Positions 1 through 64,000 are shown, numbered from the stretch's first letter. The stretch is DNA of 64,000 nt from Selaginella moellendorffii (GCF_000143415.4 NW_003314312.1:377261-441260), one strand, 5' to 3'. Numbers and translations: made by a program. The notes: a model not told the origin generated them from the letters alone.

Positions 1-244
1 TTTATAAAATTTCTTAAACGCTTTTTAATATATTCTTGTTTATTCTACCATCTAATGGTTGATATGAAACCTTTGCTCAGGTTTGCATGTAATAAGATTA
101 ATCTTGATTTATAGATTATAAACATATTGATCAATTAGAATATTTAATAAGCATGTTTGTAATTTATAAACACAATATTTCATATCAACCATTAGATGAT
201 AGAATAAAACAGAATATATTAAAATGGTTAAGAAAGTTTATAAA
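1..244. repeat. AT-rich inverted repeat (MITE/foldback-like), possibly extending beyond the window start
   Basis: 1-69 is an imperfect reverse complement of 178-244 (TTCATATCAACCATTAGATG..AGAATAAA..AGAATATATTAAAA); a partial extra copy lies near 277-300. Confidence 0.6.
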
Positions 245-520
245 TTATAAATACAAGATTAATCTAAATAAATAACAACCGTTAGATGGTAGAATATTCT
301 GAAATATTTAAACATATTCTAAATACCGACAGATTTGCTTAAAAGCAAATTAAAAATATTAATTAAAAATAATACTACTATTAAGCAAATCAAGTGCAAT
401 TCATCAACTTTTTGGGGAGAATTTGCTGTTGCTGCTTTGGTGCGCGTGATTTCGTCACCAAGCAAAGGCTCAGGGCGCACGATTCCAAATGTGTTTCCCG
501 CACTCGAGAATTGCTAGGAT

Positions 521-1800
521 ATGGAAAAGCAACGCGATGTGCGGCGAGAGGTCTTTCTTCGTACCGAATGCCCTACAGACTTCTGGAGCAGCAGAACTGT
601 TTTATTCATTCGCGATGCCTACATCTGCGACGCATCCGCAATCGCCAGGATCGCCGCCGCCGCCTTGCGCAAGCGAGACCCAGTAGCGCAAAGGCTAAAA
701 GGTTTCTTGCACTACACCCAGGTCGCCAAGATCCGGATCAAAGGCATGCTCCCCTGCAATCCCAGGTATGGCTTCGTGTCCGTGAAAGACGACGTCAAGG
801 TGGAGCCTTTCATACCAAACTGTAAGTTTTTGGAAGTAACAAATTTGTCTAGAACAATAGTTCAGGGACTTTTTCCAGGAGGACTGTGGTGGAATCTCTC
901 CAGTGTTTGTGCCAGAGACGGGCTAGCCACACCGAAGGAGCGCGTCGTCTTTGTCACCGCCAACGCCACCGGTTCTACAAGTACATCTCCTGCGAGCAAA
1001 GCTTGCGGGCGCTGGGCGTGCTCATAGAGGAGAGCTTTCGGCCGCTAGCCCCTGCAGACACGGTGTTGCAGACTTCTACAAATGCCCACGTCCGTGCTGG
1101 ACTCGTTTGTCTGCGATGTCACTGCGTATGCCAAGATCAATGCGGCGGCGGCGGCTGGAGAGGATCGCTTCTTGCGCCGGATGGTGGTGAGAGCTGGGCA
1201 GTTCTACAAGCTTTCCCCCACAGAGAGGCTGGACAACGAGTGGAAAGTTTGGGCTGTCAAGCATGGCGACGGCATTCCAAGCGTGGGGGAGCTCGAGAAA
1301 GCTGCCAGGGCGGTGTTTGATCGTGGCGATGGTCAGCTGCAGCGGCTGCTTGAGCCGTCGATGCTGGAGAGCTTTCGAGACTTTGTGTGCTTGGATAAGA
1401 GGGAGTACGACGAGTACCCGGTGGTGGCGAAGCAGCTCGTTATCTTCTGCACCGGGAACTCGGAGTTTTCCGCGAGTTTTTTGGTTGACACTATCAACTA
1501 GAGGCGACTGGTGAGGGTGGTGAAGGATGTCGTTGGTCGTCGCCCAAGTGCCCAGGGACCGGATGTTTGTGTTTCGAGCCTGGGACAGGGACCAAGTATT
1601 CCTTGAGGATCCAACCAGGCCTCATGTCTTTCAAGCGGCTCCGAGTAAGCACGCTTTGGCCGTGGTGGTGATGGGGCTGGGCATGCATTCTTCGTTACGA
1701 TGTTCTCGGCCTATCCAGAGAGACGGCGTCAACCTCTCACACAGCAGGAAGAACGCATCCATCTGAGCGGAGCTCCGGCTCTAGAGCCCAAGACTGGTGG
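521..1800 (+). pseudogene. GC-rich coding-like region of unknown family, probably frameshifted
   Basis: Overlapping ORFs 521-1027, 886-1320 and 1082-1501 in different frames; GTAAG donor at 822; no recognisable motif. Confidence 0.3.
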
Positions 1801-2541
1801 TATCGAGCTCCGGCTCTATCCTCGCTAAGGATAGAGCTGGTACCGAGGCTCCGGCTCTCCAAGGTTGTAGCGGTTCCTTTCGAGCGACCAAGATAGTCGC
1901 GGTGCATTGATTTTTGTTGGCGGAGCATTGTGATCGTTCCCCTCGTATCCCGTATGGACCCCTGTTGAAGTACTTGCCCGCTTCCTCTAAAAACCGAGTG
2001 CAAGTGAAAGCATTTCTTTCACGCTAATGCCCTTGAAGATTGCTGCAGTTGTTGAGCGATCCATTTTCTTGGTTGTAGAGAAACTGCAGACCGGCGTTAC
2101 AATCAGGACGCAAAAAATATTATACCTCTCTCAAGGTACTCTGCTTTGCTTTTTACACAGGACAAGAAAATGAACAACAAAAGCAGACGATTGAGATTAT
2201 AACTTACCCATCTCAGCTTTCACGGACAGTCCACTGCATTATTGACAATCACACAAACCTCGATAACCTCGCCAGCTTTTCTGGATTGCTGTCGTTTGAG
2301 ACTACCTTGGCGCAAGAACAAAGAGCTTTTTTTTAATCATCCTCTGTGTATTCATTCACTCATCTATTGGAATCAAGCGAACTGCAACGATATTTTTATT
2401 TCAATTATTTTGTGTAATATTTAGTGAATAATGATAGGCTACAAGTTTATTGTTTGTTTAGGCAGCATCTAAGTTGCTGCCGATATGCTCAATCACGCTC
2501 TCATAGTTGCAAAGCTAGTTTTAAATACTACAACGAGATTC

Positions 2542-3423
2542 TCATTCTAGGCTCTCAAAGAACCTTTTCCATCCGACATAAACGCCCTCTACAACGAGTG
2601 CCGTGAGATCTGCGGGGTCGCAGGATAATCTAGCCCTCTCAAAGCACCTCGAGTAGACATCCTTCTCCACGAACGGCGGCTCCACCCCACTCGACTTATC
2701 CACAAACAAAACATTAGGAGCCAAGATGGTGATGCTTCTCAGTACGTGCGCCAGCATTATCCTTCCCGTCCTTCCGTTGCCATCCTCAAAGGGATGGATG
2801 GACTCGTACTCCCAGAAGAAGCGCCCGGCAAACTTGACAAGGCGCTCCACCCGCTCCAAACCTCTGGGCATCGCAAAGATGTCCCGCAGCTCCTTGTTGG
2901 ATCGATTCATCAGCACGATGAGGGCGCTCTTGATCTTGTCCGGCTCCAGGAAGTAGTGCTTGTGACCATCAATTGTGTACATGTACACTCGCTCACCTCG
3001 CATCCTTCCAGCGATCTCGGGATCCACAGTCTCGAGCATGCACTTGTGGGACTCGAGCAGCTTCTTGATGCCCAGCCCGGGCATCTCTCGCTCGGTGGCG
3101 GACGCCGGGAACCAAGCTCGCAATGCCCGGTGGAGGCAAGAGACATGCTCCAGCCGGTCATCGTCCTGTTTCCAGCCGCCCTCCTCCTCTTGCAAAGCTC
3201 CATTCGCGATGGCCCGCTGCGTCTCTTCCAGCGTCTCAAACCCCTCGCCCTCGATGTGGTTGACTTGGTAGAGAAACTCCGCCATAGCCTTGGGGGCGTG
3301 CTCGGCCGCCGCCCAGGCTTTCTTTTCAGGCGCAAGAGACTCGTACCACCTGACAAAACCGTCAATCTCGACCACCATCTGCCTCACGCTCGGTCCACCA
3401 CTCCTCCAAAACGGAAGCTCCAT
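2542..3423 (-). CDS. Fic (Fido) domain protein, putative AMP-transferase, intronless
   Basis: 293-aa ORF with intact Fic motif HPFEDGNGRTGR and N-terminal VNHIEG resembling the (S/T)xxxE(G/N) inhibitory helix. Confidence 0.9.
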   Translation of the reverse strand: MELPFWRSGGPSVRQMVVEIDGFVRWYESLAPEKKAWAAAEHAPKAMAEFLYQVNHIEGEGFETLEETQRAIANGALQEEEGGWKQDDDRLEHVSCLHRALRAWFPASATEREMPGLGIKKLLESHKCMLETVDPEIAGRMRGERVYMYTIDGHKHYFLEPDKIKSALIVLMNRSNKELRDIFAMPRGLERVERLVKFAGRFFWEYESIHPFEDGNGRTGRIMLAHVLRSITILAPNVLFVDKSSGVEPPFVEKDVYSRCFERARLSCDPADLTALVVEGVYVGWKRFFESLE

Positions 3424-3479
3424 GTCACAAAGAAAGGGAACCCTAAACCGCTTATAGAGCGCAAAAAGGTGGCAGGCAC

Positions 3480-4685
3480 TTAAATATTCAAAGGATATTC
3501 TTTATACCCATAGTGAATGACAGCCTCTCCTCGCATTAAAACACGCATACTCTCCCACTTGACTTGCAAATCAAGCCTACCACCACGCTCAGATACCTGG
3601 ATTTGTTCAACATTAGCGATTGTTTCAGCATTTTCCAGTGTTGTTCTTACTTGACAAGCCGAGAGCGTGTTCTTGAGCAGCTTCTTCGCCCAGTATGGAG
3701 CTAATGCGCAGTGAGCACTTCCACAAACTGGATCCTGCGAGCAAAACGCTGTTTACTAAAGAGAACGGAAAACTTCTCTTGTGCGAAGAGCACGATGTTG
3801 ATGCTGTACCTCGTTGATGGCAAATCTCGGAGCAAAAAACCGCGAAACAAAATCATACGCTGAATGAGCGCTGGCTTTTGCTGTCACGAGAAGTCCAAAA
3901 TCAGAGCAAGCCGAAACCTCGTCGAAGTCTGGTTTTAAGCCCCGTACGTGCTCTTCGGACGAGAGCTCTAGCTGGAAAAATAGCGACAAACAAACACATT
4001 GTTGATACGTATCAGGAAAGAAGTCTTTACTTGCAATGAGATCTCCCCGTCCAGACGTTGAAACGGCGACAACCGAGGCACCACCCAGAGTTTCAGTCAA
4101 GACGAAGTTGGAATTGTCGCAAGGAGAAGTTGTCATGACGGGAAAATCCAGCTCCACTTGGAAACTTTCACTGGACGACGTCCCGATCTTGCGAGCGGGC
4201 AACACTCCAGACTTTGTATTGAATCGAATCAAGTCGCCCTTCACAGCCTTTGTAGCAAAGAGGTAATAAGCCGAGGCCAAAGTTCCATGACCGCATAGAG
4301 ACACCTATAGGAAAGAAAAGAGTTAAAAGCACAATGATAAGCTTGATCTAAAGTTACCTCGCATCGAGGAGAAAACCAACGAAGCTCATAGTCGAAAGGG
4401 GAAATCTCTTCCTCGCTGCTGTTCTTCACAAGGAACGCTGTCTGGGAGACATTGAGCTCCGTCGCTACGCGCTGCATCCACATGGGATCAGCTTCACAGG
4501 AGAGAACGCAAACCGCCGCTGGATTCCCTCTCAAACCCTCGCCAGTGAATGCATCCACCTGATCAGAGAGAGAGAGAGAGGAGAAGGAAGAAGAGGAGAT
4601 AATCCACCGAAATTTCGATCGAGCGGTAGCTTACCATCACGCATTGGATGCCGCTGCCGAGATCGGAGGACTCCGCGGGCGCCAT
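3480..4685 (-). CDS. PhzC/PhzF-like (DAP-epimerase fold) protein, multi-exon
   Basis: Exons VDAFT..GNPAAVC, LRWFSP..E, LCGHGTLA, DFVSRFFAP..INE|DPVCGSAHCAL, SERGG; ATG 4685, stop 3480-3482; short GT-AG introns. Confidence 0.88.
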
Positions 4686-5283
4686 AGCTAGATCGACAAG
4701 AAATTCAAAGAACTTGGCGCTGCTCTTGCGCCGATCTGGAAATCCGGTGCTTGCGCTCCTCGCGGAGAAAGAAATTAGGGCAGAATCATTCTTATCCCTC
4801 CTTTTTGACTTTTTTTAACTGAAGAGATAAAAGAGTTAAAGCAGATTTATTCTTTTGCCCCTTTTCCCTTTGTTTCACTTTGAATTTTGAAAAGCTTTCG
4901 CACCGGACAAAACGACAGCACAGCTGGAGCGTATCTTATCGTATCCAAACCGTATGCTGGAAGAACATACGCTTTTGCACGAAGCACACAGCAGCCACTC
5001 AACGCCTCTCCTTCGCCAGACCTTCCTCATCTCAATCCGAGAAAACTAGGAAAAATTCCACTGCCATCACATTTCCTCGTTGATCCTAGCACAGATCCGA
5101 GAGAACTACGAAGAAACCAGAGAAAGAGCTCCTAAATTCCTCCAGATCTCTCATCCGAGAGAAAGAAGCACACGAATGTGAACGAAAGAATAGGAGTCTT
5201 TTAGATGTACAGGCGAAAATTCGGTCTTCCATCGATGGAAGAACTTAAAATTCTTGATCGATCGATCGATCGCAATGAGCTAC

Positions 5284-6061
5284 TCACGAGCACAAGCTTG
5301 ATCCCTGGAGAACATCCGTGACAATCGCGTAGGCCGAGCGAGGAGGGGGCGAGCTGGATCGCAGAGCCACGCCCGGTGGATCCAAATGGCTCGTCCCAAA
5401 TCCAAACGCGTGAAGCCCATCCGGGTGATGGACGCTCGCTTGGCGATGCAATCGCTGCAGCTGGCGGCCGAGCTCCGACGCTTGCAAGCGAAGGAGCTGG
5501 TTGTCATGGCTGATCTGCGAGAACTGCTGCGATGCCACGCTCAGCTTGCCAAGAATGTGGCTGTTCTGCGCCCGCAGATCCAGTAGCTGGGATCGCAGCT
5601 CCTCCATATGCTGCTGCTTCCTCAGCCTCGATCGACGCGCGGACTCGCGGTTGGAGAGCATTCGCTTTTGCTTCTTGTCGTCCACGCCCCGGAGCTGCTG
5701 GTCCTCTTCCGAGGTGGAGGTCGACGGAGGAACAAAGTGATCCAGAGCTGGAAGAGCCGGACCGGGAGCGAAATCCCTCTCTGGGCCTGGAACATTGATC
5801 ACTCTCGATCAGAGCTTGTAAAAACAGTGGATCTTTCTTACCCCCGGCTGGGAATTTGGGCACGCGATCGACGCTCTTCCAATTCGCTGCGCCGAGATCT
5901 TGGATCTGACCTAGGCTCTGCTGCTGGACCTCCAATCTCCACAATGGGGCAAACAGATCATCCACCGACGGCGTCCTCGGCAGCACCGATTCCTTGCTAG
6001 ATCCAGCGCCGCCGGCGTAGATCCCCGCAACGCCAGCCTCGGCATCGTCCCAAGCGCCCAT
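5284..6061 (-). CDS. bZIP transcription factor (C/S-group-like), two exons, intron 5787-5841
   Basis: KKQKRMLSNRESARRSRLRKQQH plus leucine zipper; a 55-nt GTAAG..CCAG intron joins ORF 5504-6061 in frame to ORF 5284-5802. Confidence 0.88.
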
Positions 6062-6564
6062 TCTTCTTGCGTGAAAATGTGGACAAAAGCGAAGATTAGG
6101 GTTCTTGTAGCTAGCGCTTTTGTGGACAGGTGGACGTCGCGCAGCCGTCGGTTAATGGACGGCTGTAGAATGGATGGGGTTGTCGTGGTTGCGTGGCCGA
6201 ATCGCGGCCGTTGGAGTGGTGGCGTACCCAACTGACAGCACTTATCCACTCCTCACCTTTTGGATCGTCCATGTGGAATGGATCCAATTAATTTCTCTGG
6301 ATACTTGTTGCCTTGCTATGGATTCTTATTAAACTTTATTTAATCGCGTTCGCCGTGGTTTCGTCTATAGATGGGATTCCTTTAGCAAGCCCGCCAGCCA
6401 ATGGGAGGCATTTTTTACGGGGAACCAAAAAGATGCCCTTCGCCGGCATTTGCGTCGCGATAGTTACACAAAGTCTTAGTCAATAGTAGGCAACAACGAT
6501 TTTTAAACCAACGAAGATTCCATGGCAAAGATACCTGCAAAAAAACGTGTAGAATTCAACCTTT

Positions 6565-8466
6565 TCAATTCCACTGGCATATGCTTTCCACTTGAAAAGA
6601 ACTGACGACTTTTGTTTGTATGCTTGAGGACAAAATGTAGGCAGCTCCATGCCTTGGGTCAATGCTTATCAGCTTGTCTACAGCTAATCTAGCATAATCT
6701 ATCGCATCTTCATGGTTTTTGCAAGATCCAAGAAAGCACACCCAGTCTACAGTGTCTGGAACAAAGGGCATTGTGTTTATAAGGCCCAGAGCATCATCTA
6801 GATATCCAGATCTTCCAAGCAAATCGATCATACAAGCATAGTGTTGTTTCGTTGGATTGTGAAGATAATCTTGTCTCATAGAAGAAAAGCAGCATTTCCC
6901 AGTGTAGAGCTCTCCATCGTGACTGCAAGTGATTAGCATCGAAACAAAGCAAGTCTCTTCAGGATCAATCACTAGCTTCATCTCCAAAAACATTCTTTTG
7001 GCATCTTCGGTATGCCCTTTCTGGGCATATGCGGCAAGCATAGCACTACAAAGAACTGCGTCTTGCAGTGGAATCCCATCAAACATCCTTTTTGCTAATC
7101 TAATTTCTCCATTTTGAGTAAACCCACCTAGCATACAGGTCCAAGACACTAGATTTTGCTGTGGCAACTCATCAAAAACTCGCTTTGCTGAAAAAACATG
7201 CCCACATTGGGCATATGCCGTAAGCATACAAGTTGCCGAAATTATATTCCTCTGGGGCATCTGCTTGTGCATCTGCTCGGCCTCGTCGACGTGGCCGTTC
7301 AAAGCATATGTTGCCACGATGGCATTCCACGTCACCAGATTCCTTTGGGGCATCTCATCAAACAGCCGCTTTGCTTTCTCCACATGCCCCTTGTGGGCGT
7401 ACCCAGTCAGCAGGGAGTTCAACGTAACCACGTCGTGGCGTCGCATGGACTCAAAGATTCGCTCGGCATCTCCTAGATGCCCACTCTGGGCATATGCCGC
7501 GACAATAGCGTTGCAGGATACTAGGGACTTCTCTGGCATTGTGTGAAAAAGATTCTTTGCTCGGTCCAAATCCCCGTGCTGGATATACGCTGCCACCATG
7601 GAGTTCCACGTCACTGTGTTCCAGCTTGGCATAGAATCAAACATTGACTTTGCGCGGAAAAGGTGCCCATTTTGGGCATATACCGCAATGGCGGCATTCC
7701 AAAGAACACCGTCCCACTCGGGCACCTGTACGATTATGAGATCCATTTCTTCGATTTGGCCACTGCTTCCGTAGGATTTAAGCATTGATGCCCAAGAGAA
7801 GAGATCTCTCTCCGGCATCGTATCAAATGTGTTCTTGGCTTCCTCCAAATGCCCATTTCGCGAGAATGCCGCGAGGATCGAATTCCAGGAGACGATGTCT
7901 TGGGTGGGCATGATCTCGAAAATGTGCCTGGATCGATCGAGCTCTCCGTTCTTGCAAGCGCAATCCAGGAAGGAATTCCAGGAGACGAGGTCCCAGGCGG
8001 GCATCTCGGTGAAGAAGCGCTGTGCTCGATCGATCTCGCCGCTGTGAGCGTAGGCCGCGAGCATCGAGTTCCAGGAGATGAGATCGCGCTGCGGCATTGC
8101 AGCGAAGATTTTGATGGACTCCTCGATTTGCTCCTTGCTGGAGAATGCCGCCAGCATCGCGTTGTGCGAGGCGAGGAATGGATTGGGCATCTCGCGGAAG
8201 ACAATTCGCGCCTCTTCCACGAACCCATTCCGGGAGTAGGCATGGAGCATGAGCATCCAGGAGAAATCATCGCGCCGCGCGAGGGCGTCGAAGATCTCTC
8301 GGGCATGATCCACCCGTCCAAATCTACCATACACCTCGAGCAGCTTGTTGGAGACGAATCCCTCGCGCGGAAGATCGAGACGAGATTGGAGGAGAGAATG
8401 CGCTCTCTTCACATCGTTGATCGATCGGCAAGATTGGATGAGCTCTACGCATTCCTGGTGTCTCAT
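6565..8466 (-). CDS. PLS-class PPR protein, mostly 31-aa (S/SS-type) repeats, E-like C-terminus, no DYW
   Basis: 633-aa intronless ORF of tandem 'FDxMPxRDLVSWNSMLAAYAxxG' repeats; HYACMIDLLGRSG tail. Confidence 0.92.
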   Translation of the reverse strand: MRHQECVELIQSCRSINDVKRAHSLLQSRLDLPREGFVSNKLLEVYGRFGRVDHAREIFDALARRDDFSWMLMLHAYSRNGFVEEARIVFREMPNPFLASHNAMLAAFSSKEQIEESIKIFAAMPQRDLISWNSMLAAYAHSGEIDRAQRFFTEMPAWDLVSWNSFLDCACKNGELDRSRHIFEIMPTQDIVSWNSILAAFSRNGHLEEAKNTFDTMPERDLFSWASMLKSYGSSGQIEEMDLIIVQVPEWDGVLWNAAIAVYAQNGHLFRAKSMFDSMPSWNTVTWNSMVAAYIQHGDLDRAKNLFHTMPEKSLVSCNAIVAAYAQSGHLGDAERIFESMRRHDVVTLNSLLTGYAHKGHVEKAKRLFDEMPQRNLVTWNAIVATYALNGHVDEAEQMHKQMPQRNIISATCMLTAYAQCGHVFSAKRVFDELPQQNLVSWTCMLGGFTQNGEIRLAKRMFDGIPLQDAVLCSAMLAAYAQKGHTEDAKRMFLEMKLVIDPEETCFVSMLITCSHDGELYTGKCCFSSMRQDYLHNPTKQHYACMIDLLGRSGYLDDALGLINTMPFVPDTVDWVCFLGSCKNHEDAIDYARLAVDKLISIDPRHGAAYILSSSIQTKVVSSFQVESICQWN

Positions 8467-8768
8467 CCAAGAACACGAAAAGTATTATCGTTAATCTAAT
8501 CTTAACTTTCAAAGCAAGGGGTTGTAGCTCAAATGGTAGAGCGATATAGCCATAGGTAGGTGGATCGATACCCATTTTTTCTTCCTTTAAGATTTTTCTA
8601 ATCCTCTATTATTTAATTTTATGTTGAACTATTCTTAATTTTCAAAGCAAAGAGATGTAGCTCAAATTAGAGCGATGGTCGACGATAGACATATCTCCAT
8701 TTTCTTTTTCCTTAGATTTTAGTAATCCTCTATTATTTTATGTTAATCTATTCTTAATTTTCAAGCAA

Positions 8769-8842
8769 GGGGATGTAGCTCAAATGGTAGAGCGATGGTC
8801 GACGATAGACATAGGTAGGAGGATCGATACCTCCCATCTCCA
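8769..8842 (+). ncRNA. tRNA-Ala-like RNA (74 nt) with non-canonical anticodon arm
   Basis: GGGGATG/CATCTCC-A acceptor with G3:U70; A-box TAGCTCAAATGG; T-arm GGAGG-ATCGATA-CCTCC; anticodon arm ATGGTCGACGATAGACAT. Confidence 0.7.
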
Positions 8843-8913
8843 TTTTCTTTTTCCCTTAAGATTTTTCTAATCCTCTATTATTTTATGTTAATTCATTCTT
8901 AATTTTCAAGCAA

Positions 8914-8987
8914 GGGGATGTAACTCAAATGGTAGAGCGATGGTCGACGATAGACATAGGTAGGAGGATCGATGCCTCCCATCTCCA
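8914..8987 (+). ncRNA. tRNA-Ala-like RNA copy with a D-stem mismatch
   Basis: As 8769 copy except TAACTC in the D-stem and GATG in the T-loop. Confidence 0.55.
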
Positions 8988-9058
8988 TTTTCTTTTTCCC
9001 TTAAGATTTTTCTAATCCTCTATTATTTTATGTTAATTCATTCTTAATTTTCAAGCAA

Positions 9059-9132
9059 GGGGATGTAGCTCAAATTGTAGAGCAATGTCGGACGATCGGC
9101 GTAGGTAGGAGGATCGATACCTCCCATCTCCA
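9059..9132 (+). ncRNA. tRNA-Ala-like RNA copy
   Basis: Same cloverleaf; anticodon arm ATGTCG-GACGAT-CGGCGT. Confidence 0.6.
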
Positions 9133-9290
9133 TTTTCTTTTTCCTTTAAGATTTATTCTAATCCTCTATTATTTAAATTTATGTTAATCTATTCTTAATT
9201 TTCAAAGCAAGGTCGGACGATCGGAGGATCGATACCTCCCATCTCCATTTTTTTATTTTGGAAAGGTTTTAGGGCTACTTGTTATCGCGA

Positions 9291-12200
9291 ATGGCTTTGG
9301 CTCTCGGCTATGGCGCCATGCCATTGCCGAGGCGCTGCTGCTTCAATGCCGCCTCTTCTTCTTTCAATCGGTGAGCTGAGATGTCAATCTCTTGTGTAGC
9401 ACTGAGCATTTGAGCTGAATCGGATTGCGCATTTCATGGATTGAGCGTTCGTTGCGCAGGGTTTTGGTCGTGAGAGCTGCTGCGCGAATGAGCGCTGCGC
9501 AAGAGACTCTCGAGGTGCTGGAATGGAAGAGACTGTCCAGTGCTGTTTCGAGTTTTGCTAGCACTGCGCTGGGAAGGCAACGCCTCCAGGTTCATTGAAG
9601 AAATTTTCTAGCTTTTGCTGATACTTTGAGGCGTGCGTTCTCTCCAGGTTCTCGAACTGCCCAGCACTGAGAGTGCCAGTGAGATGCTTCTCTCGGAGAC
9701 TCATGGCGCATTGGAGTTTGAAGCTCTTCGTGGGAATTCTTGTGACCTTGGAGCAATCCAAACAGATGTGGTAACACAAAGTTTGATACGATTGCTGTAG
9801 GAATTATTTTTCTTCTTCCCTGCAGGTTAAAGTTGGATTGACTCGTGCTAGCAAAGGAGTTGCTCTATCGGGCAGAGAAGCTGCTGCCCTTGCCGCTATG
9901 CTTGAAGCAGCTCGTTCTCTCAGGCATGCTGCTTTCTCTTCGTTTCAAGAAAACAAGGAGAAACAAGAGATTTTGCGTCCTATCTATGATATGGTAAGCA
10001 TGGACACACTTTTCTACAAGCTAACTGCGATGTTTTGCTTGTCAGCTTTGCTCCATTGATGCCGACGTTGATACTACAAAGACGATCTGGAACGCTGTTA
10101 ACGACGATGGTTCGGTGAAAGATTCAGCGGTATAATGATTGAACTAGTGTTCCTTGCTGCTGACGTTTATATTGCAGAGCCCCGAGCTACGAACTGCGAG
10201 AATGGAACAAGCCTCGTGCGAGAGAAAGGTACTACTGAGTGAATGCTTTTGGATACCGTGGAGAGGATGTATGATTTATAATAGCTTCAAGAGCTTATGA
10301 CGAGGATTGTCATCGACAGGCTTGCTGGCGATCCTAATGGTCAGGTTTGTTTATTACGCTGTCTTCAGAAGGTGAAAATCATGTTGAATGTTATCAGGTT
10401 GCCAGCCTTGATGGAAGGCTTTGCGTGGCAGTTTCTACTGAAAACAGTTCGAAAGTGCCAGGTCTACTCTTGCAAAGGTAATCTTGTCTTTGCAACGACT
10501 GCTTTCCATATCACATCTTTTGCAGTTCTGCCGGAGGATTAGTTTCCTACGTAGAACCTTCTGCAGCTGTTGCATTAAACAACAGTTTGTCGCAGGCTAG
10601 AGCAGATGCTGCTCAAGCTGAATACCGTGTTCTGGATGATCTCACGACCAAGGTCTTTCCTCCTTGCATCCCCGCTCTCGCTATAGCTTCCTGAGTCTGG
10701 TTTTGTGGATACTTCAGTTGAGACCTTCTCTCAGCAATTTTTCTTTCACATTGGATATTGTTGCAGATTTTGATGTGGTAAGCTTCACTGCCTTGTTATC
10801 CTTAACTTGTTGGATCTGTGTAGGTGCTGGCTCGTGGAAGATACAGCTCTTCTATTGGAGCGACCAGACCTTCATTTGTACACGCGGAAAGAGACGAATC
10901 GGAGAGTACATTGGACGAGTTTCTAGTTCTTTTGGAAGGGGCCAGACATCCTCTGTTACTAGAACAACACCGTGGAAACTTACGTGAAGCGAAAGTAAAA
11001 CTGAACACGAAACGGAAGGTTGACATATGTGCCTTTCATTTTGCACACTCACCACAAAGCTTCTCCAGATTCTTAACAGGATGAAGTCACGGGCTTTCAC
11101 CAGTGCTCAGGACTATCAAGCGGCAGAGGAAGCTATTACCAAAGCTGAAGAAGAAGTAATCATCGATTTCAGATGCTGTCTCTAACTTTTACATTCAATC
11201 AGCTAGGTTGCAGAGCTGGAGGCCTCCGCACCCGTTCCCATTGACTTCCTTATCAAGAGAGAAACAAAAGTTGTCACCATTACTGGACCGAATACGGGAG
11301 GCAAAACTGCTGCTATCAAAACGCTTGGATTAGCTGTGCTAATGGCCAGAGCAGGTAAGCTTCAGTGTTTATGCCTATTGTTCCTTAGAAAAATTCCTTT
11401 TTGCAGGACTTTACGTTTTAGCCAAAGAACCAGCTCTAATTCCATGGGTTGATAGAGTTCTTGCTGATATAGGAGATCAACAATCGTTAAGCCAGTCTTT
11501 ATCAACGTTCTCCGGACATTTGCTCAGAATCAAGGTGTGTATGGGAAGGCGGCCAGAGTTTTTCGAGCTTACACATTTTTGCAGCGGATCAAAGAGGAGT
11601 CAACGAGCTCTTCTCTAGTTCTTTTGGACGAGGTCGGTTTGCTGCAACATTTAGCAAGTGCTGGATAAATGTTCGAAGGTTTTGCAGGTTGGAACTGGTA
11701 CAGACTTTGTGGAAGGCGCGGCTTTAGGAATGGCAATGCTGGAGTCATTTGCAGCTGGTAGTCTTCTCACTTTGGCCACAACACATCATGGAGAACTCAA
11801 GATGCTCAAATATAGGCAAGTGCTATTCAACAGGCATTTTATAAGCGCCTCAGTTGTGGTTTTTACTTTTGTTACAGTGATGATAGATTCGAGAATGCAT
11901 CAGTCGAGTTCGACGAAGAGAAGCTCAAACCAACTTACCGACTTCTTTGGGGGCTTCCAGGTGAATAGTAGTAACTCATGGAGCGTGTAGTATCATACTG
12001 TTTGGTTTGCAGGACGTTCGAATGCTCTAAACATTGCAGCACGGCTGGGCCTGCCCGAAGAAATCATAATGGAGGCCCGAAGCTTGCACGGAGCAGCCAA
12101 TGCCGAGTTAAACGAGGTATGGTCCCAGAGTTTGGAGGTGAAAATCCGCAAGTTTTACGTGTAAACTCCAGGTGATCATGACGCTGGAACAAGCTCGGCA

Positions 12201-12442
12201 GAAGTTTGAGCACGATTTGTCCAAGAGCCAGAAACTCTTGGGGTAAGCAAGCACGCTTTCCTGATCGATCAACCTGGTATCTTGGTGTTTGCAGGGAAAC
12301 CAAAAGGCATTATCGTGCACTCTCGATTGCTCAGAAAGAGATTGAGGAGTACAGAAAGACGGCTGCGTTGGATGCCAACGATCAGCTCGCAGTGGCTGAA
12401 GCAGCGGCACGAAGCGACCTTAACAAACTCTATCATTCGTAA
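9291..12442 (+). CDS. MutS2: MutS2-like ATPase, probably plastid-targeted, many short introns, no Smr domain seen
   Basis: Transit-peptide-like N-terminus; exons [19 protein letters not shown] (Walker A), [61 protein letters not shown]. Confidence 0.9.
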
Positions 12443-12525
12443 CGCTCCCTGGAAAAGGAATTCCAAGCGAAGAACACTTCCTATTATCCTTGTTTAGACT
12501 AATCTAATTCTAATTGTCAAAGCAA

Positions 12526-12599
12526 GGGGATGTAGCTCAAATGGTAGAGCGATGTACGACGATCGGCATAGGTAGGAGGATCGATACCTCCCATCTCCA
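12526..12599 (+). ncRNA. Solitary tRNA-Ala-like RNA gene of the same family
   Basis: 74-nt cloverleaf with G3:U70, anticodon arm ATGTACGACGATCGGCAT, similar leader ending CAA, T8 terminator at ~12604-12611. Confidence 0.7.
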
Positions 12600-12747
12600 A
12601 ATGTTTTTTTTAGTGCCTACCATCCATATATAACAGATTTCTCCATTACTATCTCAAAAAAAGAAGGAAAAAACTATTTAACTCAAAGAAAGAAGAAAAA
12701 AAAACTAGGCTTTATCAAGAGTGATCGAATGAACGAACGAAGGAATA

Positions 12748-13494
12748 TCAATAGCTCCAAGTTTTCTCCATCATCAGCTTTGGCGGCTTGGAGCTCTCTC
12801 TCGCGAGTGGAATGTCCGCATAGATCTTGAAAGGCCCAGTTCCATCCTTGCTCGCTCTCGACCAGTCCACCACAATGCTCTTGTCCAGCCCCTTGTACGT
12901 CGCCTTGATGCTATCCTCCTTGCTCACCTTCCTCGACACTCCAAAATCCCACGTCTTGGTTCCCAGGTGGAATGCCGGCTCCAAGCAAGCCCCAGATCGA
13001 TCGTGCACGAACGAGTACCTCGCTCTCCCCGCCTGGGACGCGAAATCGTAGCTCAGGCCGAGCTTGTTCTTGGGATCCAGCGTGAGCGCCGCCTCGACCG
13101 CGGTGGAGGATGGATCGCTCTGGTGGTGGGTGTAGCAGAGATTGAGCGTCCTGGAGCCCATGACATTGGCGGTGCTGGAGAAGTGGAACTTTGGGGAGCG
13201 CGAGCCCAGATCGTAGTCGAAGAGGAAGGAGCCGGGCTTCTCGACGCCGAGGGAGAGGCCGTCCAGGGATGGGCCGCTGGCGAAGGTGTCGTCGGTGCAA
13301 GAGGCGCGGAGGAGCAAATCGCCCGCCTCGACCGTGAGGACGCCCACCGCGGACCTGGATGCCGCATCGATTCGCGTCTTGAAACACGCCCGTGGGAAGC
13401 GAATGCCGCCGCCGCCGCCATCGCTGGTGTCGGTGCCGCTGCTCGCGGCCTTTCCCCACGCCATTCTCTCGCTCCCTAAAACCCTAGAGCGCAT
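12748..13494 (-). CDS. OEP24: Chloroplast outer envelope pore protein 24
   Basis: Intronless ORF with AGDLLLRASCTD..GPSLDGLSLGVEKPGSFLFDYD and C-terminal PKLMMEKTWSY; the start could be ATG 13464. Confidence 0.88.
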   Translation of the reverse strand: MRSRVLGSERMAWGKAASSGTDTSDGGGGGIRFPRACFKTRIDAASRSAVGVLTVEAGDLLLRASCTDDTFASGPSLDGLSLGVEKPGSFLFDYDLGSRSPKFHFSSTANVMGSRTLNLCYTHHQSDPSSTAVEAALTLDPKNKLGLSYDFASQAGRARYSFVHDRSGACLEPAFHLGTKTWDFGVSRKVSKEDSIKATYKGLDKSIVVDWSRASKDGTGPFKIYADIPLARESSKPPKLMMEKTWSY

Positions 13495-15713
13495 GCCTAG
13501 GGTTTAAACATTCATTCGTAACGAATATCCGATTGGTTTGCTGAATATTCTCAGAATATTAGTTTTATGTCTCAAATTCAAAAAACTTCCAATATGGGAC
13601 ACTGGATTTCCTCCTGGATTTCTCCGGCCAAGTTCGCCATCCTCCCCGTCCTCCCACTAGGGTTTCCTCCTGGCTCAACGCTTGGAGCAAGCATTGAGAA
13701 AGAGGGAGAGAGAAATTTTCTCCCTCTTCACATCCTCCACAAGCACTATTTAGTCCCATCATAAATCTCTTTAGAGAGATCTCCTTGGCAGGGTTATCAG
13801 GGAGAAATGTGAGCTAATAATTTACTAATGTAATTGATTGATACAACCATGAAACATGAGAAGGATTACAAGGACGTGATTGCTAATTTGGACCTTAACC
13901 AGGTAATTACTACTGAGGGATTAAGGAAGAAAAAAGAGATAAAGCAGAATTGTAAGGCTTTTGAAAAGCCTTTGATAGCCTTTATAGTAGTTTGTTCAGT
14001 TGGACAAACTTTTCTATAAGTAGTCACTTTTAAATGATCTCTTCTCTTCAAGCTTTGAATTTTAAAAATTAAAATAGATCTAAAACACAATAGAAACTCC
14101 AAGCTTTATAGCTATTGGCAAATGATGTATGTATAAATTAAGAGCAAGCATAAAGTATTTAAGAAACTTCATAAGGATGGATAATTATTTAAACTTGTAC
14201 AACCAATATTACATTAAGATCAAAGAGTTAGTTGATATTACTTCTTTGTGAAGCAATATAACTTTTAAATGTAGTCTATGTTAAATAACAAAAAACAATT
14301 TACTTGTTGTAGTATGTAAATTAATTAAATAAAAATTAAATTTTTAGCTGATTTTATATTTTCTTTTGTTACCATATGATATAACATTTTATTTAATATA
14401 TATCTCACCATTTTCAGAGCTAATTTTAATTAAGGATAAAAAATAGAATAATACATCTTTTTAATTTATCTCACAATTGCCATAAAAAAAATAGTAGTGC
14501 CATAACATATATTTTTATTGTTCTTCAAACCATTTTAAAAATTTCTATGTATTTTAATGAGTGAACTCAGGATTTAAAGTTACAGTTAATTGTCAACTAA
14601 GATTATTGTTTTTATTTTTTGGTAAGTAATGTAGGAGATGAGGCTTTTATGACAATCCAAAAGGAGGAACTAGCATTTAAATATTGGGAATACGGATATT
14701 GGGATGCAAAATTCACATAGTAAACCCTATTAGTCACTATTTTTTTAATGACATTTAGTTCTTTATAAACTTTATCTGTAACAGTATTTTTCTCAAATAA
14801 TAAAAAATTATTTAGTTTGTCATATAAATATTTTTATCAATTTATTGGACATATAATTGTATTATTTTTCTTTAACACTTGGTCACTAAAGTGAAATATT
14901 GGTCATAAACATTAAAAATATAAATAATAACATAATTATTTGAAATATATATTGCAGTTTAATTTTAATCAATCCTCTTTTAAATTTTTTATTATAGTAT
15001 ATTTATATCTTATATATACACAACTTAAAATAATAAATAAAAAAATGATCATTTAAATTATAAAAGTGATTAAAAATAAATAAATAATATTATATAAAAT
15101 ATAATGCAATTAATTTATATTTAAATTGATTTTCTAGAGAGATATAATCAACTTTTAAGTTATTAAGTTTTTAATTTATTAAAAGGCAATAGAATATATC
15201 CCACTTAGAATAAATTTCAAAGTAGTTATTTTAATATTGTGTTTTTTATTTTAAAAATGAAAACTTCAAGATAATAACTTCTAAATAAGTACAGTTTAAA
15301 ATTTTAAATAGATTTAATTATAGTTAATTAAATTATTGAGAACTTATTTAATCTAGTTTTGAACGAAAGAGTGTAAATTACATGGTATTTTAAAATAGTA
15401 GAATAAATTTTATTGCATGTATCCAAAATGCTATTTCATAATTAATATGGTTATAAATATTTCAACATTCAATTTTAGTGTCTAAAACTTTAACCGAACC
15501 AAGTTATCATTTTTAAAATAATGGTAAAGATAAATGGTATGACATAAGTTTTTCATAAATATTTTAAAAGTTTTTTTTATCTTTGCTAAATTAAAATACA
15601 AATAAATAATATATATATATCTAATTTTTAGAAAAAAAACATAATTTAGATGTTTTATTAAATTATATTACACTGTGAGTGCTCAAAATATAAGAATAGG
15701 TATATTATTTACG

Positions 15714-15737
15714 GTATGTATGTATGTATGTATGTAT

Positions 15738-15788
<51 letters not shown>
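15714..15788. repeat. Compound microsatellite (GTAT)n(TA)n
   Basis: Read directly from the sequence. Confidence 0.95.
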
Positions 15789-15791
<3 letters not shown>

Positions 15792-17974
15792 TTACAAACT
15801 TTACACCATCCTCCCCTCCAGAAGATGAAAAAAGTGATAGCAATAAGTCAGATGGAATATTTAGAGCTTCTACTAGGTGATTATAAATTACCATAAGAAT
15901 TTAAAACTCCCACAAAACCACCAACAAAGTTTTTCACAATCATAATTGAAATAAAACCCAAAACTATAGAACTTTAAAGTCATAATTTTGAATGAAAGCA
16001 AAGGATTTTAAAAACCATTGTAATTCATGAAATATCATTGTAATAAATGATACATCCTATTTTTAAATCTTCCTACTAATAATCTTCCAAGACCATTGTT
16101 AACTCAAACTCATGACCATAAGTAAAAATTTGCCTCTTTATCTTTATCTAACACTATATATAAAAAGTTGAACTTACACCACTTGTTTGCCATATCTTCT
16201 TTATCCCCTCTTTGAAGGAATTTTTTTTTTAAGCATTAGTTTCATTCGATCTTATTATGCTCATTCTTATTTTGTTATCTATGTTTGGCCTTACTTCATT
16301 ATCACACTTGTTTAGCCTCATTACGTTAGGGTTAAATGTTCCATTTGAACTTGTTATATTTGCCCTCATCCCATAATCCATATCTTTCACATTTGCTCCA
16401 CTATTGTATTTATTCATCTTTACTCCATCATCAAGCCAGACACCCATCTGCCCCCTCTACCCCCTCTGAAAAAAATATTTTTTGAAGCATCAGGGCAAAG
16501 AGGAGAAAGTGAAAAAAATTGAGAAAGAAATAGTGTGGAAGAAGAAAAAGTGGACAAAAAAGCATTGGATAAAGAATTTACAACAATTGGCAATGCAAAA
16601 ATAAAGAAATCAAAGAAGAATATATGCTCAAAGTTTAGAAAATAAAGGACTTTTTATCATAAAATATTTTGGTTACCACAATATAAGCAAAAGATTCACA
16701 TTGCTTAACCTTTTCAACACATAACTTAACATTTGAGACAAGAAAATTAATAATAACATTCACACTCTCAAGGGAATACATAAACTCCTCAACATCAATG
16801 GTAAAATAAGAGCTCTTAACAGCACAAAGAAATGAAGACACACACTCAACCCAAAACTTTAGCTAAAATGACTTAACCCTTGGAATAAAAAAATACTCAA
16901 CACCAAAACTGATCAAAGACTTTGCCAACAAAATAAAAATAAGAATCTCACCTTTATGCACATATTCAACATTTTGGCTAAGAAATAAAAGAATGTTAAA
17001 AAAAAATAGAAGGTAAAAATAAAAGATCAAATGGCAAATTGAAGGATTGATACCTACCTTGTGAAATCTCCATTTCATCTCCAAAGCTATTTCCATAATA
17101 ATTAAACTCATTAAAATGATCTAAAATCCACTTAAGCTCATACACATCATTTTCCTATAAACTTGATTCTTCAACATTCTCCAAGAACAAAATTGCATCA
17201 TCCATAACTCACCAATTGATATCACAATCATGAGAGATAGCATAACACCAAGAATAGGACAAGGCATATAATCATGTCCCATAGAAGTTGGAAATGGTAA
17301 CATATAAAGGATGAGTGCAATATTAACATGATCACACATCACAACACCAAAAGTTTGATCTAATAGAGTAACATTAGCAATCTTAAATGACATACTTCTT
17401 AATTGATGACAACATAGTATGGTAGGAAAAAAGAATGCAATGAAAATTAGAAGAAAGAGTAAATCTAAATATAGCGATAACTAGAGTTTTAGATCTTGCA
17501 AAAAATTAATACAAATCTAGATTTAAAAGAGAATTAAGAAATAAGAACAAAAAACACAATATAGAACACTAAAGAAAAATATTATTAAAAAAACTTTGCT
17601 CTTTAAGGACAAATTACAATGCCTTTTATTTAAATGATATAAGAATAAATATATTAATTAGGGTTTAAACCACTGTTTATATACAAGAATGGATGGATTA
17701 GATTCAATCCAAAATACGGTCCACTATAATTAACATATTACTTATCTAATGTAACATACGTATTTACAAACCTTATAACATAATGGATCTAGAGGGAGAA
17801 CCAAAGTTTGGTAGACCCTAAAAGAAAGACCATGGTGGCTTAAGTGTGATCGCAGATAATCATTCTTTGACGAGGGGAGGATTGTTAAGCATAAGGTCAG
17901 AACACTTTATTTTAATTTAATTTGAATTTAGTAGCCAGTAAGAATTTTCTTTACTGGAAGGTGACATACAATTC

Positions 17975-20329
17975 CTAAGCTTTTGCTTCCAGAGTTTTGG
18001 GCCTGGCAGACATTGCGAAGAACTCCGTGATTACTTCCAGAGGCATGCCTTTGGTCTCTGGAACTTTCAACAGCGTGAAGAACCACGCCACCGAAACAAG
18101 CACCGCAAAGCAGCCAAAGATCCCCGCCACTCCCAGCTCCAGCAGCAGCATTGGGAAGAGGTTCGTGAGCAAAATGCTGCAGCTCCACATGGTCACCTGG
18201 CAGATCCCAATGCACACTCCACGAACTCGCGTTGGGAAAATCTCCGAGGCCAGGATGTTTGGAATGGGACCAAAGCCCATGACGAAGGTGCACACGTAGA
18301 GCACAACTCCCATGAATGAGATGGTCGATTGGACGACTCCTTTTCGTATGGAATTGGAGATAATCAGCATCACTAGCGAGAGTAGCAGCAATGGAAGTGT
18401 CGTGAGCAACAATCGCCTGGAAAAAGGAGAAAGAAATCGTTTATATGAATGTAATTTGCAAGCTTTTGCCTTACCTTCTTCCCGTTCGATCCATAAGTCG
18501 CATGGCCACCACGATCGCAGGCAGCATCAAGAGACACGCTAGTCCACTTCCAAGTATCGAGGCTGAGTCTGGGTTTAATCCCGCGTTTGCTAGGATTTGA
18601 GCAGCACCGCACCGCTGGAGGATCTGTGGAACGTAGTACAGAACAGCATTGATTCCGCTAAGCTGAAAAGACAGACAGCGTGAATGAGGAAACACTAGGA
18701 AGAAACAAACTTTTTAAGTACCTGTTGGAGGACTTGTAAAACTACTGCCACCATAAGAGCACGATGAACTCCACCTTCGAGTAGATCCGACCAAGCAGGG
18801 CCTTGTAGAGCTGTTTCGATGGGATGGATCATAGCTGGACCAACGGCAGACTTTGAGAGCAGACTTCCACAAGATTGTGCTGGCTGGCCAACAAGAGCCG
18901 CGGCCTGAATCGCTTCGCCACCACCCGGGAGCGAGTTTGCCAATTTCTCGGGACTATCTTGCAGCAAAAAAACTCTTTTGAAGGTGACCACATTGTCTTT
19001 GGTGCTTCCCTGTTGTTGTTCTTGCCACTGCCACCCCAGTTGCCAGCCACCGCCGATTCCAACGCTAGGAACCAAAGACTCGCCACCGGTATAACTCCCG
19101 TAGAAACTTCGAGTTTCCTGTAAAAGGCACCTTCCACTCTGTCCAAGTTCGTCTTCAACAGACTTCCTTCTGATGAATGGTGTTTTCAGGATCTCGTCGT
19201 CAAATTCTGCAAGGGAACGGGAACTCGTCTGATCATCCTCAGGCTTCTCGTCGTCAAAATCACCACCTTCGCTGCGTGTGTCTGATGCTTGCGAGATGTC
19301 GTGTGTGGACTGGAGGCTTCCAATTATTGTCACCACCGGATCAACCAACTGGAGTTTGCTGGGTTCTGCAGTTGTGTGCCTAGAGAGCGATTCGGCAGGC
19401 TTGCTTATAGCGAGCCATGAGATGCCTGATTCTGGAGCGCTCAGAACCGAGCTCTTTCTCGAGTAAGTGGTCTCGCTGGCTGGCTCCAGCACCCATTCCT
19501 GCAGTGAAGTATCTGCTCCAACGCCGAGTCCTTCGACGAGAAGTGCAAGCTCGGCTGCATCAAACTTTAGCTCGTAAAATTCCAAAGAAAAGAAAAACCA
19601 AGACAGAAACTTACGAGCAACATCGTTCTTGTTCCTGAGTTTCTGTAGAATGCCCCTTGCTTTCAGCATCTTTCCCTTGCTAACAAGCCATCTCGGAGAC
19701 TCTGGCAGATAGGAAACTCCCAGAAGTAGAAATAGCACTGAGGGCAGGAGCAGAAGGCCCAGCATGAGCCTCCAATTCGGCGTGTCCATCAGCGAGAGGC
19801 AGAAGCAATAGATATACGAAAGAAGAAGACCTCCGGAACCCGTGAACTGCGGATACGTCAAAAGCTGGCCTCGGATCTCCGCTGGAGAAAGCTCTGCTAT
19901 GTAGATTGGAGTTATAGTCACCGAGATTCCACTCCCAGCACCAACGAGCAGCCTTGCCAGAACAAGCACCGCAACGTTGGGTGACCATATCGTCACGCAA
20001 GAACCGAGAATGTAGAGAGCTGCCGACACGAGCAGGATTGAGCGTCTACCCAGCCAATCCGCACCAGGTCCGGAGCAGAGTGTACTCAGGAAAGCACCAA
20101 TAAGAGAAGAAGCAGCCACAGTTCCTTCTAGTCCCGGACTTTCTTCCAAGTCGAAGGCTGGTTTTATGAATAGCAAAGAACCTTTAAAAGGAAAGAAAAA
20201 AAAAAAACAAGATTTTTCAGTTCCAATATAGAGCAGCACAAGAGCTTTACCTGCGATGGCACCATTATCCCAACCTTGGAGAAAATTTCCAATGGAAGCA
20301 GCTGCCGCGATGAAGATTGGTGGCTGCAT
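17975..20329 (-). CDS. TST: Tonoplast monosaccharide/sugar transporter (TMT/TST family, MFS), multi-exon
   Basis: IGNFLQGWDNGAIAG, ADWLGRR, LPESPRWL, long central loop with GIGGGWQL.W, LQQ|LSGINAVLYY, EIFPTRVRG, VPETKGMPLE. Confidence 0.92.
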
Positions 20330-20587
20330 CGCAATCCCAAATTTGTGAGAGCTGACTACAGCATACCTCTGAAAGAATCTCACAATTATCCAGACTTCTC
20401 TCGAGGCATGTCACAAATGACAAGCCTGCAAAGGTGTCAAAGTCTGCTTTGTCTACGTAGCTCGATGTAGTCACGACAATGTCATACGTGTAAGGCCAGT
20501 ATTTGCTGCACCTGAGCCGTTGGATTGATCATCGATGTTAGCCATTTAAGTAAAACAAGAAAAAGAAGACAAACCTGGAGATCTTTC

Positions 20588-23500
20588 TCACTCGGAACTT
20601 CCGAAAGTGTTGGCCACCAGCACATAATTCTCAGCTCCTCGATGATCCAATGCAGCTATCTTCTCAACAGCAATCCTTGCAACCTCTTCGTTCCTCCATT
20701 TAGAGCAGCCACTTAAGATGGTCTTCCAAAAGACCACATTTGGCTCCAAGCCAATCTCCTCCGCCATAGCCACAGCTTCCTCGAGCTGGTTTGCACGACC
20801 AAGAACATCGACCAGGCAGGCGTAGTGCTCGGCATCCGGAACTATACCGTGATCAGAACACATCACTCGAAAGCACTCCTTGGCCTCGTTAACTTGTCCA
20901 CCATGGCTCAGCGCTGAGAGAACATGTTGAAAAATCACTCTGTCCGGTGCCACCCGTTGATCGATCTGCATTCTCTCGAAAAGATCCAACACCTTTTTCC
21001 CGTCACCTTGGTTGCTGTAGCCTGCGATGAGGGAGCTCCAAGCAACCAAGTCCTGCTTAACCGAATCGAAAACCTGTTGAGCCTCGACCATGCTTCCACA
21101 CCGGCCGTAAAACCAGACCAGAGAAGCCGCGACGCCTGGACATGACTCCAATCCCGCTGCTCGCGTCTGATGATGAATCTCTCGTCCTGCTTCCAAAACT
21201 CCCAAGTTTCCACAAGCCTTGAATGCTTCGACAAATGTGGCAGCGTCTGGCCTGGATCCTTGATCTTGCATTTGGGCGAAAAGCTGCAGAGCTCGCTCGC
21301 TCTTGCCGTGCTGGACGTAGCCTCTGATGATGGAGTTCCACGCCAAAACGCTGCGTTGAGGCATTTTCCCAAAGACTTGCTCGGCTCCTCGCAAGTTCCC
21401 CAGCTTGGCATAAGCATCGACGAGGCTGCTGGCCACGAACACCTCCGACTCGTACCCGCTGAGGATGATCTCAGAGTGGAGGGCAGCAACCTTCCGTGAC
21501 GTAATTTCTTCGTCAACTTCCACCATTGGAATCGCAAGGCTGGAGCAAGCTTTGAGTGCAGCGATGTAAGCCCGAGCATTCGGCTCTAGTCCTTCGTCTT
21601 GCATGCGTCGGAAATAATCCAGAGCAACCTCTCCTCGTTGGTTCAAAGCATGCCCGAATATAAGTGCTGTCCACGACACAACGTTGTGTTCCGTCATCCT
21701 GTCGAAAACTACTTGTCCCTGGTCCATGCTCCCACATTTGGAGTACATGTCTACCAACGCGCTTCCGACGAACACATCTGCTTCTTCTTGTCCGCTTCTT
21801 GCAAGCAAGGAATGGATGGATCTTCCCTTGAGTAGAAGAAACTCGTCGTCGGTCTGTTTCCCGACCTCTCGCTTGGCCAGGCTCGAGCAAGCGCTCAAAG
21901 CCGCAACGTAAGTTCGAGCATTTGGTTCGAATCCATCCCCGAGCATTTTTGCGAACATCTTTAGTGCCAGATCGCCATGACCATCCTGTGAGTAGCCCCT
22001 GATCATCGAGTTCCATAAGACCACGTCTTTGCTGGCCATTCTGTCGAAGACGTCTCGTGCCTCGGGCATGCTGCCGCACTTCGAGTACAAGTCTACCAGA
22101 GAGCTCGCCACGAAACTATCCGTCTCGAATCCAGTTTTTCTAAGTTGCTGATGAATGGTCATGGCTTTTGTCAAGCACAGCATTGTCGCCGTCTGCTGCT
22201 GGTCCTCAGGTTCCACTTCTGATCTTGTTACCAATCCAGTGCAAGCACCGAGAACTGCAACGTAAGTCCGAGCGTTTGGTTCCACGCTCCCGTCGTGCAT
22301 GCGGTGAAAAAGCTCCAGATTTAGCTCGTGCTTTCCGCACTGAGTTGCAGCAGAGATTATAGCGTTCCAGAGCACAACATCAGGACGGTTCACCGCGTTG
22401 AAAACCTGCTGTGCGTCCACCATGCTGCCCAGCTTCGCGAACAGATCCACCAGAGTGCTTGCAACGAACAAGTCCGTCTCGTGTCCAGCCTGTTTGAGCT
22501 GAGAGTAGATTTTCCGACTTCTGTCCAGCAAAACGATCTTCTCTTTGGCGCCGTCGGCGCATCTACTGCAGGCCTTTAATGCAGCGACGAAAGTCCGAGC
22601 GTCCGGGACCAAGCCTTTCTCTTGCATCCTCTCAAAAAACTGGAGACTGATCTCGCCTTGGTCACAGTGAGTATAGCCCGTGATCATAGACGTCCACGAA
22701 ACTACACTGGTCTCTGCCATCTTGTCAAAGACCTCCCGTGCAAGCTCCATACTCCCACACTTCACGTAGAAATCAATAAGAGAGTTCGCGACTATAAGCT
22801 GCGACAGAAGCCCGTCTCTGCCAAGCTGAGAGCGTAACGCACAACCTTTCCTCAGAGAAACCACTTTGACAACTGTGCCGTCAACTAGAGTTCCCTTCTC
22901 CCGGACTGCCAAGCTCGAGCAGGCAAGAACAGCAGCTACGTAGGTCCGAGCACTTGGCTTGAATCCTTGCTCTTGCATTTTCTCGAACAATTCCAGAGCT
23001 AGCTCCCCCTCCCCAAACCGTGCATGGCCGGAGATGATAGAATTCCACGAAACAGCGTCGCGGCTCTCCATCTTGCTAAAGACGTGACGAGCTTCCACCA
23101 AGTTCCCCAGCTTGGCATAGAGATCCACCAGCGAGCTTCCCACAAAGACGTCCGACTCGTGGCCAGCCTTTAAGATCTGAGCGTGTAGTGCCTTCGTTTT
23201 CTCCAAGAGATCACCACCGTTCTCATCCTGGGGTTTTCGTCTAGAGACCAAGCTGGAGCAAGCCTTCAATGCAGCGACATAGCTCCGAGCATCAGCAACA
23301 ACGCCCTGCTCCTGCATTTGCGAAAAGAGCTTCCAAGCCACCTCCGGATCGCCGCTGTCGACACTCCCAAGGATCATAGAAGTCCACGAGACGACATTCC
23401 TGTGAGGCATTTCCTGGAAGAGCTGCCAAGCCTCCCCAACCCCACCGCACTTGAAATACATGTCGATCAAAATGTTCTCCAGCAAGATCGATCGAGAAAG

Positions 23501-23707
23501 CGCCGAGCTCTGCCGAAGATCGCAGTGAATCCTCCTCCCGCTCCCAATGTCTCTCGATCTGGCGCAATATTTCAGCGCCGCGACAGTGGCTGCCATGCCC
23601 GGCGCCTGGCTGCTGCGCCGCTGAGAATCGTATTCTTGCAGCGCATTGCCGCTCCACTCGTGGATCTTGCTTACCGCTGCTCGTCCCTCGCGAGCGCGCC
23701 ATCGCAT
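20588..23707 (-). CDS. PLS-class PPR protein with E-like tail, no DYW
   Basis: 1039-aa intronless ORF of P-L-S triplets; HYACLVDVLGRA and ENYVLVAN at the C-terminus. Confidence 0.92.
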   Translation of the reverse strand: MRWRAREGRAAVSKIHEWSGNALQEYDSQRRSSQAPGMAATVAALKYCARSRDIGSGRRIHCDLRQSSALSRSILLENILIDMYFKCGGVGEAWQLFQEMPHRNVVSWTSMILGSVDSGDPEVAWKLFSQMQEQGVVADARSYVAALKACSSLVSRRKPQDENGGDLLEKTKALHAQILKAGHESDVFVGSSLVDLYAKLGNLVEARHVFSKMESRDAVSWNSIISGHARFGEGELALELFEKMQEQGFKPSARTYVAAVLACSSLAVREKGTLVDGTVVKVVSLRKGCALRSQLGRDGLLSQLIVANSLIDFYVKCGSMELAREVFDKMAETSVVSWTSMITGYTHCDQGEISLQFFERMQEKGLVPDARTFVAALKACSRCADGAKEKIVLLDRSRKIYSQLKQAGHETDLFVASTLVDLFAKLGSMVDAQQVFNAVNRPDVVLWNAIISAATQCGKHELNLELFHRMHDGSVEPNARTYVAVLGACTGLVTRSEVEPEDQQQTATMLCLTKAMTIHQQLRKTGFETDSFVASSLVDLYSKCGSMPEARDVFDRMASKDVVLWNSMIRGYSQDGHGDLALKMFAKMLGDGFEPNARTYVAALSACSSLAKREVGKQTDDEFLLLKGRSIHSLLARSGQEEADVFVGSALVDMYSKCGSMDQGQVVFDRMTEHNVVSWTALIFGHALNQRGEVALDYFRRMQDEGLEPNARAYIAALKACSSLAIPMVEVDEEITSRKVAALHSEIILSGYESEVFVASSLVDAYAKLGNLRGAEQVFGKMPQRSVLAWNSIIRGYVQHGKSERALQLFAQMQDQGSRPDAATFVEAFKACGNLGVLEAGREIHHQTRAAGLESCPGVAASLVWFYGRCGSMVEAQQVFDSVKQDLVAWSSLIAGYSNQGDGKKVLDLFERMQIDQRVAPDRVIFQHVLSALSHGGQVNEAKECFRVMCSDHGIVPDAEHYACLVDVLGRANQLEEAVAMAEEIGLEPNVVFWKTILSGCSKWRNEEVARIAVEKIAALDHRGAENYVLVANTFGSSE

Positions 23708-23863
23708 TCACCCGCCCTAAAATATGTGTCCAATGCCCAGGAATTTCTTTCTTAAAGCATCTTAAGTAAATACTAGTAACCTTGGACTAAAGAGCTGCAA
23801 TGTAGTATTACATGGAAGATTTTTCTCTTTTATTTGGCAATTTTATTTGAGCTATGGAGCTCT

Positions 23864-24175
23864 TTAGCACTGGATGAAGAAGCTGTTCCATCCAAAGCCC
23901 GAGCAGTCCTGTACAGAGCGACTAAACCGTGTGTGTGCTACACCTCGGCAGTTTGCCGTGTTGTAGGCCGCAGCAGTCTGGCCCTGGTACACAAAGCTGT
24001 AGCCGCCATGCTGCGAGGCTCTAACATTGGTGCATCCACAAGCACTGTAGCGCTCCAGCACATTGTTACACCCAGGCCCTGCCCAAGCATCGAAGAAGCT
24101 TGCATTGGCTGTTATCATCGATCCCACAACAGCGATCGCGACAAGAACGAGCACCATTTTTCCTGCCATTGTCAC
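23864..24175 (-). CDS. MiAMP1-family antimicrobial peptide precursor
   Basis: Signal peptide + SFFDAWAGPGCNN..RYSACGC..HGGYSFVYQGQTAAAYNTANCRGVAHTRF..CSGFGWNSFFIQC (6 Cys). Confidence 0.92.
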   Translation of the reverse strand: MTMAGKMVLVLVAIAVVGSMITANASFFDAWAGPGCNNVLERYSACGCTNVRASQHGGYSFVYQGQTAAAYNTANCRGVAHTRFSRSVQDCSGFGWNSFFIQC

Positions 24176-24284
24176 ACAAACACAAAGCTATGTTATGATC
24201 GTCAATCAAATGAAAACTCTTTCAAGGAAATATAATGAACGTCTAAGAGCAGACAACAGTGAGTCAGCTCTTGCATGCATGCCA

Positions 24285-38300: not shown

Positions 38301-41300
38301 CTTTTCTTAGCCACTAGTCTTTTGCTCCTATCCTTGATTGTTGCACCTAGCAACATAGGATCGCTACCTCCATTCTCGAGGTATCTTTTTGGTTCCATAG
38401 CAAACACTTTGCTTTGCCAAGCCCAGAGGGTGTTCACCCCTAGTACGTCTCTTTAACATTTTCTATTGTGGGCTTTATCCACGGCCCAACTTTGAGACCC
38501 TCCCATAGATCTTTTATAGAGACTACTTTCTTCGGACTTCCTATGCCATCGCATTGACATAGTTCATTTTCCTTAAGTGTTCTTCCCACTTGGTCACCTT
38601 GACCAAACCACACTATCATCCATAATTCCAATCAACACTTTAAACTTGGAACTTTATCCCTTAACCTCACAAGGACCTTGTCCTTATTTTAGCCATAAGA
38701 TCACCTAGTGATCTAACCTTGGCACTTTAACAGGTTTGCTAATAGGTACTAGGTCTTCCAGACCTTTAAGTTGTTCACCGGGCATCCCCCACACTTGGCG
38801 GTGCACCCAAGCCAGCCCTTCCGGCCAAGGGTCCATAGCAACTAAGACTGGGTGTCCCCATCTCATTCACCACGTCCTTGGTGCCCTTTGCACCAAAGTG
38901 TTCAAGTTATATATGTTGAGCCACACTAAAAAATCTAACCGTGTATCATGACTCCAGGGCATCCCCCGCTTAGTGGTGTGCCCAAGCTAGTCTCCTTACT
39001 AAGAGTCCATGACCACCGAAAAATGAGTGTCCTCATATTCCAAACCATCACCGCGCCCTAGTGAGTTGGGACTTGAACCTAAGCACTAGAGGGTCGGGAC
39101 TCGAACCCAACCTCTATATATGCATGTACGGACGGCATCGCATTGGATGCCTGTCGTGACTCCCCACGCCGATGCACTAACATTTACTTAAAGTGCGCTA
39201 TAGATCACAGCTTAGGAACCTAGTTCCATTGCACTGCCTAGTCCTTTCACTCGACAAGTCTGTGATCATGCATAGACTCCTCCATGCTTGGCCCCATGAG
39301 CCACTCTTTTGAAGTTGGCTCCTTCAACTAGGATATTCGTTCCCCCGACTTGCCAATCTCACTTAGCAAGTCATCCGACCACCGTAGCATGGTTCATACA
39401 TAAGCGTGAAAGTCCTTAACCATCAACTTTCGTTCAAAGCCCTCTCTTTGAACACTTGGGAATTACTTCCCTAACTTTGATAGCCTTGCCTCTTGGCAAG
39501 CTTCAAGACCACGCTTCTGCTACACCACTCTGATTTCGCGTGCTCCATAAACCATTTACACTTGGATTTCTACGTACTTATCTATCTAGTTTAACGTGGA
39601 CAATCCCATATTTTTGACTCTCCATGGCATCCCGGTCGCTAGTAACAACATGCTTGAGTGCTCACTTGATTCTTCACTCCCAACTTGCATAACCACCCTT
39701 GGTTATGCCTGTCAATTCCTATGATTTAGTTATATCCTTTCACTACTTGTCTTTTTGCTTTATACCTTTCCTTCAGTTATTCTCCTTCAGACTAGAAAGG
39801 TAACTTTGCACTTTCTACCATGCTTTGGCAAGTATCCATAGGGATGAACCTACTCGATAGCCTAAGGAGTGGTTCCTCAATTCGGGTTTGCTCACCTTGT
39901 AATCCCATACACTGGGATTACTGTTGCTATTTAGGGGCATTTATATGTCCATCACTAACTTTGCCAAAATTATTTTTGGCTTTGTCCAATTTGGGTCGAC
40001 AGACTTCTCCTGTCTCCGCAACCTTGGACATTTGGATAGGACCTCCTATCCATCATTTGCTAGGGACTTTGTCCCTTGGGCATTATCTATTGCCCTCATA
40101 ACACCAAACACCTCCTCTTGGTGTTCTAGAGTGTTTGGGTGTCCTAATGATGGCCTCTCTGACAATGAGCATTCTTTTTTTCAACATTGACTTACTATAT
40201 TGCAACATAAGCAATTTATCCCCCATAAGGGTATATCTAACCTCTTTATCCCAATAAGAAGTCTTAAGTAGTTGCCTTCTACCAGTTTAATGAATTATTT
40301 TGCACCTTTTGCTTAGTTGTCTTATAGTTGTCAAGTCTTACAACTCATTGCTGGTGCTTCCACACCTCCATCATTACCTGGGTCACCACACTCTAACCGC
40401 ATGCCTTCCAGCTTAGGCTATGCCATTCTCATTTCCATTGGGATTCCTTTGGAAGGGGTTCTCATAAACCCACCAACTTGACCTCAAGGCAGCATGCCTT
40501 GGCACATTCGGTGTTTCCACACCATTGGCTTCACGAGTCTACCTCTATGACACTTTTTACTTCTGTCTAGGTCCTTGCCAAGACTAATACGGTTGTCTCT
40601 TATGCCAATTATCCATTAGCACTGCACCATAGAGATTACGCATAACTTTGTCTCAAAGTTGTGTTCTTCCGGGAAACTCTTTCCCACGACTTTAGCATGG
40701 CACATTTTGCCACAATGAGATACCCACGGTTCTCATGCTTGGATCTTAAGATCCTCCCCATCCTTCGTGGGGCATAGTACACCTCAGTCTAAATGCTTTT
40801 TTCCCAATCTCTTAGGGTCATTCCTTGACTCTATTCGCATTTTTGGACTTCACTAATTTGACGACCTATAAAGTCTCATTTTTGAGGTGCCAACTCGTTA
40901 GAATACAACTTCTTGTATTCATGTCCTACCCATAAGGACCATCTTTGCAAGTGTTACTTTAACACTTTATTATTTTCAGTTCTCTGTGGGCTACCTTTGC
41001 CCCTTAGGACTATCCGTCCATATGATGAGAATACCGACTCATCCTTTGAGCACACCCCAATTCCTTAGGTTTGTTTCAGCATTTATAAAAGGTAGCCCCG
41101 GCTACCATTTCAAGGACTCGTGTCTTTATCCGTACTTGACCCCTCACAGTCGTCAATCTCGATCTCACATTCATGAGCACCAGCCTCAACTATGTAAGGA
41201 TAATCTTGTGACTCCTTTATTGTTTTGGAGTCTCTATCTTCCCCGTGATCCCAACTATAGTTGGTTACCACAACTACCTTAGTTAGTTTGCTAAGCCAAA

Positions 41301-41560
41301 TGCTCATCCAGATCACATCCTCAACTCTCTGAGGGAAATCTATACTATTCCCAAGATCCCAAAGTTGTTCCCTTACTGGCCCTTTTCCATCCACCACATT
41401 GTGCACAAGTTCATGTATGAATTTGAGTGGAGAGCCATGTCCTCTCGACGTGCTACTCCTTGCGGATAAGTCCATACCTAGGACCTTCAAATTCCAATAC
41501 AAGTGGTGATATACTTGGCCACCAATAAGAGTCAGATTAAGGAACAACTCTGATACCAAG
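35371..41560 (-). mobile_element. Degenerate, ORF-less LTR-retrotransposon internal sequence
   Basis: PPT at the left end; tRNA-Met PBS (reverse complement of TGGTATCAGAG, ~41549-41559) at the right end; no long ORFs. Confidence 0.6.
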
Positions 41561-44500
41561 TTGTAAGCGACTAAATTTTTCCATTCTATTTTAGTCACTT
41601 AACCATACCTCCAACCACTTGGAGGAGTCTCATTCACAACCTCTATAAATCCAATTCCGGACTTGGGGCTTGCTCGCCCCGAGAATGGCATCCATGCCAC
41701 TCAACCTTTGCACTTGGTCCAAGTGCTCCACGTGTCCGATCCCATGACTGACACTCCAAGGTACCACCGATATATCAGCCCATTATGCTAATGCCATGCC
41801 CCTTCACCTTGGTCACACTAGTGGTCTAACACCACCTGCATCACAGTTCTGTCTCTCAAAGACTGGCTCATCCATCCATGAGTGATCGTCCCAAATCCAC
41901 TCCTTAGCATCCTTAGGATGCCCACAGACTTGGGGAATATTACCTTCCCTATTATCTCCTTTCCGGTCCTCACCAAGTCCCTTTCTGTGCATGGCCAGGC
42001 TCGTCAACACTGCCACTGGATCAAGGCCCACTGGCCCGACCATTAAGTCCCACGGTCCTCTGGGACTTCCTCACCATGTGACTGTGTCCTTGGTCACCAC
42101 AGCAGAGGGCTACTCCTCTTCTTTTCCACAGTCTGGGACTTTGGGACAACATTTCGGAACACCGTGGCCCTACGTGGGCCTCATGGGTACTCTCCCCGCC
42201 TTCTGCCTTTGGGTGCTCTAGCCATGGGCTTAGAACGAGGTTCCATTGAGCCATGCCTAGTATCCAAGTAGGTAGTGCCACCCACACTTGTATTGGGAGC
42301 ATTGACCATTCGATCTCTCGGGGGAACTAAAGCCGACTCTTGAACACTTCACCAAGCTACCCCGCTTGTCGATCCATATTCACTCTAGTCTTGGACTTCC
42401 CAGTGGTCAGCTCATCACCTAACACTAGGTATGGCCTTCTTGGGCCAAATTGGCCTTTCCTGGCCAAACTGGCTCCACTGAGCTCCAACCCCCACACTCT
42501 CCTTACTATAATTTTGGAACCCCCTGCAGCCCCCCCCCCCCCCTAGGGGACGATCGCTTTGGGCTTTCACCCAATTGCCTGTAGTAGTATTCGGACTCGG
42601 ACTCGGACACGGTCTCGGTCTCAGTCTCGGTCCTGGTTCCATCTCAGACTCCATCTCAGGTCCATCTCGGACTCCATCTCGGACTCCATCTCGGGTCCAT
42701 CTCGGGTCCATCTTGGACTCCATCTTGAGTCCATCTTGGGTCCATCTCGGACACCGTCTCGGGTCCACCTTGGACTCCATCTCGGACTCCATCTCGGACT
42801 CCGTCTCGGGTCCATCTTGGACTCCGTCTCAGATCCATCTCGGGTCCACCTCGGACACTTCCATGTGTCATGTTTTGGTCCTCTTGTGTCCTTTTTCTAG
42901 AGGCTCACTCATTGCTCGCTTCGTGCTTGTTCCTCGAGCACTTCGTTGGGAGTTCCACTCCCGCTCTTGACCTTTCAAGTCGGAGTTTTTAGTCCAAACG
43001 TGTTACGCTCGTTTGGTTTTCGTTTCAGCCACTAAAGCTCTATTTTGTTAAAGTGGGATTTATTCAGTAAAATGGGACTAGGTACAAATTTTCAAGTATT
43101 TGAAAATGACGTGAAATTATATGTTTTTTGTCCAGGGGCTAGACATATCTGGGGCATGGTGACTAGCGCAGTGACTTTGTGTCTAGACTGAGTCCATCTG
43201 GTTGTATAATAAATCTCATTGTCAAGGTGAACAAGCCGAATCTGAAGCTAAAGAAGAGCGATGGCATGCGCGCACACACTATTTGTTTGTTCATTGAGCG
43301 TGTGGTGAGCTTTCCAAGATGAACATCATTCCTATTAGCCAGACATATAACTTAATGGTGAGAACATTTAGATATTATTCAATGTTATCTTTTTCTAACG
43401 AATCTAATTGTGAAGGTGTAGCAAGAGGCATTGCTAGTCTGGAGAAGTCATTTAACTCATTTGACCCTTAGTGTATTTTCATGAAACTAAATAACATTCA
43501 TATTATTAAGGAATTTCTCTAGTACCTTTTTTTTACGACATAGAGGCTTGCATTTCTTTCAAAGGTGATTTAGTAAAAGGCCTGAGGGCACATGCCATTC
43601 TATTTCTCAGACCGGTATTAAGATATACTAGTGCAAAGGGAAAAAGGTATTTGGTGATCAAGTAAATGGCATGAGGGCACATGCCATTATAAGCCTAAGC
43701 GCTAGTGGACACCTCCTTTTTGGTACTCTCAGCGGTACTATCATCCTTCTCCGGGTCAGTTGTTTTGCTTTGGATTGTTGTCTCTGACGTTACTGGGGCG
43801 TTCTTGATAGTTGTTAATGTTGCCGTTTGTTCAGAAAAATGATCACCTGGAGTATAGTACGGGGAGTTTGGAAGACTTATTATTCTACATCTTCACCTAT
43901 CTCCTTCTCCGTCTCCTTTTCTGCCTCACTTACAGATTTTGTGCTTGCCATGAGAACGCTCTTCACCCTAAAATATGGAGTTCGTTGTGTTATAAAAGGA
44001 AACCAACACACACGCTGCAAGGGAATGATGGTACATAAAGCACGTAAGCCCACAATATGGGTTTATGTGCTATTAATATGGGCCATACGCCATATTATTA
44101 AATTTATGCACGTGTGATTGGTAAATGCATATGTCACATCATCTTTGTTTTACCTCACACACTATATCAGGCCTAATGAACCATATCACATGTGCGCACA
44201 TGCTATATATATGGAGAAGTATTATGCAAGGATAGAAAAATTCAATGCATGATTGTGGAGAGCAATGGCATGAAGCCACATGCTAAATAACATTTTAGAG
44301 AAAGAATTAAAATAGAAACATACAAACAGTACTGAGTGGACCAAGACTTAGAAGTGCACAATTGAATGAGGTATTTCTAATAAATATTTCACTCACCTCA
44401 TATAGGAATGGCTACCACTCTCAAATGGCGTATCGCCTCATGCCATCACCTCGTAATTTGTTATAACAATCCGATAAATTCATATTCGGCTTGTTCACCT

Positions 44501-44644
44501 TGAACTTTAAGTAAGATTTGCTAGAACAACTAAGAATTTATACTTGTTATTTGTATCATCTCACCTAGGAATGGCGTAAGGCCACATGCCATCACGCCTC
44601 CTCTGATTCAGATTAAAATACATTAGAAACTTAGTAAAGGAATA

Positions 44645-47398
44645 TTAATGAATCTCACCTTGAACCCGGGTTATGAATGCTCTTGCTGCATCTCTTGCAT
44701 GGTCTGGCAAGGTGATGGTGGCACTCTGCTTCCGCATCCAACCATGCACAACATTATCCACCGATATGCTCATGCTGGGATCCCTTGGATTCAGCACCCA
44801 TCTCTTTTCTAGGCAACCCTTCATATATCCGGAACTTGGCTTGAACCACTCCACAGTTACATTGAAGGAGTTAGTTTCCGCGTCCTCCTCTGCATCAGTG
44901 ATGCAGCGCCCCACCCATATTATTTGTTTTTTATTACTGGGTCTGACAAGCACGACCATTCCTTTGCAGACCTATACTGGATTGAATGCTGAATCCGGCT
45001 TCTTGTTCCTCGGCCCGCAATAGTGATCCTCAACATCGTTATCTGTCACTGCATTTCCAGAGGACATTGTTCCGCTACTATCTGGTGCTCTGGGTTCTGG
45101 CCAAAAGGACTCTTCCAATTCTTCATATACAACCGGCCCATTTTGGATAGCAGATATAATCTTCTCCCAGTATTCGAGCAAAGGCTTGCACCTCTGAAAA
45201 TAGGATTCTCCACCAAACACCAACCCCCTCTTCCAGAAGGCAATATGCTATCTAATCCCGGCCACTATACTTTCCTGGTCTTTGAGTCCATCCGGGTGCA
45301 TCGGCCGTGGGGAACCCTGAGGAATCATAGGTTCCCCAGTTATGGGATCTCTCTTGAAGAGTTCAATGCCGTCCACTGGCAGCCACACTGTGTCCCATTC
45401 TCTCATCTTGTACCTCATCACTAGAGCACCATCACGCATGCTGAAATGAAACTGAAAAGGCTTGGAGTGGCCAATCAGCGTTTCGGATCCATCCCTGATG
45501 TAGCCTCTTACAAACCCCTTAAAGTCTGGAACCTCTGTCACAAGTGCAACTTCAACAGTGCCTTTGATGCAATTTTGGAATTCATCGTAGAGTTGTGGGA
45601 GGGTGAGGACATTGGATCGCCGGAGGGACTCTACCAAGTGACTGAACATGGCATCGACGTCTTCATGAGTGTGCCCAACCATGAGAAAGCCAAGTGTAAC
45701 CGTTTCAAATATGCCTTTGGCAACAAGCATCGCCAAGTACGCGAAGATGTACATGTTTTTGTTCTCACTGCCAACATTGTTTGTTTGGAGCAGAAGATGG
45801 GGTGGAAGGCCACATCGGCCGCAAGAACTTCCTTGAGATTCTGCTTTGTTTGGATGAGGCTGTGCATTCACCGGGCGACCAGCCTCGTCGAAATGGCATG
45901 AGGCCTCACGTGATAACCCTACAATCTGATGGCTAACATATTCACTGGGATGGCATGGGGCCCCACGCGATACTGCAAGCCTTTACTCCTCCTCCAGCTG
46001 AACCCTGTATGGGGTTCAATCGACAAGGGCCTTATGCAAGGGTTGGCCGTTCAGCTCAGTCTGCGCACTTTGCAGAGACCTGAAGTGTTTTGCTAGGGAC
46101 GCAATCATCATGTTTGCACCCCCGCCACCCCATAGAGGTACAAAGAAGTTCCCATAGTTCTGGGCACCATGCCCATGAGCGATTATGCCAAACAGAGACA
46201 CAGACAGCTGCATGGATGAAGAGATTGCCTTGGGGGCAGGATTGAGTCGAGGTAAGCACGTCTTTTTCTGGTCCATTTTGTCGTGGATGATGCAGAGGTA
46301 AGAGTTAGGTCTCTCCATGGAGAGAATCCTGTTATGATAATATGCAGTCTTGCAGCTTCTCTGCTCGATGTTGTGGTCGAGCCGCCTTCTAACCAACGTC
46401 TCTCGCTCTTGAGTGATGCAAGAATTCTTCGACAAAGCCATTTTGATAGCAGTGCACTCGTCACACTTTGAAAAGCTAGAGTACTTTCTTATACTCACAT
46501 CCCTGAACCTGTTGCTCCATAATCTACTAAATCTAGATTGGCTCAGCTTCCTGTAGCCATTACTCTGGAGTTCCCGATTCACATCTTCCAATATGGCCCC
46601 CTTGGTATACATGGAAGGGAGAACTTGTTGGGTGTCTCGTGTTCCATCTTCCAAGAGGCGGGTTTTATGTGGTTGCTGCTCGCTACATGTCTCGACAAAC
46701 CTCTTGAAGATTGCCTCTCCATATACAACATGACCCCTGGTTTTGTGCGTACCGTTGTTCCCATGGACTGCCTGTTGAACCCTTTGTTCCTCGAACTCAA
46801 TTTTGATTCTATAGAATGTGGTTCGAGGGACTCCATAAATGATTCTCCATGCCTTCATGCAAACCAAACCCCTCTGGAAGACCATGCCCCCCACCTGATG
46901 TTCTGAAGCATCAACAGATGACCGTAATGCCTCATACACAAAATTGCGAGCTGCCTTCTAGGACAATGTTTTGTATCTTGCTCTCTCCTCTTCAATAGCA
47001 TCCCAATCAGCATGTTGACAGCACCTCCTCTTGCAACAAGCAACTGTCGAGACCATTCGAACCTCCATCGCCATTTTCTGCCTTTTCGGTTCGTTGCTCA
47101 GATCCCTTTGGCTGCGCTTTAGGAAGGTGTACTTTCTTTTCCTATGAAGAGATGTTCTGTCATCAGTTGTAGTGGTGTTTGATTGTGAATCCTTCACATT
47201 CTCAAATACTAAGTGCCTCAATTTCCACCGCACAATGCTTCCAATAGTCAGACTGTTTTCTTCTGTGTCAACAACCTCTAAAATCGCAACTCCAATATCA
47301 TCCCAGCCCAATTCTTGATTAGCAACCACATCTCTTGGATCGACAACTGTGGCTAAGCCCTCAGCTACCACCTCCCCCTCGGGGTTGTTTAGAAACAC
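44645..47398 (-). pseudogene. DDD/E transposase (Sola/DUF7869-like) with Tnp1/En-Spm-like N-terminal and SH3/BAH-like C-terminal segments; in-frame stops
   Basis: EVVAEG..DP..LGWDDIGVAI..IVRW; FSKCDEC; IIHDKMDQKKT; LQTNN..ENKN; FLMVGHTHEDVDAMFS; VVLVRP..WVGR..VTVEWFKP; ORF pieces separated by single TAG/TGA codons and a probable intron near 45880-45990. Confidence 0.8.
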
Positions 47399-47755
47399 CT
47401 TTGCCTGAATCTATGTAGCATGGTTCTTAAGATCCACAGAGGGAACATGTGTCGCACTTGCGAAGGCCATTCTGGAGGCCCCCACATTCGCCAGTGAGTC
47501 CGGCCTCGATTGTCACACCTCCATTCGGCTTCAAATGGTAAGTCTTTTAGGCCAAGTAGAAAATGGCATGAGGCCACATGCCATTCAGTAGCAACATTGG
47601 CATGCACCGATTGGGCTCTCGAGTGCAGTCCGGTTACAGATGGCGTGTAGTCTCACGCCATCTTAGGATGCAGCCTCAAGACATCTGATGCAGTGGTGAA
47701 TGGCGTGTGGCCTCATGTTATTTCCAGTTGCTAGCTTTTCATCTGTCAGCTCTAA

Positions 47756-50700
47756 TTGTTGTGCATTTCTGAACAGGCGAGGAATTGCGTTCTTCTTCCA
47801 GCCACTGTCAATGTGGATGCAGAGAAGGGGGAGGAGCTCACCAGTTGGACTTTCGGGATGGAAGGCGAGGATCTGAGGCTGTACAACACAGATGGTGGGA
47901 GAAAAGAATGCATGGGGATCCTCATCCAAGTGACAGACACTCCATGCAGTTCCATGCAAGAATATGGACTGGCACTTGTGGTAGAGACAGCGTCCACCTT
48001 CAAGATCTACCTTGCACATCCTAGCGGCTTCCCGGAGGGGGGCAGCGGCTATGAGGAATTCCTAGAGGGAGCTAGGGAGAGGTTGTCCAGGAGGCCCACA
48101 ATTTCAAAGACGCTGCGGGTCTATGAAGATCACATGGAATCCATGGACCTCACCTACGGCGATGTTCAAAAACTATATTCCAACATTGAGCCGTTGAGAG
48201 TGCCTCCAGTTCGCGAAGCGAAGGGGAAGGGGGTCGATCTGGAAACTACCCCGAAGCAGAAAAGGGTGGTCAAGCTCAAGCCGACGTCCGACTCTCCTGC
48301 TCCAAAAAAGAAGCTACTTGGTGATGCCATTGCCTCGGGTTCGAACACTACACCCACCAAAAAGAAGAGCCGCAAAGAGCAGAAAGAGCAAGAAGAGGCA
48401 GCAAAAATCGTCGCAGATAATAGTACTTGTTACTATTCCAACAAAGTATATACAATCGACGTGAGTCGTATCGACATCCAAAGCAAATACAACCACAGGC
48501 TAGTATCTGATGAGTGGGTGGAGAAACTGAAGCAGAAGATGCTGGCAAGTCCAGTAACACCCGACATCGCAGACGTGATCCCCTACTACCGAACAATGAA
48601 GGGCAAGACGAGGTTTCCAGACTTGATCAATAGGAAGGTGTTGGACGATCAGAACATCCGGTTCTATGCCGTCTCCGGGCAGCATTCTAGCTTGGCGATG
48701 CAAGAGATAGTTGTGGATATTATGGTGGGCGAGGAGGTGAAGAAAGTCTTCAAGACAAGAGTTGTCCGCCTGATAAAAGGCAACTCGCCCCTCCGATCTA
48801 TCATATACATCTCCCACGCGCAGAATGTCAAGCAAGAAACGTGCTACAAATCGGGTCTGCACGAGACATTGGCACGAACACGGAAGCTCTGGGTTCAACT
48901 GAAGAAGCCACAAAAACCAGGACAAGGACGTGCACTAGCAACTAGCGCCTGGCAGGTAAGCCTCGTTGCATGTGGCATAGCATGTGGCCTCACGCCATTT
49001 CCATTGCAGGAATTCTCGAGTCTTCTCTCGAAAACACTGGGGGTCAATGACACACTCAGCATCCATAACATTCTACTCGCGACAAAAGTTGTTTTTGACA
49101 AATGGGTAGATGTGCTGAGGAGGTACCATGACGGGGAGTTGCCAAACTCAATGGGTGTGGAGGACGGTCGGAAGCCCAATGATTTGAAGCTCAACGCCTT
49201 GCATTTCTCGCGGTCTCTAGACGACGACGACCTTCTGACAGTGGCTAATGCTCTTCTACGTGGTGAGGTAGTCTTCAACAAGACCAAAATGACTCCCGGC
49301 CATATTGTGACATACGAGGACTTGTGCACGACTCTGAGAGCTCGTGCGCTATTGAAGGATTGGATCTTCGAGCAAGTGGCCGTGGAGAGGGTGAGCATCG
49401 ACACCATACAAGAGATGATGGAAGAGCTGGAGTTGTCAAATGAAGACATCGACGAGTATGTGAAGGGGGCCCCCAAGTTCATCGATCTATTGCGGGATGC
49501 CACGAAAAGTAAAGCTGAGAAGTTGGATCAGTATCCAAATTTCATTAAGAGGGATGTCGACCGCCGGCTTCAGAAACAGCTCGACCCCGCAGCAGAGGCC
49601 TATCGAGAACCTTACCGGGTATACGTGAATTCGGATGAGGATCAAAGGTGGAGGAGCATCGTTTCCCGCGGAGATGAGTAGGTCAAGAACATCTTTTGTG
49701 TGATGGACTTCACAAACAAGGAGATCACTCATGCAGACGAAGTCAGCTCCATCATTGACTTAATGGTGGGACTTGCGGAGGTGGAACTTCAGTCCACTAT
49801 ATGATCTACGACTCCGAATCCTATCACAAGTTTTGGAAGGCCTTGAACGAGGTGAAGGCTCGGTTGAAAGGCAAGGAGATGCAGGAGATCCATGGGATAA
49901 TGGCTAAGAAGAAGATACCGACGAATGTCCGCATCTTCACACTCACCCTTGTTATTGGTCCTGCAGCAGAGTGGGACTGGAGTGACTTCCCAGCTTCGTT
50001 CGACAAGGCTGATCAAATTGATCTGAGGGAGGGCAATTTACCCGTGCTTGAGGAACTGAAGACGGCTATGGAGCTTTCGAATCCAGAGAAAGCTCCAGGT
50101 GCAGCATGGGAAATGCTCAGCTGGGTCTTCAACGCAATAGCGGGTGGGTCACCTGCTTCCGACTCCAAGGGCAAATGCGTTGTCGAGTACAACTGCGGCG
50201 GACTATTCTTTCGAGCCGCACTACTCAAGGGTGTCCCGTGTGTTGCAGTGACAAACTCCATTGAAGAGGTGACTTCAATGGAGCATATAATTACAGTTGC
50301 CAAAGAAAAACAGTATCTTCTCTGCGAACCTGGTGAGTACACACTTTAAGTTTAAATGTTATCTCACAAGCTCTATATGCAGGAGCGTGGCCACCCCCAG
50401 ATGCTGAAACGGTGTTAATAGCTATTGTTGAAGATACCCATGTTGGGCCGAGCTCACAACCTGCACAAGGTAAGGTCACGTGAGGCCTCACGCCATTTTG
50501 ATTATAGATCGTTGTGAATATTCAGACACGAGGACTGAAAAGCGCACTGGTGGCGCGTCGAAGAAGGACAAACAGACAAGCAATAGGAAAAAAGGAGGTA
50601 CAAATTATATTTGCAATGGCGTGTGGTCTCATGCCATTCCTTGCAAGAGACACTTCTTCAAAGGCAAAATAGGCAAGCACTAGCCAAGCTCAAACTGACA

Positions 50701-52619
50701 GTGGTCATAAAAAGCGAAAGCACGTTGGACAGTCGTCGGGATCAGAGGCGTTTGATTCGAAAAGGAAGAAGGGCAACGAAAAGATGATAGGTAATGCCTT
50801 GTGGTTATGGCGTGTGTGCTCATGCCATTCATTGCAGATCAAGGGCTGAGTGAAAGCAGCCAGTCACCACCTCCTAACTCAGATTCCTATGGCGGACTCC
50901 CCTTCCCCAATCTCAATGGAGAGGTACAATGGATAAGGGATGCTTTTCAAGTCAGGGCCATGTTTTTCTCATCTCGTCGTCTTCGAAGGGTGCAAGAACG
51001 TGCAGAAACCATGTTAAGACAGTCGGGTGAGGATACGGTCCTAGGTCACGCATTAAAACAGGCTATGGATGTCTTGTATTTTGAGATGGAGACTCGGCCA
51101 GATGATTTTCCCAAGATGGTCCTGGAAGAACAAGCCATCCAGCCTGAGCAGCCTATGGAAGAAATGCAGGAGGGGGATGAGGAGCCAGAGAAAGATAATG
51201 AGCAAGAAGAGCAGAAGGACGAAGAGGAGGACAAAGAAGAGGAGGACGAAGAGGACTTGGATGGTCCTCACAATGATGACGATCACAATAATGACGACGA
51301 CGATGATGACGACGATGGCCAGCCTGAGGTGGCCAAAGAGCAGCAGAGGAAGGTCATACAAGACAAACCATCAGGTAAATAATAGTACATCCATTCCTAA
51401 CCTTTTACCATTTCTAACATTGTCCATGTAGGTCGCAGAGGAAATGGTAAGTAGAGATTATTCAGTTGAATTAAGATACAAACTCTAGCCTTTAGTGTCG
51501 AGGAAGGATAGTGCCAAGCAAGGGTCGAAACGTATGTCCAATCCTTCAGAATCAGCAGTGCGCCCAAGTGATATCGGTCCTAGTTCCTCAATAGCAGTTG
51601 ATGGTAAATACAGTATAGTCGATTCAATGTGCTAATGAGTTTGTTTTTAGTAGCCAGTAGGGAGGATACCATCTCAATCGAAGGGAGATATTTGGACATG
51701 CATATGGATCCGCCAGTGGACTCTACTTGCCTGCAAGAGTCATCAGAGCTAGTGGAGGCTACTATCCATATCAACGCCAAGCAAGCTGACCACGCTCCAC
51801 TTGATGCTGCCCATACCACTGAGTCAATCTTGTCCACGTATCCAACTGACGGTGACCAGGCGCCATTGGACCCGCATGAGGCCGCCCCAGCCGCCGAGCC
51901 GGTCGTATCCTCATTTCCAACGGACTCAACGTGTGCCCAATCGTCTGACTACGTGCCGTTGGAACCTCCCTACACCGCCCCTGCTGCCTGTTCAGTCATG
52001 TCCACTTTGCCAACGGAGGCACCAGCTGAAATGGCGTGTGATCACACGCCATCGGAACCACCCCATGCCACTGTTGAGCCAGTTGTACCAGAGTCTACAG
52101 CTGAAATGGCATGTGCCCACACGCCATCGGATGCGATTGACCCCACATTGCAGAGGAGAGTATTTCCGCCCTTCAGGTTTTCTCAACCAAAACCCTCTCA
52201 ACGACCATCGGGAGCACCATTCGCTAATATTGTAGATGGTAAAATTGACTTGTACCATTTTTTATGCTGACGCATTTCATTTCAGAGTCACGGCGAAGGT
52301 ACTGTATCGTTTTTGATCTGAACGGTGTCCTTTTCTCCCATGAGCGTGGCTCGTCCTCGAATGTCACTGCACCCTCCAAAGCCTGAGGTCGCAAGTTGGT
52401 CAAAAGAGACAGATTCACATTAATCACACGGGAGAAACTGCGGGATCTAATAATGACCATGCGACACTTAAAACAGAGGGCCGGGTTCAATTTGCAATTG
52501 GGAGTTTGGACATCCATGATGCGCCACAATGCATTAATGTTGCTACAGATGATGCACGATCAGACGCGAGTAATATTACCATTTGACTTTCTTCTAACGC
52601 AGGAGGATTGCTTGACTAT
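47756..52619 (+). pseudogene. Transposon cargo gene: ParB/Srx-like domain, degenerate beta-class DNA-MTase-like region, acidic linker, N-half of FCP1/HAD-like domain
   Basis: NHRLVSDEWVEKLKQKM..FYAVSGQHSSLAM..ISHAQN; PEK..EMLSWVF..GKCVVEYNCGG..AALLKGVPCVAV; CIVFDLNGVL (~52300); GVWTSM..LTQEDC; stop at 49679, frameshift ~49800; introns e.g. 48956-49009, 50470-50525, 50791-50837. One gene versus two is unresolved. Confidence 0.6.
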
Positions 52620-53765
52620 TGTCGCGCATGTGACTTCGGGTATCGAAAGTTACCTGTCGGCTAGTCCTTACGGACACTCTTTCCTTACTGCCACGATGGC
52701 AGGAGGTCGGTATTGCTGGACCCTTTATCAGCCCCTCTTGTTCAAGTGTTAGTAAACTGGACTTTGCATCTGTACTTGGCCGGATGAGCATAAGGACGGA
52801 ATTCCTAAGTGTCTATTCAGCCAAGCATACTTGGCCTGGCTTTTTAGTTCTCTTTTGCTCTGTCTTGCACTGGCTTGACAAGAACCCTCGCGTATTGAGA
52901 TTGGTCCCTCAATATCGCTACATGATAGCTTACCGTGTCTGCCAAACACCCTCGCTATCATGCCCTTTGTGTTAGTCTCATTTCGGTCCCAAATGCTATT
53001 TATGGAAAGTGTCTAGATTCGCTCATTTGGCATATCTACGGAATGTAGAGGTCGGCCTGAACACAATGGTGTTCGTCCTGTGTCCAAATTCACATTCTAA
53101 GGACATTCCATATTTAGTAAGTTTTAAGCTTGTCCCAGAGACTAACTCCTGATACTAAGGGAGGCTTGGGGTGAAAGCCCAAAGCGTGTGTTCCTCAAGG
53201 GGGGGGGGCTATGGGGGGTTCCAAATGTATAGTAGGGATAGTGGGTAGGTCGGGCATGGCCGACCAACCTGAGGCATAGTCTAGCTCCCGCTTGCGTGCC
53301 TGTCCTTGTTCTGCGTCCGGCTTGGGTCTAAGCCCAAGTTCCATTCCATGCTAGTTGGTGGAGTACCCATATCCTCGCGTTAGGCCACCGGTATGCCGAA
53401 ATAGCGCCAGACTCCGTTTGGCTCCGTTTTGCGTGCTGGTCCTGGCATTGGGATGCTGGTTGCTCTAGGACTGTTCCAAGTCGCTCCGGGCCCCTGTCCC
53501 TTCGCTCCTTGGGCTATATGCTCGGGAGTTGCTCCGTGGTCCGGTTTCATCACTCCTTGGCGTCACGCTTGGGAGTTTGGCACCGTTCCTTCGTTCAGTG
53601 GCCCAAGGCCCTGAACCTCGGGTTCCTATGGACACGTGGCACGGACACGTGGTATGTGACACGTGGCATCTGTCACGTGGCACAAAGAGGGTTTAGGTTC
53701 CGCTTCGTGGTGTTATACTATGGTAAATCACCATAGGATAAAGGGTCAAAACCACGTGCGCTACA
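52620..53765 (+). mobile_element. Family-A solo LTR (1146 bp), TSD ACTAT, inserted in the HAD-like exon
   Basis: TGTCGCGCA..TGCGCTACA; ACTAT at 52615-52619 and 53766-53770. Confidence 0.93.
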
Positions 53766-53768
53766 ACT

Positions 53769-54299
53769 ATGGTCCATGTGAGGGGTAGCAAGCCCATCTT
53801 CGTCAAGCCAGAGGCTGTAGTGATGAACCGGACTGCTAGGTCAAGTGAAATCCTCATCATCGATGACTCGCCGATTAAAACTGCAGCGAACACGCACACA
53901 TATGCAGTGCACCCCATCTCTTGCAGTATGGAAACTAGGGAGAAGAAACCGTATGTTCTGGGGGACCTTGCAAAACGGCTTAGAGCGATGATGATAGAGA
54001 GCCGGCCAGTCCAGGAGGTGGCTGCAGAAATCAACCAAATGGCAGATGGAACGGTATATCAGAAGCCATTTGATCAGACAGACACCAGTCATCATTTATG
54101 GCATGTATATTGTCTAACCAAGCACTATCCGCATCTCCATAATCTGCTCAACCGGATGGGTTCTTCGACCACTGAACATGAGCGTGGACGTATTAGAGAA
54201 GAGATGGCATTACTATTGGGTTTAAATCCTGATAGTGTGGAGAGTGATGAAATTCCAAGATTATTGTATAGGCGTTGGAGGCAAAAAATAACAGTCTGA
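53769..54299 (+). pseudogene. C-terminal half of the FCP1/NIF-like HAD phosphatase domain of the cargo gene
   Basis: KPIFVKP..ILIIDDSPIK..N..AVHP; excising the LTR gives in-frame EDCLT-MVHVRGSKP. Confidence 0.75.
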
Positions 54300-54799
54300 G
54301 ATGGCATGTATTTATTTAAAAATGTAACTTATTATGGCATGGGGTTCCATGCCATTGTATTAATATTAAAAGACAATTCTTTGAGAGGATTTGCATTATA
54401 CTAGAAGTGTTACAGCATGTTATTGGAAGTCTACGAAGTTGTTTTATTAATAAGGGGAAAGTAAAGATTGAATGGGGACTTGGGCTCCACCTAGACTCGG
54501 AGCAACTGAGTCAATATTAAAAGGATGGAAAAAAATTGGACGACGATGACAAGGAGAAGAGAGAGGTGAAGCAGTGGCAGGGGGAGGAGAAGTGATTGAG
54601 TAGACATTTCCTTGTTTAAAATAAAATGGCATGTGCCTCAATGCAGTTGAATTTTGTTATATTTATATACTATATAAAGGTTTGGAAACCTTATTTTACA
54701 AGTGGGATAATGACAATTCCCACTTTAACGAAATAGAGCTTACTACCACATGGCACCCCTCCAGCTCCACTTTGGGGCCTAGGGATTTTGTGTCTCACA

Positions 54800-57050
54800 A
54801 TCCTGATCTGCCACCCGTATCTAATGATAACTGGACTAATCAAGTCATGTAAAATACTTAGCCTTTAAGAGTTGGTCAAACAAGTCATCAATGCGAGGGA
54901 AAAAATAACTATTTTTGACCGTGATTTTGTTGAGTGCCTGATAGTCGATACACATCCTCATGGTTCCATCCTTTTTCATAACAAAAAGGATTAGTGCTCC
55001 ATAAAGTGACTTTCTTGGTCGGATATGACCTTTGTCAAGAAGCTCCGTGAGTTGCTTCCTGAGTTCAGCCATCTCCTTGATGTTCAAACGATACGGAGTT
55101 TTCATAGGTGGTTTAGAACCCGGAATAACCTCAATCCGATGATCAACCTCACGGCTAGGAGGTAGCCCTGGTGGCAAATCCTTGGGGAAGATATCCTGAT
55201 TCCTCGCCAACAACTCCAATATCTTCTTTGGTACAGGATCAACCCCATCGCCGATTTGAATTGAGTCACCAACACTCTCAGCTTCCATCACTTCAACCCA
55301 AAAGGTCCGACATCCCTTCTTAGTTGCTTTTTGAGCGGCCCTCGCAGTCAAGAACTTAGCATCCCAATCCTTTGAGGAACGCTTTGGCAACTGAAAAGAC
55401 ACATCGGGACGTCCTTCTGACTTCAACATGATATGACTTTGTCCAGCACCATAAATCCTTTTTATATATTTGTTGAAGAAGTCCATACCAAAGACCATCT
55501 GAAAATCTGGTATCTTCAACATTACCAAGTCCACTCTTTCTTTCCACTTGGATATTTTTATTGGAACATCACTCATAAACTTTCTGGCTACTTGCCCACC
55601 TTCCGCAAACTGGAAGTGCATAGGTGACATTTGCTTAGCATTCAATCCTAACAACTTAACTAAGTCTTCAAATATCACGCTATGCGTAGCTCCTATGTCA
55701 ATCATCACTCGGATTTGGTGTCCGCGGACAAAGCCTACCAAAAACATCAATGGATCAGTGTTTGCATTAATTGCAAGAAAAGCTTGAGGAAAGCAATGAA
55801 AGTAACTCACCTCCTCTTCCTCATAGTCTGCATTGACCAACTCGTCAACCCCTTCAGCTTCACCACCACCGTCTTCCCTCATGACATTAACTTGAGACCT
55901 TGTCTTATGCTTGTTGGGACATTCCGAGGACTTATGTCCTGACTCTCCACAATGGAAGCAATGACCCACACTACCTGTTCCACTAGGAGCAAGTTTCGCA
56001 GGTTGTTGCTGCTTGTACCCACCAAGAGGAGGAATAGAGAGCCTAGGACCAGAAGAAGCTGCTGGTGGTCTCCAACCACCGCCACCTTTGTTAACTGTTG
56101 CTTGTAAGCCTCCAGGGCAAAATCTACCTTCCACTTTCTGTTTCCGGTCACCTTGTTTATTCCCAGAATTTTTATTCTTATTCGAGTTACCAGCATACGG
56201 TTGCTGATATTGTTCCATGAGTGAGTGACTAAAGGCAACTTACTGTGCTGCCTCCTTACACTCCAGGTACGTCTTCGGCTTAAACTTCAAAATCTCATTG
56301 CAAGAAAGTGAACTTAAACCCTCCAGAAAATAACTTCGAGCATCTTCGTCACTCATATTTGCAATCATTATGCGCTTTTGAGCAAACGTATTAACGTAAT
56401 GCATAAGGTCCCCTCGCTGCTTTAACCACCGCAGCTCCGCGCAAAGTCTCAGACCAAGTTCATCCAGCAAGTATTCCATACGGATACAAGACCGCATCTT
56501 GGTCCAACTTCTAGTCTGCCCTTTTTTAGCACACATCTGGCGCCACCAGGTTTTGGCATGATCGGTGAGAAAGGATTGCACGCACGCAACTTTCGTATGA
56601 TCATCTACGTCTGCCATTATGAAATAGTTTTCCATATTGTAGACCCAGTCTTCCAAAACCTGATAGTCTCACATGCCTCTGAAGTTGGGTGGTTTCGGAG
56701 GCTTGAACTTTGAAACTCGTGCAACGGGGGGCGGTTGCAAACTTCATCGTCCTCAGAACTTGAGGAGGAATCCAGTTGCTTAGGCTTAGCTGGTTTAGCC
56801 GCCTCAGCCTCTTTCTTCCTCTTCTTGTTCTCCTTCTTCAATTTGCAAATCTCCCTTTGCAAATTCTTGATCTCGACTTCCTGAGCCATACGCTGTAGTG
56901 CCGCAGCATCGGGCTCTTCCTCTTCTGACTCAGCCTTAGCCTCTTTTGCAGCATCTCTAGCAGGAGTTTCCTCCTCTCGATTCGCCCATCTAGAGGTTTC
57001 AGTGTCATCAGCACGGTTCCTTTTCACCATCCCGCTAGCTGCATGCATGC
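54800..57050 (-). pseudogene. Ty3/gypsy gag-pol remnant (capsid, zinc knuckle, protease, start of RT)
   Basis: AKTWW..LKQRGDL..Y..F; [14 protein letters not shown]; MIDIGATH; [12 protein letters not shown]; [17 protein letters not shown]; stops and frameshift; truncated by LTR-B at 54799. Confidence 0.9.
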
Positions 57051-57221
57051 CTCTATCAATAACTGAACATGCATACAAAATTATTACCAAATGGTGCAAT
57101 CCAACTAATCCTACACAGGTTGCTTCGGATCTACTAGAAAAGTCTCTGCGTATGCAAGTTGAGTTAGAAAATTTGACAAAAGTTGGATAGGAATCGCTAA
57201 GACAATTTCTCTGATACCAAA

Positions 57222-58008
57222 TGTAGCGCACCTAAATTTGGTGCTGAACTCCAAGCCCGTTATGTTACAAAACAAGGGTCTGGTACAATCCTATGAGCAC
57301 CAGCTCTCCGTATCCAACAGCTACACGCAAAATGGTGTCAGATGGAGTCTGGCACAATTTTAGCATACCGATGGTCTAACGCGAGGAGGAGGGTACCCCA
57401 CCGACTAGAGCAGCATGGAGCTTGAGCTTAGCTAGACGCAGAACAAGGAGCAACACAGCCCAGCAGGAGCCAAACTAATGTCTCAGGTGGTCGGACATGC
57501 AATCTAAACTTACTAAATATGGAATGGTGCTAGATTGTGAATTTGGACACGGGATGAACACTATTGTGTTCAAGCGAATCTCGACAGTACGTAGATATGC
57601 CAAATAAGCAAATCTAGACACTTTCCATAATTAACATTTGGGACTGAAATAAGACTAACACAAAGGGCATGATAGCAAGGGTGTTTGGCAGACACAGTAA
57701 GCTATCATTTAGTGAATATTGAGGGACTAGTCTCAATATCGTGGGGGTTCCTAACACTAGCAAGTGCAAGTCAACGAATAAATTTCTCTAACCAGGTCAA
57801 GTATGCTTGACAAATAGCATGTAGGAATTCCTTCCTTATGCTCAACTAATCAGGTGCACACGCGATGATCAGTTTCTCAACTAGGATGAGTGGAGACCAT
57901 AAAAGGGACCAACAGTACCAACCTCCTGCCATCGTAGCAGTAAGGAAAGAGTGTCCGTAAAGATTGGTCGACAAATATCTTTTGATACCCAAAGTCACAT
58001 TCGTGACA
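57222..58008 (-). mobile_element. Family-A-related 5' LTR of the gypsy element
   Basis: TGTAGCGCA..TTCGTGACA; tRNA-Met PBS (reverse complement) at ~57209-57219. Confidence 0.85.
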
Positions 58009-58054
58009 CCATTCACCTGTAAGGTTGTCTTTAAACATATATTCCAGAAGAAAA

Positions 58055-58300
58055 CTCCAAGACGAGATCAAAACAAAAGCAATCTCTTGGAGAAAACAAA
58101 AGCTCTACACGCTTAGATCTTAAAGGCTGGTCATGTCTTTGTGGGGAGCTCGCTAGTGGATCTGGGGAACTAGGTGGAAGTTTGTGCTAGTTTTTTCAGA
58201 GGAAAGGCTTGGTTCTCAAACTTTTGTGGCTGCATTAAAGGCTTGCAGCAAATGCATATAGTGCCAAAGAGAAGATCGTTTTGCTGGTATAGCATGGTTG
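58055..58300 (+). pseudogene. Degenerate fragment of the same PPR gene family as 20588-23707
   Basis: Decayed match to RRKPQD..LLEKTKALHA.ILKAGH..VFVGSSLVDL and FVAALKACS..AKEKIVLL. Confidence 0.7.
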
Positions 58301-58493
58301 ACGTTTTGCACATGGATTGGACAAGTTTGCCCCTCAACTTTTCTTCTATCTACTATGAGTCAACATGTTCACTCAAGCTTAAAGAGGCAAAAGATCAAGT
58401 GTTTGACACTAAAGTTGGGAACCACCTCTAATGCCTTGGGCTGTGTAAGGAGCACTTTTTTGTATTTCCGCATTATGATTTATGACAAGAGAG

Positions 58494-59637
58494 TGTCGCG
58501 AATGTGACTTCAAGTATCGAAAGTTACCTGTTGGCTAGTCCTTATGGACACTCTTTCCTTACTGCCACGATGGCAAGAGGTCGGTATTGCTGGACCCGTT
58601 ATTAGTCTCTGCCTAAGCTAGTTGAGAAACTGGTCATCACATGTGNNNNNNNNNNNNNNNNNNNNNNNNNNNNNNNNNNNNNNNNNNNNNNNNNNNNNNN
58701 NNNNNNNNNNNNNNNNNNNNNNNNNNNNNNNNNNNNNNNNNNNNNNNNNNNNNNNNNNNNNNNNNNNNNNNNNNNNNNNNNNNNNNNNNNNNNNNNNNNN
58801 NNNNNNNNNNNNNNNNNNNNNNNNNNNNNNNNNNNNNNNNNNNNNNNNNNNNNNNNNNNNNNNNNNNNNNNNNNNNNNNNNNNNNNNNNNNNNNNNNNNN
58901 NNNNNNNNNNNNNNNNNNNNNNNNNNNNNNNNNNNNNNNNNNNNNNNNNNNNNNNNNNNNNNNNNNNNNNNNNNNNNNNNNNNNNNNNNNNNNNNNNNNN
59001 NNNNNNNNNNNNNNNNNNNNNNNNNNNNNNNNNNNNNNNNNNNNNNNNNNNNNNNNNNNNNNNNNNNNNNNNNNNNGGGTTTCAAATGTATAGTAGGGAT
59101 AGTGGGTAGATCGGGCATGGCCGACCAACCTGAGGCATAGTCTAGCTCCTACTTGCGTGCTTGTCCTTGTTTTGCGTCCGGCTTGGGTCTAAGCCCACGT
59201 TAGGCCACCGGTATGCCGAAATAGCGCCAAACTCTGTTTGGCTCCGTTTTGCGTGCTAGTCCTGGCATTGGGATGCTAGTTACTCTAGGACTGTTCCAAG
59301 TCGCTCCGGGTTCCTGTCCCTTCGCTCCTTGGGCTTTATGCTCCAGAGTTGCTCCTTGGGCTTTATGCTCCAGAGTTGCTCCTTGGGCTTTATGCTCTAG
59401 AGTTGCTTCGTGGTTCGGTTCCATCACTCCTTGGCTCCACGCTTGGGAGTTTGGCACCATTCCTTCGTTCAATGGCCCAAGGCCCTGAACCTCGGGTTCT
59501 GCACCACTGTCCTATGGACACGTGGCATGTGACACGTGGCATTGACATGTGGCATAAAGAGGGTTTAGGTTCTGCTTCGTGGTGTGATCCTATGGTAAAC
59601 CACTATAGGATAAAGGGTAAAAATCACGTGCGCTACA
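58494..59637 (+). mobile_element. Family-A 5' LTR with assembly gap, followed by tRNA-Met PBS
   Basis: TGTCGCGAA..TGCGCTACA then TT-TGGTATCAGAG (59640-59650); 27-bp triplication at ~59324-59404. Confidence 0.88.
58646..59076. other. Assembly gap (N run)
   Basis: Run of N. Confidence 1.
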
Positions 59638-59649
59638 TTTGGTATCAGA

Positions 59650-62600
59650 GGATGAGTCTCAGCCAATGAGATTGGGCAACTAGTCTCGTTGCATACACAG
59701 AAATGAAAACAATGATCCGAGTGGGTACACGTTTGGGTGCAAAAGGCTTCGCAATCGTTCCTTAGGTATGAATTTGGTTACCTTTTTGTACCATAATAAT
59801 GTGAGCTTGCTCTTGGGCTCATAAGAGGGATTGAGTTGGCAAGATGGATTTGAGGTGTACCATTTTGCACGAGTTTGCGCTTGGGCTCGTGAGTGAGGCA
59901 CATTAGCAACTCGAGGTTACACTTTGAGTTCGCAGGATTAATGTTAGCCTATTGGTGGTTCCATAAGTTGTTCCTTGTACCGTGGGTGAAAGCAAACCTC
60001 CTTGGGTTTGCTGTGAGTGGCAAAAGGCTAGTCCGTAGCTGTTTAGCACGGCACTAGTGGATCCTTCCTAGGCATGATTATAAGTGAATCAATCAAGACT
60101 GTAGGGATGAGTCGATTGATTCAAGTACTCATTGCCGTGCTCTCCCATAAACTTTTCTTGGATTGGACTGAAGGCAGTGCGAAAGCAAGTTTGAGATTTA
60201 GTCAAAGATGAGACCGAAAAGAGAGTTGTCAGGGACGAAGGATCAAATACGTAAATCGTCTTTTCTTCTTGGAGAGATGATTTGCAACAAGGTGTGACTC
60301 ATTGCTCGTGTTCACATTATGCAATCAAGAGTTCCTACCTTGATGCATATTGGAAATGATAGTCTTACAAATGGTGAGTTATGGGATGGATAGCGGTGAA
60401 GCACTAAACCATTTTGTCTAGACTTGCTATTGGAAGACTCGGGTTACAATGCTCAATTCTTTTTCGAGGAACCTTGCTATTGCTCCTTGAGTAGCTTAGT
60501 GTTGGATTAGTGTTGAGTTTGGTCGGGTAAAGAGTGGCACGAGCTTGTCCATGTTGTGAACAAAAGTTAATGGTGTTCAGTGTTATAAATCTCTATCGGT
60601 GGAGTGTGGCATTTATGTTGCATTTTGTCGAGTCGAGTTAACACTTGATACTCATATAAACCTTTGAAGTAATGGCATGGGTGTTGCTCTTGGTGTTGCT
60701 CAATTAATGATCAAGTCATTGTGATACTTATATCATATCCATGTGATAATGAACAATGTGTTTACGAAGTTGCTTGGTTAAACGATGATCAACCCCAAAG
60801 TGGTTGATGGTGAAGCTAGTCTACTTGCACGTAGTAGCATTGTAGTAGCTTCGACTGGGTTCTCAATGGTGACTCATTATGCTAAGCTTGAGTTAGTTCC
60901 TTAGTTCCTTGAGTTTGCCTATAAGGTGTTGGAAAAATGGTTGTAGCATTCACTTACTATAGTTTATCAGTTGATCTGTTAGCACTTGGAGTAGATTGTT
61001 GGATAGAGAAAGTGTGTAGTTGAGGCATTGACATCGCTAACACTTGTGTTAGTGGAAGTGGCATTGTTATTTTGAGTGATGAGGAATTTTCCTTAGAGCT
61101 TGATTTTTCATGTCATTTTTCTTGTTAGTGTTTTGGCTTCACATTGGATCTTGAAGGTAATTGAAGAAAAGTGTTAGTGCAATGTGGATATCCGAAGTTG
61201 TGGTCTTCGTGATCAAGCCTTGGATGTTCATTTTTCATTTTGCGGATGTCAGTGTTGGATATTGGAAAAATGGGCAAAAGATGTTCGATACTTAAGCATA
61301 TTGATGGATCATGAGAATTTGTGTTAAGGTGAATCTATGTGAAGTAGTAGGTAGGAAGAAGTTGGTTGAGTCTTGAAAGTTTGTATTCCTGGACTGAGAG
61401 TTATTCTTTCTCTAGGATGGAAAACTTTTCACAAATTTTCTTAGACTTTTCCAATGGCTGATTTGTTGATCATTTTGCTCGAAAACCATTCCGTTTTCAT
61501 AAGCCAGTACAAACTAGTGGAAAGGTTGGAGTTGACTTCGGTTGGCTTAGACCTTAGTAAGTATTTTGTATGATGCGACCCGAAAGGGATGCTAACTTTT
61601 GAGGCTAAAGCAATTGAGTTGGATAGAGTCTAGAATTGGTGTAGAAAAGTGGCCGTTGCACTTTTCTAATAAGGGTGACCCTTGTGCTTTTCTTTTGTAG
61701 CGTTATGCTTGGTGGCAGGTTGCACCTTGCATTTCGTTAGACTCTATGAGAGTAGTGAACTCTCACTAATCTTGACTTAGTCTTGGTGGCCCTACGCTTT
61801 GGCTGAGGATAGTGATGTCCAACTTAGTTATTTGCAGTTAAGGTGTTGGTACCCATACTATAGCTTTGTCTAAGTGGAGGTTGTGTACCAATATGAATCT
61901 ATCTCATAGTCTTCACTTTAGTTTCAACTGGGTGTTGATCATGTATAGCTAGCCTCTTCAAGGCATGCTCAGAAGTACTAGCTAAATGCATTGGTGAGTT
62001 TATCACAGTTGAGTTGGATTCGAGTGGTCATTAAGAAGTCAAGACCAAAAGTTCCAAAGTGCAATGGCTAAAAGGTGAAAGCCCAAAGCGTTTGTCTCCC
62101 AGACCCTTAGGGGTTTGGTGAGCTCCAAAAGTATAGTAAGGGGGAGGACTCCAGTGGAGCTAGTTTGGCTAGGAAAGGCTAGTTTGGCCCAGGACGGCTA
62201 TACTTAGGTGTTGGGTGATGGGATAACCACTGGGAAGTCCAAGGCTAGAGTGAATACGGACCAACAAGTGAGGTAACTTGGTGAAGTATTCAAGAGCATC
62301 CTCTAGTTCCCCTAGAAGATCGAATGGTCGATGCTCCCAGTCCAAGTGTGGGTGGCACTACCTACTTGGATACCTGGTGTGGCTCAACAGAACCTCACTC
62401 TAAACCCATGGGTAGAGCACCAAAAGGCGGAAGATGGGGAGAGTACCCATGAGGCTTGCGTAAGGCCACGGTGTTCCGAAATGTTGTCCCACAGTCTCAA
62501 ACTATGAAAAAAAAGAGGAGCAATCCTCTAGTGCAGTGACCAAGGATATGGTCACATGGTGAGGAAGTCCCATAGGATAGTGGGACTTAGAAGTCGGGCC

Positions 62601-64000
62601 TGTGGGCCTTGATCTAGTGGCAGTATTGGCGAACACAGCTATGGACAGAAAGGGACTTGGTGGGGACCTGAAAAGAGATATTGGGGAAGGCTATTCCTCA
62701 TGTCTATGGGCATCCTAAGGATGCTAAGGAGTGGATCTGGGATGATCACTCATGGATGGATGGCCTAGTCTTTGAGAGACGAGACTGTGATGCAGGTGGT
62801 GTCGGACCACCAGTGTAACCAAGGTAAATGGGCATGGCCTTAGCGTAATAGGCTGAGAGGTCGATGGTACATTGGGATGTCAATCATGGGATCAGACACG
62901 TGGAGCACTTGGACCAAGTGCAAAGGTTGAGTGGCATAGATGCCATTCTCAGGGCTAGCAAACCCCAAGTCTTGAATGGGACTTATGGAGGTTGTGAATG
63001 AGACTCCTCCAAGTGGTCAGAGGTGTGGTTAAGTGACTAAAGTAGAATGGAAAAATTAATCGCTTACATTATTCCAATGGTTCCGTGTGTTGTTCCATGT
63101 ACCGTAGGTGAAAGTAAACTTTCCCTGGGTTTGCAATGAGTGGCAAATAGGCTGGTCCATAGCTATTTAGCACGGCACTAGTGGATCCTTCCTAGGCATG
63201 ATTATAAGTGTATCAATCAAGACTATAGGGATGAGTCTATTAATTCAAGTAGTCATTACCGTGCTCTCTCATAAACTTTTCGTGGATTAGACTGAAGGCA
63301 ATATGAATGCAAGCTTGAGGTTTACTCAAAGTAGAGACCGAAAAGAGAGTCATCGGGGACAAAGGATCAAACACGTAAATCATTTTCTCTCCTTGGAGAT
63401 ATGATTTGCAACGAAGTGTGACTCATTGCTCGTGTTCACATTATGCAATCAAAAGTCCCTATCTTGATGCATGTTGGTTATGATGGTCTTACAAATGGTG
63501 AGTTATGGGATAGATAGCGGTAAAGTGCTAAACCATCTTGTCTATGCTTGCTATTGAAGACTTGAGTTGCAATGCTCAATTCTTTTCTGGGGAACCTTGC
63601 TATTGCTCCTTGAATAGCTTGGTGTTTGATTAGTTTTGAGTTTGGTAAAAAAGAGAGTGGCATGAGCTTGTCCGTGTTGTGAACAAAAGTTAGTGGTGTT
63701 AGGTGTTGTAAATCTCTATTGATGGGGTGTAGCATTTATGTTGCATTTTGTTGAATCGAGTTGGCACTTGATAATCACATAAACCTTTAAAGTAATGACA
63801 TGGGTATTGCTTTTAGTGTTGCTCAATTGATGATCAAGTCATTATGATTTCTATATCATATCCATGTGATAGTGAGCAATGTGTTTACGAAGTTGCTTAG
63901 TTAAATGATGATCAACCCTAAAGTGGTTGATGGTGAAGCTAGTCTATTTGCACAAAGTAGCATTATAGTAGCTTTGACTAGATTCTCGAATGGTGATCCA
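59650..64000 (+). mobile_element. ORF-less LTR-element internal sequence; ~59950-60870 is repeated at ~63075-64000
   Basis: Follows the PBS; TAGCACGGCACTAGTGGATCCTTCCTAGGCATGATTATAAG and flanks occur twice. Confidence 0.65.
62074..63068 (+). mobile_element. 5'-truncated family-B LTR
   Basis: Similar to 33737-34727, ends ..CGCTTACA, no PBS after it. Confidence 0.85.

What the first reader, a model, noticed from the sequence alone, without database searches (positions are those of the whole stretch)
8518..12599. tRNA-Ala-derived RNA family with intact alanine identity but a replaced anticodon arm
Seen: four full 74-nt copies (8769, 8914, 9059, 12526) keep the GGGGATG/CATCTCC-A acceptor with G3:U70, A/B boxes, upstream CAA and oligo-T. 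The T-stem is GGAGG/CCTCC, fully paired but different from typical plant tRNA-Ala (CGGGG/CCCCG). The anticodon arm is 18 nt with an invariant GACGAT core, no U33 and no NGC anticodon. Known: AlaRS reads G3:U70 and ignores the anticodon. Inference: a Pol III RNA that could be alanylated without normal decoding (non-ribosomal Ala donor, tRF source or miscoding tRNA). The compensated stem argues against simple decay.
Basis: partly seen in the sequence, partly recalled or inferred. Interest (0 to 1): 0.8.

Follow-up and report, generated by a model that had tools for sequence, protein, structure and literature searches.

The report
Decaying cluster of anticodon-less tRNA-Ala genes
A spikemoss gene spacer holds a small, unstable cluster of alanine-tRNA gene copies that keep every signal for being made and loaded with alanine but cannot read any codon; this looks like the known class of plant "tRNA-like" genes or pseudogenes, and no function is shown.

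Summary
The genome is Selaginella moellendorffii (scaffold GL377616.1). Four 74-nt tRNA-Ala-like copies (8769, 8914, 9059, 12526) score 36-46 bits on the Rfam tRNA model. They keep G3:U70, A73, the A and B boxes, upstream CAA and T-run terminators. Their 18-nt anticodon arm has loops of 5, 6 or 7 nt, no U33 and no NGC anticodon.

New points:
- Three copies sit in a 145-bp tandem array with three broken units. The array fills about 90% of the spacer between a PPR gene and a MutS2-like gene. The fourth copy lies just past the MutS2 stop.
- The other haplotype has only four units, each with different deletions. Only the 8769 and 12526 copies are intact in both haplotypes.
- Two "full" copies carry G10A or G18T.
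- The shared T-stem change is inherited once, so it is not evidence against decay.
- They are not SINE heads and not Helenus-1_SMo.
- 8769 and 12526 differ at 0/56 body positions, 4/18 arm positions and 4/26 upstream positions. This points to constraint or gene conversion on the tRNA body.

The scan noted what appears to be the other haplotype of this locus (s1-420305), and tRNA-Ala relics at other loci. Verdict: a tRNA-like/pseudogene cluster. A selected non-decoding RNA is not excluded.

The parts
8490..9254 (+). Tandem array of six tRNA-Ala-like units with a 145-bp period, including the outer upstream flank and the last T-run. It fills about 90% of the 824-bp spacer between the PPR ATG (8466, minus strand) and the MutS2-like ATG (9291).
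   Evidence: TRF reports period 145, 3.6 copies and 92% matches, plus a period-120 row. Units are listed. BLAST of the unit finds nothing elsewhere in the window.
8518..8574 (+). Unit a, broken. The arm is reduced to ATATAGCCAT, the T-stem is GGTGG, and the 3' T-stem and acceptor strand are deleted. It has A5T in this haplotype.
   Evidence: The other haplotype has a further 12-nt deletion here.
8651..8699 (+). Unit b, broken. It has G1A and G3A, a D-loop deletion and an A-type arm. The variable region and T-arm are deleted.
   Evidence: The allelic unit carries different deletions.
8769..8842 (+). Copy c1. Intact 74-nt tRNA-Ala-like gene with A-type arm ATGGTCGACGATAGACAT (7-nt loop GACGATA on a 3-bp stem at minimum free energy).
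   Evidence: Rfam tRNA 46.1 bits. Cloverleaf at -24.3 kcal/mol. Identical in the other haplotype.
8914..8987 (+). Copy c2. Full length with A-type arm, but G10A breaks the D-stem and A box, and the T-loop has A60G. This unit is absent from the other haplotype.
   Evidence: Rfam 36.3 bits with non-canonical pair marks..
9059..9132 (+). Copy c3. Full length with B-type arm ATGTCGGACGATCGGCGT (6-bp stem, 6-nt loop). It has G18T at a universally conserved D-loop position, and G26A.
   Evidence: Rfam 41.0 bits.. The allelic unit keeps G18 but lacks its first 10 nt.
9210..9247 (+). Last unit, broken. A B-type arm fragment is fused directly to the T-arm and acceptor 3' strand, and the 5' half is deleted.
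   Evidence: No unit of this form (B-type arm fragment fused to the T-arm) is present in the other haplotype.
12500..12525 (+). Upstream flank of c4, with a TATA-like AT-rich stretch and CAA motifs. It is homologous to the array's upstream flank and spacer (22/26 identical).
   Evidence: Local alignment score 32, reached by 0 of 2000 shuffles.
12526..12599 (+). Copy c4. Intact 74-nt tRNA-Ala-like gene with C-type arm ATGTACGACGATCGGCAT. It lies between the MutS2-like stop (12442) and the OEP24 stop (12748).
   Evidence: Rfam 46.4 bits. Body is 0/56 different from c1. Identical in the other haplotype.
12603..12610 (+). T8 run, a putative Pol III terminator for c4. The array copies have TTTTCTTTTT directly after A73, for example 8843-8852.
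   Evidence: Read directly from the sequence.
6565..8466 (-). Neighbour: single-exon PPR gene (633 aa). Its ATG is 52 bp from the first array unit, in divergent orientation.
9291..12442 (+). Neighbour: MutS domain V (MutS2-like) gene of 700 aa. It is flanked by the array upstream and c4 downstream, all on the same strand.
   Evidence: Gene call and Pfam hit. Coordinates were converted from L001.

Best explanation
These are descendants of one nuclear cytosolic-type tRNA-Ala gene. Its variable region and T-loop are of the AGC type. Its anticodon arm was destroyed once, before the copies multiplied. The disabled gene, with about 26-45 nt of its own upstream promoter region and its T-run, was duplicated to both sides of the MutS2-like gene. 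One copy was then amplified by unequal crossing-over into a 145-bp tandem array inside the PPR/MutS2 divergent spacer. AlaRS needs only the acceptor stem, and Pol III needs only the A and B boxes, upstream TATA/CAA and a T-run. The intact copies (8769 and 12526) are therefore probably still transcribed, end-processed and chargeable. They cannot decode, because their loops are 5-7 nt with no U33 and no common anticodon. The array is in flux and is mostly decaying. This fits the 'tRNA-like / tRNA pseudogene' class that PlantRNA 2.0 sets apart, with no demonstrated function. Shown: the anatomy, the descent, the decay and the haplotype polymorphism. Inferred: transcription, processing and charging.
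For: - tRNA model matches of 36-46 bits, while ARAGORN calls none.
- The 5' 25 nt equal a wheat tRNA-Ala 5' fragment, and AGGTA...ATCG matches a wheat tRNA-Ala(AGC) fragment.
- The array is a 145-bp tandem repeat, and 3 of 6 units are broken by deletions.
- G10A and G18T occur in two 'full' copies.
- The other haplotype (L002) has 4 units instead of 6. Its spacer is 522 bp against 815 bp. There are 7 gap events covering 299 bases, against 3 single-base gaps in the 3.2-kb MutS2 gene. The deletions in allelic units differ.
- Arm hairpins are no better than shuffled sequence, and loop size is not conserved.
- The upstream flank of 12526 is homologous to the array flank.
- No other copy was found in the rest of the window or in 74.5 kb of unrelated S. 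moellendorffii sequence.
- PlantRNA 2.0 describes exactly this unresolved category.
Against: - Copies 8769 and 12526 are identical at all 56 body positions, yet differ at 4/18 arm positions and 4/26 upstream positions. Homology is not detectable further out. Fisher p is 0.003, 0.009 and 0.001 when the body is compared with the arm, the flank, or both combined. Simple neutral decay since the duplication does not predict this. It needs gene conversion or purifying selection on the body.
- The same two copies are the only intact ones in both haplotypes.
- Expression was not tested.
Confidence: 0.55

Rival explanations
1. A maintained, non-decoding tRNA-like RNA. Pol III makes a 74-nt RNA that RNase P, RNase Z and the CCA enzyme process and that AlaRS charges. 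It would then serve outside normal decoding. Possible roles are a non-ribosomal Ala donor, a dedicated source of 5' tRF-Ala (oligo-G) fragments, or a decoy or regulator for AlaRS or for tRNA import. The anticodon arm is free to vary because the function does not use it.
For: - Body 0/56 against arm 4/18 and flank 4/26 between the two dispersed copies.
- Within the array, the arm differs at 6/18 while the body differs at 2/56 and the spacer at 3 mismatches in about 70 nt.
- The identity set and all Pol III signals are intact.
- The same two copies are intact in both haplotypes.
- The two changed T-stem pairs (49:65 and 51:63) are among those that tune EF-Tu affinity in bacteria and that are altered in staphylococcal non-proteinogenic tRNA-Gly. 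This point is recalled knowledge, a lead and not a test.
- PlantRNA 2.0 authors allow for functional divergent tRNA-like molecules.
Against: - There are only two independent comparisons, so the statistics rest on a handful of sites.
- Identity between haplotypes is uninformative at 1.4% baseline divergence.
- Most units are decaying, and conserved nucleotides G10 and G18 are hit in full copies.
- The arm has no conserved structure.
- There is no expression, charging or cross-species evidence.
- Gene conversion among neighbouring repeats could give the same pattern.
Confidence: 0.28
2. A DNA-level role. The A and B boxes act as TFIIIC/Pol III binding sites, and the AT-rich spacers with TATA-like motifs act as promoter or insulator material for the closely packed PPR, MutS2-like and OEP24 genes. 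The RNA itself would be irrelevant.
For: - The array occupies about 90% of the divergent PPR/MutS2 spacer, 52 bp from one ATG and 43 bp from the other, so both Pol II promoters must lie in or next to it.
- c4 sits between two convergent genes.
- tRNA genes as boundary elements are established in yeast, and are mentioned in PMC13578239.
Against: - The acceptor stem and other positions outside the boxes (33 nt) are also unchanged between c1 and c4. A box-only constraint does not explain this.
- Both genes tolerate a roughly 300-bp difference in array length between haplotypes.
- No chromatin or expression data are available.
Confidence: 0.1
3. A mobile element: heads of a tRNA-derived SINE, or LTRs of a Helenus-type miniature LTR retrotransposon. 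One such family, Helenus-1_SMo, exists in this species.
For: - Other windows of this genome were noted to hold tRNA(Ala)-like miniature LTR elements.
- Helenus-1_SMo is described in PMC10886601.
Against: - Every copy is followed at once by a T-run, with no body or tail.
- The units repeat head to tail, with no LTR/internal alternation, no PBS and no PPT.
- The Helenus-1_SMo LTR has a different tRNA-like sequence (GGGCAGG acceptor, CTGGG...CCCGG T-arm), and its T-arm motif is absent from the window even with 3 mismatches.
- No copies were found in 74.5 kb of other S. moellendorffii DNA or in the rest of the window.
Confidence: 0.02
4. A miscoding or suppressor tRNA. In the A-type copy, the 7-nt loop GACGAUA would present CGA and put Ala at UCG (Ser) codons.
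For: The A-type arm can form a 7-nt loop, and Ala identity is independent of the anticodon.
Against: - There is no U33, the stem has only 3 pairs at minimum free energy, and position 37 is U.
- The B and C types have loops of 6 and 3-5 nt, so there is no shared anticodon.
- ARAGORN rejects all copies.
Confidence: 0.03

Closest known systems
Plant nuclear (cytosolic) tRNA-Ala genes, AGC type
   Same: Identical 5' 25 nt, AGGTA variable region, ATCGATA T-loop, CATCTCC-A 3' end, G3:U70, A and B boxes, upstream CAA and a T-run.
   Different: The anticodon arm is 18 nt and unrelated to CTCGC-TTAGCAT-GCGAG, with no NGC anticodon and no U33. T-stem pairs 49:65 and 51:63 are changed (GGAGG/CCTCC against CGGGG in wheat). 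The T-stem of Selaginella's own tRNA-Ala was not available for comparison.
'tRNA-like / tRNA pseudogene' class of PlantRNA 2.0 (Cognat et al., bioRxiv 10.1101/2021.12.21.473619)
   Same: tRNA-derived nuclear sequences that gene finders score as tRNA but that cannot be assigned a function. S. moellendorffii is in that database.
   Different: I could not check whether these particular loci are listed there. This cluster stands out because its Ala identity and Pol III signals are fully intact, and because its body is unchanged between diverged copies.
Tandem tRNA gene clusters of plants (Arabidopsis Pro homoclusters, Ser-Tyr-Tyr heteroclusters; PMC13578239)
   Same: A head-to-tail, same-strand array of short units, each with its own upstream element and terminator.
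   Different: The array is tiny (6 units), the units do not decode, half are broken, and unit number differs between haplotypes.
Helenus-1_SMo miniature LTR retrotransposon (PMC10886601)
   Same: Same species, and it carries a tRNA-like sequence with A and B boxes.
   Different: The sequence is different, and there is no LTR/internal/LTR layout, PBS or TSD here.
Non-proteinogenic tRNAs and tRNA-like small RNAs (staphylococcal cell-wall tRNA-Gly; mascRNA)
   Same: These are functional analogies only. An acceptor/T-arm module is kept and processed or charged, while decoding is dispensable. In mascRNA the anticodon arm is poorly conserved. (Recalled knowledge.)
   Different: No evidence of expression, charging or any acceptor pathway exists here. 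The origin and the organism are different.
tRNA-like structures in dicistronic tRNA-mRNA transcripts (PMC8166872)
   Same: S. moellendorffii had the most such transcripts of the species tested (49). These include two 'Undet NNN' tRNA-like loci. The copies here flank an mRNA gene on the same strand.
   Different: Neither scaffold of this locus appears in that paper's list with these elements.

Membership tests
Functional decoding tRNA | Cloverleaf with acceptor, D and T arms | tested here: met
   Rfam tRNA model matched 1-71 at 36-46 bits. The minimum-free-energy folds are cloverleaves.
Functional decoding tRNA | 5-bp anticodon stem and 7-nt loop with U33 and a purine at position 37 | tested here: not met
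   The arm is 18 nt. Loops are 7, 6 and 3-5 nt in types A, B and C. No copy has U33. Hairpins are no better than shuffles. ARAGORN genes.
Functional decoding tRNA | Anticodon that matches the identity elements (NGC for Ala) | tested here: not met
   No NGC is present in a loop context. The invariant core is GACGAT.
tRNA-Ala identity (AlaRS substrate) | G3:U70 in a 7-bp acceptor stem with A73 | tested here: met
   GGGGATG/CATCTCC-A is present in all four full copies. Actual charging is not testable with these tools.
Pol III type-2 gene (plant) | A box, B box, upstream TATA-like/CAA, and a T4-or-longer terminator | tested here: met
   TAGCTCAAATGG at positions 8-19 and GGATCGATACC at 52-62. CAAGCAA or CAAAGCAA lies directly upstream, and TTTTCTTTTT or T8 lies downstream. 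The importance of these motifs is from Yukawa et al. 2000, cited in PMC13578239.
Pol III type-2 gene (plant) | A transcript is actually made and gets CCA added | not testable with these tools
tRNA-derived SINE | tRNA head followed by a body, a tail and target-site duplications, with many dispersed copies | tested here: not met
   A T-run directly follows each copy. There are no TSDs and no copies elsewhere in the window or in L003-L005.
Helenus (tRNA-bearing miniature LTR retrotransposon) | Two LTRs (TG...CA) around an internal part with PBS/PPT and a 5-bp TSD, plus similarity to Helenus-1_SMo | tested here: not met
   The repeat is a uniform 145-bp tandem. The Helenus-1_SMo LTR sequence from the paper's supplement differs, and its T-arm motif is absent.
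tRNA pseudogene / tRNA-like cluster | Disabling lesions that differ between copies and between alleles | tested here: met
   Three units are broken by deletions. G10A and G18T occur in full copies. The other haplotype carries different deletions and has 4 units instead of 6.
tRNA pseudogene / tRNA-like cluster | Neutral divergence of the whole gene body | tested here: not met
   c1 against c4: 0/56 in the body, 4/18 in the arm and 4/26 in the flank. The numbers are small, and gene conversion is an alternative explanation.

The most novel reading that the evidence does not exclude
S. moellendorffii must import every mitochondrial tRNA and many plastid tRNAs. In this reading, it keeps under selection a small set of alanine-accepting tRNA bodies that have no anticodon. 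These would be Pol III RNAs that are processed and charged like tRNA-Ala but kept off the ribosome. They could serve as a non-ribosomal Ala donor, as a dedicated 5' oligo-G tRF-Ala precursor, or as a decoy for AlaRS or the import machinery. The T-stem changes at 49:65 and 51:63 would lower elongation-factor binding.
Probability: 0.2. Interest if true: 0.75.

Novelty: new member of a known kind. Interest (0 to 1): 0.35.

Why it matters
If these are only a decaying cluster, the value is practical. The cluster is a clean example of how a disabled tRNA gene can still score as a tRNA. It also shows how such a gene is amplified by unequal crossing-over inside a promoter spacer, and how it differs between the two haplotypes of the reference assembly. 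Annotators should label these loci tRNA-like, not tRNA-Ala or 'Undet'.

If the body conservation reflects selection, this would be a plant example of an aminoacylatable, non-decoding tRNA-like RNA. It would give a concrete, sequence-unique probe (the arm plus T-stem) for testing non-canonical tRNA functions in a lineage with extreme dependence on tRNA import.

Tried and rejected
No claim about transcripts is made.
- Copies elsewhere: two metagenome scans and one prokaryote-genome scan for the T-arm/acceptor motif were blank. This was expected and only shows that the motif is not bacterial.
- Cross-species synteny: searches with OEP24 and with the PPR protein found no other Selaginella orthologue. 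OEP24 found only itself. The best PPR hit was 41% identical. Conservation of the element in other species could therefore not be tested.
- Genome sampling: three loci around PPR paralogues (74.5 kb) held no tRNA and no relic of the family. This is too small a sample to give a genome-wide copy number.
- Canonical Selaginella tRNA-Ala: none could be fetched. The supplement of PMC11573648 is not held, and literal sequence searches of papers gave only wheat fragments.
- Helenus-1_SMo and SINE readings: rejected.
- Dicistronic tRNA-mRNA list of PMC8166872: it holds no entry for GL377616. For GL377620 it holds only one tRNA-Ala(TGC) entry, at an unknown position on that scaffold.
- Origin of the arm: a deletion of the 3' stem strand (GCGAG) plus filler from the T-loop (shared GATCG/CGATA) is possible. 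It rests on 4-5-nt matches only and is not claimed.
- The search of earlier findings by sequence was blank. This means nothing.
Full report
WHAT IS THERE

The window is Selaginella moellendorffii v1.0, scaffold GL377616.1. Window coordinate plus 377260 gives the scaffold coordinate.

The Rfam tRNA model aligns to each from position 1 to 71, at these scores against a gathering score of 29:
- 8769: 46.1 bits
- 8914: 36.3 bits
- 9059: 41.0 bits
- 12526: 46.4 bits

ARAGORN calls none of them. The 5' and 3' motifs each occur five times, against none in shuffles. All four fold as cloverleaves at minimum free energy.

The acceptor stem is GGGGATG/CATCTCC with G3:T70 and A73. The A box is TAGCTCAAATGG and the B box is GGATCGATACC. 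CAAGCAA or CAAAGCAA lies directly upstream, and TTTTCTTTTT or T8 lies downstream.

The first 25 nt equal a wheat tRNA-Ala 5' fragment. AGGTA...ATCG matches a wheat tRNA-Ala(AGC) fragment, whose T-stem strand is CGGGG where these copies have GGAGG. The source was therefore a cytosolic-type tRNA-Ala gene. I could not obtain a canonical Selaginella tRNA-Ala. Whether GGAGG/CCTCC is unusual in this species stays open.

THE ARM

Positions 27-44 come in three 18-nt forms and one deleted form:
- Type A: ATGGTCGACGATAGACAT (units 8651, 8769, 8914)
- Type B: ATGTCGGACGATCGGCGT (units 9059, 9210)
- Type C: ATGTACGACGATCGGCAT (copy 12526)
- Deleted form: ATATAGCCAT (unit 8518)

GACGAT is invariant in the three 18-nt forms. 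The predicted loops are 7, 6 and 3-5 nt. There is no U33 and no shared anticodon. The hairpins are no more stable than shuffled 18-mers, with p of 0.12, 0.09 and 0.29. None can decode normally, and the arm is not a conserved structure.

ANATOMY OF THE LOCUS

Three of the full copies belong to a 145-bp head-to-tail array at 8490-9254. The array also holds three units broken by different deletions, at 8518-8574, 8651-8699 and 9210-9247.

The array fills about 90% of the 824-bp spacer between two divergent genes. One is a PPR gene with its ATG at 8466 on the minus strand. The other is a MutS domain V (MutS2-like) gene with its ATG at 9291. The fourth copy lies 84 nt after the MutS2-like stop, between that gene and the convergent OEP24 gene.

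The 26 nt upstream of the 12526 copy are homologous to the array's flank and spacer, with 22/26 identical and 0 of 2000 shuffles reaching the score. No significant homology is seen downstream or further upstream. The duplicated module was therefore a tRNA gene with its own short promoter region and terminator.

Each copy ends in a T-run with no body, tail or target-site duplication. They are not SINE heads. [quoted passage not shown] No further copy or relic exists in the rest of the window or in 74.5 kb around three PPR paralogues.

THE OTHER HAPLOTYPE

The allelic region is on GL377620.1 (L002). Baseline divergence between haplotypes is 1.4-1.5% in the PPR and MutS2-like genes, with three single-base gaps in 3.2 kb.

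The array is far more different:
- It has four units instead of six.
- The spacer is 522 bp against 815 bp.
- There are 7 gap events covering 299 bases.
- Allelic units carry different deletions.

Only the unit that corresponds to 8769 is intact there. The 12526 copy is identical. In this haplotype, 8914 carries G10A, which breaks the D-stem and the A box. 9059 carries G18T at a universally conserved D-loop base. Its allele keeps G18 but has lost its first 10 nt. The array is an unstable, mostly decaying repeat. Per haplotype, only two copies have a flawless body.

SELECTION OR NOT

All copies share the same state, so it was inherited once. It may simply be the T-stem of the functional ancestor.

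A different contrast does carry weight. Between 8769 and 12526 the differences are as follows:

| Region | Differences |
|---|---|
| Body | 0/56 |
| Arm | 4/18 |
| 26 nt upstream | 4/26 |

Fisher p is 0.003 for body against arm, 0.009 for body against flank, and 0.001 for body against both combined.

Within the array, 8769 against 9059 differs at 6/18 arm positions. The body differs at 2/56, and the spacer has 3 mismatches in about 70 nt. The arm therefore changes faster than even the spacers, partly as adjacent multi-base changes. The body has stayed fixed over a time in which the flanks diverged by about 15%.

Plain neutral decay does not predict this. Purifying selection on the RNA body would explain it, and so would gene conversion between copies 3.3 kb apart. 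A constraint on the A and B boxes alone would leave the 33 other body positions unexplained. The numbers are small and come from two loci only. Identity between haplotypes is uninformative at 1.4% divergence.

MECHANISM I COMMIT TO

One tRNA-Ala gene lost its anticodon arm. The disabled gene was duplicated locally and then amplified by unequal crossing-over in a promoter spacer.

AlaRS recognition needs only the acceptor stem (G3:U70; established knowledge). Pol III needs only the internal boxes, the upstream TATA/CAA and a T-run (Yukawa et al. 2000, cited). The two intact copies are therefore probably still transcribed, processed and chargeable. They do not decode, and no function is shown.

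This is the 'tRNA-like / tRNA pseudogene' class of PlantRNA 2.0. Its authors state that pseudogenes and divergent functional molecules cannot be told apart without experiments. My weights:
- 0.55: tRNA-like/pseudogene cluster with no selected function
- 0.28: a selected non-decoding RNA
- 0.10: a DNA-level (TFIIIC, promoter or insulator) role
- about 0.05 in all: mobile-element and miscoding readings

CONTEXT

Selaginella has no mitochondrial tRNA genes and a reduced plastid set, and it imports nuclear tRNAs. In S. kraussiana, tRNA-Ala(AGC) isodecoders that differ by 18 nt partition differently between cytosol and plastid. Divergent Ala isodecoders are therefore normal in the genus.

S. moellendorffii also had the most dicistronic tRNA-mRNA transcripts in one survey, including two 'Undet' tRNA-like loci. 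This locus is not on that list.

EARLIER NOTES OF THIS SCAN

Note s1-420305 covers 3779 letters, against 4082 here. The difference equals the shorter array of L002, so that note is very probably the other haplotype of this same locus. It is not independent evidence.

Notes s1-423027 and s1-392234 describe tRNA-Ala relics at other loci, and follow-up agents judged them ordinary decay. Notes s1-418384 and s1-392374 on tRNA(Ala)-like miniature LTR elements prompted the Helenus check, which was negative here.

LIMITS

No genome-wide scan and no cross-species comparison was possible with the collections at hand.

Noticed in passing
window 8467-9290 vs L002 14175-14696: The shared promoter spacer of the divergent PPR and MutS2-like genes differs by about 300 bp (815 vs 522 bp) between the two haplotypes of the reference assembly. 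The whole difference is array units. Both genes apparently tolerate it.
   Followed up: partly
window 12748-13464 (-) vs L002 10001-10726: The OEP24 (plastid outer envelope pore) alleles differ by a 9-nt in-frame indel (238 vs 241 aa). The word-based protein search found no relative of this protein at E<=1e-10 other than itself.
   Followed up: no
window 6565-8466 (-): The single-exon 633-aa PPR protein has no precomputed Pfam entry at its gene call and is not in the protein collection by exact sequence. It is nevertheless clearly a PPR protein. Its closest hit is only 41% identical, so it has no close paralogue.
   Followed up: partly
L004 9118-12998: A PPR paralogue gene model on GL377623.1 carries a weak chromodomain (PF00385) hit and overlaps a second 458-aa call with the same hit. 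This may be a fusion with a transposon fragment or a mis-annotation.
   Followed up: no
Supplement file 15 of PMC8166872 (S. moellendorffii scaffolds GL377565, GL377594): Two tRNAscan 'Undet NNN' tRNA-like loci are reported as co-transcribed with neighbouring genes (SELMODRAFT_229902 and SELMODRAFT_416139). They may be further anticodon-less tRNA-like genes and are worth comparing with this family.
   Followed up: no
window 9210-9229 and L002 14495-14520: Several of the deletions that broke array units join short repeats shared by the arm and the T-loop (CGATA, GG). This suggests microhomology-mediated deletion inside the tRNA-like sequence.
   Followed up: partly
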